In this document: one piece after another, positions 1-48,852 of the stretch
Layout: every line of letters begins with the position of its first letter
Numbering within the stretch: the first letter of the stretch is position 1
Assembly: GCA_965368975.1 (NCBI GenBank)
Contig: CBDUPA010000031.1
Span: forward strand, 1-48,852
Length of the DNA stretch: 48,852 bases
Direction: 5' to 3'
DNA from: an uncultured bacterium
Lineage (GTDB): Bacteria > Acidobacteriota > Thermoanaerobaculia > Multivoradales > JAHZIX01
Notes under the pieces: generated by a model
Told to the model about the DNA's origin: nothing
The model's database searches: none
What the model saw: the letters and a program-made list of their open reading frames with translations, nothing else
Program-made: the position numbers and the translations under genes

Positions 1-820
1 GAAGGTATCCGCGCTACCCGGAGGAATCGGCGTGTTGCAGTAGTCCGCATCCGGCTGGTACGTCAGGTCAGCGCCGCCATTCGTGATCACCACCGTGCCG
101 TTGGCAGGCTGCGTCACACTCGTGACCAGGAACGCATCACCTTCCGGATCGCTGTCATTGTTCAGCACGTCGATCGTCGTCGCCGGATCGTCTTCGGTCA
201 CCGTCGCCGTGTCGTCGATGGCATCAGCCGGATCGTCGGCGCAGGTCACCGTCACGCTCACCGTCGCAGTGTCCCCACCCGTGATCGTGTAGGTGAAGGT
301 ATCCGCGCTACCCGGAGGAATCGGCGTGTTGCAGTAGTCCGCATCCGGCTGGTACGTCAGGTCAGCGCCGCCATTCGTGATCACCACCGTGCCGTTGGCA
401 GGCTGCGTCACACTCGTGACCAGGAACGCATCACCTTCCGGATCGCTGTCATTGTTCAGCACGTCGATCGTCGTCGCCGGATCGTCTTCGGTCACCGTCG
501 CCGTGTCGTCCACCGCCACCGCGGGGTCGTCGAGACACGTTACGGTCACGCTCACCGTCGCCACCGAGCCACCATTCAAGGTGTAGGTGAACGTATCGGC
601 CACACCTGGCGGAATTGGCGTGTTGCAGTAATTCAGATCCGGCGTGTAACTGACGCTGACACCACCATTGTTGACCACGGTGCCGTTGGCAGGCTGCGTC
701 ACCGCGGTAATGGTCATCACACCACCGTCGGGATCGGTATCGTTGGCCAGTACGTCGAGTACGGTGGCACCGGAGTCTTCGTTGACGGTGGCCGCATCGT
801 CGACCCCCACCGGCGGCAGG
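1..820. repeat. Coding tandem repeat, 294-bp period
   Basis: 1-216 is identical to 295-510; a more diverged copy lies at about 589-820. Confidence 0.92.
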
Positions 821-1635
821 GCACTGGTGTCGACGTCGTAGCGCAAGAAGAGGAAGGTGCCGTCGGGGTGGAAAGCAGCGAAGATGCTCAGGAGATCCGA
901 ATTGCCAGCACCTCCGGCCGTGGCGTCACTGAACTGCGCATCAGCGGCTCCGGCCCAATCTCCCACCAGACCGTCGAGTACGATGATGCCGGCAGCCAGT
1001 GCGGTTCCGCCAGAGGCCAGGACCAGCAGCACGGCTAGCACTGAAGTCACCGCTCGACGCTGGCGGCGGAGTTGCCAGGCTGCGGCAACCAGGAGCAGTG
1101 CCATCAGCAACAGCAGAGAGACTTCAGACAGAGTCGGGATCTCGATCGCGCTCTGGCTGACGGCGACGCTCAGATCGAGCACCGCGTCGACGTTGGACAT
1201 GCCGTCGTCCGCTTCGACCGCTAAGCGGACAGTACCGGCGGTGAACGGAGCAGCGAATGGGTAGTACGTCTCGACGACGTCGGCTCCGAACAAGCCAGTC
1301 CCCGCCCCGACCGCCCACGGCGTCGCGAAGTCGGCCACCGGAATCGCCGCACCAAAGGTGTCCGTCACCGGATCGATACACACCTGCCGGCTGACAGCAG
1401 TGACCTGCAGACCAGTGGTGACGGTCAGCAGAATCTCCTCGACACCGCTGAAGGCCCCGTCCACGGTGGCGACGTCACAGCCGGTAGCCATGTTGCCGTC
1501 GAGGTCCAGGTAGGCGCGATAATCGACGGCGGCTGCCGGCGATGCCAGAAGCACGGCAAGGAACGCCAGCACAAGCAGGCGGGACATCGGACACACCGCA
1601 ACCCGACGTGAAGAAGTGGTTCGGCTCAGACGCAT
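1..1635 (-). CDS. Large surface protein (3' end outside window): signal peptide, internal IPTL-CTERM motif, tandem ~98-aa cadherin/Ig-like (Big_9-type) repeats
   Basis: Read manually; absent from the ORF track. ATG at 1635 with AGGAG upstream. Signal-like RLLVLAFLAVLLASPAAA; IPTLSEVSLLLLMALLLVAAAWQLRRQRR at 1140-1054; repeats AVDDTATVTEDD..IDVLNNDSDPEGD..VTQPANGTV..TYQPDADYC..DTFTYT. Frame stays open to position 1. Confidence 0.88.
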   Translation of the reverse strand, partial: MRLSRTTSSRRVAVCPMSRLLVLAFLAVLLASPAAAVDYRAYLDLDGNMATGCDVATVDGAFSGVEEILLTVTTGLQVTAVSRQVCIDPVTDTFGAAIPVADFATPWAVGAGTGLFGADVVETYYPFAAPFTAGTVRLAVEADDGMSNVDAVLDLSVAVSQSAIEIPTLSEVSLLLLMALLLVAAAWQLRRQRRAVTSVLAVLLVLASGGTALAAGIIVLDGLVGDWAGAADAQFSDATAGGAGNSDLLSIFAAFHPDGTFLFLRYDVDTSALPPVGVDDAATVNEDSGATVLDVLANDTDPDGGVMTITAVTQPANGTVVNNGGVSVSYTPDLNYCNTPIPPGVADTFTYTLNGGSVATVSVTVTCLDDPAVAVDDTATVTEDDPATTIDVLNNDSDPEGDAFLVTSVTQPANGTVVITNGGADLTYQPDADYCNTPIPPGSADTFTYTITGGDTATVSVTVTCADDPADAIDDTATVTEDDPATTIDVLNNDSDPEGDAFLVTSVTQPANGTVVITNGGADLTYQPDADYCNTPIPPGSADTF

Positions 1636-1828
1636 TGGATCGGCTCTCCTTCCCGCGATATTGCCTGCTGGTGCCGAAACACCCTTCCGTTGCAGGTCAA
1701 CCTACGGGGAATTGACGGTCTTCTCTGCGGACGTACTTGCAGATGGTAGCACGCAGTGCCTTGCTCAGCCCCTCACGGGAATACAATTCCCCGCATCGAG
1801 AAATCACCGCAACTTCGCAATCTACCTG

Positions 1829-2434
1829 TCACATCCGCACTCCATCTTCCGGCTCCCCCCACTTCTCGACGCCATAACGCCAGAGTCGCAGTCCGTGCGG
1901 CCAGGCGTCAGCAGGTAGATCGGCTTTCTGCTTGAGCCGTGCCAGGAATTCGCCGGGACGCGGGAACATGTCCCAGACTTGCGGCAGGAAGGTACCGCGA
2001 TGTCCACCCGCTTCCAAAACCAGACCGTCGACGGCCGGACGCAGGAGCTGTACCACCTCGTCCTCGCGCACGGCAGGCAGAGATTCCAGCGGTGACAGTA
2101 AGGAAACCTCCACGCGCGTGTGGTCCAGCTCACCGGAACTCATGGGTGGGAAGCGCGGATCCTCGAAGGCCGCGGCCCGCGCGTTGCGGCACACGTCTTC
2201 GCGCAGCGGTCGATGCGCTTCGATGGTACCGATGCAGCCGCGCAGCCGCCGTGCCTCCTCGGGCGTGTCCTGCGTCAGCGTGACGAAGGTCGCTGCCGGT
2301 GCCGCCAGCCAAACGACCTCGTCCGCACTCAGGTCGAGTGACGGTAGCGGCCGTCCCGGGTTCAGGTTGGAGATCAGGGTACTGCGCGCCAGAGCCAGTA
2401 GGATTTCGCCCTGGCGTGCTGGGGTTGGGGTCAC
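1829..2434 (-). CDS. amrA: AmmeMemoRadiSam system protein A (AMMECR1 family)
   Basis: Motifs ATFVTL..LRGCIG, AAFEDPRFPP, VEVSLLS, DGLVL..GTFLPQVW, LKQKA. GTG at 2434 overlaps the upstream TGA and has AAGGAG upstream. Confidence 0.92.
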   Translation of the reverse strand: MTPTPARQGEILLALARSTLISNLNPGRPLPSLDLSADEVVWLAAPAATFVTLTQDTPEEARRLRGCIGTIEAHRPLREDVCRNARAAAFEDPRFPPMSSGELDHTRVEVSLLSPLESLPAVREDEVVQLLRPAVDGLVLEAGGHRGTFLPQVWDMFPRPGEFLARLKQKADLPADAWPHGLRLWRYGVEKWGEPEDGVRM

Positions 2435-3282
2435 GAAGAAGCTCCTTGGAAGGCGGCAGCTCGGAACGAGACAGCCGCGTACCCTACGACCTGCTCGCGG
2501 TCGCCGTAGGTATCGCCTGAGTTGCGCAGATCGAGCAAGTGCGGCTCGAAACCATGCCGGTGCGCCCACGTCAGCGCGCCGTTGAGGGCATAGGCACCAC
2601 AGGCCTGGCGTGGGTGCAAGTCGTGGTCGAAAGCCAGGATCGCGTCGACGGTGGCGCGGTCGGTCCGGCAGGCCTCGTCATATGGCAGGAAGTGCGACAG
2701 GTCCGTGCTGACCACCACGCGGAGTTCCGGATCGACGCGCCATGCCGCCTCGAGCACCGCCGCCACCTGCTCAGGATCGGCCCAGCCGACGACTAGCGGC
2801 AACAGGGTGAAGGCATCGCCCCACAGTACCTGCAGGAACGGTAGCTCAACTTCCAGTGAGTGCTCCTGCACGTGCGCCGGATCCTCGACCAGCACGCCGG
2901 GCAAGTCGCGCACCGCCGCGACCAATCCGGCATCCAGCTGGACGCGGCCGAGCGGAGTGTCGAAGGCCTTGGCGGACGGCAGCGCGATACCGTAGAAACG
3001 GTGATAGTGCGACGGGCCGATCACCACGACACGCTGTCGCGAGTCCGATGCTGGCTGCGCCATACCGACCGAGCCCCAAGCAGCGAAAGCACTGCCAGCG
3101 ATCGGCCCCGAGAAGTCGTAGCCGGCATGCGGAGCGATCAGCATCGGTGCCGGGCGAGGTTCGGCCCCATGCTCGTGCAAGAGGCCCTCGCGCAAGAAAC
3201 CTTCGACTTGCTGCCGCAGCGCAGCCGCATCGCCAGTGTAGAAGCGCCCGGCGACGGCCGGCGGGCGAACGGTAGTACCCAT
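2431..3282 (-). CDS. amrB: AmmeMemoRadiSam system protein B (MEMO1 family)
   Basis: Motifs RPPAVAGRFY, IAPHAGYDFSG, GPSH, TPLG, EHSLEVELPFLQ, STDLSH, ACG, VVGYA. Confidence 0.94.
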   Translation of the reverse strand: MGTTVRPPAVAGRFYTGDAAALRQQVEGFLREGLLHEHGAEPRPAPMLIAPHAGYDFSGPIAGSAFAAWGSVGMAQPASDSRQRVVVIGPSHYHRFYGIALPSAKAFDTPLGRVQLDAGLVAAVRDLPGVLVEDPAHVQEHSLEVELPFLQVLWGDAFTLLPLVVGWADPEQVAAVLEAAWRVDPELRVVVSTDLSHFLPYDEACRTDRATVDAILAFDHDLHPRQACGAYALNGALTWAHRHGFEPHLLDLRNSGDTYGDREQVVGYAAVSFRAAAFQGASS

Positions 3283-3325
3283 GTCTCCAATCTACCGCCC
3301 GCCGCCGTAGTGTGCAACGCGTCGC

Positions 3326-4882
3326 CTATTCGACACCGCCCATCAGTTTCTTGACGAATGGGCTGATCATCAACATCACGACACCGAAGCCGGCGGTCGT
3401 CATGGCCACGGAACCGAACAGCTGCGGCAGCGGCAGGTTCTCGAACTGACCACCGATCAAGCCGCCGACCAGATTGCCCAGCGCCGTACCCATGAACCAG
3501 ATCCCCATCATCTGCCCCACGTAGCGCCGCGGTGCCAGCTTGGTCATCGACGACAGACCCACCGGACTCAAACACAACTCTCCAGTAGTGTGGAGGAAGT
3601 ACGTGACCACCAGCCACATCGGACTGACCAGGTTGCCTTGCTGAGCCTGCATGGCGCCCCAAGCGATAACGGCGAACCCGGCACCGAGCTGGATCAAGCC
3701 GAGCGCGAACTTGGCTGGAGTCGACGGCTGACGCTTGCCGAGCCAGATCCACAGATAGCCGAACAGCGGCGCCAGCAGGATGATGAACAGTGGGTTGATG
3801 CTCTGGTAGTAGCTGGCCGGTACGTCCCAGCCCAGAACGTTGTTGTCGGTGTTGTGTTCGGCGAACAGGTTGAGCGAAGAACCCGCCTGCTCGAAGCCGG
3901 ACCAGAAAAGCGCGGCTCCCACGAACAGCACCGCAATCACCGCCATGCGTTTCTTCTCCGGCCCAGTGAGGCCGCCGAAGAGCGCGATGCCGAGGATGTA
4001 ACCAAGACCGAGCAGTCCCATGCTGACGCCCAAGCCATAGGCGACGTTCTTCAGCGTCAAGGTGTAGGTGCCCGCCAGGCTCAGCCCCCAAGCGGCTGCA
4101 GCCAAGACCCCGACCACCAGGGTCACGTTGACGATCATGCGCTTGGCCTTCGTCAACTCTGCCGGCGTCGTCTGTGCCTCGCTCAGCTCACCAGCACCCT
4201 GGAGGTGACGCGTCCCGAGCACGTACTGAATCAGCCCCAGGACCATGCCGACACCAGCGGCGGCGAAGCCGTAGTGCCAGTTGCCCTCGACGGAAATACC
4301 GAGGAAAGCGATCTCGAAGCCCTGGCCAAGGCCGCCGCAGATGAGGGGACCAGCGAAAGCACCGATGTTGATACCGCTGTAGAACACCGAGAAGCCAGCG
4401 TCACGACGGGCTGCCAAACGGCTGCGTTCTTCTGCGGGCGTCTCGTCGCCGTCCTCGGCCATCGGGTAGAGATCGCCGACGATGGCACTGACGTTGGGCT
4501 TGAGCAGACCGGTTCCGATGACGATCAGGATCAGGCCGCCAAAGAAAGAAGCAGTGCTCTCGATCGCCATGCTGAAGTGACCAGCAGCGATGATGATGCC
4601 GCCAATCAACACCGCCCGCCGTTGCCCGATCAGGCGATCGGCGATCCAGCCACCGGGCAAAGCCAACAGGTACACGAAGCCGGTGTACAGCCCATAGATG
4701 GCGCCGGCCGTCTCGGCATCCAGACCCATCCCTGGGTTCTCGCCCGCCACCGCCGCGGTCATGTAGAGAATGAGCAGGGCGCGCATGCCGTAGTAGCTGA
4801 GGCGCTCCCACATCTCGGTGAAGAAGAGCGTAGACAGGCCCACGGGATGCCCGGGAAAGAAACGGGTGAACAGGTTCTGCAT
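3326..4882 (-). CDS. POT/PTR family proton-dependent oligopeptide MFS transporter
   Basis: EMWERLSYYGMR (ExxER motif), GGWIADRLIG, GTGLLKPN, FYSGINIG, ELCLSPVGLS. Start placed at MQNLF (4882). Confidence 0.95.
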   Translation of the reverse strand: MQNLFTRFFPGHPVGLSTLFFTEMWERLSYYGMRALLILYMTAAVAGENPGMGLDAETAGAIYGLYTGFVYLLALPGGWIADRLIGQRRAVLIGGIIIAAGHFSMAIESTASFFGGLILIVIGTGLLKPNVSAIVGDLYPMAEDGDETPAEERSRLAARRDAGFSVFYSGINIGAFAGPLICGGLGQGFEIAFLGISVEGNWHYGFAAAGVGMVLGLIQYVLGTRHLQGAGELSEAQTTPAELTKAKRMIVNVTLVVGVLAAAAWGLSLAGTYTLTLKNVAYGLGVSMGLLGLGYILGIALFGGLTGPEKKRMAVIAVLFVGAALFWSGFEQAGSSLNLFAEHNTDNNVLGWDVPASYYQSINPLFIILLAPLFGYLWIWLGKRQPSTPAKFALGLIQLGAGFAVIAWGAMQAQQGNLVSPMWLVVTYFLHTTGELCLSPVGLSSMTKLAPRRYVGQMMGIWFMGTALGNLVGGLIGGQFENLPLPQLFGSVAMTTAGFGVVMLMISPFVKKLMGGVE

Positions 4883-5072
4883 GTGTCGGTCTCCGTCGGG
4901 GTGCGATTTCCGGCTGAGCAAGTCAACCGAGCAAAGGCGGTCGATCCTGGGACCAGTCCGGCGGCCGGACCGGCGATATCGTGCTTCGAGTCCGTTGGTT
5001 AGAACGCGCGTAGGATACCTCAAATATTCCGGCGTCCCTAACCCTGGCAGGGGAACGACTTAAAGCATGCCG

Positions 5073-5081
5073 TGGTAGCAT
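5073..5081 (+). promoter_or_regulatory. Possible extended -10 element (TGgTAGCAT) for the amidase/actin operon
   Basis: TGnTAnnnT pattern about 70 nt upstream of ATG 5150 in a divergent intergenic region. Confidence 0.3.
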
Positions 5082-5149
5082 TGAACGTTCGGTGATCAAG
5101 AGAAAGCTCGGCCTTGGACCGAGTTCACGCCGAGAGGAAACTGAGTGCG

Positions 5150-6175
5150 ATGCCCCGCAAGGACCAACTCAAGAGGAAGCTGCTACGGCAGGCGGTGCGC
5201 GAGGACCTGGAGACTCGCGGCGGCCTGGTGCCGCGCCGGTTGCGTCGCGGCTACCGTTGGCGGCGCGTCGGTCTGCGCGTCGGCGTCGCGGCGCTGGTCC
5301 TGCTGCTGCTCGGTGGATCCGCCTGGCTACTCACCGAGGTGATGGCCGGGCCGGACGAGATGCTGGTAGTCACGCAGCTGATCGAGACGCCGGCAGCGAT
5401 GAGTACCGACGGTGCCGCGGCGACCACGGTCCTGCCACCCGAGATGCTGCCGGTACCGGGCGGCGTCGACCCTTCGATGCTCAGCCTGGGTGTGCGCCGG
5501 ATCATCCTCGATCCTGGTCACGGCGGCGTCAACGTCGGCACGGTGGCCCCCGGTGGCCTGCAAGAGAAAGAGATCACCCTCGACGTCGGCCTGCGCCTGC
5601 GCGAGCTACTGGTCGAGGGCGGCTTCGACGTGCGCATGACACGCGAGACCGACGAGGTCGTGGACCTCGACGCACGCACTCACTTCGCCAACCAGGAGAC
5701 CGGTGACATTTTCGTCTCGATCCATGTCAACTGGCTGGAAACGCGCAACGTGCGGGGTGTCGAGACCTACTACCTGGGCCCCACCAATGACCCCTACCTG
5801 CGGCGCATCGCGGCCGCCGAGAATCGCGGCTCCAGCTATTCGCTGGCCGATTTTCGCAATCTGATGGACACACTCTACGCTGGCGTGCGCCAGGAAGAGT
5901 CGCGTGCCCTGGCCGAGGCCATGCAACGCCGTCTGTTCCGCTCGCTGCGTCAACTCAACCCCCAATTGCGCGACCGAGGGGTCAAGACGGCACCTTTTGT
6001 GGTATTGCTGTCTACCGAAATGCCGGCTGTACTCGTCGAGGTCGCGGCTTTGTCCAATCGTGAGGAGGCGCAGTTGCTGTCCAAACCCTTTTATCGTCAG
6101 TTCATCGCACAGGCCCTGTTCGAAGGCATTCGCGCCTACGCGGAAAGCCTGGTTGCAACCGAGGAGACTTCATGA
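5150..6175 (+). CDS. Membrane-anchored N-acetylmuramoyl-L-alanine amidase (Amidase_3)
   Basis: IILDPGHGG, EKEITLDV, MTRETD, FVSIHVN, MPAVLVEV, so zinc and catalytic residues are present. Basic N-terminus followed by one hydrophobic helix. Confidence 0.93.
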   Translation: MPRKDQLKRKLLRQAVREDLETRGGLVPRRLRRGYRWRRVGLRVGVAALVLLLLGGSAWLLTEVMAGPDEMLVVTQLIETPAAMSTDGAAATTVLPPEMLPVPGGVDPSMLSLGVRRIILDPGHGGVNVGTVAPGGLQEKEITLDVGLRLRELLVEGGFDVRMTRETDEVVDLDARTHFANQETGDIFVSIHVNWLETRNVRGVETYYLGPTNDPYLRRIAAAENRGSSYSLADFRNLMDTLYAGVRQEESRALAEAMQRRLFRSLRQLNPQLRDRGVKTAPFVVLLSTEMPAVLVEVAALSNREEAQLLSKPFYRQFIAQALFEGIRAYAESLVATEETS

Positions 6176-7221
6176 GCGGCAACAACGTGAAGGAGCAAAG
6201 CGCCGGCGTCTTGCACGTGGGCATCGATCTGGGCACGTCCCGCAGTTCGGTGTCCGCGTCCAACAACGAGCGCCATGTCATCGACAGCTACGTCGGCTGG
6301 CCGGTCGACATGGTGGCGCGCAAAGTGCTCAAGCGGGAAGTATTGGTGGGCCGTGACGCCCTCGACAACCGTCCGATGCTCGACCTTCATCGCCCACTGG
6401 AACACGGCCTGATCAAGGAAGGCTCCGAGCGCGACGAGCAAGCCGTGCGCGAGCTTCTGCGCCACCTGCTGGTGCTCGCCGGCGTCACGCCGGACACGCG
6501 CAAGAGCTTGCAGGTGCGGGCGGTGGTCGGCGTACCGGCCGAAGCGATGCGCTACAACAAACAGAGCGTACGCGACGCGATCCGTGGCCTGGTCGACAGC
6601 CTGATGATCGTCTCCGAGCCGTTCGCCGTCGCCTACGGCATCGACGAGCTGGTGCACTCGATGATCATCGACTCCGGCGCCGGTAGCACCGACTTCTGCG
6701 TCTTGAGCGGCCGCTACCCCACCGAGAAAGAGCAGCGCACGCTGACCAACGCCGGTGATTGGGTCGACCAACAGCTCTCGACTCTACTGACCGAAAAGCA
6801 CCCGGAAGCCACCTTCTCGATCCATATGGTCCGCGAGTGGAAAGAAAGCTTCGGCTTCGTCGGGGAAGCCAAGGAACCCGTGCTCGTGACCATGCCGGTC
6901 GAGGGCAAGCCGACGGAGATCGACATCACCGCCGAGATGCGCGCCGCCTGTGAGGGGTTGATCCCACCCCTCGCCGAGACCATGGTCGACTTGTTGAGCC
7001 GCATTGAGCCCGAGTACCAGGCCCGCGTGCGTCAGAACATTGTCCTCTCCGGCGGCACCGCCCTGATCCAAGGTCTCGGCGGCAAGCTACAGCAGAACCT
7101 CACCGATGTCGGCGGCGGCCGGGTGCGCGTGGTCAAGGACCCGATCTACGTGGGTTCCGACGGTGCGCTGGCGATCGCACTGGATGCGGGCGAGGCGGAT
7201 TGGGAGAAGCTCACAGAGTAG
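6172..7221 (+). CDS. MamK-like bacterial actin (MreB/MamK superfamily)
   Basis: GIDLGTS (phosphate 1), VVGVPA, VSEPFAVAYG, IIDSGAGSTD (phosphate 2), AGDWVD, NIVLSGG (adenosine). Length 349 aa and many segments match MamK as I recall it better than MreB. Confidence 0.88.
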   Translation: MSGNNVKEQSAGVLHVGIDLGTSRSSVSASNNERHVIDSYVGWPVDMVARKVLKREVLVGRDALDNRPMLDLHRPLEHGLIKEGSERDEQAVRELLRHLLVLAGVTPDTRKSLQVRAVVGVPAEAMRYNKQSVRDAIRGLVDSLMIVSEPFAVAYGIDELVHSMIIDSGAGSTDFCVLSGRYPTEKEQRTLTNAGDWVDQQLSTLLTEKHPEATFSIHMVREWKESFGFVGEAKEPVLVTMPVEGKPTEIDITAEMRAACEGLIPPLAETMVDLLSRIEPEYQARVRQNIVLSGGTALIQGLGGKLQQNLTDVGGGRVRVVKDPIYVGSDGALAIALDAGEADWEKLTE

Positions 7222-7231
7222 AGAGAATATG

Positions 7232-7365
7232 GCTACAGGCCTACCCCTACCCAGATCTCGGATTCAGATCTCCGGGTAGGGGCATCCCCATGTGAGTGTC
7301 CTGAGCACGGGTTGGGAGACGCAGGCTATGAGAAGGGCTGCGGGGCCACCGAGCTCTCCCTACCC
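7232..7365. repeat. GTAG-type REP-like palindromic elements between convergent genes
   Basis: Inverted repeat cccctaccc-agatct...agatct-cc-gggtagggg at 7244-7282, gtaggggcatccccatgtgagtgtcc following it, and a further ccctaccc near 7358. Confidence 0.5.
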
Positions 7366-7377
7366 AGGCGGTTCAGG

Positions 7378-8022
7378 TCAGGTGTCCAGTTCTTCCTGCT
7401 GCCGCCGCTCCTTGAGCGCCGACCAGATCAACCAGCCGCCACCGAGCATCAGCAGCACCGGCCAGTTGCGCCGGAACACGTCCCAGTCGAAGAAGTTGTA
7501 CTCTTCGAGTAGCTGCAACAGGCCGAGCACGAAGATCACGAGGCCGGCGATCATGGTGCCGTTGCCGGGCTTGCCCGGTTTGGCCGCGTCCAGCATTCCC
7601 AGGTCGGCCGCGTAGCCGTGATTGATCAGGTTGGCCTGGCGGTAGGCGTCCAGGACGTTGAACATCCAGGTGAAGGCGATGGCAAAGCCGAAGATCGGTG
7701 AACCGGTCTCGTGCACCATCGCGATGCAGGCGCCGAAGATCAGGAACAGAACGACGCCGCGCTGGTACAGGCCATTGTAAATGTGCCCCATGCCCGGGAA
7801 GAAGGCGAGAAAGGCGGCCAGGGCCGGGCTCTTCTGATTCGGAGACCGGGGGGGTTCCGGGGAGTAGCCCGCCTGGTACGGCGGCGGCGCGTAGTGAGGT
7901 GGCGGCGGCGGACTGCTCGGCGCGCTGTTCGCCGGCTCTGCAGCCGTAGCGGTAGCCGATTCGCCTGCTGGAGGGGCAGGGTCGGAAGTGTTGGCAGTGT
8001 CACGGGTTTCTTCATCAGCCAT
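7378..8022 (-). CDS. Membrane protein with Pro-rich N-terminus, TM2-like segment and C-terminal LiaF/DUF5668-like domain
   Basis: KSPALAAFLAFFPGMGHIYNG; GLVIFVLGLLQLL...NWPVLLMLGGGWLI; AAGGAG before ATG 8022; third gene of the ECF operon. Confidence 0.7.
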   Translation of the reverse strand: MADEETRDTANTSDPAPPAGESATATAAEPANSAPSSPPPPPHYAPPPYQAGYSPEPPRSPNQKSPALAAFLAFFPGMGHIYNGLYQRGVVLFLIFGACIAMVHETGSPIFGFAIAFTWMFNVLDAYRQANLINHGYAADLGMLDAAKPGKPGNGTMIAGLVIFVLGLLQLLEEYNFFDWDVFRRNWPVLLMLGGGWLIWSALKERRQQEELDT

Positions 8023-8051
8023 GGGGTGCTCCTTATGGGGGAAATCCGAGG

Positions 8052-8990
8052 TCAGTCGTCGTTGGAATTCGAGTTGGTCGTCATCTCTGTCTGTGCATCT
8101 GTCTCTTCTTGGAAGACCGCATCTTCCGGGGAGACCGCCTCTTTTTGAGAGAGCAGTCCAAGCAACCACGAAGCCTGCCAGCGCTCCTCCCGAGCCCAGG
8201 TCTCGGGCGAAGTCCAGCCTGCCACCGCGGCACGGCAGCGCAGCGCCTCGACCCCGGCGGCCAGGTCTTCGGCCTCCTGCTGCCAGAGCTTGCTATAGCC
8301 ACCCAGCTCTTCGCGGCCACTCACCAGCACCGGCTGCACCTCGGTACTGATCTGGCGCACCACCTGGCTCCACCAGACCTCGGCACGGCTCCGCGTCTGC
8401 GTGACGGCACCGAGTACCGACGACTCGAGCCGCACCCGACTGCCCTCGGCGAAGGCCTGCGGGTCACCGATCCAGAGCTGCAGCGCAAGTGCCATCAGCA
8501 GGCTCGCCGCCAGTGCCCAGCGCGGCTCACGTAGGCTGCGCGGCAGTCTTTGCTGCTGGCGCGGCTTCTTGCGTGCCACGGCCGGCAGACGGAACACCAG
8601 GCGCGCCGGCAGTTCCAGACGCGGCAAGTGCACCGCTGCCTCTAGCGCTGCGACCACTGTCTGGCAGCGCGCACAGGCGTCGACGTGACGGTGCAGGGCA
8701 ACCATCTCCGACGACACTGGCTTGGGCGCTGGCCCGGCGCCGTCGGTTTCCAGCAACTCGTTCCAGCGTCGGTCGACGTCGCGGCACAGCACGATCTGCC
8801 GCGGCAAGGCGCGCAGCCGCTCCATCAGTGCCGCCGATGGCTCCAGCTCGGGCACGCCGGACCAAGCAGTAACGGCCTGTGGCCGGTCTATCCGAGGCGC
8901 GGGCTGTAACCACTCTCGAAAGGCTTGCCATGCCTGCCGTGGCAGGCGCCGCAGCGTTTCATGCATCGACAGTGCATCCGTTCGCTTCAT
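8052..8990 (-). CDS. Putative anti-sigma factor (zf-HC2-like HxxxCxxC plus TM helix)
   Basis: HVDACARC motif, hydrophobic WALAASLLMALALQLW, immediately downstream of the ECF sigma factor. Confidence 0.75.
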   Translation of the reverse strand: MKRTDALSMHETLRRLPRQAWQAFREWLQPAPRIDRPQAVTAWSGVPELEPSAALMERLRALPRQIVLCRDVDRRWNELLETDGAGPAPKPVSSEMVALHRHVDACARCQTVVAALEAAVHLPRLELPARLVFRLPAVARKKPRQQQRLPRSLREPRWALAASLLMALALQLWIGDPQAFAEGSRVRLESSVLGAVTQTRSRAEVWWSQVVRQISTEVQPVLVSGREELGGYSKLWQQEAEDLAAGVEALRCRAAVAGWTSPETWAREERWQASWLLGLLSQKEAVSPEDAVFQEETDAQTEMTTNSNSNDD

Positions 8991-8991
8991 G

Positions 8992-9618
8992 TCACACCTC
9001 CGCCAAGACCGCGCCGTCCAGCGGAGAGGCTCCGCCGTCCGCTGCCGTGGGTACCAGCCGCGCCGCCACGCGCTCGGCAAGCTCCCGGCGAGCCCGCGCC
9101 AGTCGCGACTTCAGCGTGCCCATCGGCACATCTTGGAAGGTGGCTACCTCTTCGTAGCTCCAGCCTTGTAGGTCGCGCAGCAGCACTGCCGTCGCCATGT
9201 CTTGGTTCATCTCTTCGAGCGCTCCGTACACCGCGCGCAGCCGCTGACGGCGCTGGGTACGAGCGTGCGGATCGTCGCCGCCCGGTAGTTGCTCCAGAAT
9301 CGCCTCGGGCACCCGTCGCGAGCGCGCCTCGAGTCGCGCCCGGCGGTAGCGCTCGATGCACAGGTTCTTGCTCAGCGTCAACGCCCAGGCGACCAACGGT
9401 ACCTTGCCGTGGTACTTCTCGAGATTCCGGTACAGCTTCATGAAGATCTCCTGGGTCAAGTCCTCGGCCTCCGCCGCATTGCCCGCGAACTGGAAGGCCA
9501 GGTTGTAGATCTTGCGGCCATACAGCCGGATCAACTCATCCCAAGCCGCCGCCTCGCCGTCCGCGGCGCGGCGGGCCAGATCGCTGTCGTGTTTTGGGTT
9601 CCAGGTCGACCTCATCAT
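8992..9618 (-). CDS. ECF RNA polymerase sigma-70 factor
   Basis: AEDLTQEIFMKLY (region 2); LRDLQGWSYEEVA...GTLKSRLARARREL (region 4). Confidence 0.95.
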   Translation of the reverse strand: MMRSTWNPKHDSDLARRAADGEAAAWDELIRLYGRKIYNLAFQFAGNAAEAEDLTQEIFMKLYRNLEKYHGKVPLVAWALTLSKNLCIERYRRARLEARSRRVPEAILEQLPGGDDPHARTQRRQRLRAVYGALEEMNQDMATAVLLRDLQGWSYEEVATFQDVPMGTLKSRLARARRELAERVAARLVPTAADGGASPLDGAVLAEV

Positions 9619-9633
9619 CTCTCCTCATTCAGC

Positions 9634-9661
9634 AAGACGAGACCTCACGAGAAAAGGTTCC
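9634..9661 (-). promoter_or_regulatory. ECF-type promoter GGAACC-N16-CGTCTT, probably autoregulatory
   Basis: Minus strand reads GGAACC ttttctcgtgaggtct CGTCTT just upstream of the RBS and start of the sigma gene; matches the AAC/CGT ECF consensus. Confidence 0.7.
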
Positions 9662-9719
9662 TTGGCAGCAGGAAGGACCCAGAACATCTGTTAGCTCATC
9701 GCGTAGCCGGAGAGGCACA

Positions 9720-9725
9720 TATAAT
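9720..9725 (+). promoter_or_regulatory. -10 box TATAAT, probably giving a leaderless or near-leaderless TA transcript
   Basis: Perfect TATAAT 9 nt before ATG 9735, with no SD between them. Confidence 0.55.
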
Positions 9726-9734
9726 GGTTCTGTC

Positions 9735-10043
9735 ATGTTGAACCTGAACCCCTTCTATCCCCAGATCTCAGCAGCCTGCCGGCACTTTCGAGTCAAGAAA
9801 CTCGAGCTCTTCGGCTCCGGCACACGGGAGGACTTCGGAAACGACAGTGATGTGGACTTCCTGGTCGAGTTCCACGATCTGGAAGGACCCGGGATCGCTG
9901 ACCGCTACTTCGGGTTGATCAACAGTCTGACGCAAACCTTACAGCGCCCTGTCGATCTCGTAGAGGTCAGCTCGATTCGAAATCCCTTTTTCCGCAAAGC
10001 GGTCAACGCCGGCAGAGAGCTAGTGTACGGCGATGGACCCTAG
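9735..10043 (+). CDS. Minimal nucleotidyltransferase antitoxin (MntA family)
   Basis: LFGSGTREDF..SDVDFLVEF (GSx10DxD), RPVDLV; about 102 aa; overlaps the HEPN gene. Confidence 0.92.
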   Translation: MLNLNPFYPQISAACRHFRVKKLELFGSGTREDFGNDSDVDFLVEFHDLEGPGIADRYFGLINSLTQTLQRPVDLVEVSSIRNPFFRKAVNAGRELVYGDGP

Positions 10044-10377
10044 AACCTATCTCCACGATATCCAGGAGTCTGCGGCTGAGATTCTTGAATTCACTGAAGG
10101 CATGTCGCTCGACGACTACCGTACGAACAAGCTTGTCCGTGCCGCTGTCGAACGGAAGTTCGAGATCATCGGCGAAGCCCTGAACCGCCTCAAGCGAACA
10201 GCCCCAGAGCATCTTGAGAAGATTCGCGAAACCGCTCAAATCATCGCCTTTCGCAACCTCCTGGCGCACGGCTATGACACCGTCTCGGATCCGATCGTCT
10301 GGGACATCGTGCAGCAGAAGCTACCCGCGCTGATCGAAGATGTTCGTATCCGGCTCGACGCCCAGGCAGTTGACTAG
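10033..10377 (+). CDS. HEPN/DUF86 ribonuclease toxin (HepT family)
   Basis: AVERKFEIIGEA; RNLLAHGY (Rx4HxY); VWDIV..LP.L. Confidence 0.93.
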   Translation: MDPRTYLHDIQESAAEILEFTEGMSLDDYRTNKLVRAAVERKFEIIGEALNRLKRTAPEHLEKIRETAQIIAFRNLLAHGYDTVSDPIVWDIVQQKLPALIEDVRIRLDAQAVD

Positions 10378-10439
10378 CCGAGAAGACTACCTGGCAAGAA
10401 GCAGCTGCAGCCAAGAAGCTGCTGCTGCACGCTAGACCG

Positions 10440-10470
10440 AAAAGGGCCCCGTACCCGAAGCACGGAGCCC
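10440..10470 (-). terminator. Rho-independent terminator
   Basis: Minus strand GGGCTCCGTGC-TTCGG-GTACGGGGCCC-TTTT, downstream of the stop at 10503. Confidence 0.75.
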
Positions 10471-10502
10471 TGACTTCAGCCCAGTCGGTCTGGTCTGAGC
10501 GG

Positions 10503-11414
10503 TCACTGTACCGAAGTGCTGTACTCGAAGGAGACCGGCCCTTCCAACTGCATCAGCATCGGACCCGCCGGTCCTTTCATGGAAAAGGTTCCAGCGGCGC
10601 TGGACTCCACGTCGATGAAGTGGATGAGGTCGCGCACGGCACGCCCCGTCAACTCGAGGATCATCTCGACCTCGTTCCCGCCTTCGTCAGCCATGACGAC
10701 CTGGGCCTTCATGCGCCAGTCGATGAGCGCACGCGTCCCTTCGGCCTCGACCGCCACCAGAGTTCCGGTGGCCTGACCGTCGAACGACCTCACTTCCTCC
10801 AGGCGGAACATGGCTTGCATCTGCTCCGAGGGCAGCGGCCACGACTCACCGACAGCGATCGGCTCCGCCGGATAGTCGGTTCGATTGTGGCGGTCGACAA
10901 AGGCGTCGAGATCCTCCTGCTGTGCCGGCGTCGGCTCCCCCGCGGCCAGGCGTGCGCGCCAGTCTTCGCCCTGCCGCTCGTAGAGCACGACCTGGCCATC
11001 GAGTGCCGAGTTGTCGGGAACCTCTTGCGTACTCCCAGCCATGGTGATCTGGGTCAGGTCGTCCTCTGTACGGACCGTGATCTCCCAGGCCACCACATCA
11101 CCGTTCTCGACGGCCAGCACCTTGCGGCTCAGATCCAGCATCGTCTGGGCGGTGAACTGTCCCTGCGCCACGGGCTGGCCATTCTGGAACATCGTCAGGG
11201 CTGCTTCCCCCATCCGCATCTGGCCCGTCTCCTTGAACACCGTCCCGATTTCCGGCACTGGACCCCGCAGATCGTACGTGCTCTGAGCGGAAGCAGACAG
11301 GGGCAGGGCCCCCATCAAGCAGATCATCAGGCCGACCGTCAGACGCGCCTTCAGGCGGAGGTCGAGACCAGGGAAAGCGCGAGCCGAACTCTCGTCACGA
11401 AACATCATCATCAT
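10503..11414 (-). CDS. Secreted beta-rich hypothetical protein
   Basis: AAGGAG before MMMMF; signal-like LTVGLMICLMGALPLSASA; YPAEPIAVGESW motif; followed by a terminator. Confidence 0.7.
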   Translation of the reverse strand: MMMMFRDESSARAFPGLDLRLKARLTVGLMICLMGALPLSASAQSTYDLRGPVPEIGTVFKETGQMRMGEAALTMFQNGQPVAQGQFTAQTMLDLSRKVLAVENGDVVAWEITVRTEDDLTQITMAGSTQEVPDNSALDGQVVLYERQGEDWRARLAAGEPTPAQQEDLDAFVDRHNRTDYPAEPIAVGESWPLPSEQMQAMFRLEEVRSFDGQATGTLVAVEAEGTRALIDWRMKAQVVMADEGGNEVEMILELTGRAVRDLIHFIDVESSAAGTFSMKGPAGPMLMQLEGPVSFEYSTSVQ

Positions 11415-11667
11415 GGGATGAACTCCTTGGTAGTCACTTCTAGAAGTTTTGCATGTGGAAGTCGGATGCGTCGCAAACCTGCGGCTTCCGAGGTTGCGAC
11501 CTGCAGTGGAGATTCTGCCACGGCCGGGCATGAGCGATGCCCAGACTCCGCGGATTCTCCACCGCACGACGGTAGGACGGGAACAATCGTAGAAATTCGC
11601 CTATCCAACAGGGAATTCGATATTCAACAATCTCGTTGCCAACTAGCAAACGACAAAAGGAGATTAC

Positions 11668-13875
11668 ATGCGTCTCATCCTGTCTTGCCTCACTACCGTC
11701 TCGCTGCTGTGGGGGGCGTCAGCTCTTGCGACCACAGCGGAATCAACTCCCGAGAATCGTACTGCTTGCGCGCCCAGCGCCGAGGTGCAAGCCGAACTCG
11801 ACGCCATCGGCAGCCTGACACCGAGCCAGGACTGCCCACCCTGGCAGCCTTGCTGGGCAGAGAAGGTCGAAGCCGTGCGCGAACTGGCCCAGCGCTACCC
11901 GGACGACCTCTTCGTCAACCAAGCGCTCCAGGACGGCCTGACGTACGGAAACGAGGCAGGGGCCGAGGAGCTGCGTGCCAAATACGCTGCCCGCGCAAGC
12001 GCCCACCCCGACGACGCCGCTGCACGCTATCTATCCGCCCGGATACTGGAAGACGAGGAACGTATCGAAGGTCTGCGGAATGTTCTGGAGCTAGATCCGG
12101 ACTTTCCCCAGGCGCACTACCACCTGGCTAGCAGCCTGAGCAACTCGAGAGGCGCTGCCACCACAACCACCACAGATCCAGATGCCGCCCGCAGGCACTA
12201 CGAGAGCTTCCGGCAGCTTTGCCCGGAGAACTTCCAGGAAGCCTTGAACCTGCTCAGCTGGTCGCTCGACGACCCACAGCTGCGCCGCACCGAACTCCCG
12301 GCCCTGAGCGAACTGCTCCGGCAGGCCAACGCCTCGGATCAGGCCCACTACTGGCCCATCGTCTGGCAACTGCAGTTCGACGTACACCCGGTAGGCGAGC
12401 ACGGCACTGTGCGAGAGCGCCTGAGCCACGAGTTGCCGGCAGTCGAGCCAACACTGACCACGGACGCCGACCTGGACGCCAATGCGGACGACATCGAGAA
12501 ACGCTGGCAAGCCCTGATTACAGGCTACGAGATGCTCGGAGACCCTGAGAAGCTGCGCGCCGTGCGTCAGCGGGCCGCGGCGGTGATGCCGTGCGGTGAG
12601 ATCGCCGACGACCTGCGGCTCGAACCCTGGCGCAAGGGGGAACGCTACCTGCGCGTCCAGCAGCTAACCGAAGAGGAACGCCAGGAGCTGTTCGCGGTCA
12701 CCGAAGAGTGGATCGCTACCTGCCCGCACAGCTTCACGCTGCGCCAGACTCGGTTCAGCGTTCTGCGCACGGGGCTGTACGAAGATCTCAGCGACGACGA
12801 ACTGCTGCGTGAGGTCGACTCCTTCGTAGACAGCTGGCAGCCGGGTTCCCCGCAGCTACCCTTCCGTCAGGCTGCTGCTCTGCTCCTGGATGTGAAGTTG
12901 CGCCCCGAGCAGGCGCTCGCTCTGCTACAACGCGGAGACGAAGAAGAGGAGAAAAAGACGGCACAGGAAGACCTCGGCATGTTCCCCGAAGACCTGCGCC
13001 GGCGAATCGCCTATAGCAACGTCATCCGGCGGCTGAATCTGCGCGACCTGCGCATTGACGCTCTGACGCAGCTCGACCGCCTCGACGAGGCACGCGAAGA
13101 GCTACAAGCCTTCCGGACTCAAAGTCTGGCACTGCTGGAGATCGCACCGGAAGACAGCTATGACCGCACCGTCGCCTACCACGAGAGCTGGTTCCTGCGC
13201 CTGCAGGCACACATCGCTGAGCATGAGGGCCGAGTGGCCGACGCCTTCGCCTTCCTGCATCAAGCCAGCAACCATCACGAGAACAGCGAAGATCCAGAAG
13301 AATTCCAGCGACTGTGGGCCCAGCTGGGTGGCACCGAGACCGGCCTCGCCGCCCTACAGGCCACGGCCGACGAACCCGAGGACGAGATCGCCGAGGAAAC
13401 ATCGCGCTGGGAAGAAAGCGCCGAGGCACTGGGCCAGTTCACCATGACCGATCTGAGCGGACGCACGTGGACGCAAGAGGACCTCGAGGGCAAGGCGGTG
13501 CTGGTCAACCTGTGGGCAACATGGTGCGCCCCATGCATCCAGGAGCTGCCCTACATCGAGCAACTGCACCAGCGGACAGCCGACAACCCGGCTCTGCAGG
13601 TCATCACCCTGAATACAGACCGCAACACCGGCCTGATCGCTCCCTTCCTGAGCCAGCACGACTTCACCTTCGCAGTGCTGCTCGGCAGCGATTTCACCCA
13701 GGATCGCTTTCGCGACGAAAGCGTGACGCTACCGCAAAACTGGCTGGTGACACCGGACGGAGAGATTCGCTGGGTCCAGACCGGCTTCGGAGCCGGGGAC
13801 GAGGAAGCCTGGATGGACGACATCGTCGAGCGCTTGACCGAGCTGAGCGTCGACTCGAAGGCGGAGGGCGAATAG
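11668..13875 (+). CDS. Exported helical-repeat/TPR protein with C-terminal TlpA-like thioredoxin domain
   Basis: AGGAG RBS; signal peptide; LELDPDFPQAHYHLA (TPR-like); GKAVLVNLWATWCAPCIQELP, TLPQNWLV. Confidence 0.88.
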   Translation: MRLILSCLTTVSLLWGASALATTAESTPENRTACAPSAEVQAELDAIGSLTPSQDCPPWQPCWAEKVEAVRELAQRYPDDLFVNQALQDGLTYGNEAGAEELRAKYAARASAHPDDAAARYLSARILEDEERIEGLRNVLELDPDFPQAHYHLASSLSNSRGAATTTTTDPDAARRHYESFRQLCPENFQEALNLLSWSLDDPQLRRTELPALSELLRQANASDQAHYWPIVWQLQFDVHPVGEHGTVRERLSHELPAVEPTLTTDADLDANADDIEKRWQALITGYEMLGDPEKLRAVRQRAAAVMPCGEIADDLRLEPWRKGERYLRVQQLTEEERQELFAVTEEWIATCPHSFTLRQTRFSVLRTGLYEDLSDDELLREVDSFVDSWQPGSPQLPFRQAAALLLDVKLRPEQALALLQRGDEEEEKKTAQEDLGMFPEDLRRRIAYSNVIRRLNLRDLRIDALTQLDRLDEAREELQAFRTQSLALLEIAPEDSYDRTVAYHESWFLRLQAHIAEHEGRVADAFAFLHQASNHHENSEDPEEFQRLWAQLGGTETGLAALQATADEPEDEIAEETSRWEESAEALGQFTMTDLSGRTWTQEDLEGKAVLVNLWATWCAPCIQELPYIEQLHQRTADNPALQVITLNTDRNTGLIAPFLSQHDFTFAVLLGSDFTQDRFRDESVTLPQNWLVTPDGEIRWVQTGFGAGDEEAWMDDIVERLTELSVDSKAEGE

Positions 13876-13927
13876 ATCGAGTCGCTACCAGACCCGTCTG
13901 CTGGATGTGCCTGCTAAACTGGGTAGC

Positions 13928-14893
13928 ATGTTCGGCCGTCGATCTTCGCGCCAGCTTCAGCTACCCCCTCGAGTCCTCCTCGGCTGGCTCTGCCTAGTCA
14001 CGAGCCTTGGCGCCGGATCGACACCAGCACTGCCAACCGAAACAGTGCCAGCCGAGAGGATGCCAACCGAGACGGTGCCGGCCGGGCCCCTCGACGTCAC
14101 CGGAAAGGTCCAGAACCCCGACGGCACACCGCGGGCCGGTGCCGTCGCGGTGCTGGAGCCTCGGTACGCGGATGCGGCCTCTGGGCAGATCCGCACCGTC
14201 TCGACCGCCTCCAGTGACGACGACGGCCTCTTTCGCTTGCGGGCACCGAAAGCCGGGATGTGGCGGGTGACGGTGCGCGCGAACGGCATGCTGCCGATGC
14301 GCCACCACCTGGCTCTCGGTGCCTCGGAAACGCTGCCCGCCGTCACCTTACGGCCCGCCGTCGACCTACGCGTCGAGATCACGCGCGCCGCCGCCATCCC
14401 GCTGGCCGGAGCTCACGTCCTCGCCAGTTCCGGCACCACGACCGGCATCAGCGCTTGGTATCCGGCACCGCGGGAAGGCAAGAGCGGCGACGACGGTCTG
14501 CTCATCTTGCCGCGCGGCCACGGCGAAGCGCTCCGTCTACTCGCGCAAGCCCCTGGCCACCAGAGCGGCAGCCTCGAAGTAGACGCCGACAACCCCACCA
14601 CCGCCGTCCGCCTCGACCTCGCCGCCACCACCGCCGTCACCGGACGCGTCCAGAACCCAGACCGCCAACCCATCGCCGATGCCGAAGTCCGGCTGCTGCG
14701 CAGTGGCGCTCCACTCGGAGTCCCACATGTCACCCACAGCCGGCGCAACGGTGACTTCGCCGTCCAGGGCCTGGCCCCGGGCGAGTACAAAATCCGCGTC
14801 GCGGCGCCGGGTTACCGCACCGAGGAAGCGTCCGTGGATGTGGCGGAGAATGCGGCGCTCGAAGACCTGCTGGTTGTGCTGGCGCCGCGCTAG
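13928..14893 (+). CDS. Carboxypeptidase-regulatory-like (beta-sandwich) repeat protein
   Basis: Repeats VTGKVQNPDGTPRAGA and VTGRVQNPDRQPIADAEV..GDFAVQGLAPGEYKIRVAAPGY; N-terminal hydrophobic segment; start uncertain (13907 or 13928). Confidence 0.72.
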   Translation: MFGRRSSRQLQLPPRVLLGWLCLVTSLGAGSTPALPTETVPAERMPTETVPAGPLDVTGKVQNPDGTPRAGAVAVLEPRYADAASGQIRTVSTASSDDDGLFRLRAPKAGMWRVTVRANGMLPMRHHLALGASETLPAVTLRPAVDLRVEITRAAAIPLAGAHVLASSGTTTGISAWYPAPREGKSGDDGLLILPRGHGEALRLLAQAPGHQSGSLEVDADNPTTAVRLDLAATTAVTGRVQNPDRQPIADAEVRLLRSGAPLGVPHVTHSRRNGDFAVQGLAPGEYKIRVAAPGYRTEEASVDVAENAALEDLLVVLAPR

Positions 14894-17883
14894 AACGGAT
14901 TCCCCAGGCTCAAGAACACCTCCGCCGGCGACTCACCGTCGAGACGGTCGAGCTTCCAGCCGACTTCTAGACGCACGGGACCGATCGGCGACTGATAGCG
15001 CACGCCGACGCCAACGCCGTAGCTGAGTTCGGAGGGATCGATCTCCTGCCAGTCGCGCCAGACGTTGCCAGCGTCGACGAAAAGGGCGCCGCCGAGGGCG
15101 TCGGCGAGGGGGAAGCGGTATTCGAGGTTGGCGAGCAGCAGGCCGTTGCCGCCGACGGGAACGAGGCGGCGGGAGCCGTCGGTGTTGGTCTGGGCGATCA
15201 GGGTCTCGCCGAGGATACCGAGTTCGTCGCGGTCGTAGGCACGATGGGAAGTACGGCCTCCGGCGAAGAAGCGCTCGCCGATGGGAACGGGATTGACGGC
15301 TTCGATCGGCAGTGCGCCGGACGGAGCTTCGTCGACCAAGGGCTCGATACCACCGACGCGAACGCTGGCGGCGAGGACGCCGAAGCGGCCGAAGGGGAGG
15401 TACCCGGTCTGCTGGATGAAGAGCTTGCCGAAGTGGGCGTCAGCATCGAGAACCGGGAAGGCATACTGCAGCTGCACGACGGTGCTCCAACCGCGGGTGG
15501 GGTCGAAAGCGTCGTCGCGACGATCGAGCAGCAGGGCGGGGATGATACTGGAGATCTGGACTTCCTGGTCTTCGCGCTCGATCTCGTTGAGCGGAATGTC
15601 GACCTCGTCGAGATCGACCAGCCGGTAGTCGTAGACCAAGCCGAAGCGGTTGCCGTGCGGGGTTTCGTACAGGCTCTCGACCCGCAGGCCGATACTGCGC
15701 TGTTGGAAGCTTTCGCGGTCATCGTCGAAGCCGAAGAGCGAGTAATTGATCGGCAAGCGCAGAGAGCCCACGAAGGGTTGACTGAAGAGCAAGCGGAAGC
15801 GCTGATCGCGCTGAGAAATACGCAGGTCGAGCTGCGCGGTCAGAGCACGGCCGTCGATGTTGGTGCGGGTGACACCGAAGAGGCCGCGCAGGCCATCTTC
15901 GGAATCGTAGCCACCGCCGTAGATCAAGCGATAGGAACTCGCCTCTTCGACCCGCACCACGACGTCGCGCCCTTCACCCAACAGACCACCGGGCAATAGC
16001 TCGACGTCGACGCGCGAGAAGATACCCAGGCGATTCAGCTCGCGCTCGACCTCGAGCAAGCGGGTACGGCTGACCGGATCACCGTGGTCGAGGGCGACGA
16101 CCCGGCGCAGGAAGCTGGCGCGGGTCGCTCGGTTGCCCCGGATCAGCACGCGATCAACGACGGTGCGCGGACCTTCGAGCACCTGCAGTGTTACTTCGAC
16201 CAGGGTCTCGTCAATCCACTCCAGGAGCGGTGAGATCTGCACCTGGGTGTAGCCGAATTCGGCGTAGCGGGTGCGGAGAACCTCGAGTGCATCTTCGAGC
16301 AGACGCGGATGGAAGGGCTTGCCTTCGCCCAGCGGCAGCTCGTTGACCCAGGGACCGAACTCGAGACGGCGAAGCCCTTCGAGCACCAGACTGGCGACGC
16401 GCCGTCGCGGCCCCTCGACGATCGGAATGACGACGCGCAGAGCCTTGCCGTCCCGCTCGACGATCTCCGGGCCGATCTGCGCTTGCCAGAAGCCGCGCAG
16501 CGCGTAGTACGAGCGCAAATTCTCGAGATCGGCCTGCAGCGTCTCGGTGACCAGACGGCCGCTGCCCGGGCTGAAGGCACGGCGCGGCGCGGTGGCCATG
16601 AGGTCGAGCAAGACGTCGTCGAGCATGGCCTCGTTGCCTTCCAGCTCCAGCGTCTGCAACTGGAAGGCGTCTCCCGGTTCGATGCCGATGTGGACGCGCA
16701 GCAGCTCGCTGCCAGCCTCGATCAATGCCTCCTCTTGGACGTCGACACGCACCCGGTAGTGGCCCTTGCGCTGGTAGTAGCGGCGTAAGCGGCGCTGCGA
16801 TTCGAGCAGCAAGGCGTAGTCATAGCCATCCTCGGCGAACAGCGGCAGCAGGTCGCGATCCCGCAGATCGTCGACGTCGCCGCCGGTCAGCGCCACTTCG
16901 ACTTTCGGTCCAAGACGCAGGGGATAGCTGAGGTCGACGACGATGGCTTCCGTGGAGTGAGACTCCGGGGAAGGCTCCGTGCGTACCTGCAGTGGCCGGT
17001 CGACGCGCGCCAGGCGGTAGCCCTGGCCCACCAGCCAGCGGCGAAGGCGTTCGCGGTCGTCGCGCACTTCGGCGCCCACGAAGGGGGTTCCGGACGTCAC
17101 CTGCAGTTGCTGGCGCAGGGTGTCGACATCGAAGGGACCGAAGTCACCATCGAAGCGCACTCGGCCGACGCGGGCGCGCGGACCGCAGTCGATGTCGAAG
17201 CGAACGGCGGCGCGGCGGCGCGAGGTATCGGTGTCAATGTCCAGCCGCACGTCGGCTTGCAAGTAGCCGGCGCGCTCGTAGCGCTCCTGCAGGGCCTCGA
17301 GGCTCTGCTGCAAGCTCTCTTCGGACAGGGGCTCGCCGGAACTCTGCGTAATGGCTTCGCGCAGCTGCACCTCGGGTAGGCACAGAGATTCTTCGGACGC
17401 GCCAGTGGTGCGAGTAACGAGGTCGATCGTCTCGACCAGCAGGTGCGAGCGCAGCACGACGATCACCTCGATGCTCGCCTCCCCCTTGGGGCCTGCACCG
17501 GTTCCTACGGCGCCGGTTCCTACGGCTACAGGCCGGCGGTAGATCTCGACCGCTTCGAAGCGACCGGTGGCGTGTAGGTTGCGCAACGTACGGCGCACAG
17601 CGGCACCGGTCAGCGTCTGGCCGACGTCGAAGGTCAGTAGCTGGCGCAGGTCGTCGCCGTCCTCGATCTCCGCATCGGCACGCAGCTCGATGGCAGCGAT
17701 GCGTGGCCCCGGTTCGTCGACCGGAGCTTCTTGCGCCCGACTCGACGCTGCAGGCACCAGCACGACCAAGAGGCCGACCGCCAGTGTTGCCCGCAAGCAT
17801 GTTGCCCACCAGCGTGCAGCCAGCAGCGGTGTAGCCAGGAGGAGGCGCGGTAAGTACGCCCGTAGGCGTTCGGCGGTGCGCAT
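14890..17883 (-). CDS. BamA/TamA (Omp85) family outer-membrane protein with multiple POTRA domains
   Basis: POTRA-like repeats; RFFAGGRTSHRAY; GVGVRYQSPIGPVRLEVG; C-terminal Phe; adjacent to TamB. Confidence 0.92.
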   Translation of the reverse strand: MRTAERLRAYLPRLLLATPLLAARWWATCLRATLAVGLLVVLVPAASSRAQEAPVDEPGPRIAAIELRADAEIEDGDDLRQLLTFDVGQTLTGAAVRRTLRNLHATGRFEAVEIYRRPVAVGTGAVGTGAGPKGEASIEVIVVLRSHLLVETIDLVTRTTGASEESLCLPEVQLREAITQSSGEPLSEESLQQSLEALQERYERAGYLQADVRLDIDTDTSRRRAAVRFDIDCGPRARVGRVRFDGDFGPFDVDTLRQQLQVTSGTPFVGAEVRDDRERLRRWLVGQGYRLARVDRPLQVRTEPSPESHSTEAIVVDLSYPLRLGPKVEVALTGGDVDDLRDRDLLPLFAEDGYDYALLLESQRRLRRYYQRKGHYRVRVDVQEEALIEAGSELLRVHIGIEPGDAFQLQTLELEGNEAMLDDVLLDLMATAPRRAFSPGSGRLVTETLQADLENLRSYYALRGFWQAQIGPEIVERDGKALRVVIPIVEGPRRRVASLVLEGLRRLEFGPWVNELPLGEGKPFHPRLLEDALEVLRTRYAEFGYTQVQISPLLEWIDETLVEVTLQVLEGPRTVVDRVLIRGNRATRASFLRRVVALDHGDPVSRTRLLEVERELNRLGIFSRVDVELLPGGLLGEGRDVVVRVEEASSYRLIYGGGYDSEDGLRGLFGVTRTNIDGRALTAQLDLRISQRDQRFRLLFSQPFVGSLRLPINYSLFGFDDDRESFQQRSIGLRVESLYETPHGNRFGLVYDYRLVDLDEVDIPLNEIEREDQEVQISSIIPALLLDRRDDAFDPTRGWSTVVQLQYAFPVLDADAHFGKLFIQQTGYLPFGRFGVLAASVRVGGIEPLVDEAPSGALPIEAVNPVPIGERFFAGGRTSHRAYDRDELGILGETLIAQTNTDGSRRLVPVGGNGLLLANLEYRFPLADALGGALFVDAGNVWRDWQEIDPSELSYGVGVGVRYQSPIGPVRLEVGWKLDRLDGESPAEVFLSLGNPF

Positions 17884-17889
17884 CGGCGG

Positions 17890-20800
17890 CTAGAAGCGGC
17901 TCTCCCAGCGTGCATCGACGGAGAACGAGCCGTCACCGTTCTGGGTGAACACCAGGGTCATCTCGGGGGTCACCTGCCACTCGGCTTCGAGGATGTCTTC
18001 CTCGGTGGTCGAGGGATCGCGCGAGTAGGTGAGGAACCAATCTTTGCTCAGTCGCTTGCCGACGGTCACGCGCACGGTCGACACCGCGTCGCTGCCCTGC
18101 AGTAGAGGATCGATGCGCAGTGTGTCGAAGCCGAACAGCGAACTGACACGCTCGGTGACCGCCGAGGTCGCCTGCCCGTAGAGCAGTGTCTCGGCATCCA
18201 GCTCCTGTTCCTGGGCACGACCGCTGGTGATCAGGCGGATGACATCGAGGTCGGGCAGCGGCGGATCGGAGGAGACGCGGGCGTCGAGACGATCGAAGGT
18301 GCCGGAGACGTTGAGAGCAACGCGGTACTGCCGCACGCGAGCGCGCGCCAGCAGGTCGATGGTGGGCTCCAGGCGCTGCGGGTCGGCGAAGGTCAGCAGG
18401 CCGCGCTCGACCTGGTAGTCATTGCCGGCATAGACCACCGTACCGCCGGGCTCCAGCTCCACCTTGCCCGTGAGCACCGGCCGTGCCAGGTCACCGCCCA
18501 GGGTCAGCTCGACGTCACCGCGCAGATTCGCTTCCTGATTGCGCACGCGCAGCGCTTCCGGCCCCTGGATGTCGACGTCGAGCGCGGTCGAGGTGAGCCA
18601 GGTCTCAGTGCGCACGATCTCGATGCGCTGCGGCACCACGAGCTGGCGCGCCGCCTCGGCCATGCTCAGGCCCAAGGACTCCTGGAAACGCATCTCGGCC
18701 AGCTGCACGGTCCCTTCGACCTGACGACCCTGCGGCGTCTTGACCAGGCGTAGGGTGGCGTCGCCCTGCTGCTGCCAGCCTTCCGGGTAGAGCAACTTGA
18801 CGTCTGTCGCGCGGGCGGTGAACTCGTAGTCGATGCCACTTTCGGCCGCTCCGCGCCCCAGCTGTACCTCGCCACGCATGGCCAGCGTGCCCCCGCCGAT
18901 CTCGGCGCTCAGCGTGTCGAGGGCTACGGCGTTGTCGGTGAGGGTGAACTCGGCGCGCAGGCCCTCGACGGTCTGCGGACTGAGCGGCCACACGAAGGCG
19001 TCCAACCGTAGCCTTCCCGTACCCTCGACGCGCGGTGAACCAGCCGGTCCGTGTAGGCGCGCTTGTAGCTCGAACTGCCCGGGCAGGTCGAGCTCGGGTG
19101 TGAACAGACGCAGCCAGCGGGTCGACAGCTTGCTCTCCACGTCGAGATCGACCGGCAGCCCCTCGCGCAGCTGCAGCGTACCGCTCATGCGCAGCTCACC
19201 GGGGCGGGTCGGCCCCTCATCTTCGTCGACACTCTCGCGCAGGAAGATCGAGCGCACCTCGACTTCCCCACCCCTCGCCGCCAGCTCCAGCGGCTCTTCG
19301 GCGGCGAAGCGCAGCCGGCGGTACTCGCCCTCGACGTCGTGCAAGCGCAGCTCGAAGACAGGAGGCACATCAGCACCGTCGGCGACATCCCGATGCACGC
19401 GCAACTCACCGGCCAGGTGGCCTCGCAGCTTGGGCGCCGGCATGCCACTGAGCAATTCGACCAGGCGTGCCAGCTGTGAGCTCTGCAGGTCGAAGCGGAG
19501 ATCGGCGCCCCGTGGGTCCAGGCGCCCGCCACCGTCGAGACGCAGCAGTCCGAGATCGCCACGGGCTTCTAAGCGCTCACCGTCCCAGTCGACATCGGCG
19601 ATCCAGGAGGCATTCGCCGCACCGCCCCCCGGATCGACAACACGATGTCCGAGCACGCTCAGCTCGCGCGTCTCGATCTTGCCTTGCAGAGCCGGCGCGT
19701 CGAGTCGACCACCGATGCGGCCAGAGAAGGTCAGACCACCGTGCAGACGGTCGCCGAATACCAGGTTGAGAGGCGGCGTTTCGAGGCGCAGGACATCGGT
19801 GTCGACCTGCAGGTCGAGGGCGCCGTCAGCAAACTGCAACGCGCCGACGGTGCGCGCCGTGCCGGCAGCAGCCGTCAAGTCGAGGCGGTCGAAGCGCAGC
19901 CGCTGCTGATCCCATTCCAGCGCGGCCCGCACCGCGCGCAGCGGCTGGCCGAAGGCGGTCGCCGCCCCTGAGCGTGCATCCAGCCGGCCGGCCAGGTCAT
20001 CGTACGGCCCCTGCAGGGTCAGGCGACCGGTCAGCGCGCCCTCGAGCGGGATGTCGAGTTGCTGCCAGTAGCCGACCCGCGCCAGTGGCCAGTCGACGGC
20101 GTCGAAGGTCAGCTGCAGACGCTCGGAGCCGTTCATCTCTTCCGGTAGATCCAGCGTCGCCCAGCCCTCGGCCTGCAAAGCTCCGCCCTGCTCGCGTAGC
20201 TGCAGGAAGAGCCGCTCGACCGCCCAGCGGCTGAGTCGTACGGTGCCGGCCATCTGCTCGGCGTCGAGATCCGGTGCCGTCACGTCTTCGAGGTCGAGGT
20301 CGAGGTCGAGCTGCTGCAAACGCTGTGGGCTCGCCGGGCCCAACCCTGGGGCCAACCCGGTCCCGGCACCCGGCCCGTCCCTCGCCAACAACTCCGCAGC
20401 GAGCACCGACTCTGCCAGCGGCCGCACGCCCGTCAACTCTACGCCGTCCGGCGCCAACCAGAGCCGGCCATCGACGACGCCGCGGCCGGTGCGCGGAAAC
20501 CACGACGGCGGCCCCGCCGCGTCACCACTGCCGTCCCACAGCGGTGCGAAGACGGGCAACAACTCGGTGACGCTATCGGTGCTCAGCCGGAAGTCGAAGT
20601 CGATGGCGCTGCGCAGCGTGTCGAAGCTGCCGGAGCCCGACAGGCGCTGTCGTTCGCTGCTCAGGCTGACGCCTTCGAGACGGGCGACGCCGGCATCGAG
20701 CACGAAGGGCACCGAGCCGAGCAACTGCAGCGGAGAGGGGCCCACCGCCGTGGTCTGCAGCGGCTGCAGGAAGAACTGGCCGCTGCCGTCGACGTGCTCG

Positions 20801-22026
20801 CGGCGACCGCTGACGCTGCGCAGCATCAATCGCCCCTGGACGCTGGCATCGACGCCCGTGATCGGCAGCTGCCGCAGCTCCAGGAAGCGCGCCAGCCGCA
20901 TGCCGGCCACCGTCAGGTCGACTTCCAGCGGATCGCCCGGTTGATCGAAGCGCAGCTCGACGTGACCACCCAGCTGCCCCCCAGCGTAGCGGCCGTCGAC
21001 GACGTCGATGTGCAACCTGCCGTCGGTAACCTGCAGCTCCCCTGCCGCTTGCGCCAGCTGCCAGCCGGCCAAGCGCAGATGGGGTGAATCGGCACGGCCG
21101 CGATAGCTCCAACCCTCGCCGCGACGATGAAAGACGGCACCCTCGGTGGTCAGCGGACCGGCGATGCCCTCGAGCCAACCCAGCTGGCTCAGCAAGTCAG
21201 CGTTGCCGCGCGTGGTCAGAGCCAGCAGACCGTCGCCCGTCCGCACTTCGAAGCGCCCGCGTCCAACAGCCGTCCAGGGCCCCAGAGGCGGCTCGGTACC
21301 CTGCACACCGGCACCCTCGCCCTCCTTGAGGTGTAGCCGCAAGCTGCTGACCTCGAGCAACTCGCGACTCAGACGCAGGTCCGTGACCATCGACACCGGC
21401 AGCGGCTGGGAGGCACCGGGCAGGTTGAGCTGCAGCGTGCCCGTCTGCAACTGCCCTTGCAGTTCCCCTGGGGCCTGCCGCAGCAGGTTGAGGCGGAAGG
21501 TCTCGGCAGAAAAATCGAGGTCCAGACGCAGCTGGTCGAACTCGAAGCGGCCTTCGCGTACCACCAGTGCGGCCAGCTTCAGCTGATCGCCGCCACCACT
21601 GCTGCTCCAGCGCGGTAAGTTGAGACTGCCGTCTTCGGCCAGGCTCAACCGTAGCACCGGCCGTTGCAGCTCGACGCGATCGAGGCTCCAATCGCGGCGC
21701 CACAGGCGCTCCAGCTGGCTGCGCAGGCGGACGCGCTCGATGGTCAGCACCGGCGGATCGTCCGTGGCCGGTCCGGCCAGCGTCACGTCTTCGGCTTCGA
21801 ACACCGTCGGCAGAAGGGTGAAGTCGACCGTGCCGAGGGTCACTGGCCGCTGCAGCCGCGAGCTCAGTTCGGCTTGCAGGTAGACGCGCAGGTGCTCGCG
21901 CACCGTGTCGCTGCGTAGGTAGAGCACCAGGCAGAAGAAGACGAGCGCCAGCACCGCGCCACCCCAGAACAGCAGGCGTAGCAGGAGGCGCCGGAGCCGG
22001 CCCTTCCAGCCTCCGGGAACGCTCAC
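17890..22026 (-). CDS. tamB: Translocation/assembly module TamB family protein
   Basis: N-terminal TM with AsmA-like region; C-terminal SSDPPLPDLDVIRLITSG..VTVGKRLSKDWFLTY; 1378 aa. Confidence 0.88.
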   Translation of the reverse strand: MSVPGGWKGRLRRLLLRLLFWGGAVLALVFFCLVLYLRSDTVREHLRVYLQAELSSRLQRPVTLGTVDFTLLPTVFEAEDVTLAGPATDDPPVLTIERVRLRSQLERLWRRDWSLDRVELQRPVLRLSLAEDGSLNLPRWSSSGGGDQLKLAALVVREGRFEFDQLRLDLDFSAETFRLNLLRQAPGELQGQLQTGTLQLNLPGASQPLPVSMVTDLRLSRELLEVSSLRLHLKEGEGAGVQGTEPPLGPWTAVGRGRFEVRTGDGLLALTTRGNADLLSQLGWLEGIAGPLTTEGAVFHRRGEGWSYRGRADSPHLRLAGWQLAQAAGELQVTDGRLHIDVVDGRYAGGQLGGHVELRFDQPGDPLEVDLTVAGMRLARFLELRQLPITGVDASVQGRLMLRSVSGRREHVDGSGQFFLQPLQTTAVGPSPLQLLGSVPFVLDAGVARLEGVSLSSERQRLSGSGSFDTLRSAIDFDFRLSTDSVTELLPVFAPLWDGSGDAAGPPSWFPRTGRGVVDGRLWLAPDGVELTGVRPLAESVLAAELLARDGPGAGTGLAPGLGPASPQRLQQLDLDLDLEDVTAPDLDAEQMAGTVRLSRWAVERLFLQLREQGGALQAEGWATLDLPEEMNGSERLQLTFDAVDWPLARVGYWQQLDIPLEGALTGRLTLQGPYDDLAGRLDARSGAATAFGQPLRAVRAALEWDQQRLRFDRLDLTAAAGTARTVGALQFADGALDLQVDTDVLRLETPPLNLVFGDRLHGGLTFSGRIGGRLDAPALQGKIETRELSVLGHRVVDPGGGAANASWIADVDWDGERLEARGDLGLLRLDGGGRLDPRGADLRFDLQSSQLARLVELLSGMPAPKLRGHLAGELRVHRDVADGADVPPVFELRLHDVEGEYRRLRFAAEEPLELAARGGEVEVRSIFLRESVDEDEGPTRPGELRMSGTLQLREGLPVDLDVESKLSTRWLRLFTPELDLPGQFELQARLHGPAGSPRVEGTGRLRLDAFVWPLSPQTVEGLRAEFTLTDNAVALDTLSAEIGGGTLAMRGEVQLGRGAAESGIDYEFTARATDVKLLYPEGWQQQGDATLRLVKTPQGRQVEGTVQLAEMRFQESLGLSMAEAARQLVVPQRIEIVRTETWLTSTALDVDIQGPEALRVRNQEANLRGDVELTLGGDLARPVLTGKVELEPGGTVVYAGNDYQVERGLLTFADPQRLEPTIDLLARARVRQYRVALNVSGTFDRLDARVSSDPPLPDLDVIRLITSGRAQEQELDAETLLYGQATSAVTERVSSLFGFDTLRIDPLLQGSDAVSTVRVTVGKRLSKDWFLTYSRDPSTTEEDILEAEWQVTPEMTLVFTQNGDGSFSVDARWESRF

Positions 22027-22928
22027 GGTCTGGTGGCGGAGTCGTCCGGAGCCAGGCCACCCCAGCCGAGTTTTTCCCGCAGATTGTCGTAGAAGGTGCG
22101 CTCGCTCACTTTGACCAGCTGCACTTCGGCGGCGCTACGCCGCAGGCGCACGGTGTCGTGCGCTTCCAACGTGCACCCGTCCTGGCCGTCAGCACTGAGA
22201 AACACCTCCACGTCCTGCGTCTGCAAAGTGACTTCGACGGTCGAGGAGTCGGGCACCACGATTGGACGCTGAGTCAGGGTATGGGGGCAGATCGGCGTCA
22301 GCACGGTGACCGGCAGGCGCGGATAGAGAATCGGACCGCCAGCGCTCAAGTTGTAGGCGGTCGAACCGGTGGGCGTCGAGACGATCAACCCATCCGCCCG
22401 GTAGCGCGCCAGATCGCGGCCGTCGACCTGCACATCCAGCTCGATGATGCGCGAACGCGTCGCCTTGGTGACCACGAAGTCATTGAAGGCGCTGAAGCTC
22501 TCGAGATCGCGGCCGTCGCGCACGATCGACGCCGACAGCAACGAGCGAGTCTCGATCTCGAACTCACCGGCCAGCACGTCGACCAGAACCGGGTAGAGGC
22601 GCGAGCGGCCGACCTCGGTGAGGAAGCCCAGGTGCCCCATGTTGACCCCCAGCAACGGTACGCCCGCCGGCAGCGAGCGCGCCGCCCCGAGTAGCGTGCC
22701 GTCACCCCCGAGAGCGATCACCAGGTCGTAGGCGCGCTTGTCCAGGCTGGCGGCGCCGCCGACGGCCGGCTGCGGCCCGTGCACCCGGGTCGGCACGACA
22801 TCGATTCCCTTGCGGCGCAGCCACTCGGTCAACTCGTGCGCCAGGTGCTGGGCAGCGTCGCTGTCCGGCTTGGACACCAAGCCGACGCGCTGAAAGCGTG
22901 CCGGACGGGCGGTTGTCTGCTCACTCAT
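22023..22928 (-). CDS. nadK: NAD(+) kinase
   Basis: GGDGT, GVNMGHLGFL, FND, DGLIVSTPTGSTAYNLSAGGP, TPICPH. Confidence 0.96.
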   Translation of the reverse strand: MSEQTTARPARFQRVGLVSKPDSDAAQHLAHELTEWLRRKGIDVVPTRVHGPQPAVGGAASLDKRAYDLVIALGGDGTLLGAARSLPAGVPLLGVNMGHLGFLTEVGRSRLYPVLVDVLAGEFEIETRSLLSASIVRDGRDLESFSAFNDFVVTKATRSRIIELDVQVDGRDLARYRADGLIVSTPTGSTAYNLSAGGPILYPRLPVTVLTPICPHTLTQRPIVVPDSSTVEVTLQTQDVEVFLSADGQDGCTLEAHDTVRLRRSAAEVQLVKVSERTFYDNLREKLGWGGLAPDDSATRP

Positions 22929-22941
22929 GGCATCACCTCGC

Positions 22942-23751
22942 TCATCGCGCTCTTCCGATCTCAGCACCCGCGTCCTGCTCACCCTGAGCAAGATCCTCGG
23001 GCCAGGACTCGTGCGACCAGTGCAGTAGCACGAAGGCCTCGCGGTTGCCGCCGACACCATGGACAGGCGAATCGAACAGACCGCGAAGCTCGAAGCCCAG
23101 CTCCTGCAGCTGCGCTGCCCGTGTCTCGATCACCGAGCGGCGCACCGTCTCGTCGCGCACGATGCCGCCCTTCCCGACCTGCTCACGTCCGGCTTCGAAC
23201 TGTGGCTTGATCAGCGCCATGACGTGCGCTCCGCAGCGCAGGTGCGGACGTAGAGGCGGCGCCACCTTGAGCAGCGAGATGAAGGAAACGTCGATGGTCA
23301 TCAAGTCACAGGCTTCAGGCAGGGCGTCGGGCGTCAGGTGGCGGGCGTTCACGCGCTCCATGACGACAACGCGAGAATCAACGCGCAACTGGTGCACCAA
23401 CTGGTTGTATCCGACATCGATCGCGTAGACCCGCACGGCACCTCGCTGCAGCAGACAATCCGTGAATCCGCCGGTCGATGCCCCGATGTCGGCACACACG
23501 GCGCCAGCGGGATCGAGCTGGAAGTGGTCCAGCGCCGCGGCCAGCTTGCGACCGGCACGCGAGGCGTAGGGCTCGCGGTCCAGCGTCACCTGCAGGTCGG
23601 CCTGCGGCCCCACCGCCGTCCCCGCCTTGTCGACCACCTGCCCCTCGACACGCACAGCCCCCGCCATCACCGCCCGGCGGGCCTGTTCACGGCTGGGGAA
23701 CAGTTCGCGCTGCACCAGCAACTGGTCGAGACGCAGGGTTGTACGCGCCAT
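22942..23751 (-). CDS. tlyA: TlyA family rRNA methyltransferase
   Basis: RLDQLLV (S4 domain), YASRAGRKL, DIGASTGGFTDCLLQRGA, DVSFISL, LIKPQFEAG, GNRE. Confidence 0.96.
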   Translation of the reverse strand: MARTTLRLDQLLVQRELFPSREQARRAVMAGAVRVEGQVVDKAGTAVGPQADLQVTLDREPYASRAGRKLAAALDHFQLDPAGAVCADIGASTGGFTDCLLQRGAVRVYAIDVGYNQLVHQLRVDSRVVVMERVNARHLTPDALPEACDLMTIDVSFISLLKVAPPLRPHLRCGAHVMALIKPQFEAGREQVGKGGIVRDETVRRSVIETRAAQLQELGFELRGLFDSPVHGVGGNREAFVLLHWSHESWPEDLAQGEQDAGAEIGRAR

Positions 23752-23766
23752 AGTGGTTTCGGGCGC

Positions 23767-25065
23767 TCAGCGCCCCGCTCCTTGCGTTGATGCTACCACT
23801 GCCGTGCTACCTCCGCCTTGTAGACAGAAGGGCAACGCGAGCAGGAATAGCAAGATGCGCTGCACCTCGTCGTCAGCCCAATTGTCCTCGAACAGGCCGG
23901 CAACGGCGAAGCCGAGCAGCGCCAGTAGCGTCCCCAGGTAGAGCGCCGCGTTCGGCCCGCTCCAGCCGCCTTCCTCGCGCAGGCGCCGCCAGGCGGTACA
24001 ACCGGCGGCGCCCCACAGCCACAGCAAGGCCGCCAGCGCCGGCAGCCCCCGCTCTGCCGCCAGCTGCAAATAGGCATTGTGCAGGTGCGGCACCCAGAAG
24101 CGTGTCGACGTCGAGTGTCGATAGATCGCGTAGCGCTCCGAGACCATCTCCGGCCCCTGGCCGAGCAAGGGCCGCTCGGCGATCATCCGCGCGCCTGCAT
24201 AGGCCATGCACAAGCGGTCGTAGTTCGAGGGATCTCCCGGATCGACGATCGAGACCGCCCGTTGCACCAGCGACAGCGGCGCCAGCAACACCACCAGCAC
24301 CAGCACCGGCACATAAACCAGCAACAGGCGCGGCAGGCGGGCGAGCGCCAGCACGGTGAACACCACGGCCAGCGCTACCCAGGAGTTGCGCGTGTAGCTC
24401 AGGAACAGTGCCAGGTTGATCACCACCAGCAGCGGCCAGCTCCACCACTTGCGCCAGGCGCCGCAGGCCATCTCGGCCAGCAGCAAGCAATCGCCCAGCA
24501 ACAGCATCCCGGCGAAGGTCATGTAGTGCGACAGCGTCGCTCGCATGCGCGCGTCGAGGCTGTCGTAGCCGGAGAAGTACTGCACCAGGCCGATCACGGC
24601 CAGTGCCCCGGTGAGCAGAATCACGCCGCGCGTCACACGGCGGGCATCGTCGGCACGGCGCACCAGCAGCAGCGCCAGCAGGATGCAGCAGAAGTTGAAC
24701 ACATCGCCACCAGCTCGACGGCTGACGTCCCAATCGTAGGAGAAGACCATGGACAGCAGCAGCCACAACAGGTACACCGCCGCGGGCACCCACAGCGGAC
24801 GCCAGCGCACCCAGTCCTCGCGCGTGGGCCGGCGCGCCGCCCACGGTGCCGCCAGGACGCTGAGTCCGAGCAGGATGTTGGACGCCGCAATGCTGAACAG
24901 CGCCCACTGGTGACTGGCGAAGAGCCAGAAACCGACGCGCTGGCGACTCTCGGGGGGCGTGCCTAGGAGACTGGACCTTGTGAGCTGGGTACCCGAGAGG
25001 TTGGTACTAACGCGGGTGCCGCTTCCAGACGGTCCGGACCCGGACGACATGCCAGCTGCGGCCAT
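23767..25065 (-). CDS. O-antigen ligase family membrane protein
   Basis: Multiple TM segments; LSYTRNSW; PLLGQG; HLHNAYLQLAAERGLP. Confidence 0.88.
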   Translation of the reverse strand: MAAAGMSSGSGPSGSGTRVSTNLSGTQLTRSSLLGTPPESRQRVGFWLFASHQWALFSIAASNILLGLSVLAAPWAARRPTREDWVRWRPLWVPAAVYLLWLLLSMVFSYDWDVSRRAGGDVFNFCCILLALLLVRRADDARRVTRGVILLTGALAVIGLVQYFSGYDSLDARMRATLSHYMTFAGMLLLGDCLLLAEMACGAWRKWWSWPLLVVINLALFLSYTRNSWVALAVVFTVLALARLPRLLLVYVPVLVLVVLLAPLSLVQRAVSIVDPGDPSNYDRLCMAYAGARMIAERPLLGQGPEMVSERYAIYRHSTSTRFWVPHLHNAYLQLAAERGLPALAALLWLWGAAGCTAWRRLREEGGWSGPNAALYLGTLLALLGFAVAGLFEDNWADDEVQRILLFLLALPFCLQGGGSTAVVASTQGAGR

Positions 25066-25080
25066 GGGCTCAGGAGGAGG

Positions 25081-25386
25081 TCAGCCTGCGTCAGAGCAGT
25101 CGTCCGACTGCTCTACGGGTGGCTCCGCGGAGCCCGAAAGACCGGCGGCGGTAGCGGGCAGTGCCTCGTCGATCAGCAGGATCGGGATGTCCGAAACGAT
25201 CGGATAGATCAGCGCCGCGGTAGGACTGTGGAGCCCCTGGACGACCGACGGTGTCTCGTCTCGGAAGTGCTCGCCGTACTTGTCGGCCAGCGACTTGCAC
25301 AGGGCCTCGGGCAGCTCGATGAGTTCCAGCTTGCCGTCGCTCTTGGGACATCTGAGAATGTCCAGTGTTTCCTGATCCAGCGCCAT
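25081..25386 (-). CDS. Trm112-like protein with insertion
   Basis: LDILRCPKSDGKL...YPIVSDIPILLIDEA. Confidence 0.8.
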   Translation of the reverse strand: MALDQETLDILRCPKSDGKLELIELPEALCKSLADKYGEHFRDETPSVVQGLHSPTAALIYPIVSDIPILLIDEALPATAAGLSGSAEPPVEQSDDCSDAG

Positions 25387-25453
25387 GAGCGTCTCCTTGA
25401 TCACCCCTTCGGACGGGGCACTGCAGAAATCTCAGAATAGCACAGCGGCCCGA

Positions 25454-25900
25454 TCACATCTGGCCTTGCAATAGCTGACGCGTCTTCCAGCGACGGTAGG
25501 CGAACAACGCCGGCAGCCCGACCCACATCTTGAGTCCGACGAAGGCCCACAGCGGGTGCTTCTTCAGGTGGGCTCGGATGTCGTCGACCACGCGCGTCCG
25601 GCCGTCTTCCAGGCGTTCGAAACGATGCTCGTGACGCCACTCTCGAAACGGCCCGGAAACCTGGACGTCGACGAAGCCCCCCTTGCTCACATCCTCCAGA
25701 CGCGCCTGCCAGCGCACCGGTAGTGGCCCGAGCCAGAGCGTGAAGCGCATCTCGGAGCCCTCTTGCAGCACGTCCGGCACGTCGTCCAGCTGCATCGGCA
25801 CGAAGGGCGGCGTGATCGCTTCGAGGCTCTCGGCGTGGCGGTGGAAGTCCGAGACGGTATCCAGCGACGCGGCCACTTCGAAGGATCGGTGGAAATGCAT
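25454..25900 (-). CDS. SRPBCC family protein
   Basis: LEAITPP, FVDVQVSGPFREWRHEHRF, LFAYR; typical neighbour of TIGR01777 genes. Confidence 0.88.
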   Translation of the reverse strand: MHFHRSFEVAASLDTVSDFHRHAESLEAITPPFVPMQLDDVPDVLQEGSEMRFTLWLGPLPVRWQARLEDVSKGGFVDVQVSGPFREWRHEHRFERLEDGRTRVVDDIRAHLKKHPLWAFVGLKMWVGLPALFAYRRWKTRQLLQGQM

Positions 25901-25908
25901 CGGCGGCC

Positions 25909-26874
25909 TCAGTCCCGCACCAGGTCGCGCAAGGCGGGTTCGAGCTCGGGGAAGCGGAAGGCGTAGCCGGCTTGCTGCAACCGCGCGGGCACTGCTCGTT
26001 GCCCGGTGAGCAGGACGTCTGCCATGTCACCAAGGAGCAGCCGCAAGCCGAAGGCAGGTGCCGGCAGCACCGTGGGCCGGCGCACGACGCGGCCGAGGGT
26101 GCGCGTCAGGTCGCGGTTGCGCTCGGGTGCTGGAGCGGTGAGGTTGTACGGACCGCTGACCCCGGTATCTTCGAGGAAAGAGCCATCCTCGAGCAGGAAG
26201 CGGATGGCACCAGCGATGTCGTCGATGTGGATCCAGGGCATCCACTGCCGGCCGTTGCCGAGCGGACCTCCGACACCCAGCTTGACCGGCTGCAGCAGCT
26301 TGGGGAAGGCACCGCCGTCAGGGCTCAGCACAACCCCGATTCGCAGCACCACGCGACGCACGCCGTCCTCCTCGGCCTCACCGCGCGCGACGCCGGCGGT
26401 CGAGGCTTCCCAGTCGACACACACGCGGGCCAGGAAGTCGTCGCCCGGCTCCGCGGTCTCGGTGATCGTCTCGTCACCGCGCGGACCGTAGTAGCCGACC
26501 GCAGATGCCTGCAGCAGCACGCAGGGCTTCTTCTTGGCCTTGGTAATCGCTTCGCTGACCGCGCGCCCTGCGTCCAGTCGACTGTCACGGATGCGCCGCT
26601 TGCGACCGGCCGTCCACCGGTTCCTCGGCCAGACGCCGCCAGCGACGTTCTCGCCCGCCAAATTGAGGATGGCGGTGTCGCCGTCCAGCATCGGTCCCCA
26701 ACCATGACTGGTGCGCGCGTCCCACGCTTCGGCGCTGACGCCGTTGGGCAGATTCTGCAAACGCTGTGGACGGCGGCTCAGCCAAACCACTTCCCAGCCA
26801 GCGTCCACCAACTCGCGGGTTACGGCCCGGCCGATCAGGCCGGATCCGCCGGTGATCACGATGCGCTTTGCCAT
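25909..26874 (-). CDS. TIGR01777 family NAD-dependent epimerase/oxidoreductase
   Basis: ITGGSGLIG, NLAGE, ASAVGYYG, FLARVCVDWE, GRQWMPWIHIDD. Confidence 0.93.
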   Translation of the reverse strand: MAKRIVITGGSGLIGRAVTRELVDAGWEVVWLSRRPQRLQNLPNGVSAEAWDARTSHGWGPMLDGDTAILNLAGENVAGGVWPRNRWTAGRKRRIRDSRLDAGRAVSEAITKAKKKPCVLLQASAVGYYGPRGDETITETAEPGDDFLARVCVDWEASTAGVARGEAEEDGVRRVVLRIGVVLSPDGGAFPKLLQPVKLGVGGPLGNGRQWMPWIHIDDIAGAIRFLLEDGSFLEDTGVSGPYNLTAPAPERNRDLTRTLGRVVRRPTVLPAPAFGLRLLLGDMADVLLTGQRAVPARLQQAGYAFRFPELEPALRDLVRD

Positions 26875-26908
26875 GCTTCTCCTCGGTAGCGCTCGCCGAC
26901 AGACCTGG

Positions 26909-28684
26909 TCAAGCCGAGGCGAGCGCCTCTTCCAGTTGCTGACGGCGGTACAGATCCGCGTACAGACCGCCGTTCTCTACCAGTTCTTCGTGCCGGCCGC
27001 GCTCCGAGATGCGGCCGTCTTCGAGCACCAGGATCAAGTCGGCCTGCTGCACCGCCGAAATGCGGTGCGAGACCAGGAACACCGTGCGCCCCTGGAATAC
27101 CTGGCGCAGGTGGCCGAGGATGCGTTCCTCGGTCTGGGCGTCGACGGCGGACAGGCAATCGTCGAGCAACAGCAGGCGCGGCTGGCGCAGCAGAGCCCGC
27201 GCGATGGCCACGCGCTGCTTCTGGCCCCCCGACAGGGTGATGCCGCGCTCCCCCACTACAGTGTCGAGCCCCTTGGGCAGAAACTCGAGGTCGTCGTCCA
27301 GGCCGGCGCGGTGTGCCGCTTCCCGGATGTCGTCCTCGCTGGCGTCCGGCACGCCGAAGGCGATGTTCTCGCGCACGGTGGCCGAGAACAGGAAGGTCTC
27401 CTGCGTCACCATGCCGATATGCCCACGCAGAGTGGCCAAGGGCAGACGCCGTACGTCGATACCGTCGATGAACAGGCTGTCCGGCGGTGGATCGATCAGC
27501 CGCGGCAGCAGTGACAAGAGTGTGCTCTTGCCGGCCCCAGTGCGCCCCACCAAGGCCACAGTGGTGCCCGCGGGAACCGCCAGGTCGATGTCCTGCAGCA
27601 CGCGGGGGCCGTGGTTCCCGTCGCCGGCTTCGCTGTCGCTGTTCGCATACGAGAAGTCGAGTTTGCGGAAAGCGACGTCGCCGCGCAGGCCATCGACCTG
27701 GATCGGCGACGGATCGTCGCGGATCTCGGGCTCGGTGGCGAGCACACCGTGAATGCGGCTCATCGACGCTGCACCACGCTGTACCAGGTTGATCACCCAA
27801 CCGATGGCGATCATCGGCCAGATCAGCTTCTGCAGGAAGAGGTTGAACTGGACGAACTCACCGACCGAGATCTGCCCCAGGTAGGTGATCGTACCGCCGT
27901 ACGCCAGCACGGCCACGAAGCCGAGTCCAACCAGCATGCGCAGGAGCGGCTGGAAGGCGGCGGACCACAAGATCAAGCCGCGGTTGCGCTCGACATACTC
28001 GGCATTGAGACCGCGGAAGTCTTCGACCTCGTGCGGCTCCTGGACGTAGGCGCGGACCACGCGCGCTCCGCTGAGGTTCTCCTGCACCTTGCTGGAAAGC
28101 GTCGAGTACTGCTCCTGCACCTGCTGGAAGTGGTGGTGGATGTGACTGCCGAACTCGCGCGTCGCCAGTGCGACCAGTGGCATGGCGCACAGTGCGATGA
28201 GAGTCAGCGAGCCGTGGATGCGTCCCATCAGGATCAGGCAGCCGATGCCGGAGAACAGCGTGTTGGCGCTGTACATGATCGCCGGCCCGCAGATCTGGCG
28301 CACCGCCTCTAGATCGTTGGTGGCACGCGCCATCAGATCACCGGTCGGATGGTCGTGGTAGAAGCTCTGCGGCAGTGCCTGCAAGTGCTGGTAGTAGTCG
28401 TTGCGCAGGTCGAACTCGACCTCGCGGCTCATCGCTACCAGCAACATCCGGTGGCCGTAGCTGAACACCCCTTGCACCAGCGCGATAGCGAGCAGCAGCC
28501 CGGCATAGCGCAGCAGCGTGCCGGCGCTCAGCTCGTTGTACAGCGTGTCGATCGCGCTGCCGACGACGAGTGGCGACAACAGACCAAGGCCCGCCATGCA
28601 GACCACACACAAGAGCCCCAGCAGCAAACGCCCGCGGTGACGGGCAAAGTACGGCAGCAGATAGAGCAGGGCCTGGGTTTGCAT
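26909..28684 (-). CDS. ABC exporter, fused permease/ATPase (MdlA/YheI-like)
   Basis: TGDLMARATND; Walker A GRTGAGKS; LSGGQKQR; LLLDDCLSAVD. Confidence 0.95.
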   Translation of the reverse strand: MQTQALLYLLPYFARHRGRLLLGLLCVVCMAGLGLLSPLVVGSAIDTLYNELSAGTLLRYAGLLLAIALVQGVFSYGHRMLLVAMSREVEFDLRNDYYQHLQALPQSFYHDHPTGDLMARATNDLEAVRQICGPAIMYSANTLFSGIGCLILMGRIHGSLTLIALCAMPLVALATREFGSHIHHHFQQVQEQYSTLSSKVQENLSGARVVRAYVQEPHEVEDFRGLNAEYVERNRGLILWSAAFQPLLRMLVGLGFVAVLAYGGTITYLGQISVGEFVQFNLFLQKLIWPMIAIGWVINLVQRGAASMSRIHGVLATEPEIRDDPSPIQVDGLRGDVAFRKLDFSYANSDSEAGDGNHGPRVLQDIDLAVPAGTTVALVGRTGAGKSTLLSLLPRLIDPPPDSLFIDGIDVRRLPLATLRGHIGMVTQETFLFSATVRENIAFGVPDASEDDIREAAHRAGLDDDLEFLPKGLDTVVGERGITLSGGQKQRVAIARALLRQPRLLLLDDCLSAVDAQTEERILGHLRQVFQGRTVFLVSHRISAVQQADLILVLEDGRISERGRHEELVENGGLYADLYRRQQLEEALASA

Positions 28685-29464
28685 TCAGCCTGGAATCTTT
28701 GCGCGATCGGACGTGGCGGCCGGCGCTTCGGAGACCAGATCCTCCGGCAGCGCGCCGACGGCCAGGATACCCTCCCGACCCGCAGGATGTAGCGCCGGCG
28801 GCATGGGAGCCTGTGTGCTCAGCGTCGCTTCCAGGCGCAGGATGGGGCGTCCTTCTTCGATGTATTTGGCTTCGTAGTTGGTGCGCGCGCCGTCCGGCCA
28901 CGGCTCGGGGTGTACCTGCACGTCGAGGCCCGGATACCCCTCGAGCAGGGCTTGTACCCGTTCGCCGTAGCGCAGGAAGTCCGTCGCGAAGCACAGTGTC
29001 CCGCCGGGTTGCAGCAGACCGAGAACCAGGTCGACGCGCTCGGCGTCGAACATGCGGCGCTTGTGGTGGCGCGCTTTGGGCCACGGGTCCGGGAAGTAGA
29101 CGTGCACGCGCCGTGCGAAGCCTGTCGGCAATGCACTGGACATCAAGTAGAGCGCGTCGGCACGAACGATCAGCAGGTTGTCGAGACTCTTGCGCCGGCC
29201 GCGGTCACGCGCCATCCGGTAGTACTTGGAGACCAGCTCGATGCCCAGGAAGCGTACGTCCGGGCACGCCTGCGCTTGCTGCAACAGGTAGCGGCCTTTG
29301 CCGAAGCCCAGCTCGACCTCCCAGGGTGCATCCACGGTGCTTGCCGTGTCTGCTGTGGGCGCCGTGTCTGCTGCGAGCAACAATGCCGCCAGATCCAGGG
29401 GCAACTCGACGTCGGCCAGCGAAAGGGTGCGCTGACGGGTAGAGATCTGCACCGGCAGCATCAC
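28685..29464 (-). CDS. trmB: tRNA (guanine-N7)-methyltransferase
   Basis: ELGFGKG, FLGIE, YFPDPWPKARHHKRR, ATD, TNYEAK. Confidence 0.92.
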   Translation of the reverse strand: MMLPVQISTRQRTLSLADVELPLDLAALLLAADTAPTADTASTVDAPWEVELGFGKGRYLLQQAQACPDVRFLGIELVSKYYRMARDRGRRKSLDNLLIVRADALYLMSSALPTGFARRVHVYFPDPWPKARHHKRRMFDAERVDLVLGLLQPGGTLCFATDFLRYGERVQALLEGYPGLDVQVHPEPWPDGARTNYEAKYIEEGRPILRLEATLSTQAPMPPALHPAGREGILAVGALPEDLVSEAPAATSDRAKIPG

Positions 29465-30549
29465 AGCAGGATCTCCCGTCCGCCCGCCTTGAGCTGGTCG
29501 ACGATCGCACGCACTTCCTGCGCCCGCTCGCGCGGCAGCACCAACACGGCATCTTCAGTGCGCACCACCACCAGACCCTCGACGCCGACCACTGCGACGG
29601 TCCCGGCATCGGCCACCAGTAGATTGTCGCGCGCGTCACCTGCCACCAGCACGTCGCCGCGGCAGGCGTTGCCGGCGGCGTCGACGGCGCCGATCTCCGT
29701 CAGCACCTCGTGCAATGCCTGCCAGGAACCCAGGTCACTCCAGCCGCAATCGAGCGGCAGCGCGGCGATGTTGTCCAGCTTCTCCATCAGGCCGAAGTCG
29801 ATCGAGGTCGCTGGCAAGCTGCCGTAGAGCGTCGCGACCTGCTCCGGCACCGCGGCAATCGCTTCGAGGCCGGCGGCAAGGCCCGGCAGGTGCTGTTGCA
29901 GCAGCTCGAGCAGCACCTCACCGCGGAAGACGAAGATACCGGCGTTCCACAGATAGCCGCCTCTCGCCAGGAACCGCTCGGCGGTCGCCAGGTCGGGCTT
30001 CTCGCGGAAGCGTGCGACGCGTCGCAGGCCGGTCTCGGCATCCAGCTCGCCGCCCAGCTCCAGGTACCCGTAGCCGGTTTCCGGGCGGTGCGGGGTGACA
30101 CCGAGCGTGAGTATCTGCTCGCGACCATCGACCTTGCGCTCGGCAGCAGTCGCAGCGGCGGCCAGGGTGGCGCGGAAGGCGTCCGTGTCGGCAACCCGGT
30201 GGTCGGCCGGCAGCACGGCGACGACACCGCTGCGCACCGACTCCGGCATCGAGCGCACCGCCCAACCGATGGCGGCGGCCGTGTTACGCCCCTCGGGCTC
30301 GCACAGGATCTGCGACGCTGGTACCTCGGGCAGTTCTGCGCGCACCGCCTCTGCCAGGCTGCGGGTGGTACACACCCAGACCTGCGACGGCGGGATCAGC
30401 GGCTGCAGACGCTCGAGGGTCGCGCGCAGCAGTGAGCGGTCACCGTCGAGCGGCAACAATTGCTTGGGGCGATGGCGGCGACTGGAGGGCCAAAAGCGCG
30501 TACCGCTGCCACCAGCTAGAATCAGGGCCTGTACATCCGATTGACGCAT
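29461..30549 (-). CDS. manC: Mannose-1-phosphate guanylyltransferase
   Basis: ILAGGSGTRFWPSSR..PKQLL, EPEGRNTA, PADH, ETGYGY, FREKPD, WNAGIF, WSDLGSW. Confidence 0.94.
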   Translation of the reverse strand: MRQSDVQALILAGGSGTRFWPSSRRHRPKQLLPLDGDRSLLRATLERLQPLIPPSQVWVCTTRSLAEAVRAELPEVPASQILCEPEGRNTAAAIGWAVRSMPESVRSGVVAVLPADHRVADTDAFRATLAAAATAAERKVDGREQILTLGVTPHRPETGYGYLELGGELDAETGLRRVARFREKPDLATAERFLARGGYLWNAGIFVFRGEVLLELLQQHLPGLAAGLEAIAAVPEQVATLYGSLPATSIDFGLMEKLDNIAALPLDCGWSDLGSWQALHEVLTEIGAVDAAGNACRGDVLVAGDARDNLLVADAGTVAVVGVEGLVVVRTEDAVLVLPRERAQEVRAIVDQLKAGGREILL

Positions 30550-30714
30550 GGGTTTCGAAACTTTGGTGGGAAGATGGAGCTCAGGTGGGTAGGCTGCGAA
30601 CTGCAGCACCCAGAACCGCAACGGAGTATACCGGCTGCCGGCGAAATCACCAGCACCGCGCCCATCACGACTACCCGGGGCTGAAAAGACCTCGACGACA
30701 AGGAGCTTGGCGCC

Positions 30715-31722
30715 ATGAGTCACATCCGTATCCCTCGTTCCTGGGAGCTAGCCGAAGCCCAGGCCACTGACGAGTCCGCCTACCTCGACCGGCGGCAAGT
30801 GCTACGCGGTCTGGGCCTGGGAACGCTGGGCATGAGTCTCAATCTGAGCATCGCGGGCTGTGTCGAGTCGGCACCCTCGGCTGGCGACAATGGCGCAGGC
30901 GGCAAGCTGGCACCCGCTGTCGGCAACCGCTTCGACGACGTCTTCCCCGCAGATCGCAACAAGGCCTTCAAGCTCGAAGGCGGCCGTCGCCTGACCCCCG
31001 AGGACATTGCCAGTGGCTACAACAACTTCTACGAGTTCACCACCGACAAGGAACGGGTGTGGGAGCTGGCACAGGGCTACAAAGTCGACCCGTGGAAGGT
31101 CGAGGTTGGCGGCCTGGTCCAGCAGCCGCGTACCCTGGACCTCGACGACTTCTTCACCCGCTTCCCGCTCGAGGAGCGCCTCTACCGCTTCCGCTGCGTC
31201 GAACGCTGGGCCATGCAGGTGCCCTGGACCGGCTTCCCGCTACACCGGCTGATCGACTACCTGGAACCGCTGTCGAGCGCCAAGTACGTCGCCTTCCACA
31301 CCTTCCTCGACCGCAGCCTGCCGGGCGTCGGCAATGGCCCCTGGTACCCGTGGCCCTACACCGAGGGTCTACGCCTGGATGAGGCGCGGCACGAGCTGGC
31401 CTTCGTGGCGGTCGGCATCTACGGGCACGGACTCCCGATGCAGCACGGTGCACCCTGGCGCGTGATCGTGCCGTGGAAGTATGGCTACAAGAGCCCCAAA
31501 TCGGTCATGCGCATCGAGTTCACCGCCGAGCAGCCGTCCACGTTCTGGAACGACTTCCAGCCTAGTGAATATGGCTTCTACTCCAACATCGATCCGGGCA
31601 AGCCGCACCCGCGCTGGAGCCAGGCACTCGAGACCGACATCGGCACGGGTCACCGGCGCGACACGCGGCTCTACAACGGCTACGACGAGGTCGCCTCGCT
31701 CTACGACGGCTCCGAAGCCTGA
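30715..31722 (+). CDS. msrP: Protein-methionine-sulfoxide reductase catalytic subunit
   Basis: Tat motif DRRQVL; YNNFYEF, EERLYRFRCVERW, YTEGLRLDEA, VPWKYGYKS, EYGFYSN, HPRWSQA. Confidence 0.95.
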   Translation: MSHIRIPRSWELAEAQATDESAYLDRRQVLRGLGLGTLGMSLNLSIAGCVESAPSAGDNGAGGKLAPAVGNRFDDVFPADRNKAFKLEGGRRLTPEDIASGYNNFYEFTTDKERVWELAQGYKVDPWKVEVGGLVQQPRTLDLDDFFTRFPLEERLYRFRCVERWAMQVPWTGFPLHRLIDYLEPLSSAKYVAFHTFLDRSLPGVGNGPWYPWPYTEGLRLDEARHELAFVAVGIYGHGLPMQHGAPWRVIVPWKYGYKSPKSVMRIEFTAEQPSTFWNDFQPSEYGFYSNIDPGKPHPRWSQALETDIGTGHRRDTRLYNGYDEVASLYDGSEA

Positions 31723-34085
31723 AAGCTCAGAGACGGCGCGCCCGGCTCGGGGTCGAGTTGCCGTAGCAGGTGCGCGCAATCCTCGCGCTGCGCCGCCGCG
31801 CGTCGCAAGACCGACACCGGCGCTGCCAGACCGTCTTGCGCTTCGAGTTCGGTCAGGGACAGTCCGGCCAACCGGACTTGGTGCAGCAAGTTCGCCAGCA
31901 GCCACCAGGTGTCGGCATCGTCGAGAGCGTCGGGTAGGTACGCGAGGGCGCGCCGACACAAGGCTTGGCGCGTAGACTCGTCGATCTCTCCACTGCTGTC
32001 CAGGTAGCCGACCAGAGCTTCGAAGCGCAAGGCAGGATGTGCCTCCTGGTGCCCCTCGGAGGTCTCTTCCGCCGCATCCTCGCCGACCGCCGCGAGTTCC
32101 AGCGCCTGTGCGTAGGCTTGTGCGGCATCGTCGCCTTCTCCCAGGTGAAGGCCCGAGCGCGCCACGGCCAGTGCCACGCTGAGCATGGTGTCGCGGACGC
32201 CGTCTTCGAGCGCCGATTCGATCGCATCGTTGAGCCAGGTCTGCGCCGCGGTGGCCTTGGAGCGCAGGGCGTCGATCTCCCCGCGCAACGCCAGCAAGTG
32301 CGTGCGCTCGTCGCGTACCTGCGGATCGTCGATGCGCGTGCAGCGTCCCAGGAGTTGGTCCAGGAGTGCCGCCGCCACTGCCTGGCGACCGGCACGGCGG
32401 GCGGCAGCCACGCGGAACAGGGTCAAGTCGCGCAGGAACGGCGGATCCCCCAGCTGGCCGCGCAACGCCGACGCCTCGGTGAAGTGCGCGTAGGCATTCT
32501 CGGCTCGACCGAGGCGGTATTCGAGATCGGCCGCGTGCACCGTGTAGTGCAACCAACGCAGCGCATCCTGCTCTGTCTGCGCCGCGGCAGCCCCCTCCAA
32601 CGCTTTGGGCAACGCTGCCGACAAGCGCAGCTGCTCACGGTACAGCACCAGCCAGGCCCGATTCTCGAACCGCACCAAGGCCGGCACGTGCTCGGCCAGC
32701 TCGTCACTGCGCCGCTTCCATTCCGCGACCTCGTCGATCGACGCTTCGCCACCGCGCAGGAGCAGAAGGGCTCCCAGATTGTCGGCCAGCAGGGATCGCG
32801 TGTAAGCCAGCTCGCGCAGCAAGGGATCTTTGGATGTTGCCGCCGGCGCTGGCGGCATCTCGGCATCCACCAGTGTGAACGCCTGTCGGCAATCCTCGAC
32901 CGCCTCCTCGACCCGCTCCATTCCCATCAGCAGGTAGGCGCGAATGTTGCGCCCCCAGGCCTCCAAGTGCACCGCGCGGCGGGCGCCGTGCGCCACAGCA
33001 CCGCGTTGTGCTTCGTCGATCGCTCGGTTGGCCCACTCCAGCGCCGCCGATCGCTGCTTCAGGCGTCGTCCGAGCACGACCGCCAGACGATAGGCGGTGA
33101 CGCTCAGGAGTGCTGCCTGATCGCTGGTGGCTTCGGGCTCCACCTGGTGACTCCAGGAGGCCATCAGGTGCCGCTGGAGAAAATGTCCCAGGGGCAGGTT
33201 GCCGTCCGAGCGAAACTGGCGATTGTGTGCCGCCAACGCCACGATTCCGTGCACTTCCGCGAGCTGCGAGCTTGTCAGCTGCGGTGGGACCTGTGCCTCG
33301 ACCCGTTCGAGCAGCGCCAGGCCTTGCCGCAACGCCGCTGTGAAAGCGAAACCGGCAAAGGCGTCGCGAACTCCAGCGAGTAGCTGGAGGACCGGCCGCT
33401 CGGGGGCGCCCTCGTCGTCGAGCTGACGCCCCAGAGCCGCGAAAGCAGCCGCCGGGCCCACCGCCGGCAAGGTCTCGATGCGCGTGGTCTCGAGCGTGCG
33501 CAGTCCCAAGACCAGGCGCCAGACGTCGTTCGGCGGTAGTCTCCAGGTGAGACCGTCCGGATCCGGCGGCTCTTGCGCGGCCTGGGGATCGAAGCCGGCG
33601 ACCAGGTCCGGTGCGGCATCCGGGAAGCGCCGGATCAAACGGCGCAAGGCTGACAAGCTTTCGCGGTCCAGCAGACTGAGATCCGGGATCACCAGGGTCA
33701 GCGATGGTGCCAGCGCGCACAGATCCCGCAGCAGCACCGCCCAACGCTCGAACAGGGGGTGCTGAACCAGCAAATTGTGACTCAGGTGTGAGAGTCGATC
33801 ACCCCCGAGTTGCGCGGCGTCGCGGGCCTCTTCGTCGGTCAGCTCCCGGCCGAGGCCATCAGGTCCAGCGCCCAACCCCAGGTAGGCCACCGCCGGATCT
33901 GTCTCCAAGACACCAGCTACAGCAGCACCGTGCTGCGCACGCAACCCACCGATCAGCCGATGAAGGCCAGCCCAAGGCCGAGTGTCGTACGGTGGTGCCA
34001 GCGCTAGCCAAGCGTCCCCCTGCGTCACCAGCTCCGCACAATGCCCATGCAGGCGCTCGGATGTCCCTTCCAGCAGCGTGATCAT
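31701..34085 (-). CDS. TPR-repeat protein (794 aa) with degenerate NTPase-like N-terminal region
   Basis: GAGGGAAGG before ATG 34085. TPR-like helices AALEWANRAIDEA, VEEAVEDCRQAFTL, LGRAENAYAHFTEA, AAQAYAQALELA. LTLVIPDLSLLDRESLSALRRL resembles the Walker B region of AAA_16/STAND proteins. Confidence 0.72.
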   Translation of the reverse strand: MITLLEGTSERLHGHCAELVTQGDAWLALAPPYDTRPWAGLHRLIGGLRAQHGAAVAGVLETDPAVAYLGLGAGPDGLGRELTDEEARDAAQLGGDRLSHLSHNLLVQHPLFERWAVLLRDLCALAPSLTLVIPDLSLLDRESLSALRRLIRRFPDAAPDLVAGFDPQAAQEPPDPDGLTWRLPPNDVWRLVLGLRTLETTRIETLPAVGPAAAFAALGRQLDDEGAPERPVLQLLAGVRDAFAGFAFTAALRQGLALLERVEAQVPPQLTSSQLAEVHGIVALAAHNRQFRSDGNLPLGHFLQRHLMASWSHQVEPEATSDQAALLSVTAYRLAVVLGRRLKQRSAALEWANRAIDEAQRGAVAHGARRAVHLEAWGRNIRAYLLMGMERVEEAVEDCRQAFTLVDAEMPPAPAATSKDPLLRELAYTRSLLADNLGALLLLRGGEASIDEVAEWKRRSDELAEHVPALVRFENRAWLVLYREQLRLSAALPKALEGAAAAQTEQDALRWLHYTVHAADLEYRLGRAENAYAHFTEASALRGQLGDPPFLRDLTLFRVAAARRAGRQAVAAALLDQLLGRCTRIDDPQVRDERTHLLALRGEIDALRSKATAAQTWLNDAIESALEDGVRDTMLSVALAVARSGLHLGEGDDAAQAYAQALELAAVGEDAAEETSEGHQEAHPALRFEALVGYLDSSGEIDESTRQALCRRALAYLPDALDDADTWWLLANLLHQVRLAGLSLTELEAQDGLAAPVSVLRRAAAQREDCAHLLRQLDPEPGAPSLSFQASEPS

Positions 34086-34164
34086 TTGAACCCTTCCCTC
34101 CGACCGAGGGGATGACAATGGAAACCATGAAGACGAGAAGTCAGGTCAAGGAGAACAATGCAAA

Positions 34165-34196
34165 CGGGCTCCGGCGACAGACAGTGCCGGAGCCCG
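34165..34196 (-). terminator. 11-bp perfect hairpin, terminator or attenuator after the peptide genes
   Basis: cgggctccggc-N10-gccggagcccg, followed on the minus strand by TTTGCATTGTT. Confidence 0.7.
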
Positions 34197-34229
34197 CGTA
34201 GGTTTCAGCCGGGACGAGTCAGATCGACC

Positions 34230-34397
34230 TCAGGCCAGCGCGTCCTGCGGGTAGTTGAAGTGAATGGCGCAGGTCTCGGGATCGATTCTCTCGCCTTCCA
34301 AACCAGCCGTCACGGTACGCAGCGCGTTCGCGGACAGGCGCGAGGCGGCGGTGGCGGTGGAACGAACGGCCTTGGCATCGAGCTTACGGATCTTCAT
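34230..34397 (-). CDS. Small precursor-like peptide 2 (55 aa; not in the ORF track)
   Basis: Manual translation MKIRKLDAKAVRSTATAASRLSANALRTVTAGLEGERIDPETCAIHFNYPQDALA*; AAGGAG RBS; clear paralog of the neighbouring peptide. Confidence 0.85.
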   Translation of the reverse strand: MKIRKLDAKAVRSTATAASRLSANALRTVTAGLEGERIDPETCAIHFNYPQDALA

Positions 34398-34421
34398 GCT
34401 GCTTCTCCTTGAGCGGCGCCC

Positions 34422-34586
34422 TCAGGCGAGGGCATCTTGAATGTAATAGTCGTGAATGGCGCAAATCTCAGGATCTACCTCACGACCAGCAGTGATGCGA
34501 CGCAAGTCGGCCTGGCTCAGGCGGGTCGCGGACGACATGCGGCAAGTGAGTTTGATCTGGTCACGGTTCAGGTCTCGAAGCTTCAT
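34422..34586 (-). CDS. Small precursor-like peptide 1 (54 aa)
   Basis: MKLRDLNRDQIKLTCRMSSATRLSQADLRRITAGREVDPEICAIHDYYIQDALA*; GGAGGAG RBS. Confidence 0.85.
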   Translation of the reverse strand: MKLRDLNRDQIKLTCRMSSATRLSQADLRRITAGREVDPEICAIHDYYIQDALA

Positions 34587-34723
34587 CAGTACTCCTCCAA
34601 AGTAGCCGGGAACCAGCACAGCCGGAGCCCGGGGTCAGCAGACGGAACGGCGGGCCTCCAAGATTAGCGCATCGGGCACATCAGCCGCCAGCTGTGCGGA
34701 TGAGTTCGGATACTATCAACACC

Positions 34724-35488
34724 ATGCACAACGACCCAACGTCCGCAACCCCGAGCAAGGTTGTCCGGGCTGAAGACAGCTCAGCCGAGACCTTCGCCGG
34801 AATCGTTCGGAGGCGGCGTTCGATCCGCAAGTTCGCCCCAAACGTCGAGATCCCGGAAGCGGTGATGAACGAATGCCTCGACCTGGCACTCCTTGCTGCC
34901 AACTCGAGCAACCTGCAACCGTGGGAGTTCTACTGGGTGCGTACGCCGGAACTCAAGGCGCAGTTCGGACCAGCCTGCCTGGATCAGAACGCGGCCAAGA
35001 CGGCGGCAGAACTGGTGGTTCTGGTCGCGCGGCGGGATACATGGAAGCGCAACCGGGACGAGTTGATGCAGTTGCTGCAGCAGGAGGGCGACGTGCCGGA
35101 GATCGTCCACAAGTACTACACCAAGCTGGTTCCGTTCATGTACAACCAAGGCCCGCTGGGGCTCTTCGGCTTTCTCAAACGCCTGATGTTCTTCTTCGCC
35201 GGCCTCGGACGGCCGGTCCCACGAGGGCCCGTCAGCCAAGCGGACATGCGCACCTGGGCGGTCAAGAGTACGGCACTGGCCGCGGAGAACCTGATGCTGG
35301 CGCTGAGCGCGCACGGCTTCGACAGCTGCCCGATGGAAGGCTTCGACGGACGCCGCGTGGCGCGCTTGCTGCACCTACCGCGGGGAGCCGAAGTGGTGAT
35401 GGTGCTCGCCGCTGGCAAGGGTGTGCCCGAAGGCGTCTACGGACCGCGGGTGCGCCTGCCGCGCGAGCGGGTGATCTTCGAGGTCTGA
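34724..35488 (+). CDS. Nitroreductase family protein
   Basis: RRRSIRKF, AANSSNLQPWEF, AAENLMLA, DSCPMEGFD. Start could be 34700; TACTAT 7 nt before 34724 suggests a leaderless start. Confidence 0.92.
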   Translation: MHNDPTSATPSKVVRAEDSSAETFAGIVRRRRSIRKFAPNVEIPEAVMNECLDLALLAANSSNLQPWEFYWVRTPELKAQFGPACLDQNAAKTAAELVVLVARRDTWKRNRDELMQLLQQEGDVPEIVHKYYTKLVPFMYNQGPLGLFGFLKRLMFFFAGLGRPVPRGPVSQADMRTWAVKSTALAAENLMLALSAHGFDSCPMEGFDGRRVARLLHLPRGAEVVMVLAAGKGVPEGVYGPRVRLPRERVIFEV

Positions 35489-35516
35489 GCTGGCGAGGTC
35501 TGAGCTGGCGAGGTCT
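35479..35516. repeat. 15-bp tandem repeat (2.5 copies)
   Basis: cgaggtctgagctgg twice plus cgaggtct, spanning the gap between two convergent stop codons. Confidence 0.85.
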
Positions 35517-35769
35517 AGGCTTCAGCCGGATCGGCCTCGTCTGCCGGCCTGATGACACAGCCGAGCAGCTCTTCGACGTCGGCGCGCCGGTTGGCAGGCA
35601 CCATGAGCTTGGCGCCGCTAGGCGTAACGCCGGTCATGCCGGGACCGAAGATGCCGACATCATCGCTCTGGACCAGGAAAGGGATGCCGTGCGGGTCCAG
35701 GGCGTGTCCGATGGTCTCCGCCTCGAGCCGTGAGCCGAAGCGTGCGACGGTTACGAATTCCTCACTCAT
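35515..35769 (-). CDS. DUF2007-like (putative signal-transducing) small protein
   Basis: VTVARFGSRLEAETIGHALDPHGIPFLVQSD..AKLMVP pattern. Confidence 0.75.
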   Translation of the reverse strand: MSEEFVTVARFGSRLEAETIGHALDPHGIPFLVQSDDVGIFGPGMTGVTPSGAKLMVPANRRADVEELLGCVIRPADEADPAEA

Positions 35770-35918
35770 GGTCTGTCCTTGGGATGGCACTCCCTGGGAG
35801 ATGTTGCGTCTTTGCAGATCATCTTGAGCAATCTATCATGGCACCGCACACCCTGTTCCGGCTAGGCTAGCCTATATACTCTCCAACCTAACTGAGATGT
35901 TTCGACACGGAGGAAGTC

Positions 35919-36224
35919 ATGTTCGAGTTCATGCAGGTTCCGATCGAGTGGCTCGTCTTCGCCAGCGTGCTGCTCGTACTGCTCATCGTCAGCTTCGGGT
36001 CGCGAGCACGGGTGTTCTGCCAGTACTTGCGGCTCATGACCGGCATCGAACTGACACCGGGTGAAGTCAAGATGATCTTCCGCGAGCATGGCAAGCCGGG
36101 AGTGCGCGAGCTGTTCTTGGATCTACTGATCCGCGAAGACGCCAGGGACTCGCCGCTCATCACGCCGGAAACGCCCCCTTCGCAACCCATGTCGGCACTG
36201 CTGGACGAGACACGCGACCGCTAA
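35919..36224 (+). CDS. Small single-pass membrane hypothetical protein
   Basis: GGAGG RBS; TM segment WLVFASVLLVLLIVSFG; GC3-rich codons. Confidence 0.75.
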   Translation: MFEFMQVPIEWLVFASVLLVLLIVSFGSRARVFCQYLRLMTGIELTPGEVKMIFREHGKPGVRELFLDLLIREDARDSPLITPETPPSQPMSALLDETRDR

Positions 36225-36304
36225 CCGTACCGACGATGTAGCCTCACACCAAAGGAAGCCTGGCGGGTCCCAAATCCCTCCGGCGGTATGCTAACTTGAT
36301 GGTA

Positions 36305-37486
36305 ATGACCAGCCCTGCCACTCCTCCGCGCATCCCTGTGCGAACTGACAAGCCCAAGCGCCAGTTCATCCAGATCGCCGACCAGCAGCTGATCCCTCTG
36401 CCACCGGGCGTCTCGGTGGTGGACTGGCAGCTCGAGAAGGCGAATTGGCAGAACCCGCGCATCCGCGCGTTCCTCGGCTGCATCCGCATGCTCGGAAATG
36501 TACTGGAGAGCAACTACGCGATCCTGCACTGCTCGCCGGAACGGTTGCTCGAGATCTGGCGCAAGGTGACACGGGTCGCCGAGCTGATCCGCAACAACAT
36601 CTCACCGCTATTGGGCCACAAGTCCTGCATTCCGAAGCTCGATGACGCGGTGGAGACGGCGCGGACGTCACTGAGCATGCTCGATCACGATGTACTCCGG
36701 CAGCTCGACGACTACCCAGCCGAGCAAATCCCAGCCAATAGCGTGATGCAGATACGCAAGCTGCTGTGCGTCTCCATCGGCCAGTTGCACTCCTTCCTGC
36801 AAGACACTTTCGGCCACATCATCGCCAACGACCCGCGCAGCCTGCACGACGCCGACTACTTCCTCTCCAAGCGCTTCCCTCAAGACATCGACGAGGCAGA
36901 GTGGCTGCACTCGACGGTGGTGCGCCTATACAGCTACATGGAGACGGTGGAAGGTATCCGCGAGCGCGCGCTCGAGAGCATGATAGACGAGCTGCGGAGA
37001 GGCCAGCGCTTGCTCAACGACAGTACCTGGGACGAGGCAACGACAGTCCTGACCCTGCTGATGCAGGATCTGACATCGAAGATCAAGGGTATCTTGGCCC
37101 TGCGCGGGATCCGCTTCTACGAGATGGAGATCCTGGATCGCTACGCTGACGAGATTCCCACCAAGTGCACCACCATCCTGGAACTGCACCGGACGGGCAC
37201 AGCCAGCATTCGCGAGATCCGCGACACCGTCGGCACCTCCAGCGACGAGCTGAAAATGGCCAAACGCCTGGAGAAGGCGGTGCAATTGCGTATTTCTCGG
37301 CGCATCGCCGACCTGATGAGCGAGGTCAACAAGAACTTGCGGGACCTGATCGCCTTCCTGCCGCTGTGGATGGAAGGCATCGAGAAGCGGCGGGCTCTGA
37401 TCCTGAAGCGGCACGGTCACGAGGACGACATGCCACCGCGGCAGCTCGATGACGTCGAGAGTCTCGACGAGACTTTGCCGGCTTGA
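36305..37486 (+). CDS. Hypothetical soluble alpha-helical protein
   Basis: Long ORF with protein-like composition and GC3 bias; TATGCT -10-like element just upstream; no motif recognised. Confidence 0.8.
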   Translation: MTSPATPPRIPVRTDKPKRQFIQIADQQLIPLPPGVSVVDWQLEKANWQNPRIRAFLGCIRMLGNVLESNYAILHCSPERLLEIWRKVTRVAELIRNNISPLLGHKSCIPKLDDAVETARTSLSMLDHDVLRQLDDYPAEQIPANSVMQIRKLLCVSIGQLHSFLQDTFGHIIANDPRSLHDADYFLSKRFPQDIDEAEWLHSTVVRLYSYMETVEGIRERALESMIDELRRGQRLLNDSTWDEATTVLTLLMQDLTSKIKGILALRGIRFYEMEILDRYADEIPTKCTTILELHRTGTASIREIRDTVGTSSDELKMAKRLEKAVQLRISRRIADLMSEVNKNLRDLIAFLPLWMEGIEKRRALILKRHGHEDDMPPRQLDDVESLDETLPA

Positions 37487-37739
37487 GCTGACGGTAGCTG
37501 GCCCGCCCTCAGCCGGCGGGCCGCAGGAAGTACATCCAGACGAAGGCCGCGCCGAGAACCAGCAGCCACCACAGGATCCAGAGAAGGCGGCGTGAACTGT
37601 AGGGCCCCGGGAGCCGCGGAGGACGGTCGCTGGACGTCTTGCTCATGCACCTAGCCTATCCGACCTGCGCGACACCTTGCACACTCGAGCCTGCAAGCAA
37701 GGCGAGATCGAAGCAAGGCGAGTTCGACTGGGTTTCGGA

Positions 37740-37766
37740 TGAACCTGGTGCCCTGGCGAAACCGTC
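37740..37766 (+). promoter_or_regulatory. ECF-type promoter TGAACC-N17-CGTC
   Basis: Lies about 25 nt upstream of the AGGAGG RBS of the YHS gene; same AAC/CGTC architecture as the sigma gene promoter. Confidence 0.55.
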
Positions 37767-37803
37767 TCCGCGCTTCGCCGTGACTCCTCAAGGAGGTCCG
37801 ATC

Positions 37804-38262
37804 ATGTCATCAGGTCGCCGCTTGCTACTCCTCGTCACCGCCTGCGCCCTGCTCAGCCTGTCTGGGCCGGCCTGGGCGGTCGAGCCGGTCAATTCTTCCC
37901 TCTTCGGTAACGTCGCCATCAAGGGCTACGATCCTGTCGCCTACTTCCAGGACGGCAAGCCGGTCAAGGGCTCCTCCGACCACGAGTTCGAGTGGCAGGG
38001 CGCGATCTGGCGCTTTGCCACTGCTGCCCACCGCGACGCCTTTGCCACCGAGCCGGAGCGCTACGCGCCTCAGTATGGGGGCTACTGTGCCTACGCCATC
38101 AGCCAGGGCCGTACGGCCAACATCGATCCGGAAGCCTGGAAGGTTGTCGACGGCAAGCTGTACCTGAACTACAGCAGCAGCATTCAGGAGACGTGGGAAG
38201 CAGAGATGGAGCACTACATCGAGCTGGCCAACACAAACTGGCCGAAGCTGCTCCAGGACTAA
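37804..38262 (+). CDS. Exported YHS-domain (seleno)protein family member, Cys form
   Basis: Signal peptide; AIKGYDPVAYF, WRFAT, PERYAPQYGGYCAYA, WKVVDGKLYLN. Confidence 0.92.
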   Translation: MSSGRRLLLLVTACALLSLSGPAWAVEPVNSSLFGNVAIKGYDPVAYFQDGKPVKGSSDHEFEWQGAIWRFATAAHRDAFATEPERYAPQYGGYCAYAISQGRTANIDPEAWKVVDGKLYLNYSSSIQETWEAEMEHYIELANTNWPKLLQD

Positions 38263-39524
38263 CCACCCAGCGTACGCTTTTCCGGCGCGGATAGGCGCCA
38301 AGGCTCCGGCAACCACCAGTGCAGGAGCAGGAGCAGGACGAACGCGGCGCCGCCGGCCAGGGCGTAAGGAACGTCGATACCAAAGCGGTCGATGAGCCAG
38401 CCAGCGGCGGCATTCGAGACGATCGAGCCGAGACCGTAGGCGGCCATCGCCACGAGGGCCTGGCCAGTGGATCTCAACTGCGGCGGCACCGCCTGTTCAA
38501 GGTACAGCGGTCCGCCGATCAGCAAACCAACGACCGCGACGCCGTGCAGCACCTGCACAGCCGCGACCAAGCGCAGGTCGGTCGTCCAGGCGCAGACGCT
38601 CCAACGGATAGCCTCCGCCGCCAAGCCCAAGGCGAGCAAACCGCGCGGTCCCAGCCGCCGGAGGGTGGCGCCGGCCAGGCCGATCAGCGGAATCTCCAGC
38701 GCCAGCATGAACAGCCACAACTCGCTAACGGTATCGGCCGTGCCTCCGCGCGAGGAGAGATAGAGTGGGAAGAAGTAGATCGGTCCCTGGACGAAGCTGT
38801 TCGTGACCAGCATCAGGACTAGCAGACGCACGACGGGCGGGTGACGCAGCAAGGTGCGCCCTTCCCCACGCGCCGCTCGCAGCGTGACGCCATGGGTACG
38901 CGGCAGACGGAAGCTGACCAGAGCCGCGGCGATACTGCACAGCGCCACGATCGGAAACAGCTGACCGAGACCGTGGAAAGGCCAGTCGGCGAGCCCCGCC
39001 TGGGCGTCCAAGAAGCGGCGCAGCAAGGGGAAGCTGGCGACAGCAACCAGGAAGCCGACCGTGCCCCACATGCGCAGGAAACCGAAATAGCGCGTGCCAA
39101 CAGTGCCGAAGGTCACTGCGGTGGTCATGGGCAAGACCGAGGTATGAAAGGAGGCGAGCAGGGCACTGCCCAGCACCACCGGGACGAACTCCCGTAGAGT
39201 ACCGAGCAGCAAGTAGCTCGCGGCAGCTCCCGCAGCCAGAACGGTCAGCATCGCTCGCCGCGAGCCGGTGACATCCGCCAAGCGTCCCCAGATGGGTTGA
39301 GTACAGAGTCCGAGCAGAGGCATCACGGCCATCACAATGCCGATCTGCGAGGCGGACAAGCCGACGTTGTCCTTCAAGTAGAGGCTGTAGTAGGGGAAAA
39401 AGATCCCCAGCCCCGCCATGTATAGGAACCAAAAGGACGCCAGCTGGGGCCAGCGGTCCGGCAGATGGCCCGAAAGGGACCCCGCGTGGTGCTCCGGCGA
39501 GCCGGAGATCGGCAGCCGTGGCAT
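38259..39524 (-). CDS. MFS transporter (MFS_1-like / HcaT-like)
   Basis: FFPYYSLYL, QPIWGRLAD, FGFLRMWGTVGF, VQVLHG, RSTGQAL; about 12 TM segments. Confidence 0.88.
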   Translation of the reverse strand: MPRLPISGSPEHHAGSLSGHLPDRWPQLASFWFLYMAGLGIFFPYYSLYLKDNVGLSASQIGIVMAVMPLLGLCTQPIWGRLADVTGSRRAMLTVLAAGAAASYLLLGTLREFVPVVLGSALLASFHTSVLPMTTAVTFGTVGTRYFGFLRMWGTVGFLVAVASFPLLRRFLDAQAGLADWPFHGLGQLFPIVALCSIAAALVSFRLPRTHGVTLRAARGEGRTLLRHPPVVRLLVLMLVTNSFVQGPIYFFPLYLSSRGGTADTVSELWLFMLALEIPLIGLAGATLRRLGPRGLLALGLAAEAIRWSVCAWTTDLRLVAAVQVLHGVAVVGLLIGGPLYLEQAVPPQLRSTGQALVAMAAYGLGSIVSNAAAGWLIDRFGIDVPYALAGGAAFVLLLLLHWWLPEPWRLSAPEKRTLGG

Positions 39525-39538
39525 CGTCAGGGGTCGAC

Positions 39539-40036
39539 TCAGTCTCGCAACACAGGCAGCAGGGGTGAGCTGTGCGTCTCGGAGCCGAGGTCCAGCGGCA
39601 CGCGGATATTCCCCTCGACGAGCTTGACCTGGCGATCGGCCAGCTGCTGCAGAGTTGTGTCACCCAGAATCTGGTCGACCGCTCTCTTGACACGCAGGAA
39701 GATCTCGCGAATCGCACAGAACTCCACGCCAACGTCGATGCTGCAGGGGAGCGCGAGGATTTGGTCGATCGCGGTGGTTTGCCCTTCGAGGGTCAGCAAG
39801 ATGTCCTTGAGCGTGATCTCCGCGGCAGGCCGTGCCAGGCTGTGGCCCCCTTGAGGCCCTCGACTGGAGACGATCAGCCGGTCTTTCGACAGCAGCGCTA
39901 AAATCTGGCGCAGGTAAGGCTCGGGAATGCCTTGATGACTTGCGATCTCGTGGCTGGTGACCGGCCCGGCATCCACATGCGAGGCGATGTAGAGCATCGC
40001 GCGCAGGCCGTACTCGCCCTTGGTAGAGATCTTCAT
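39539..40036 (-). CDS. Rrf2 family transcriptional regulator
   Basis: MKISTKGEYGLRAM, IPEPYLRQIL, SSRGPQGGHSLARPAAEITL..LEG. Confidence 0.94.
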   Translation of the reverse strand: MKISTKGEYGLRAMLYIASHVDAGPVTSHEIASHQGIPEPYLRQILALLSKDRLIVSSRGPQGGHSLARPAAEITLKDILLTLEGQTTAIDQILALPCSIDVGVEFCAIREIFLRVKRAVDQILGDTTLQQLADRQVKLVEGNIRVPLDLGSETHSSPLLPVLRD

Positions 40037-40132
40037 GGCACTGCAAGGGTATCAGAGAAGGCGCAATCCCAGCGGTGCGTGGAAGCTACCTGCAGGGCTC
40101 CCCAGCGGGGTGCACATGGTAGCCTGCGCCGC

Positions 40133-41206
40133 ATGAGCACTCCGCTGGAACTGTGCTACCTGCTCGAAGACACCCCCCTCTTCGGCGGTGTCAAGGTGGT
40201 CCTGCAGCAGGCCAATCTGCTGGCCCAGCGCGGTCACCGGGTGGTGGTCGTGAGCAAGGGGGCTCGACCGACCTGGTTCCCGCTCTCTACCGAGTTCCGA
40301 CAGGTCCCCGTCTTCGACGCTGCCCACGTAGCGCCGGCGGACGTGACGATCGCCAGCTATTGGACGACCCTCGAACCCGCCGTGGCACTGACGGCTGATC
40401 ACGGACGCGGCGCGGTGATGCACTACTGCCAGGGCTTCGAAGGCATCTACACCCATAACACCCAGGATCACGCCGCGATTCGCCACGCCTACCAGCTGCC
40501 AGTCCCGGCGATGGTCGTATCACCACATCTGCAGGAGCTTCTCGAGCGCGACTTTGCTCGGCCAGCGCGCTGGATTCCGCAACCGTTGGAGCCTTTCTGG
40601 CGACCCCGCGCAGCTTCCTGGTGGCTGCAGGGATGGATGCGGCGGCAGCCACGGAAGCCGGCACGTATCCTGGTGACTTCGCCCTTCGAGATCGACTGGA
40701 AGGGGGTACGGACAGCACTCAAAGCCGTCGGCTTGTTGCGGGCGCAGGGCGTCGAGCTGCAGCTGGTCCGCCTATCCCAATGGCCGCTGAGCGATGCAGA
40801 GCGAGAGCTGGTCGAACCGGACGAGTTCCACTGCCATCTGGTTCCTGAAGAAGCTGCCGCGATTGTCCGCTCCTGCGATCTGTTGCTCGCGGCGTCCTGG
40901 GAGCAGGAGGGCTTCGGCCTGGGCGTGCTGGAAGCTGGCGTCAGCGGCGTACCCGCTGTGGCGTCCGACATTTCTGCCTTTCGCGGTTTCGCGCACGACA
41001 GTGCCATCCTGGTGCCCTTCGACTCGCCGGAGGCCTTTGCCGACGCGGCCCAGAAGGTGCTGACCCAGCCAAGCCTGTGGCGCAGCTTACGGGGCGGGGG
41101 TCTGCGCCTGGGGCGCCAGTTCAACGAACGAGCTTCCGCGCAGGCGGCCGAAGCAGCACTGCGCTGGGCAGCCTCGGGTGACTGGCGTTCGACCGATCAA
41201 CGCTAG
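40133..41206 (+). CDS. Glycosyltransferase family 4
   Basis: FGGVKVV, EGFGLGVLEAGVSGVPAVASD (Ex7E). Confidence 0.9.
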   Translation: MSTPLELCYLLEDTPLFGGVKVVLQQANLLAQRGHRVVVVSKGARPTWFPLSTEFRQVPVFDAAHVAPADVTIASYWTTLEPAVALTADHGRGAVMHYCQGFEGIYTHNTQDHAAIRHAYQLPVPAMVVSPHLQELLERDFARPARWIPQPLEPFWRPRAASWWLQGWMRRQPRKPARILVTSPFEIDWKGVRTALKAVGLLRAQGVELQLVRLSQWPLSDAERELVEPDEFHCHLVPEEAAAIVRSCDLLLAASWEQEGFGLGVLEAGVSGVPAVASDISAFRGFAHDSAILVPFDSPEAFADAAQKVLTQPSLWRSLRGGGLRLGRQFNERASAQAAEAALRWAASGDWRSTDQR

Positions 41207-42492
41207 GCCTTCCTCTGCGAGCGCGAGTCCGCTGCGAGTGCTGTAGAGGCCTCAGCTGAGTTCGCCGCCAGCGCTGCCTGCCAATCGTGCGCGACATCGA
41301 CCAGGCCAACTCGATACCCGTTGTCCGTCGCGACACCGAAGGCACGGTGCAGGATGCGCAGATCGTAGGGGTGGAGCGCCTTCTCGTCCATCAGGTAGAC
41401 ATAGACAGTGAACTCTCCCTTGAGAAAAGGTAGCTGTGGCAGGTACAGCCGCTGCCGCTGGCGTGCCTGGCCCTGGAAGGAGGGCAGGCCATCATGGAAG
41501 GTCGAGAACGACGCGACTTGCACGCCGTCGATGCGATCCAGACCGACCGCCAGGTGGCAGGGGACCTCCGGATGCTCGGTCTCCCACTCGATTTCGAGCG
41601 CCCAGGAGTCTTGGTGCTGAAATGTCTGCAGGCCATCGATATCGGTGCCGGTGTCGATGCCGGTGCCTGGGACTTGGCTCGGCTCCAGGCGTGCTTCGAT
41701 CAAACGCGCCGGCTGGCCACCCTCTGCCGGCGCGCCGCTATGCTCCACCTGCTCACCCTTCGCCTTGTCGAGCAGGAAGTTCTCATAGCGGCGCACGACC
41801 TCCTCGGACGGTCCCAGGTCCTCGATCTTGCCGTGGCGTAGCCACAGCGCTCGGCGGCAGAAGGCGGTGACGTAGTACATCGCGTGCGAACACAGCAGCA
41901 GCGTTCCACCGTTTTCCAGATAGAGCTGGAGACGATCCATGCACTTCTTCTGGAAGTAGCCATCACCGACCGACAGCGCCTCGTCGATGATCAGAACTTC
42001 CGGCTGCACTTGAGTGGCGATGGAAAAGCCGAGCCGCATCGCCATGCCGGTCGAATAGCACTTCACGGGCTGGTCGATGAAGTTGCCCAGTTCGCTGAAA
42101 GCGATGATCTCTGGCAGCTTCTGGTCGACCTCGGGCTGCGACAAGCCCAGCATCGCGGCGTTCAGCTGGATGTTCTGACGACCGGTGAGCTCGGGATGGA
42201 AGGCTGAGCCGAGTTCGAGCAGGGAGGCCACCTTGCCGCGCACCTGGACGTCTCCCGAAGTCTGGGTCGTGACGCCTGAGAGAATCTTGAGCAGGGTGCT
42301 CTTGCCAGCTCCGTTCTGGCCAATGATGCCGAAGCCTTCGCCGCGCGCGATGTCGAAGCTGACACCGGTCAACGCCTCGAAGCGCTCGTGCAGCGGCCGG
42401 CGAATCAGCCACTCGCGGACACGATCGAACGGCCGGTTGTAGACACGGTAGCTCTTGCACAGATCGCGGGTCGAGATTACAGCTTCACTCAT
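41203..42492 (-). CDS. Polysaccharide ABC exporter ATPase (Wzt/TagH) with C-terminal Wzt_C domain
   Basis: GQNGAGKSTLL, LTGRQNI, YSTGMAMRLGFS, IIDEALSVGD; C-terminal beta domain. Confidence 0.93.
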   Translation of the reverse strand: MSEAVISTRDLCKSYRVYNRPFDRVREWLIRRPLHERFEALTGVSFDIARGEGFGIIGQNGAGKSTLLKILSGVTTQTSGDVQVRGKVASLLELGSAFHPELTGRQNIQLNAAMLGLSQPEVDQKLPEIIAFSELGNFIDQPVKCYSTGMAMRLGFSIATQVQPEVLIIDEALSVGDGYFQKKCMDRLQLYLENGGTLLLCSHAMYYVTAFCRRALWLRHGKIEDLGPSEEVVRRYENFLLDKAKGEQVEHSGAPAEGGQPARLIEARLEPSQVPGTGIDTGTDIDGLQTFQHQDSWALEIEWETEHPEVPCHLAVGLDRIDGVQVASFSTFHDGLPSFQGQARQRQRLYLPQLPFLKGEFTVYVYLMDEKALHPYDLRILHRAFGVATDNGYRVGLVDVAHDWQAALAANSAEASTALAADSRSQRKA

Positions 42493-42532
42493 CGGCTCCC
42501 TCCTGCTGGCGCGTGGGTCGAGGCACACTCGA

Positions 42533-43945
42533 TCATCTTCGATCCTCGGACTGGAGTCGATGGCTGGCGGCCAGCGCTCGACCGACAAAGGGATGGTCGG
42601 CGGACAGCCGGACGACATCGAAGAGTACAGCGATCAGCTCCTGATCGTCACCGGCACGGTGAGGATTGTAGAACTCCCACACCAAGTCGCCAGCGCGGGT
42701 GACCTCGAAGGCACGGCCGTTCTCCGACTCGACGATCAGAGTGTTGCCATTGCTCAACCGGTGGCTGGCCCCGAGGGTACGCGAAAAGAAGTCGATCTCA
42801 CGGCTTCCGCCATACTGCCACACTACCTCTCCCGTCCTCGGTGTGAGTTCCAGCAGCCGTGAACGTGCGACGGCCGCCGGGCCGCGCAACGGCCCCTGGT
42901 TGTCGAAGAGCAGAATGCGACCTCCATCCACCAGCGCCGGATCGTGCTGACGACGGAAGGAACCACTCAGCGCCCAGACGATCTGCGCTCGCACAGGATC
43001 GAGAATGGCGATAGCGTCGAGTTCACGGAACGACACCAGCAGGTTGCCGGCTGCGAAAGCCGGATGGGACGTAGCGTATCGACCATCGAGCAGTTCCAAG
43101 GTGTTGGTGTGCAGGATGTCGCCCGCCTCGGGCCGCCGCTCCAGCAGCCCTGCATGGGCCGACCGCTCGAGCGCTTCGAGCAGGGAGATGCGGCGCAGGA
43201 CGACACCGTCCGCGTCGAACTGGGTCGCGAAGTCCTCCAGCACGCCCTTGCTCGGGTGAATGCGCGGCAGCAGTTTCCCATCGCGGTCGAGAACCCAGAT
43301 GTGGCCCTCTGGGGTTCTGGCCAGATCGTGATGGATGCCACCGCGGTGAGCCCACTGCAGGCGTGACCGAGCGTCCAGGTGGATCAGGCCCAGGCCTTCG
43401 AAGATGGCCAGCAGGGAACCGTCCGGTAGCAGCAGCGCACGGCGCCAGTACTCGAGCTTACGGATGGTCCCCGCGTCCTGTGCATAGAGATCCGGCCACA
43501 GAGTTTCCAGGCGGTAGCTCCAGCGGTGGACGACACGACCTCGCAGATCGGTGAGCAGAGCCTCCGGCGCGTGACCGGAAAGCACCAGGTTGAGCCCCGG
43601 CTCGGTACGCTCCGGATCGAAGACGGTGATCTGGGGTTCGTCACCAGCCGGTCGGTAGCCTTGGAGATACGGCAGAACCAGCAGCCGCGCTTGCTCCTCC
43701 GACAAGGTCTTCGGAGCCGCGTGCCGGGCCTGCCGCCACTTGCCTTCGTGCGCTGGATCTCTCGATTCCGGCTCTACCGGTAGGCCACCCGCGGCGACAG
43801 GGCCGGCGTCAGGGTGGTCGGAGACCGGTCCCGCTGCCTGCGGCTCCTTGGGAGCCTCACAGCCCTGCGCCAAGAAGCCAAGGAGTCCGAAACCGACGAG
43901 GGTCACGAGGGACAGGCTTGGGATCAGCCCACGGGATGGTGTCAT
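42533..43945 (-). CDS. Arylsulfotransferase (ASST) family lipoprotein
   Basis: Lipobox-like LAQGC; IHHDL, DILHTNTL, RRQHDP, LLFDN, RLSNGNTLIVES..GRAFEVT..VWEF. Confidence 0.85.
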   Translation of the reverse strand: MTPSRGLIPSLSLVTLVGFGLLGFLAQGCEAPKEPQAAGPVSDHPDAGPVAAGGLPVEPESRDPAHEGKWRQARHAAPKTLSEEQARLLVLPYLQGYRPAGDEPQITVFDPERTEPGLNLVLSGHAPEALLTDLRGRVVHRWSYRLETLWPDLYAQDAGTIRKLEYWRRALLLPDGSLLAIFEGLGLIHLDARSRLQWAHRGGIHHDLARTPEGHIWVLDRDGKLLPRIHPSKGVLEDFATQFDADGVVLRRISLLEALERSAHAGLLERRPEAGDILHTNTLELLDGRYATSHPAFAAGNLLVSFRELDAIAILDPVRAQIVWALSGSFRRQHDPALVDGGRILLFDNQGPLRGPAAVARSRLLELTPRTGEVVWQYGGSREIDFFSRTLGASHRLSNGNTLIVESENGRAFEVTRAGDLVWEFYNPHRAGDDQELIAVLFDVVRLSADHPFVGRALAASHRLQSEDRR

Positions 43946-43976
43946 CACTTGAGAAAGTAGCGCACTGGTCCCGTTA

Positions 43977-46259
43977 TCAAACCGCGCTATTGGCCCGCGG
44001 TACTCGCGACTCTCGTTCCGGAGTCGCGGGGGGCGGCGGTGGCGGATTCGGCTGGTCCGGACCGGGAACGGTGACCACCAGGGGCGCGCTGGTGCGCGTC
44101 CCTTCCGCGCAGTTGCGCACCTCGGCCACGACGATATAGGTGCCCGGCTCCGCGTAGGTGAATCGGGGTGCCTTTCCCTCGTTGGGATCGCTGCTCCAAG
44201 GCTCGAAATCCTGACCACCCCCGAGATCGAAGTTCCAGCGCCACTCGACCGCTCCAGGAGCGTCGAGATCGAACTGTACGGTGCGGCTCGTAGGCTGCGC
44301 GGGGTAGCCCTCGTAGGTCGGCACAAACGCCTGATCGCCAGGGAGGTCGGGCAACCACTGGATCGGCACCAACGGGCTGGTCAGCGTCGCGGCGCCTTGA
44401 TTGTTGCTGACCGTGACCTCGGCGGTGTAGATCTGGCCGCCTCGCGCCTCGGGCGGCGCCGGTTCCCAGACGAAGGTGCTGCTGTCGTCACCCACTGCCA
44501 CCAAATGCCCTTGCTGGCTGTACACCTGCCAGGCATAGGTCAGCGGCGGCTCACCGGTCACACCTTCCGCCTGGAAGGTGATCGGTTGGCACAGCATAGC
44601 CGTCATGGGAGTTACGGAAAGGCCGGTGACTTGGGGTGGCCCTTCGCGGACGATAATCTGCCGGCTCGTGGTGCCACTGCCAACCCCGTTGGTCACTTGC
44701 AAGGTCACCGTCTTGGTGCCGGTACTGAAGAAGGTCACTGCAGGGTCTTCGGCGTCCGAGGTGGCGGGATCGCCATCGGGCTCGAAGCTCCACGAGTAGC
44801 TGCTCGGCAGACCTGTAGAAGCATCGGCGAAGGCGACCTCCAAACCAGAATACACATCCTCTGGAGACCAGGTGAAGTCGGCCAGAGGCGGCAGAACTTC
44901 CGTGCGCTGGTGAACGTCGAACAAGCCCTTGGCGACGCGGTAGAAATAGGTACCGTTGAACTTTCCCGCCTGCGGCTGGACGTTGTTGAAACCGTTCACA
45001 CCGCCACTGCGGTAGTACCACGACCAGTAGCTGACCTCTTCGCCGCCGAGCACTTCCACTTCCTGCGGCGTGATGTCCCGCGGCGCCCAGGCGTTGCTGA
45101 CATCGTCGAGCCACTCTTCCTGTGGGAAGCTCGGACACACGGAGCCGGTCCCCCAATAGAGGAATGGCGTACCGTCGGCCCGCGAAAAGGTGACCGTGCC
45201 TAACCCAGGCTGCGCCGGTGAGGTTGCGGGCCGAGACCACACCAGCGCGGGTGTGCAGGGACCATTGGCAATACAGCTGGCGTCATAGATGCTGTGCTGG
45301 CCAGCCTCACGGACGGCCAGGTAGTAAGCACCGCTCTGCTTCCACATGGCGACACCATAGAGAACGCGCCCCTGCAGCGCATCCGTCACCTGGCGGGGCT
45401 GGCTCGGATCCCGGACGTCCCAAATCTCGAGACCGCTTGGATTGCCGAGCGACGTCACAGCTACGAAGTGGTCGACCCCATCGACAAAGTTGGCGGCGCT
45501 GCGACTGCCAATCCTACCGAGGAAGACCCCTGGACAGTCGCTCGCGACGAGGCCGGGCTGCCCTTCGATGCAGGGCTGTGGCAGTGGCTTGGCCGCGTCC
45601 AGATCATAGGCAAACAGACCACCATCGGCCTGCGTGGCCGCCAGGAAGGCGTAGGCTCGCCCGTCGATCGCAGCGGTGTAGACCTGATTACCTTGGCGGG
45701 TCAGCGAGGTGTCAGCGCCGTGATCCTGGTACAGCAGACGCGGCAGACTACGGTCAGTGGTGTCGAAAACCATCAAACCTGTACCGTGCCAGCCAGCCAG
45801 CGCGACCAGGTCGTCGCGTCCCGGTGGGGCGTCGACATCTTGAAACACCAGGAAGGCGTGCGATTCGACACCCCAGGTAAGGCCCATGCTGTCGATGCTC
45901 AGGCTGCTCAACAATGCCGGGCGCCCGGGCGCGGTCTTGCTATTCCATAGCTGAAGGCGCAGGTTGTTGGCGACGAAGATCGTGTCGGCTTCGATGTCGA
46001 TGGCCTGGAAGTACGGATTGTCGACCCAGGAACCGATCTCTCGAAACGCGGTGTTGTCGCGGTTCTGCGGCAGGCGCGCGGTGTCCATCGGACGCAGACT
46101 GCCCCAGAGTTGCTTCGGCACAGCAACGGCGGGTGTATGACTCGCCGACCAGCCCGCGCAAGAACCGGCGCTCTGCGCCAGAGCTGGCTGGAGACATATC
46201 GCTGCCGTGGCGATCAGGGTGCAAGCGAAGAAGTGGGCAAGGTAGCTGGGGCTACGCAT
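43977..46259 (-). CDS. Secreted PKD-domain protein with N-terminal beta-propeller-like region
   Basis: Signal peptide; LVIVD-like blades (GLMVFDTTD, GLEIWDVRDPSQP); PKD motifs FADASTGLPSSYSWSF and FTYAEPGTYIVVAEVRN; Pro-rich tail. Confidence 0.82.
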   Translation of the reverse strand: MRSPSYLAHFFACTLIATAAICLQPALAQSAGSCAGWSASHTPAVAVPKQLWGSLRPMDTARLPQNRDNTAFREIGSWVDNPYFQAIDIEADTIFVANNLRLQLWNSKTAPGRPALLSSLSIDSMGLTWGVESHAFLVFQDVDAPPGRDDLVALAGWHGTGLMVFDTTDRSLPRLLYQDHGADTSLTRQGNQVYTAAIDGRAYAFLAATQADGGLFAYDLDAAKPLPQPCIEGQPGLVASDCPGVFLGRIGSRSAANFVDGVDHFVAVTSLGNPSGLEIWDVRDPSQPRQVTDALQGRVLYGVAMWKQSGAYYLAVREAGQHSIYDASCIANGPCTPALVWSRPATSPAQPGLGTVTFSRADGTPFLYWGTGSVCPSFPQEEWLDDVSNAWAPRDITPQEVEVLGGEEVSYWSWYYRSGGVNGFNNVQPQAGKFNGTYFYRVAKGLFDVHQRTEVLPPLADFTWSPEDVYSGLEVAFADASTGLPSSYSWSFEPDGDPATSDAEDPAVTFFSTGTKTVTLQVTNGVGSGTTSRQIIVREGPPQVTGLSVTPMTAMLCQPITFQAEGVTGEPPLTYAWQVYSQQGHLVAVGDDSSTFVWEPAPPEARGGQIYTAEVTVSNNQGAATLTSPLVPIQWLPDLPGDQAFVPTYEGYPAQPTSRTVQFDLDAPGAVEWRWNFDLGGGQDFEPWSSDPNEGKAPRFTYAEPGTYIVVAEVRNCAEGTRTSAPLVVTVPGPDQPNPPPPPPATPERESRVPRANSAV

Positions 46260-46284
46260 GGCAAACAGGCAGACTCCTGACGAC

Positions 46285-46323
46285 AAAAGGCCTCCCGAAC
46301 CGCTCAGTCCGGTCCGGGAGCCC
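46285..46323 (-). terminator. Rho-independent terminator between the two PKD genes
   Basis: Minus strand GGGCTCCCGGACCG-gactgag-CGGTTCGGGAGGCC-TTTT, about 40 nt after the stop at 46363. Confidence 0.72.
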
Positions 46324-46362
46324 TGCTCTGGGAAAGCGATCCTGAAGAAGGTCGCGGCCCGC

Positions 46363-48852
46363 TTAACGCGGTACGCCAGTCACGTAGGAAGGATCGTTGT
46401 TGGCGTCGTTGACCACCTGGGCGGCCGACAGCAGCTGGCCGCTGCGCACTACGATCTGGACCGTGAAGCCGCCCTCGGCACCCTCTGCCGGAATCGGGTG
46501 GCTGCTCGGATTGATCTGACGCATGCGTTCCGGGCGGACTCGGTAGCCTTCGATGGCACCGAGTTCGCGACCGTCCAGCCCACGATAGATGAGATCGTAC
46601 TCCGCCAGCGTGTCACCCGGGTTGTAAACCCAGATGGTGGAGCGGGCACCTTCGTCCTGTTGCAGACCCGCCAGGATCTGGCGATGGCCAGCTTCCGCGA
46701 TGTCGGCATCGGTGAGCGGCGCGACGAACTGTCCGAAGCGGCGTGCCGGGTTGGCGTTGTCGTAGGTTTCGCCCTGGACGATCGGGAACACCCCGGTCTC
46801 GGAGGTCGACTCGAAGACCAGCACACCGAGGCCGTTCTCGTTGCTCACGTCCCAGCGATCGACCAGCACGTTCTGCAGTCGCTTCGACTCACCGGGCAGC
46901 AGGGTCAAGGTCTCGGGCGTCAGTGGCACAGCGTTGTTGCCGGCACTGACGTAGGTCACGACGGTGGTGCTCATCTCCGAATCGACGTTGGCCAACAGCG
47001 CGTCCGTCTGCCACTCGGTATTGTTCAGGCCGCTGGTAGCCAGGGCACCGAGGAGGTAGATCTTGGGCGCCGTCGGCTCGCCGGCACGTACGAAGGACGG
47101 ATCCTCAGTGCCCGCGCGTAGGTTGGTGCCGTAGGTATAGACCTCGAGGCCGGCCGTCAAGAGCTCCACCTCGACGCGATAGTCGACCTCGTCCCGAATG
47201 CCAAATGCATTGCGCAGCTGGTTGAGCTGGAACTGCCGCTGGCCCAAGCGAGCGACGACGAAGTCGTCCGGTGTATCACCGATACGCTCGCCGCGACGGT
47301 TGTAGAAATGCAACCGGAAGCTGACGCCAGCGTCGTTCGGGTTGGTGATACCAAAGAAACCAAATCGATCGTCGTTGTCGTTGAGGCCGATCAGATGCAT
47401 CCGCTCCCCCGGCCCCGCCTTGGGCAGGCTCAGCTTCGGCACGCCAGGTACTCCCTGGCCGAAAGCCGTGCCATCGTCCTGGAAGGTCTGGTGGAAGCCC
47501 ACGGCCACAGGCGTCATGCTCGTGATGTCATCCGGCTCGATCTCGATGAAGCCCGAGACGTTGTCCAGTCCGAAGACCTCGGCCATCACGTCGTTGAAGA
47601 AGGCGGTTGCACCCGGTGACAACTCGATTTCGATTTCCGGAATGTCTGATCCGGCAGCCGGACGGCGCAGGAAGCGGATCTTGAAAGTTCGCGGCTCGGA
47701 GTCCGGGTTGTGTAGGTACAGCTTGCTCGACTGGTTGAGCGCTCCCTGCCCCTGGACGACCCATGGCAGCAAGACACTGTTGTGCCCCACGGGCAAGCCC
47801 GTGATGTCGTACGTCTGCGTTGTACTGTCTTGCTGTTCACCATCACTGACAGTCAGCTTCACCGTGTACTGCCCCGGCGCTCGCCAGGCGTGTGTCGGGT
47901 TCTGCAACACGGATGTGGTGCCGTCTCCAAAGTCCCATTCCCAGGTGGTCAGCTCACCGTCACTGTTATCGGTGAACTGGACGGCATCGAGCGTCTCCGC
48001 CGCACACCCCTCCTCGGTACAAGCAGCATCGCTATCGAAGCGTGCTACGACCGGCGGTGGTCCCTGAACCTGGAAGAGCATCTGCGCGGAATCCTGCGCT
48101 TCACCATCCGTCACGGTGAGGATGACCGTGTACAGGCCAGCCGCGGACCACTTGTAAGTCGGGTTCAGGTCTGTCGAGGTGCTGCCGTCGCCAAAGGCCC
48201 ACTGGCGACTACTAATCTCGCCGACACTTTGGTCGGTGAACTGGACGGTCTGGTTGCGCGCCACGGTACACACACCGCCGACGCAGGGCCTGTCGGTGGT
48301 AAAGCCGGCGTTGAGCACTGGGCCGGTCACCTCGAAGGTGCGCGCGGCCTGCGCCGAGCCACCTTCACCATCGGTCACGTTCAGGACGACGGCATAAACA
48401 CCGGCTGAACTCCAGGAATGGCTCGGGTTGGCCGCCGTCGAGGTGGTGCCGTCACCGAAGTTCCACTGGCGAGAACTCACGGGGCCGGTGGACGTGTCGG
48501 TGAACTGAATGGTCTGTCCGGCCTCGACGCTGCACACGTTGCCGAAGCAGGCAACGTTGACACCGAAGCTCGCCAGCAGCTGGTCGATTCCACCACCGAC
48601 GGCCAGTGTCGTCGTGGCCTTGTCGCTGCAGACACCAAAGGCACAGCTGGGATCCTGCCTCGAGACTTCCAGCTCGATCGGGTAGCTCCCCGCTTTGCTG
48701 AAAGTCTGCGTGACGGTCGCACCGCTGACCAGATCGCCGTCGATCCTCCAGGTGTAGTTCGTCGGGCTGCCAGAAGAGCTCGTGCCGCTAAAGGTCACGG
48801 TATCGCCGGCTTGCGGCGTGGTTGGGGTGATCTTGATGACAGCCTTGAGAGT
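46363..48852 (-). CDS. Large multi-PKD surface protein (5' end outside window)
   Basis: Frame open to the window edge; three copies of QFTDxSxG..WxFGDG..NP; C-terminal repeated beta domains. Confidence 0.9.
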   Translation of the reverse strand, partial: TLKAVIKITPTTPQAGDTVTFSGTSSSGSPTNYTWRIDGDLVSGATVTQTFSKAGSYPIELEVSRQDPSCAFGVCSDKATTTLAVGGGIDQLLASFGVNVACFGNVCSVEAGQTIQFTDTSTGPVSSRQWNFGDGTTSTAANPSHSWSSAGVYAVVLNVTDGEGGSAQAARTFEVTGPVLNAGFTTDRPCVGGVCTVARNQTVQFTDQSVGEISSRQWAFGDGSTSTDLNPTYKWSAAGLYTVILTVTDGEAQDSAQMLFQVQGPPPVVARFDSDAACTEEGCAAETLDAVQFTDNSDGELTTWEWDFGDGTTSVLQNPTHAWRAPGQYTVKLTVSDGEQQDSTTQTYDITGLPVGHNSVLLPWVVQGQGALNQSSKLYLHNPDSEPRTFKIRFLRRPAAGSDIPEIEIELSPGATAFFNDVMAEVFGLDNVSGFIEIEPDDITSMTPVAVGFHQTFQDDGTAFGQGVPGVPKLSLPKAGPGERMHLIGLNDNDDRFGFFGITNPNDAGVSFRLHFYNRRGERIGDTPDDFVVARLGQRQFQLNQLRNAFGIRDEVDYRVEVELLTAGLEVYTYGTNLRAGTEDPSFVRAGEPTAPKIYLLGALATSGLNNTEWQTDALLANVDSEMSTTVVTYVSAGNNAVPLTPETLTLLPGESKRLQNVLVDRWDVSNENGLGVLVFESTSETGVFPIVQGETYDNANPARRFGQFVAPLTDADIAEAGHRQILAGLQQDEGARSTIWVYNPGDTLAEYDLIYRGLDGRELGAIEGYRVRPERMRQINPSSHPIPAEGAEGGFTVQIVVRSGQLLSAAQVVNDANNDPSYVTGVPR

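Follow-up and report, generated by a model that had tools for sequence, protein, structure and literature searches.

A MamK-like actin encoded directly behind a peptidoglycan amidase with a conserved N-terminal tail

The window, a stretch of 48,852 nucleotides from an uncultured member of the Acidobacteriota, carries a gene for a MamK-like actin directly behind that of an Amidase_3-type peptidoglycan amidase, and the two genes are found together at all related loci compared that have sufficient upstream sequence. The conserved amidase partner provides the best clue to what the actin does outside magnetosomes. We put at about even the chance that positions 5150–7221 form a two-gene, translationally coupled cassette, in which an actin filament binds the N-terminal tail of the amidase and thereby positions or gates peptidoglycan cleavage. 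The wider proposal is held a little more tentatively: an undescribed cytoskeletal system, in which a MamK-like filament would grip the tail of a bitopic amidase and set the place or time of cleavage, with the cassette spread across Acidobacteriota and metagenome-assembled genomes labelled Binatota and Rokubacteria/Methylomirabilota, and with a PilZ (c-di-GMP receptor-type) partner in some lineages.

Table 1. Features of the amidase and actin genes, in window coordinates; residue numbers refer to the respective proteins.
Feature	Coordinates	Strand	Remarks
N-acetylmuramoyl-L-alanine amidase (Amidase_3) gene, predicted membrane-anchored	5150..6175	+	ATG 5150, 341 aa
Predicted cytoplasmic N-terminal tail of amidase	5150..5269	+	Residues 1–40: conserved helix, then Arg-rich stretch
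Hydrophobic segment of amidase, ~residues 42–65	5273..5344	+	Hydropathy; read as signal-anchor TM helix
Amidase_3 catalytic domain	5501..6133	+	Pfam match; includes insert present in AmiA/B/C-type amidases
Gene junction	6161..6175	+	Shine-Dalgarno-like GAGGAG 6161–6166; read from sequence
MamK-like actin-fold ATPase gene (P0001)	6172..7221	+	349 aa; sequence, fold, tree
Actin motifs 1–6			GIDLGTS 17, YVGWPVD 40, VVGVPA 118, VSEPFAVAYG 147, DSGAGSTD 167, TLTNAGDWVD 190
Actin motifs 7–11			KESFGFVG 224, GKP 245, ACE 259, PEYQARVRQNIVLSGG 280, VKDP 321

Two linked genes and their distribution

The actin open reading frame is as given in a preliminary description of this DNA, with an ATG start and an actin-fold product, and all 11 motifs quoted there lie at exact positions in the translation (Table 1), with the tryptophan near the C-terminus at residue 344. 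The segment-by-segment match to MamK proposed there is real, the SEPF, DxGAGxTD and GG motifs aligning to the MamK structure 5jyg, and goes far beyond chance. When the PDB was searched with phmmer, residues 9–347 matched MamK 5jyg_A (E = 9.3e-75, 255.3 bits), with BeeR at 148 bits and MreB at 35 bits. MamK is also the best NCBIfam family (362.2 bits), and MreB_Mbl the only strong Pfam family (71.6 bits). The ATP-binding motifs are intact and align to those of MamK: GIDLGTS at 17, SEPF at 148–151, DSGAGSTD at 167 and LSGG at 292–295, with the names phosphate-1, connect-1 (xEPx), phosphate-2 (DxGxGxxD) and adenosine (GG) following PMC10653835.

An AF2 model of the actin, of only moderate confidence (pLDDT 73.8, pTM 0.66; residues 327–349 below 50), retrieved MamK 5ljw/5ljv first in a fold search (E = 1.6e-33 to 9e-33, 38–39% identity), followed by BeeR 8r2n, and superposed on the 5ljv filament subunit with TM-scores of 0.77/0.82. 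The actin fold is confirmed together with the four nucleotide-binding motifs of MamK, and, judging from its family, the protein would be expected to form filaments. MamK A278D is a non-polymerising variant (title of PDB 5ljw); the equivalent residue was considered as a sign of non-polymerisation and dropped, the column varying even among representatives of the true-MamK clade.

No mam, mreC or mreD gene lies near the actin gene, as the preliminary description had stated; its account of the gene context missed the conserved Amidase_3 gene directly upstream. The two reading frames overlap in an ATGA, formed by the actin start (ATG, 6172–6174) and the amidase stop (TGA, 6173–6175). Further upstream, a POT transporter, Memo and AMMECR1 are encoded on the minus strand; the downstream flank codes for a membrane protein and for an ECF sigma factor. 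Between positions 4900 and 7500 a scan found no promoter-like site and, on the minus strand only, two terminator-like ones, no more than in shuffled sequences. The sole co-directional reading frame after the actin (7292–7615) is matched at 0/80 loci, and overlaps a minus-strand membrane-protein frame.

The amidase gene lies directly upstream of the actin, on the same strand, at 12/12 loci of the order, and likewise at 23/23 loci of a phylum scan, including two at 48–50% actin identity. The same holds for 79 of 80 loci from named genomes, the sole miss having only 50 bp of upstream sequence. These linked loci are mostly labelled Acidobacteriota, joined by Binatota and Rokubacteria/Methylomirabilota. 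A neighbour comparison, in which five reference loci were searched against all 42 loci with full flanks, found that only the actin and the amidase (with their antisense shadow frames) are shared by 42/42, the next best frame reaching 14/42.

The two genes also co-occur across genomes. One sample of the phylum, 301 genomes in size, contains 24 with the actin, and amidase matches at E ≤ 5e-66 are confined to 22 of these 24; the remaining two carriers (G090 and G254) have an adjacent amidase at ~1e-52. The best amidase match in actin-negative genomes of the sample (2.6e-58) covers the catalytic domain only. Within the order, 39/40 relatives keep the actin in addition to a separate MreB, and always with the amidase. 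At least 594 relatives of the actin were found in species-level genomes with a profile built from a 10-sequence alignment, which captures close relatives only, and 968 clusters at 50% identity were found at E ≤ 0.001. The name given to the relatives in public annotation is ‘rod shape-determining protein’, with ‘MamK family’ used here and there; both labels mislead.

The amidase tail and its possible binding by the actin

The amidase reading frame could extend to a TTG at 5114 (353 aa), but the ATG at 5150 is preceded by GAGAGGAA at 5132–5139 and fits the N-termini of orthologues. The enzyme scores 164.7 bits against Pfam PF01520 (cut-off 27), and its best match in the PDB is E. coli AmiA 8c2o (1.9e-27; TM 0.85 on the target), which is also closest in the fold of the catalytic domain. 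H124, E139, H192 and E297, which we take to be the zinc ligands and catalytic glutamate, are unchanged across 22 aligned orthologues, and domain score and residues together identify a member of Amidase_3. AmiA 8c2o, AmiB-like 3ne8 and AmiC 4bin align over residues 111–332 in phmmer searches, whereas the best stretch for CwlV, LytH and CwlD spans only ~116–214. The NCBIfam equivalog cut-offs are missed (AmiA 101/400, AmiC 88/700, AmiB 75/532 bits), and Pfam detects no AMIN domain. The genome holds three Amidase_3 genes, the one of the cassette being an extra paralogue.

In the N-terminal tail of this protein, a helix over residues ~2–23 follows a motif like xRLKRxLLRxAVxENLxxIxG, and is modelled by AF2 over residues 2–23 at pLDDT ~80–84. 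Among the 22 orthologues V16 never varies and K8, N19 and L20 reach at least 90% conservation, while the periplasmic linker is hypervariable; the motif is visible by eye, uncounted, in most of 76 orthologue N-termini. Hydropathy maxima of the orthologues fall just past the Arg-rich stretch, and AF2 draws a single long helix over residues 29–65. This hydrophobic segment is read here as a signal anchor, a twin-arginine export signal being a second possible reading. An architecture of tail followed by hydrophobic segment would put the catalytic domain in the periplasm and the tail in the cytoplasm, and helix, Arg-rich stretch and membrane segment would together replace the plain export signal of an AmiA/B/C-type enzyme. 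A regular expression for the tail motif found it in 0/22 long or extended MamK relatives, and it is therefore not a general tag of MamK partners.

In the proposed mechanism the MamK-like actin would form cytoplasmic filaments, like MamK and BeeR, and bind the tail of the amidase there, so that the filament would set where or when peptidoglycan is cleaved by this extra enzyme, for instance at the septum, the poles or the side wall. That the actin always stands behind a predicted membrane-anchored wall-cutting enzyme suggests that wall cleavage may be directed from within the cell in a manner so far undescribed. A complex prediction for the actin with tail residues 1–40 reached a median score of 0.54, against 0.01 for the best of three controls, and was classed as ‘weak support’; pLDDT of the partner was at least 53, and runs agreed in at least 54% of contacts, with no interface returned. 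The mark for a pass is reached by 58/80 solved complexes and 2/110 mismatched pairs, counts that hold only roughly here, since the prediction used our own alignments. Scores at 0.60 or under account for only seven of those 80 complexes and for both passing mismatches; by this calibration, 0.54 sits in a band where a pass is wrong more often than right, except for a guess that was probable from the start.

Gene linkage is by itself no proof that amidase and actin touch. The actin might instead organise some other cytoplasmic cargo, such as DNA, a storage granule or a polar complex, with the amidase sharing its operon merely because both serve one process, e.g. division. In favour of such co-expression, only linkage and co-occurrence are firmly established; the predicted tail binding is weak; and transport of cytoplasmic cargo is known of MamK, ParM and other bacterial actins (PMC11929497). 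We nevertheless regard this as unlikely, as the neighbour comparison offers no third conserved gene as cargo adaptor, the linkage persists where actin identity falls to 48% and under several phylum labels, and a periplasmic enzyme would otherwise have no need of the conserved helix, predicted to be cytoplasmic, that this amidase retains.

The second reading of the hydrophobic segment leads to a different role for the actin. AmiA and AmiC of E. coli are exported by the Tat pathway with cleavable twin-arginine signals. If the N-terminal region were a long signal of this type, the actin-fold ATPase could serve in the cytoplasm as its dedicated chaperone or timer, holding or releasing the amidase for export and not positioning it in the membrane, with or without filaments; a cleavable signal, if real, would also mean that the mature amidase is not tethered to its tail. 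Arg pairs do stand directly before a moderately hydrophobic segment containing Pro and Gly in most orthologues, the catalytic domain most resembles that of AmiA, and the actin fold is common to Hsp70-type ATPases, with weak HSP70 and DnaK matches for this protein. However, no TAT-signal family matches the amidase at E ≤ 0.001, residues 29–65 are modelled as one continuous helix, no conserved Ala-x-Ala site is evident by eye past the hydrophobic segment in the orthologue alignment, and the actin resembles no chaperone nearly as closely as it does the filament formers MamK and BeeR. Such gatekeeping of export is thus a doubtful explanation, and binding of a membrane-anchored amidase by a filament the preferred one.

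Placement of the actin among MamK, BeeR and MreB

The preliminary description assigned the protein to the MamK clade, as a filament with a non-magnetosome role. This stands overall, the filament being a prediction from family, but requires a narrower wording of ‘clade’. True MamK was located via PDB matches and cluster names, and the members of the characterised-MamK clade include P0155 (463 bits to 5jyg), a P. magneticum MamK-like protein and one from the Magnetococcales. In the careful tree, whose bootstrap is not fully settled (correlation 0.941), this clade (99/99) excludes the actin of the window, which sits in one that holds all amidase-linked actins (98/92, core 100/100). Both belong to a wide MamK-like group (97/91) from which BeeR is excluded, BeeR forming a separate clade (97/95). 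The actin also falls below the NCBIfam MamK cut-off (NF040964, 400 bits), which none of 41 genomes of the order exceeds; that cut-off divides a continuum, as three of ten non-magnetotactic representatives pass it with 411–425 bits. NF040962 (near_HgcAB) and NF040967 (cytc_ExtN), whose accessions lie beside that of MamK, are unrelated families. Against the NCBIfam BeeR model (NF053558) the score is 211.3 bits with a cut-off of 530, and a BeeR-type N-terminal extension is absent, only ~11 residues preceding the first strand, which starts at residue 12 of the model.

Grouping with MreB, which the preliminary description had set against its own reading, was not seen, the MreB of the same genome standing apart in the tree as an outgroup on a long branch. 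A second shape protein of MreB type, a rod-shape paralogue that would direct wall synthesis, is suggested by the source annotation of relatives and by MreB_Mbl being the sole strong Pfam family, but is already disfavoured and very improbable. The actin scores 64.1 and 50.9 bits against NCBIfam MreB models with cut-offs of 293 and 365.75, and shares 30% identity with the MreB of its own genome, which reaches 491 bits against MreB_Mbl and is encoded in a canonical mreB-mreC pair on a separate contig (C9). The actin lacks mreC and mreD neighbours, and it is paired with a hydrolase instead of a synthase.

A magnetosome cluster, which the preliminary description had likewise set against its own reading, was not seen in the genome, which is 99.3% complete, in a search that covered MamI, MamO, MamP and MamQ. 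MamP (24/300 bits), MamQ (80/250) and MamO (79/800) stay below their cut-offs, with all such matches off the contig of the window (C31) and of a kind also seen in non-magnetotactic control genomes. The MamI profile matched neither this genome nor 14 control genomes, so its search is without a positive control. That this should be a true magnetosome MamK, in a magnetotactic bacterium so far unrecognised, deserves next to no credence, even with MamK the closest characterised family, given these searches, a position outside the characterised-MamK clade and the retention of the gene, in every case together with the amidase, by nearly all relatives in the order. On this evidence, the actin is not a magnetosome MamK.

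Comparison with known systems

The literature search found no paper describing a cassette of amidase and MamK-like actin, though the tree (Fig. 1A) or supplements of the BeeR paper may include members of the clade. Judged by title and abstract, the papers found for MamK in non-magnetotactic bacteria all concern magnetotactic bacteria or silent magnetosome clusters, and among the matches listed nothing relevant connected MamK with Acidobacteria, or MamK or bacterial actins with an amidase.

MamK itself (5jyg, 5ljv, 5ljw; NF040964) shares with the window actin its fold, ATP-binding motifs and wide group, and is its best sequence and structural match. The window actin differs in lying under the family cut-off and outside the characterised clade, in a genome where genes of the MamI/O/P/Q class were not found, and in having a peptidoglycan amidase as its partner, whereas those of MamK are MamJ, MamY and McaA/B-type proteins. 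MamK is often taken as a gene that marks magnetotactic bacteria, though it has a large non-magnetosome radiation.

BeeR (8r2n), a three-stranded tubular actin of Verrucomicrobiota, is a MamK relative from non-magnetotactic bacteria with a function described as unknown (PMC11929497), and so sets a precedent for non-magnetosome roles within the MamK-like radiation. The window actin is set apart from it by a sequence score of 148 bits, 31% identity in structural alignment and a separate clade. The hallmark of BeeR is a disordered N-terminal extension of 30–50 residues, and no partner gene is named for it (PMC11929497).

A functional analogy is proposed with MreB-RodZ (2wus), in which an actin filament holds on to a bitopic membrane protein by its cytoplasmic part and thereby steers periplasmic wall enzymes. 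RodZ binds MreB via a helix-turn-helix domain, whereas the amidase tail is a single short helix, and in structural alignments the window actin and MreB share only ~20% identity. MreB-RodZ steers synthesis; in the cassette the tethered enzyme would itself be a hydrolase.

The FtsA-FtsN, FtsEX-EnvC-AmiA/B and NlpD-AmiC systems of E. coli share with the cassette the type of amidase, including its regulatory insert, and perhaps the principle that a cytoplasmic ATPase or actin-fold protein governs the splitting of septal peptidoglycan in the periplasm. The E. coli amidases are soluble periplasmic enzymes activated by LytM factors, whereas that of the cassette would have its own cytoplasmic handle, with no AMIN domain and a MamK-like actin instead of FtsA.

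Bacterial actins are known to direct wall synthesis (MreB), cell division (FtsA), the segregation of DNA (ParM) and the alignment of organelles (MamK), and we know of none that is hard-wired to a wall hydrolase. How autolytic amidases are placed is a long-standing question, answered mainly for E. coli-type divisomes. An amidase with a cytoplasmic handle, encoded beside an actin of its own, would answer it in a new way and, if the proposal is true, be the hydrolase counterpart of the MreB-RodZ machinery of wall synthesis.

A conserved amidase–actin cassette

Together with an Amidase_3 gene (PF01520, 164.7 bits) directly 5′ of it, the MamK-like actin gene makes up a conserved actin–amidase cassette that seems not to have been described before. 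The longest ORF of the amidase begins at TTG 5114; its start was taken as ATG 5150, as this codon, which follows GAGAGGAA, agrees better with the orthologues. The pairing is the most conserved feature of the locus: the amidase lies immediately 5′ of the actin, on the same strand, at all 12 loci from the same order; directly 5′ of it at all 23 loci of a phylum scan, including two at 48–50% actin identity; and likewise, in named species-representative genomes, at 79 of the 80 best loci out of at least 594, the lone miss having just 50 bp of sequence 5′ of the actin. Across these 80 loci none of 14 other window ORFs tested is conserved beside the cassette (POT transporter, two loci; outer-membrane-protein ORF, three; the others, none). 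When the ORFs of five reference loci were searched against 42 loci with full flanks, only both cassette genes and their antisense shadows were common to all 42, the next ORF reaching 14.

At 14 of the 42 loci the amidase is preceded by a gene for a PilZ-domain protein some 510 aa long (Pfam PilZ, 44.6 bits, for the protein at L045:7314–8843, one of the cassette loci), a hint of c-di-GMP input in some lineages. In the window a divergent POT transporter holds this position, and two tandem homologues of the L045 protein are encoded on contig C14 of the same genome (61521–65039, −).

Features of the cassette and its surroundings (nucleotide positions in the window; residues in the amidase)
Feature	Position	Strand	Details
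Amidase gene	5150–6175	+	
GAGGAG	6161–6166	+	at amidase/actin junction
Gene junction	TGA 6173–6175, ATG 6172–6174	+	amidase stop overlaps actin start (from sequence)
Actin gene	6172–7221	+	349 aa, ATG start
Amidase helix	residues 2–23		V16 invariant; K8, N19, L20 at least 90% (orthologue alignment)
Arg-rich stretch	after helix 2–23		
Hydrophobic helix	to about residue 65		
Linker	residues 66–112		Ala/Pro-rich, hypervariable, low model confidence
Partial ORF, secreted protein	1–1635	−	repeat unit of about 95 aa, in tandem (DDTATVTEDDPATTIDVLNNDSDPEGD...)
AMMECR1 and Memo	1829–3282	−	overlapping gene pair (146.5 and 147.9 bits)
Three overlapping ORFs	7378–9618	−	
ECF sigma factor	8992–9618	−	Sigma70_r2/r4

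Elsewhere in the window, the secreted protein carries an 'IPTLSEV, hydrophobic stretch, RRQRR' segment that may resemble an IPTL-CTERM sorting signal; its location is odd, as it falls within the N-terminal third and not at the protein's end. Within the three overlapping ORFs, one of 342 aa with no family match is a candidate anti-sigma factor of the ECF sigma factor, and the one convergent with the actin gene encodes a Pro-rich membrane protein of 263 aa, whose LiaI-LiaF-like TM match is borderline (26.9 bits, cut-off 27).

Distribution

The actin is present in 39 of 40 relatives from the order, with 38 copies intact (346–391 bits to the MamK model) and one split over two contigs; a single genome (G028) is without it. 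In an evenly drawn phylum sample of 301 genomes it occurs in 24: the window's own genome, all ten others of the order, eight of 16 in the remainder of the class and five of 274 in other classes. These counts take in three genomes flagged as unpublished (G063, G088, G189), none actin-positive, so that their omission changes nothing. The amidase follows the same pattern: matches at E≤5e-66 are found only in 22 of the 24 actin-positive genomes, the remaining two (G090, G254) having an adjacent amidase at about 1e-52, and the best match in any actin-negative genome (2.6e-58) covers the catalytic domain only. In several actin-negative genomes (G316, G168, G268, G239 and others) the match starts at query residues 25–58, so that it takes in the hydrophobic segment and misses the conserved helix of the tail; these proteins may be anchored amidases without an actin handle.

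Relatives of the actin, annotated at source as 'rod shape-determining protein', are encoded in at least 594 stretches of the named genome collection, the best 80 having 61–72% identity. By their labels, which for MAGs may be erroneous, 68 of these 80 belong to Acidobacteriota (41 Thermoanaerobaculia, 7 Holophagae), five to Binatota, four to Rokubacteria/Methylomirabilota and three to 'Deltaproteobacteria'; no known magnetotactic organism is among them.

The amidase and its predicted cytoplasmic tail

The cassette amidase, one of three Amidase_3 proteins of the genome, reaches no NCBIfam equivalog cut-off (CwlD 120 of 222, AmiA 101 of 400, AmiC 88 of 700). Its catalytic domain best matches E. 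coli AmiA (8c2o) by sequence (1.9e-27), and superposes on it with a TM-score of 0.85 on the target and an rmsd of 2.4. The catalytic residues are intact: H124, E139, H192 and E297, presumably the zinc ligands and catalytic Glu, are invariant among 22 orthologues. As alignment with AmiA, AmiB-like 3ne8 and AmiC covers an insert missing from CwlV- and LytH-like amidases, we read the enzyme as one of the regulated amidases of cell separation, and we infer that the insert is auto-inhibitory here. What is unusual in the enzyme is its N-terminus, whose tail (residues 1–40) is conserved and, by the positive-inside rule, should be cytoplasmic. The helix motif of this tail was absent from all 22 long or extended MamK relatives searched for it.

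On the simplest reading, the actin would polymerise in the cytoplasm and its filament would hold the amidase by this tail, so that the place or time of peptidoglycan cutting by an extra amidase would be set from the cell interior. In a controlled complex prediction, the actin and tail (22-row alignments for each) scored 0.51, 0.54 and 0.55 (median 0.54) against 0.01 for the best of three controls, with partner pLDDT at least 53, contact agreement between runs at least 54% and no interface output, a result graded 'weak support'. When the method was calibrated, 58 of 80 solved complexes and two of 110 mismatched pairs attained the mark, those at 0.60 or under comprising seven of the solved complexes and both mismatches, counts that are only rough here, as custom alignments went in. 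The prediction gives a small push towards actin–tail binding, short of proof. One of the two chief rivals is that amidase and actin are co-expressed without contact. In the other, the actin would act as an export gatekeeper, and the hydrophobic, Arg-rich part of the amidase would serve as a Tat-type signal. Tat substrates include AmiA and AmiC of E. coli; on the cassette amidase no TAT-signal family match was found with Pfam or NCBIfam. An actin filament gripping the amidase tail is the preferred reading. The analysis shows what the two proteins are, how they are linked and co-occur, that the tail is conserved, and that the motifs for catalysis and nucleotide binding are unbroken; polymerisation, contact with the tail, membrane topology and the cellular process are our inference. 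As a module the cassette is well defined, conserved across many lineages and amenable to testing.

Relationship to MamK, MreB and BeeR

The actin ORF and all motifs quoted in the preliminary description lie at definite positions (the Trp at 344), the nucleotide motifs intact. Its likeness to MamK over MreB is borne out. Among solved structures, MamK 5jyg ranks first (9.3e-75, 255 bits, residues 9–347), BeeR 8r2n second (2.9e-42, 148 bits) and MreB 4cze third (7.6e-08, 35 bits); the nearest NCBIfam model is MamK (362.2 bits, cut-off 400), followed by BeeR (211.3 bits, cut-off 530), whereas the MreB models reach 64 and 51 bits, and in Pfam MreB_Mbl is modest (71.6 bits) and Actin weaker. An AlphaFold2 model from 22 orthologues, of moderate quality (pLDDT 73.8, pTM 0.66), best matches MamK 5ljw and 5ljv (38–39% identity, with TM values of 0.77/0.82 against the filament subunit); BeeR comes next at 31%, followed by MreBs and actins at 17–24%.

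Among 1.84 billion cluster representatives searched, those of 968 clusters match at E≤0.001, 181 of them at E≤1e-30. A 55-row tree (IQ-TREE, LG+C20+F+G4 by PMSF, own MreB outgroup) used source names and PDB matches as reference points, P0155 (463 bits to MamK 5jyg) grouping with a P. magneticum MamK-like protein, a Magnetococcales MAG and 'Deltaproteobacteria bacterium TL4', and P0231 (403 bits to BeeR 8r2n) marking BeeR. With ultrafast bootstrap/SH-aLRT supports from a bootstrap not fully settled (correlation 0.941), BeeR forms one clade (97/95) and all other MamK-like rows another (97/91), within which the amidase-linked actins are a single clade (98/92; eight-row core 100/100), taking in two distant acidobacterial members and an NCBI Nitrospira-labelled representative named 'MamK family'. 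The tree has no resolved order between MamK-like clades, the others carrying Gemmatimonadota, Verrucomicrobiota, Planctomycetota, Nitrosomonadaceae and ANME-2 archaeal labels. The assignment to a MamK clade thus stands for the group excluding BeeR, but not for the clade of characterised MamK (99/99), outside which the protein falls. As the tree places it elsewhere, and the 400-bit MamK cut-off splits a continuum (passed by three of ten representatives tested, and in none of 41 genomes of the order), it is MamK-like in the wide sense only.

Other architectures occur among the relatives. P0131, P0136, P0137, P0139, P0141–P0148, P0150 and P0152 form a well-supported clade of 523–1232 aa with the MamK-like domain C-terminal, their N-termini looking coiled-coil, with common motifs such as K(K/E)RFREWT(K/R)SLG and no Pfam match in the N-terminal parts of ten scanned. 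P0189 (768 aa), in the true-MamK clade by FastTree, appears by eye to fuse a putative FtsZ-type N-terminus to a MamK domain. Archaeal MAGs of ANME-2 and Methanosarcinales encode a MamK-like actin (P0164 and the other members of its cluster) that carries the annotation rod shape-determining protein; P0164 and P0230 form a clade of their own (99/97).

A true magnetosome MamK is disfavoured by the placement of the actin outside the clade of characterised MamK and by the genome (7.13 Mb, 59 contigs, rated 99.3% complete, the window being on C31), where the NCBIfam search, covering the four families MamI, MamP, MamQ and MamO, gave no match to MamI (run without a positive control) and only sub-threshold ones to MamP (24 bits, cut-off 300), MamQ (80 on C33, cut-off 250) and MamO (79 on C7 and C13, cut-off 800); comparable weak matches arise in 6 to 12 of 14 non-magnetotactic control genomes. 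Within these limits a magnetosome cluster is absent, and the inference in the preliminary description, a MamK-clade filament with a non-magnetosome role, is supported in substance. An MreB-type protein is disfavoured by the low MreB scores and by a canonical MreB at C9:14631–15602 (491 bits to MreB_Mbl; 30% identity to the actin), with MreC at C9:15999–16427, and every genome of the order examined has a separate MreB-level match.

No link between a MamK-like actin and an amidase was found in a search of the openly accessible literature. A 2023 mBio study of MamK and Mad28 drew on magnetotactic donors (PMC10653835). BeeR, a MamK-related family (25–30% identity) of non-magnetotactic Verrucomicrobiota, with its function stated to be unknown and no partner gene mentioned in the main text, forms ATP-dependent, three-stranded filaments (PMC11929497).

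What the first reader, a model, noticed from the sequence alone, without database searches (positions are those of the whole stretch)
5150..7221. Candidate new cytoskeleton-cell wall module: bitopic amidase translationally coupled to the MamK-like actin
Seen: the amidase stop overlaps the actin start (ATGA, 6172-6175) with GAGGAG upstream. The two genes form an isolated unit between a divergent and a convergent gene. The amidase has a ~45-aa very basic N-terminal segment (MPRKDQLKRKLLRQAVREDL...RRLRRGYRWRR), one TM helix with no clear cleavage site, a short linker and an intact Amidase_3 domain with an AmiB/C-like insertion (AAAENRG..LADFRNLMDTL), but no AMIN or LysM targeting domain. Inference: the cytoplasmic tail binds the filament, which positions peptidoglycan hydrolysis, analogous to the RodZ-MreB link.
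Basis: inference. Interest (0 to 1): 0.85.

Follow-up and report, generated by a model that had tools for sequence, protein, structure and literature searches.

The report
Actin filament gene paired with wall amidase
A membrane-anchored cell-wall-cutting enzyme and a relative of the magnetosome actin MamK form a tightly conserved two-gene unit in non-magnetic soil bacteria, and the enzyme's short inner tail is predicted to dock onto the actin, which suggests an undescribed way of steering wall cleavage from inside the cell.

Summary
5150-6175 encodes a 341-aa Amidase_3 protein (basic tail, one hydrophobic helix, linker, catalytic domain with an AmiA/B/C-type insertion). 6172-7221 encodes a 349-aa MamK-family actin. 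They share an ATGA overlap behind GAGGAG. The pair is adjacent in all 104 distinct related loci examined (Acidobacteriota, Binatota, Methylomirabilota/Rokubacteria and others), while the flanking genes differ. In a 301-genome phylum sample, 24 genomes have the actin and all 24 have the amidase next to it. A sister MamK-like clade has none in 80 loci. The tail carries a conserved helix (consensus RxKRRLLRxAVxENxxxI) found only on such amidases. A complex prediction places that helix in the actin's IA/IIA groove (ipSAE 0.77, best control 0.00, partner pLDDT at least 56, runs agree in at least 85% of contacts). This is support, not proof. No conserved signal-peptide cleavage site or Tat motif was found.

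Best reading: a filament-coupled, probably auto-inhibited peptidoglycan amidase. It works like bactofilin-LmdC, with ParR/arcadin-2-like docking. No paper describing it was found. This scan had already noted the same module on at least ten other genomes. Binding, topology and physiological role remain untested.

The parts
5150..6175 (+). Gene for the 341-aa bitopic N-acetylmuramoyl-L-alanine amidase (stop codon included)
   Evidence: ORF and sequence. Pfam Amidase_3, E 2.7e-48. Homologues lie upstream of the actin in 104 of 104 distinct loci.
5156..5218 (+). Conserved cytoplasmic tail helix (residues 3-23; family consensus RxKRRLLRxAVxENxxxI), the predicted actin-docking element
   Evidence: AF2 helix 3-23, pLDDT 81-87. 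K8, V16 and N19 are at least 90% conserved in 50 sequences. Predicted contact residues are 4, 7-16, 18-20 and 22-23. The tail profile finds only Amidase_3 proteins and no second copy in the genome.
5219..5284 (+). Arg-rich juxtamembrane stretch (residues 24-45)
   Evidence: Residues 1-45 hold 16 K/R and 4 D/E. The median net charge on the N-side of the helix is +7, against 0 after it, in 89 homologues.
5285..5350 (+). Single hydrophobic helix (residues about 46-67), read as a signal-anchor (N-in) transmembrane helix
   Evidence: The best 19-residue window starts at residue 44, with mean Kyte-Doolittle 2.16. In homologues the median uncharged stretch is 23 aa. Strict Tat motif: 0 of 89. [AV]xA site: 36 of 89. 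AF2 gives a continuous helix over 29-63. No dedicated predictor was available.
5351..5500 (+). Variable, low-confidence periplasmic linker (residues 68-117)
   Evidence: pLDDT is below 50 for residues 66-89. Length and sequence vary in alignment A1.
5501..6133 (+). Amidase_3 catalytic domain (residues 118-328)
   Evidence: Pfam and the genome search. H124, E139, H192 and E297 are invariant in 50 sequences. Their role as metal ligands and catalytic residue is recalled family knowledge. The top Foldseek hit is E. coli AmiA 8c2o, E 3e-19, TM(target) 0.86.
5783..5935 (+). AmiA/B/C-type insertion (residues 212-262), the likely regulatory (auto-inhibitory) segment
   Evidence: It aligns with the matching segment of 8c2o, 3ne8 and 4bin and has no counterpart in the best stretches of CwlV, CwlD, LytH or AmiC2. 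D214, P215, L220, A221, E224, N225, S228, L232, D234, L239, Y243 and R247 are at least 90% conserved. AF2 helices at 215-224 and 232-242. Its auto-inhibitory role is inferred from the E. coli and Bartonella enzymes (recalled).
6161..6166 (+). GAGGAG Shine-Dalgarno-like site for the actin gene, inside the amidase ORF
   Evidence: Read directly from the sequence; 5 nt before ATG 6172.
6172..6175 (+). ATGA start/stop overlap (translational coupling)
   Evidence: Sequence. Among 87 distinct pairs, 28 overlap (22 by 4 nt) and 45 are 0-10 nt apart.
6172..7221 (+). Gene for the 349-aa MamK-family actin-like ATPase (stop codon included)
   Evidence: NCBIfam MamK 362.2 bits (cut-off 400), BeeR 211, MreB 64. 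PDB MamK 5jyg, E 9e-75. The nucleotide-binding motifs D19-G21-T22, E149, D167-G169-A170-G171-D174 and G294-G295 are invariant in 50 sequences, and T172 is at least 90% conserved; mean column identity is 73%.
6559..6654 (+). Actin residues 130-161, one wall of the predicted tail-binding groove
   Evidence: Predicted contacts at 130-131, 134, 145-147, 151, 155, 158 and 160-161. R134, V147, F151, Y155 and L160 are invariant.
7174..7212 (+). Actin C-terminal helix residues 335-347, the other wall of the predicted groove
   Evidence: Predicted contacts at 335, 338-339, 343 and 346-347. A339 and L347 are invariant; D338 is D in 49 of 50 and D343 in 48 of 50.
7244..7283 (+). Inverted repeat between the convergent genes (possible stem-loop; weak)
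   Evidence: The 86-nt stretch 7215-7300 that contains it folds at -29.7 kcal/mol, but the z-score is only -1.43 and there is no U-tract. The terminator scan did not call it.

Best explanation
This is a two-gene cytoskeleton-to-cell-wall module.

The first gene encodes a type II (N-in) membrane protein. It has a 45-residue cytoplasmic tail, one transmembrane helix and a flexible periplasmic linker. Its catalytic domain is a zinc N-acetylmuramoyl-L-alanine amidase with intact catalytic residues and the AmiA/B/C-type regulatory insertion. It is therefore probably kept inactive until an activator or a conformational change releases it.

The second gene is translated by coupling from the same mRNA. 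It encodes a cytoplasmic MamK-family actin with intact ATP-binding motifs, which presumably polymerises.

The conserved amphipathic helix at the start of the amidase tail docks into the hydrophobic groove between actin subdomains IA and IIA. Conserved K/R residues of the tail face conserved acidic residues of the actin (D/E158, D338, D343). The amidase is thereby coupled to the filament, most likely at an exposed groove such as a filament end. Peptidoglycan stem-peptide removal is then confined to places the filament defines. In return, the filament gains its only evident membrane and wall anchor.

Shown: the gene anatomy, the conservation of the pair, and the conservation and exclusivity of the tail. 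Predicted: the topology and the docking. Inferred: polymerisation, auto-inhibition, spatial control and the physiological role (cell separation or shaping).
For: - Anatomy.
- Pair adjacency: same strand, in 104 of 104 distinct loci from Acidobacteriota, Binatota, Methylomirabilota/Rokubacteria and others.
- Spacing: 73 of 87 distinct pairs overlap or lie 10 nt or less apart.
- Flanks are not conserved: the window's neighbours hit at most 1 of 70 loci, and the largest other gene cluster covers 15 of 71 loci.
- Co-occurrence: the actin is in 40 of 41 genomes of the order and in 24 of 301 of the phylum sample. All 24 have the amidase adjacent. The amidase matches that cover the tail lie only in actin-positive genomes among the 150 rows listed. 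The 8 actin-negative genomes of the same class have no amidase match at E <= 1e-40.
- Two divergent pairs, with actin 48-50% identical, keep the tail motif.
- Negative control: a sister MamK-like clade has 0 amidase hits in 80 loci, 55 of them with at least 700 nt upstream. It has no tail motif (best E 2.5), while the same model finds 74 of 79 positive-control loci.
- Tail profile: it finds 49 proteins, 47 with PF01520 and 2 short fragments. There is no second tail in the genome.
- Complex prediction: ipSAE 0.78/0.77/0.77 and best of 3 controls 0.00. The mark was reached by 58 of 80 solved complexes and 2 of 110 mismatched pairs. Partner pLDDT is at least 56 and runs agree in at least 85% of contacts. 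The contacts fall on the conserved helix and on groove residues.
- The groove contact residues are more conserved than the actin average: 0.89 against 0.77.
- Topology heuristics. AF2 model.
- Catalytic and regulatory features.
- Precedents: bactofilin-LmdC (PMC10945521, passages read) and groove-binding helices of ParR and arcadin-2 (PMC5173319, passages read).
Against: - No experiment of any kind exists, and no RNA data were found.
- The docking score is a model's own confidence. It was obtained with my own alignments, so the calibration counts hold only roughly. Helices in the actin groove are a much-solved motif (ParR, arcadin-2, WH2, thymosin), so the pass may partly reflect memory of that motif.
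- Partner pLDDT is only 57-58.
- By analogy with crenactin (passage read in PMC5173319), the groove takes part in the longitudinal filament contact. A helix there may therefore cap or sequester rather than tether along the filament.
- Groove residues may be conserved for polymerisation alone.
- A twin arginine precedes the hydrophobic helix in 67 of 89 homologues, and E. coli AmiA and AmiC are Tat substrates (recalled). Export with cleavage is therefore not excluded without a dedicated predictor or experiment.
- The window's own tail has D in place of the near-invariant N19.
- Gene adjacency alone does not prove physical contact.
Confidence: 0.6

Rival explanations
1. The tail is primarily a regulator or nucleator of the actin rather than a passive tether. 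By occupying the IA/IIA groove, the membrane-fixed helix caps, nucleates or sequesters actin subunits, as ParR does at ParM ends or arcadin-2 does with crenactin. The amidase domain, bound to peptidoglycan, mainly serves to fix filament ends to the wall. Filament growth could then push amidase molecules apart or move them.
For: The predicted contacts lie in the groove between residues 130-161, 180-182 and the C-terminal helix 335-347. In crenactin this groove holds the D-loop of the next subunit, arcadin-2's helix there depolymerises filaments, and ParR binds ParM's groove (PMC5173319, passages read). The actin has no evident membrane-binding element of its own; Pfam reports only actin-type domains.
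Against: No data show whether MamK-type filaments leave this groove accessible. The invariant catalytic residues and the conserved regulatory insertion show that amidase activity itself is under selection, so the enzyme is more than an anchor. This reading is compatible with the main explanation and differs only in which partner controls which.
Confidence: 0.2
2. The N-terminal 67 residues are a long cleavable export signal (Sec or Tat, as for E. coli AmiA and AmiC). The amidase would then be a soluble periplasmic enzyme, and the pairing would reflect only co-expression of two proteins acting in one process without direct contact.
For: A twin arginine lies just before the hydrophobic helix in 67 of 89 homologues, and an [AV]xA-type site follows it in 36 of 89, including VMA|G in the window. 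That E. coli AmiA and AmiC use Tat is recalled, not checked here.
Against: The strict Tat consensus is found in 0 of 89 homologues, and the cleavage-like site is not conserved. No Tat-signal model was reported by Pfam or NCBIfam at E <= 0.01. The n-region would be about 43 residues long and carries a helix conserved across phyla (K8, V16 and N19 at 90% or more). That helix occurs only on these amidases and only where the actin is present, which a generic signal peptide would not explain. The uncharged stretch has a median of 23 residues and a mean hydrophobicity near 2.0, typical of membrane anchors.
Confidence: 0.1
3. The conserved tail helix acts on something other than the actin. It could lie on the inner-membrane surface as an amphipathic helix, or bind a different cytoplasmic partner. 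The actin and amidase would then be linked only functionally.
For: The helix is amphipathic and basic, a composition also seen in membrane-surface helices. The docking is only predicted.
Against: Near-invariant polar positions (E/D18, N19) and the strict co-occurrence of tail and actin fit a specific protein partner encoded next door. The controls with unrelated partners scored 0.00.
Confidence: 0.1

Closest known systems
Bactofilin BacA with the bitopic M23 endopeptidase LmdC (Hyphomonas neptunium, Rhodospirillum rubrum; PMC10945521, passages read)
   Same: A cytoskeletal polymer gene lies next to a gene for a bitopic peptidoglycan hydrolase. The hydrolase has a short N-terminal cytoplasmic tail, one TM helix and a periplasmic catalytic domain. 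The adjacency is conserved across phyla. In LmdC a conserved tail motif binds the polymer, shown by biolayer interferometry and localisation.
   Different: The polymer here is an ATP-dependent actin of the MamK family, not a nucleotide-independent bactofilin. The hydrolase is an Amidase_3 with an AmiA/B/C-type regulatory insertion, not an M23 endopeptidase. The tail motif is an alpha-helix predicted to sit in the actin groove, not a beta-hairpin. Nothing has been tested experimentally here.
MamK, the magnetosome actin (PDB 5jyg, 5ljv, 5ljw; NCBIfam NF040964)
   Same: It is the closest solved relative by sequence (E 9e-75, aligned over residues 9-347). The length and nucleotide-binding motifs are the same, and MamK is the best-scoring NCBIfam model.
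   Different: The score is below the model's cut-off (362 against 400). No magnetosome genes lie nearby. The partner is a wall amidase rather than MamJ or MamY (those partners are recalled). The lineages carrying it are not known to be magnetotactic. The position of true MamK relative to the amidase-linked clade was not resolved here.
ParR-ParM and arcadin-2-crenactin: adaptor helices in the actin hydrophobic groove (PMC5173319, passages read)
   Same: A short conserved terminal helix of a neighbouring gene's product is placed in the groove between subdomains IA and IIA.
   Different: Those adaptors are soluble: ParR binds DNA and arcadin-2 is a sequesterer. Here the helix is tethered to the membrane and to a periplasmic enzyme. 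The docking here is predicted, not solved.
E. coli division amidases AmiA, AmiB and AmiC with LytM activators EnvC and NlpD (PDB 8c2o, 8c0j, 4bin; Bartonella AmiB 3ne8)
   Same: The same catalytic fold and the same insertion are present. The invariant H124/E139/H192/E297 set is present. The genome has 8 M23/LytM-domain loci that could supply activators.
   Different: There is no AMIN targeting domain. The protein is membrane-anchored rather than soluble. NCBIfam equivalog cut-offs are far from met: 101 of 400 (AmiA), 76 of 532 (AmiB) and 88 of 700 (AmiC). Targeting is proposed to come from the cytoplasm. The same genome carries a separate 539-aa AmiB/C-like amidase with a long N-terminal domain.
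RodZ-MreB and FtsN-FtsA (bitopic proteins linking actin-family filaments to wall synthesis; recalled)
   Same: The cytoplasmic N-terminus of a bitopic protein contacts an actin-family polymer, and the periplasmic part acts on or senses peptidoglycan.
   Different: RodZ uses a helix-turn-helix domain on MreB subdomain IIA and has no enzyme domain. FtsN has a SPOR domain and no enzyme domain. Here the bitopic protein is itself the hydrolase, and the genome keeps a separate MreB.

Membership tests
MamK family actin-like protein (NCBIfam NF040964) | Score at or above the curated cut-off (400 bits) | tested here: not met
   362.2 bits; 363 bits in the genome search. Of 10 related representatives, scores run from 351 to 425 bits and 3 pass, so the window's protein sits at the edge of a broad subfamily.
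MamK family actin-like protein (NCBIfam NF040964) | Actin/Hsp70-type ATPase core with intact nucleotide-binding motifs and closest similarity to solved MamK | tested here: met
   5jyg E 9e-75 over residues 9-347, against BeeR 3e-42 and MreB 8e-8. D19, G21, T22, E149, D167, G169, A170, G171, D174, G294 and G295 are invariant, and T172 is at least 90% conserved.
MamK family actin-like protein (NCBIfam NF040964) | Magnetosome gene-cluster context and role in magnetosome chain alignment | tested here: not met
   The neighbours are a POT transporter and a LiaF-like membrane protein. Flanks differ among loci. The conserved partner is an amidase. The whole genome was not searched for magnetosome genes.
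MamK family actin-like protein (NCBIfam NF040964) | ATP-dependent polymerisation into double-stranded filaments | not testable with these tools
   Needs purified protein.
BeeR family actin (NCBIfam NF053558) | Score at or above 530 bits, and a disordered N-terminal domain of about 35 residues (PMC11929497, passages read) | tested here: not met
   211.3 bits. The actin core starts at residue 14.
MreB | Score over the MreB model cut-offs | tested here: not met
   64.1 bits against a cut-off of 293. A separate weaker match to the MamK model lies on contig C9; its 340-aa product, read by eye as MreB, served as outgroup. All 41 relatives have a second match at about 30% identity.
Amidase_3 (PF01520), N-acetylmuramoyl-L-alanine amidase | Domain score over the gathering threshold | tested here: met
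   164.7 bits against 27; residues 118-328 cover profile positions 1-173 of 174.
Amidase_3 (PF01520), N-acetylmuramoyl-L-alanine amidase | Metal-binding His/Glu/His and catalytic Glu present (roles recalled from the family's structures) | tested here: met
   H124, E139, H192 and E297 are invariant in 50 sequences.
AmiA/AmiB/AmiC-type regulated division amidases | Regulatory (auto-inhibitory) helix insertion in the catalytic domain | tested here: met
   Residues about 212-262 align with the matching segment of 8c2o, 3ne8 and 4bin. The Foldseek top hit is 8c2o. The insertion is conserved. Whether it occludes the active site was not examined.
AmiA/AmiB/AmiC-type regulated division amidases | NCBIfam equivalog cut-offs (AmiA 400, AmiB 532, AmiC 700) | tested here: not met
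   101.4, 75.7 and 88.2 bits.
AmiA/AmiB/AmiC-type regulated division amidases | N-terminal AMIN targeting domain (AmiB, AmiC) and export as a soluble periplasmic protein | tested here: not met
   There is no Pfam hit other than Amidase_3. The N-terminus looks like a signal anchor, not a cleaved signal. This is heuristic only.
AmiA/AmiB/AmiC-type regulated division amidases | Activation by a LytM-domain factor | not testable with these tools
   The genome has 8 Peptidase_M23 loci, none next to the module.
Cytoskeleton-tethered bitopic peptidoglycan hydrolase module (bactofilin-LmdC type) | Conserved adjacency of polymer gene and bitopic hydrolase gene | tested here: met
   104 of 104 distinct loci; 24 of 24 actin-positive genomes.
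Cytoskeleton-tethered bitopic peptidoglycan hydrolase module (bactofilin-LmdC type) | The conserved cytoplasmic tail of the hydrolase binds the polymer | tested here: inconclusive
   Prediction only: ipSAE 0.77 against a best control of 0.00. The mark was reached by 58 of 80 solved complexes and 2 of 110 mismatched pairs. Partner pLDDT is at least 56 and run agreement at least 85%.
Cytoskeleton-tethered bitopic peptidoglycan hydrolase module (bactofilin-LmdC type) | The polymer is a bactofilin and the hydrolase an M23 peptidase | tested here: not met
   The components are an actin-family protein and an Amidase_3. It works like this module but is not a member.

The most novel reading that the evidence does not exclude
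Amidase-coupled MamK-family actins are a widespread, previously undescribed bacterial cytoskeletal system in major uncultured soil and sediment phyla. A membrane-tethered helix in the actin's hydrophobic groove lets a dynamic filament carry or place an auto-inhibited amidase. Wall cleavage would thus be patterned from the cytoplasm independently of MreB and the divisome. The amidase link may be the ancestral state from which other MamK-like actins, possibly including the magnetosome MamK, were later recruited to new partners. The tree needs only one gain or loss of the link, but its root is unreliable and true MamK was not placed on it.
Probability: 0.3. Interest if true: 0.9.

Novelty: new variant of a known kind. 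Interest (0 to 1): 0.75.

Why it matters
It would give a function to the MamK-like actins of non-magnetotactic bacteria. These are core genes in whole orders of Acidobacteriota and also occur in Binatota and Methylomirabilota, groups that dominate soils but are barely cultured.

It would add an actin-based counterpart to the bactofilin-LmdC principle: a cytoplasmic polymer directly holding a wall hydrolase through the membrane. It would also be another bacterial case of the 'hydrophobic groove' adaptor mode known from ParR, arcadin-2 and eukaryotic actin binders.

The hypothesis is directly testable with a 27-residue peptide and one purified protein. It also bears on the origin of the magnetosome cytoskeleton.

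Tried and rejected
- **Fusion check.** The genome search reported open frames of up to 880 aa around some actin matches. Inspection showed a stop between amidase and actin in every locus, so there are no fusions.
- **Third conserved gene.** None was found around the pair. The window's neighbours recur in at most 1 of 70 loci, and the largest other cluster covers 15 of 71. Earlier scan notes report SPOR or PilZ-AMIN partners in some lineages. The window has neither next to the pair.
- **Tail search with the single protein (region 1-70).** It found only the protein itself, a limit of the word index. The alignment-based search worked.
It was not found in the P0055-type sister clade: best E 2.5 in 80 loci, with the positive control finding 74 of 79. 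One weak look-alike, in L198 just upstream of the actin, is not significant.
- **Expression.** No RNA holder was listed for the stretch. The only runs are three metagenome DNA runs sharing 6% of words.
- **Promoter and terminator scans.** No sigma-70-like promoter was found, and there were two terminator-like sites on the opposite strand, no more than in shuffles. The hairpin after the actin gene is not better than shuffles (z -1.43).
- **Placing true MamK on the tree.** No named MamK sequence was available as a stored protein. A 5-letter motif read from the 5jyg alignment found no representative. The relation to magnetosome MamK is left open.
- **MamK filament paper (PMC5127371).** It is not held, so whether the groove is buried in MamK filaments rests on analogy with crenactin, ParM and actin.
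- **Literature.** In one search (MamK, amidase, non-magnetotactic; 30 papers with 2 or more terms, 20 listed), none of the listed papers holds both MamK and amidase. In one search (MamK-like, amidase, peptidoglycan, actin-like; 100 papers with 3 or more terms, 15 listed), none of the listed papers holds 'MamK-like'. In one search (MamK with Acidobacteria, Methylomirabilis, Rokubacteria, Thermoanaerobaculia; 623 papers, 15 listed), nothing listed is relevant. The BeeR paper and the MamK-orthologue paper do not contain 'amidase'. Supplements were not seen.


Full report
**Observation.**
- Genes: the + strand carries an ORF from ATG 5150 to TGA 6173-6175 (341 aa) and an ORF from ATG 6172 to TAG 7219-7221 (349 aa). 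The ATGA overlap lies at 6172-6175, and GAGGAG at 6161-6166.
- Neighbours: upstream is a POT-family transporter on the minus strand (3326-5023). Downstream is a Pro-rich membrane protein with a LiaF-like TM region on the minus strand (7378-8169). The pair is therefore bracketed by a divergent and a convergent gene.
- Domains: Pfam finds only Amidase_3 in the first protein (residues 118-328, E 2.7e-48). The second protein carries actin-type domains.
- Family scores: NCBIfam puts the second protein closest to MamK (362.2 bits, cut-off 400), then BeeR (211.3 of 530) and MreB (64.1 of 293). Against solved structures the order is the same: MamK 5jyg E 9e-75, BeeR 8r2n 2.9e-42, MreB about 1e-7.
- Rest of the genome: it is 7.1 Mb, in 59 contigs, 99% complete. 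It has a separate weaker match to the MamK model on contig C9, whose 340-aa product reads by eye as MreB. It also has two other Amidase_3 proteins of 539 and 684 aa with long N-terminal regions.

**Anatomy of the amidase.**
- Tail: residues 1-45 hold 16 K/R and 4 D/E.
- AlphaFold2 model built on a 50-sequence alignment (mean pLDDT 85.9): a helix at 3-23, a second helix at 29-63 that includes the hydrophobic segment, a low-confidence linker (66-89 below 50), and a confident catalytic domain from 117.
- Catalytic set: H124, E139, H192 and E297 are invariant in the alignment.
- Insertion: residues about 212-262, absent from CwlV, CwlD, LytH and AmiC2 in their best aligned stretches, align with the corresponding segment of E. 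coli AmiA, Bartonella AmiB and E. coli AmiC. The top Foldseek hit is AmiA 8c2o (E 3e-19, TM on target 0.86). The insertion is conserved: E224 is at least 90% conserved and N225 is invariant. From what is known of AmiA/B/C (recalled), this segment blocks the active site until a LytM factor releases it. The genome has 8 M23/LytM-domain loci, none adjacent.

**Signal peptide or anchor.** No dedicated predictor was available, so I used heuristics on 89 distinct homologues.
- The best hydrophobic window starts at a median of residue 43.
- The uncharged stretch has a median of 23 residues (minimum 15) and a mean hydrophobicity near 2.0.
- The N-side carries a median net charge of +7, against 0 after the helix.
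- A twin arginine precedes the helix in 67 of 89, as expected from an Arg-rich stretch. The strict Tat consensus occurs in 0 of 89, and an [AV]xA site follows in only 36 of 89.
- Pfam and NCBIfam reported no Tat-signal model.

This fits an uncleaved N-in signal anchor but does not prove it.

**The pair is a conserved unit.**
- In 41 genomes of the same order (12 families), 40 have a close homologue of the actin (60-73% identity). The exception, G028, has only an MreB-level match.
- The amidase lies directly upstream in all 30 loci fetched.
- A scan of one genome per species found 247 relatives, and all 80 best loci have the amidase upstream.
- The two sets overlap. There are 104 distinct loci, all paired, 13 of them with the amidase cut by a contig or locus end.
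- By record titles, the 80 loci come from Acidobacteriota (about 45, mostly Thermoanaerobaculia, plus Holophagae and Terriglobia), Binatia (15), Methylomirabilota/Rokubacteria (11) and delta-type bins (4). Single records are labelled Eisenbacteria, Chloroflexota and Multivoradales. Bin labels are the submitters'.
- Spacing is tight. Of 87 distinct pairs, 28 overlap (22 by the 4-nt ATGA type), 45 are 0-10 nt apart, 10 are 11-50 nt apart and 4 are more than 50 nt apart.
- The flanks are not conserved.

**Co-occurrence and controls.**
- In an even sample of 301 genomes of the phylum, the actin is present in 24 at E <= 1e-40.
- By coordinates, all 24 have an amidase match immediately upstream.
- Among the 150 amidase rows listed (58 weaker ones were not listed), those that cover the tail (query start at or before residue 8) lie only in actin-positive genomes.
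- Eight genomes of the same class lack both genes. These tallies include one genome flagged unpublished (G088); nothing rests on it.
- Two divergent pairs (actin 48-50% identical) keep a recognisable tail motif, TM helix and amidase.
- A sister clade of MamK-like actins (38-47% identical to the window's) has no amidase in 80 metagenome loci, 55 of them with at least 700 nt upstream. It has no tail motif (best E 2.5), while the same model finds 74 of 79 positive-control loci.

**The tail.**
- Across phyla, the first roughly 25 residues follow the consensus RxKRRLLRxAVxENxxxI. K8 is K in 47 of 50, V16 is V in 47 of 50, and position 19 is N in 49 of 50. The window has D at position 19.
- A profile of the tail plus helix, searched against longer proteins, found 49 proteins at E <= 0.01. 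Of these, 47 carry PF01520 and 2 are short fragments. Only the 8000 candidates sharing most words were scored.
- In the window's genome, only this amidase matches the helix part of the profile.
- Databases name these proteins only generically, as N-acetylmuramoyl-L-alanine amidase.

**Predicted docking.**
- Setup: the actin (50-row alignment) was folded with tail residues 1-45 (50-row alignment). The ipSAE scores were 0.78, 0.77 and 0.77, and the best of 3 controls was 0.00.
- Calibration: the mark was reached by 58 of 80 solved complexes and 2 of 110 mismatched pairs. These counts hold only roughly, because my own alignments were used. Partner pLDDT is at least 56, and runs agree in at least 85% of contacts.
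- Contacts: tail residues 4, 7-16, 18-20 and 22-23 touch actin residues 130-131, 134, 145-147, 151, 155, 158, 160-161, 180-182, 335, 338-339, 343 and 346-347. By homology with actins, I read this as the groove between subdomains IA and IIA plus the C-terminal helix.
- Conservation: these actin positions are more conserved than average (0.89 against 0.77). They include invariant R134, V147, F151, Y155, L160, G180, A339 and L347, and conserved acidic D/E158, D338 and D343 opposite the tail's K/R.
- Limits: this groove is the known 'hot spot' for helix-type binders (ParR on ParM, arcadin-2 on crenactin, WH2, thymosin). In crenactin it holds the D-loop of the next subunit in the filament (PMC5173319, passages read). 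The pass may therefore partly reflect memory of that motif. It also leaves open whether the tail tethers, caps, nucleates or sequesters.

**The actin family.**
- The 50 aligned actins have 73% mean column identity and invariant nucleotide-binding motifs.
- A search of 1.84 billion representatives gave 968 relatives at E <= 0.001 and 181 at E <= 1e-30. The amidase-linked group collapses to a few representatives at 50% identity.
- Ten neighbouring representatives score 351-425 bits on the MamK model. The window's protein thus sits in a broad MamK-like subfamily, at the edge of NCBI's cut-off.
- A quick ML tree (62 rows, SH-aLRT only, MreB root on a very long branch) places the divergent amidase-linked pairs next to the non-amidase representatives, in one well-supported group apart from the core. 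One gain or one loss of the link suffices. Rokubacteria/Methylomirabilota sequences nest inside an acidobacterial group, which hints at transfer between phyla. True magnetosome MamK was not placed.

**Comparison with what is known.**
- Functionally the closest system is bactofilin BacA with the bitopic M23 peptidase LmdC. Its genes are adjacent in 226 species, and the tail (residues 1-38) binds the polymer with a KD of about 15 uM through a conserved beta-hairpin (PMC10945521, passages read).
- Here the polymer is an actin, the enzyme an amidase, and the tail element a helix.
- I found no paper describing the module (with the limits stated under Tried and rejected; supplements not seen).
- This scan had already reported the same module on at least ten other genomes. 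Some of those notes add a SPOR or PilZ-AMIN third gene in particular lineages. I consulted them only after my own survey. Their shared conclusion is not independent evidence.

**Verdict.** It is a new variant of a known kind, a cytoskeleton-tethered wall hydrolase, and it has a cheap decisive experiment.

Noticed in passing
L126-L205 (metagenome loci of the P0055-type MamK-like clade): This sister clade of MamK-like actins (38-47% identical to the window's) has no amidase. In 49 of 80 loci it has a related upstream ORF cluster whose example looks by eye like a P-loop MinD/ParA/BY-kinase-type ATPase (not scanned against Pfam). This may be a different actin-partner module.
   Followed up: partly
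P0060, P0065, P0066, P0070, P0071, P0073-P0077, P0081 (representative proteins): MamK-like actin domains sit at the C-terminus of 523-1232-aa proteins. In the five examined, the N-terminal extensions are rich in E, K, S, P and A; four of the five begin with a similar coiled-coil-like stretch. The 10 proteins scanned have no Pfam hits outside the actin part.
   Followed up: partly
L198, just upstream of its actin match (3371-4390): Near the end of a frame of about 490 aa just upstream of a 39%-identical MamK-like actin lies a stretch that weakly resembles the amidase tail motif (E 2.7, not significant).
   Followed up: no
Tree (L085, L102, L105, L111 against L103, L084, L094, L110, L076, L099): Rokubacteria/Methylomirabilota actins nest inside a well-supported (SH-aLRT 100) group of acidobacterial sequences. 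Bins labelled Eisenbacteria, Chloroflexota, Myxococcota and Thermodesulfobacteriota sit inside the Binatia group. The cause could be transfer of the module between phyla or mislabelled bins.
   Followed up: no
window 1829-3282 (-): Overlapping genes for an AMMECR1-domain protein (1829-2569) and a Memo-like protein (2431-3282). These are two parts of the usual AmmeMemoRadiSam trio (recalled). The radical-SAM partner was not looked for.
   Followed up: no
window 8052-9618 (-): An ECF-type sigma factor (8992-9618) overlaps the start of a 342-aa ORF with no Pfam hit (8052-9080). That ORF is possibly its anti-sigma factor.
   Followed up: no
window 9594-10377 (+): A nucleotidyltransferase (MNT-like, 9594-10043) overlaps a HepT-like HEPN ribonuclease (10033-10377). 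This is a toxin-antitoxin-type pair.
   Followed up: no
window 7378-8169 (-): The convergent neighbour is a 263-aa protein with a Pro-rich N-terminal half and a C-terminal LiaI-LiaF-like TM region scoring 26.9 bits, just under the 27-bit cut-off. It recurs next to the pair in none of the other loci examined.
   Followed up: partly
window 7244-7283: An inverted repeat lies between the convergent genes. Its fold is no better than shuffles, and it has no U-tract.
   Followed up: yes

Follow-up and report, generated by a model that had tools for sequence, protein, structure and literature searches.

Two short open reading frames that lie in tandem on the minus strand of this stretch of DNA raise the question of whether they encode members of a peptide family and, if so, by what pathway such peptides are made. 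The window analysed here is the entire 48,852-base contig C31 of a 7.1 Mb genome in 59 contigs that is 99.3% complete. Peptide A (34422–34586, minus strand) is 54 aa long from an ATG at 34586 to the stop at 34422, its ORF as called reaching upstream to a GTG at 34619, and peptide B (34230–34397, minus strand; start at 34397) is 55 aa long. Directly from the sequence we could read a ribosome-binding site for each, GGAGGAG at 34592–34598 on the minus strand, 5 nt before the ATG of A, and AAGGAG at 34405–34410 on the same strand, 7 nt before the ATG of B. An earlier note on this DNA had described two tandem ORFs with strong ribosome-binding sites and a leader–core pattern common to both; the coordinates, the minus strand and the two motifs bear this out, and the pattern came out correct when we realigned the peptides. 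The leader comprises residues 1–34 in A, ending in ...RLSQADLRRITAG, and residues 1–32 in B, ending in ...RLSANALRTVTAG, and overall identity between A and B is approximately 52–54% (54% over 54 aa). A six-frame search of the full 7.1 Mb with B recovered A (E = 3.0e-7), and the runner-up scored no better than E = 0.69, so the genome holds exactly two copies.

Neither peptide matches Pfam or NCBIfam, even at E ≤ 1. With A as query, a word-indexed search of 5.8 billion proteins gave one relative (P0001, 91% identity), and A alone matched none of 60 relatives from the same order. It took a profile search through the whole set of 1.84 billion representatives to bring out the family: 17 proteins scored E ≤ 0.001, of which 16 were inspected, the seventeenth being P0018 (1548 aa). 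Fourteen of the 16 are peptides of 54–102 aa with the same architecture, and two (P0011 and P0016) are repetitive proteins of ~215 aa. Scanning contigs brought in five more loci, three from MAGs with Acidobacteriota in their titles (L015–L017) and two from metagenomes (L019 and L020); a match in Fibrobacteraceae (L018) was rejected as a family member, as it lies inside a long ORF and the partner gene described below is absent. The search for homologues across genomes and metagenomes that had been proposed for this locus thus yields 14 representatives and five loci, and since homologues exist, the likeness between A and B is not a matter of chance. Against the family profile, A and B match at E = 2.3e-25 and E = 6.3e-22, respectively.

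The architecture of these peptides consists of a leader of 32–35 aa (17 of the 21 leaders have 34 aa), a linker that ranges from 7 to 28 residues and a conserved C-terminal core of 18 aa, (V/I)-(D/P)-P-E-x-C-[AE]-I-H-[FD]-[YN]-Y. Positions M1, L6, L28, C42, I44, H45 and Y48 are invariant in all 16 aligned members, and the Cys, His and Tyr that had been picked out as invariant from A and B hold across the family, with Cys, Ile, His and Tyr of C-x-I-H-x-x-Y fixed in 16 of 16. In the 21 C-A-I-H-type peptides, the Cys always stands exactly 13 residues from the C-terminus. There are two core subtypes, D-Y-Y-[ILF] and F-[YN]-Y-P, and the window has one of each, C-A-I-H-D-Y-Y-I in A and C-A-I-H-F-N-Y-P in B. 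Foreign members of the F-Y-Y-P type are 49–55% identical to B, while A is 52% identical to B; with B equally near to both, the tandem pair appears to be old rather than the product of a recent duplication. Comparison of L019 with L020, made as the dN/dS check that the earlier note had named, gave 6 synonymous and 8 non-synonymous changes, none of the latter in the core (dN 0.061, dS 0.166, ratio ~0.37, from few sites). A and B are conserved coding sequences of a small, previously unannotated peptide family. A literature search that excluded supplements found no description of this family or of a TPR partner for GG-leader peptides, and PDB sequences gave neither the peptide profile nor the N-terminal domain of the partner protein a meaningful match, the hits being designed helical proteins and L28, all with E > 1.

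How the peptides might be processed is suggested by their leaders. In PMC6363468, double-glycine leaders are described as ending in Gly followed by Gly, Ala or Ser and as carrying Leu(-12)-X3-Glu(-8)-Leu(-7), with position -4 hydrophobic, along one helix face. Taking the defining positions from PMC6363468 and numbering each of 21 family peptides backwards from its small-residue pair, we found Leu at -12 in 20 (Met in one), Leu at -7 in all 21, and Ile or Val at -4 in 19 (Leu and Ala in the other two). Position -8 is Glu or Asp in 14 of the 21, being Asp in peptide A and Ala in peptide B. The -12/-7/-4 spacing agrees with C39 recognition as set out in PMC6363468. The final pair is GG in 8 peptides, GA in 2, AG in 6, SG in 1, AA in 3 and AM in 1. 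Both window leaders end in Ala-Gly and hence depart from the strict terminal motif given in PMC6363468; the canonical cleavage pair, with Gly at -2, is missing in 11 of 21 peptides, A and B included. Judged by leader sequence, A and B likely work like double-glycine leader peptides, the spacing fitting and the terminal motif not. The double-glycine reading of the earlier note is accordingly retained in part: the -12/-7/-4 spacing, together with C39 linkage at two divergent loci described below, favours it, but the terminal pair is Ala-Gly. The leader also has a conserved N-terminal half, M-K-[IL]-x-x-L-x-x-x-[AV]-[VI]-R-S-T, which is extra to what C39 recognition needs.

The main clue to function is the TPR partner protein encoded directly downstream of the peptides. 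Its gene lies at 31701–34085 on the minus strand and gives 794 aa from an ATG at 34085, a start chosen to match the M-I-x-[IL]-L-R-G start of the homologues, with the ORF open back to a TTG at 34118. A partner homologue directly follows the peptide gene in all eight loci, six of which have C-A-I-H-type peptides (the window, L015, L016, L017, L019 and L020). The inspection of conserved neighbours that the earlier note had recommended thus turned up one such neighbour, this TPR protein, of which that note made no mention. When ten window proteins were compared with six loci, only the partner matched, in five of the six and at 39–43% identity, the sixth locus being L018. When the ORFs of distant loci were compared all against all, they had nothing in common beyond peptide and partner; the remaining genes at homologous loci (for succinate dehydrogenase, a transposase, DUF418 and a TetR regulator) are unrelated.

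Genome sampling gave the same pairing. In a 200-genome sample of the order around MAG G448, the peptide profile hit five places in four genomes, and a profile of the partner N-terminal domain hit the same five places in the same four genomes and nowhere else; the four genomes belong to one family, in which 4 of 24 genomes have the module. Across a 400-genome sample of the phylum, the peptide profile gave no hit and the partner N-terminal profile a single marginal one (E = 4.9e-4). Peptide and TPR partner form an obligate two-gene module. A nitroreductase gene at 34694–35488, divergently transcribed from the peptides, is missing from the other loci and is therefore not part of this unit; its product is a generic protein of PF00881 (E = 0.14 against the SagB model), and we rejected it as a tailoring enzyme on account of its absence elsewhere.

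Between peptide B and the partner gene lies a G+C-rich hairpin (34166–34195, minus strand) without a clean T-run. The fold of 34120–34232 on the minus strand has a free energy of -41.5 kcal/mol (z = -3.18), and a consensus terminator scan made no call for the hairpin, which might terminate transcription in part or serve as a processing site. The spacer that holds it is missing at homologous loci, where the gap between peptide and partner is 8–45 nt. An RNA element in 33500–35200 was also considered and dropped, the two Rfam matches there falling below gathering scores (E = 0.12 and 0.42).

The order-level search also gave matches to the leader only, which belong to two divergent modules with unrelated Cys-rich cores. 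In one (L029/L037), the family leader ends in ...V-A-G-G and precedes an unrelated core that contains three Cys, and in the other (L030/L036) the leader ends in ...T-I-G-G before a core with four Cys. The partners of these modules are 33–37% identical to that of the window and retain S-H-L-S-H-N, A-H-N-R-Q-F and W-x-x-N-I-R. At L036, a stand-alone C39 peptidase (PF03412, E = 7.8e-24) is encoded directly upstream; at L037, downstream of the pair come genes for a GAF-HlyD fusion, a C39-ABC exporter and another HlyD, the best NCBIfam model for that exporter being the NHLP bacteriocin exporter TIGR03796, below its cut-off (exporters score 626–632 bits against a cut-off of 853). A C39 gene is adjacent in these two of the eight loci and in none of the other six, two of whose contigs span only 2.3 and 3.5 kb. 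As read from gene order and alignment, leader and partner stay paired while cores can be exchanged, and C39 processing and export genes are physically linked to the module.

The earlier note had also called for a search of the genome for C39-ABC transporters, and the window's genome proved to have three such genes, none on the window contig, whose only ABC exporter (26909–28684) has no C39 domain. Two clusters of GAF-HlyD and C39-ABC genes are present in this genome, on contigs C13 and C8, with exporters (at about 122.2–124.5 kb of C13 and about 192.2–194.6 kb of C8) 58% and 54% identical to that of L037, and a motif scan beside these two clusters found no GG-type small ORF. Several further GG-leader peptides are encoded in the same genome. 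The three MAGs have 3, 4 and 6 C39 matches; the same search was positive in 7 of 14 control genomes, so these counts carry little weight. BamA, TamB and an O-antigen ligase encoded on the window contig indicate a diderm cell.

Our preferred reading, to which we give a probability of roughly one half, is that A and B are exported precursors of the double-glycine type whose leader is recognised by the TPR partner. Under this model, A and B would be translated from a short bicistronic message, as the ribosome-binding sites and the hairpin suggest. The partner would then recognise the conserved leader, mainly through its N-terminal half; we infer this because co-occurrence is strict and because leader and partner are conserved while the core changes. 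It would next either modify the core or hold and deliver the precursor. A C39-ABC exporter encoded elsewhere in the genome, working with GAF-HlyD and HlyD adaptors, would cut after Ala-Gly and export the C-terminal 20–23 residues across the diderm envelope, a step proposed because C39 and export genes are linked in the two divergent loci. The released peptide could be antimicrobial, a signal or metal-binding. Counted against the model are the Ala-Gly sites, the six of eight loci without adjacent C39 and the absence of a catalytic domain from the partner. Bacteriocin cores are, moreover, usually far less conserved than the C-A-I-H core.

Some of these same observations would suit intracellular small proteins that are not exported and whose N-terminal helix and C-terminal motif both attach to the TPR protein, making each peptide its regulatory or inhibitory subunit; the N-terminal region would then only partly resemble a double-glycine leader. 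In 11 of 21 peptides the pair at the proposed cleavage point is AG, SG, AA or AM, the N-terminal half of the leader is conserved though dispensable for C39 recognition, six of eight loci have no adjacent exporter, and a variable linker between two conserved ends resembles a tether. However, all 21 peptides keep exactly to the -12/-7/-4 spacing, and a C39 peptidase lies directly upstream at one locus and a full GAF-HlyD/C39-ABC/HlyD set downstream at another. A core that can be swapped for unrelated Cys-rich sequences would also be odd for a fixed docking motif, and we regard intracellular docking as rather doubtful beside leader recognition followed by export.

In the eight loci the partner is a protein of about 750–800 aa, and we collected 29 such proteins of 655–805 aa, the window's own among them. 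The window protein has no Pfam or NCBIfam match. TPR Pfam families are found in 25 of the 29, with PF17874 (TPR_MalT) in 9, and a protein atlas placed the whole partner in TPR clusters only. An AlphaFold (AF2) model from 28 sequences (pLDDT 88.9, pTM 0.89) predicts a five-stranded alpha/beta domain resembling a P-loop NTPase over residues 1–230, followed by ~550 aa of paired helices (MalT-type TPR repeats). A fold search with the whole model recovered TPR superhelices, with the STAND protein PH0952 (PDB 6mfv) at rank 9 (E = 7e-6). For the N-terminal domain modelled alone (pLDDT 73.9), nothing in the fold search reached E ≤ 0.001, and the weak hits that ranked highest were P-loop NTPases without exception (PcrA/UvrD, RdrA and ABC ATPases; E ≥ 1.4e-3, TM ≤ 0.38). 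Walker A (G-x4-G-K-[ST]) occurs nowhere in any of 28 aligned homologues. The partner has no recognisable catalytic domain and no signal peptide, transmembrane segment or long hydrophobic run, and no DNA-binding Pfam family or other known output domain was found among the 29 proteins. PADLOC defence-system models likewise matched neither the partner nor peptides A and B nor a 396-aa neighbour. Invariant polar motifs include S-H-L-S-H-N (99–104), A-H-N-R-Q-F (286–291), Y-R...R-R (332–341) and W-x-x-N-I-R (377–382), and S99, H100, H103, N104, H287–F291, W377, N380 and N436 are among the single residues that never vary. Complex prediction for the partner with peptide A, each entered as an alignment, scored 0.20 and 0.02 against a mark of 0.32; run without controls, these values speak neither for nor against an interaction.

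A large cytoplasmic TPR protein beside a small peptide gene, seen in all eight loci, brings to mind the pheromone–receptor pairs of Firmicutes RRNPP systems (Rap–Phr, PlcR–PapR), in which case a trimmed C-terminal peptide would re-enter the cell and bind the TPR groove, and the peptide-bound partner would then act on other proteins via its N-terminal domain. The core, at a fixed 13 residues from a free C-terminus in 21 of 21 peptides, would suit peptide-end recognition, the TPR region has invariant Asn, Trp and Arg residues at intervals over its length, and the partner profile weakly matches RapH (E = 1e-3) and NprR (E = 3.5e-3) over its TPR repeats. These two matches cover generic TPR repeats only, however, and neither the partner nor its homologues have a DNA-binding or known output domain. 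The invariant residues of the partner are kept across three unrelated core types, as is the leader, and their retention despite core replacement argues for recognition of the leader rather than of the mature peptide. No gene here supports re-import of a peptide of at least 18 aa over two membranes. RRNPP pro-peptides, in addition, use Sec-type signals, and their genes usually follow the receptor gene. We therefore hold a pheromone receptor to be unlikely, though less so than intracellular docking, and return to a partner that recognises the leader of an exported precursor.

If the partner does recognise the leader, what it then does to the precursor bears on whether these peptides are RiPPs. 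The earlier note had proposed a new RiPP or signalling-peptide family; an unannotated leader–core family is real, while a known tailoring enzyme is absent and the peptides are candidate RiPPs. The search for radical SAM, P450 and YcaO enzymes that it had suggested came back empty, as none of these, nor any other known tailoring enzyme, is encoded on the 48.9-kb contig or conserved at homologous loci. One RiPP feature is present, namely a conserved leader on a varying core beside a protein that tracks the leader (L029, L030), and one is absent, as the cluster encodes no enzyme from a recognised tailoring class. A tentative and rather unlikely extension of our model is that the partner is a new leader-dependent maturase that modifies Cys/His/Tyr-rich cores and defines a new Acidobacteriota RiPP class. 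It would, for example, form a Cys-aromatic or His-Tyr crosslink through the invariant histidines of S-H-L-S-H-N and A-H-N-R-Q-F. Were this so, the only dedicated enzyme of a new RiPP class would be a repeat protein that current genome-mining tools ignore.

The same lack of known tailoring enzymes, taken with the leader type, the exporter linkage and the several other GG-leader peptides in the genome, would fit unmodified precursors of class II bacteriocins or microcins, the TPR protein serving only as a production regulator or as a factor that protects the producer. Strict co-occurrence of leader and partner and the extra conserved leader half suggest direct recognition instead, and a regulator would have to do without a DNA-binding domain. 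Bacteriocins are variable and usually cationic or hydrophobic, and acidic products of 20–23 aa with one Cys and a near-invariant core differ from them. Plain bacteriocins are on this account improbable, more so than intracellular docking.

At the level of individual residues, both window peptides also happen to fit the pattern of lasso precursors, features of which are Thr at -2, Gly, Ala, Ser or Cys at +1, Asp or Glu at +7 to +9, and genes for a lasso cyclase and peptidase. Thr(-2) and Gly(+1) would come from T-A-G and the ring would be closed by Glu7 in A or Asp8 in B, the precursors being served in trans by lasso genes of the PqqD and transglutaminase types on contig C22. This reading fails because Thr occupies the key position in only 5 of 21 family members and because the linker varies from 7 to 28 residues, leaving no Asp/Glu acceptor at a fixed place. 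The conserved partner, furthermore, is a TPR protein, none of the eight loci has lasso genes, and C22 is another contig. We judge a lasso origin to be very improbable indeed and keep to leader recognition and C39-dependent export.

Peptide genes this short are routinely omitted from annotation, and genome-mining tools seek known enzymes. Without any, the module still looks like a pathway devoted to peptides, in that its leader is conserved, its cores can be exchanged, its partner co-occurs strictly and C39 export genes are linked to it. The pairing of peptide and partner may be a new way to make or to sense secreted peptides. A partner that modifies or chaperones the peptides would be a leader-recognition protein of a new kind; one that senses them would be a cytoplasmic TPR receptor for peptides, of which none is described in this diderm phylum. 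Acidobacteriota are a major, poorly studied phylum of soil and marine habitats, and the module offers a small, testable entry into their peptide biology.

Three known systems invite comparison. The GG-leader/C39-ABC systems (class II bacteriocins, microcins and NHLP/Nif11) have the same -12/-7/-4 leader with a small terminal pair (positions from PMC6363468). A further likeness is the linkage of a C39 peptidase, or of C39-ABC and HlyD genes, in two family loci; the window peptides differ in their Ala-Gly site, in the extra leader half and in having no NCBIfam or Pfam match. Precursors encoded away from the exporter are found in NHLP/Nif11 systems as well. To our knowledge, an obligate Walker-A-less P-loop/TPR partner is part of no known GG-leader/C39-ABC or NHLP/Nif11 system.

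RRNPP receptors (Rap–Phr, NprR–NprX, PlcR–PapR) likewise pair a cytoplasmic TPR protein with a small adjacent pro-peptide whose conserved part is C-terminal. In contrast to these, the partner described here is twice the size, has a P-loop-like N-terminal domain in place of a helix-turn-helix or three-helix bundle, and tracks the leader rather than the core, while the host is a diderm member of the Acidobacteriota and the leader resembles double-glycine leaders rather than Sec signals. STAND NTPases (MalT, PH0952) have the same domain order, an alpha/beta nucleotide-binding-like domain and then a long TPR superhelix, but the partner has no Walker A, no effector or DNA-binding domain and no significant fold match for its N-terminal domain, and an obligate small-peptide gene lies upstream of it. 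The module has parts of the GG-leader, RRNPP and STAND systems and departs from each in at least one defining feature; what is new is a set of GG-leader peptides with a new obligate partner.

Immediately beside the genes for peptides A and B, the tandem leader-core peptides of the window, and in divergent orientation relative to them, is a nitroreductase-family gene (34694-35488, forward strand; PF00881, E = 2.5e-35). This gene gave no specific NCBIfam equivalog above cut-off, with the SagB-type model reaching only E = 0.14, and it has no counterpart in any of the five homologous loci compared. Based on these two observations, the nitroreductase-family gene is probably unrelated to the peptides. 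A 396-aa ORF (36296-37486, forward strand) likewise was not kept at the homologous loci compared, and had no match in Pfam, NCBIfam (best E = 0.033) or PADLOC.

The cores of the peptides carry a conserved Tyr-Tyr with acidic residues on either side. Elsewhere in the window, an arylsulfotransferase-family gene (42533-44326, reverse strand; PF14269, E = 3.2e-23, and PF05935) is found approximately 8 kb away from the peptides, with MFS, glycosyltransferase and Wzt-like ABC genes in between.

The two homologous loci from metagenome contigs, L019 and L020, are approximately 90% identical and differ by an insertion of approximately 2.7 kb, present in L020 and missing from L019, which places a DDE transposase gene (L020 6272-8056, forward strand; PF01609) between the peptide gene and the gene for the iron-sulfur subunit of succinate dehydrogenase. 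The start of the TPR-repeat partner gene in L019 (M-I-T-L-L..., approximately 8520-8545) is out of frame with the remainder of the gene, which reflects a frameshift or else an error in the assembly of the metagenome contig.

A motif scan of the genome that carries the window found further small ORFs with double-glycine-type leaders, on contigs C13 (209508 and 209755, forward strand; 106894, reverse strand), C12 (60998, reverse strand) and C17 (44422, reverse strand). Two of these ORFs form a tandem pair on C13, with cores that begin G-S-C-V-A-W-S-C and look lanthipeptide-like. Two paralogous export clusters (loci L038 and L039), one on C13 (approximately 119.1-126.2 kb) and one on C8 (approximately 190.0-197.7 kb), each contain a GAF-HlyD fusion, a C39-ABC exporter, an extra ABC or unknown gene and an HlyD adaptor; a motif scan found no small ORF with a double-glycine-type leader beside either cluster. 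Fusion of a cytoplasmic GAF domain to an HlyD adaptor is unusual.

In addition to two PqqD-domain genes on C27 and C8, the genome has a PqqD-type gene (E = 9.3e-19) and a transglutaminase-type gene (E = 2.1e-19) next to each other on C22 (loci L010 and L012, together spanning 18896-19583, reverse strand). By these domain matches, the C22 genes correspond to the B1 and B2 proteins of a lasso-peptide cluster in which the two are encoded separately.
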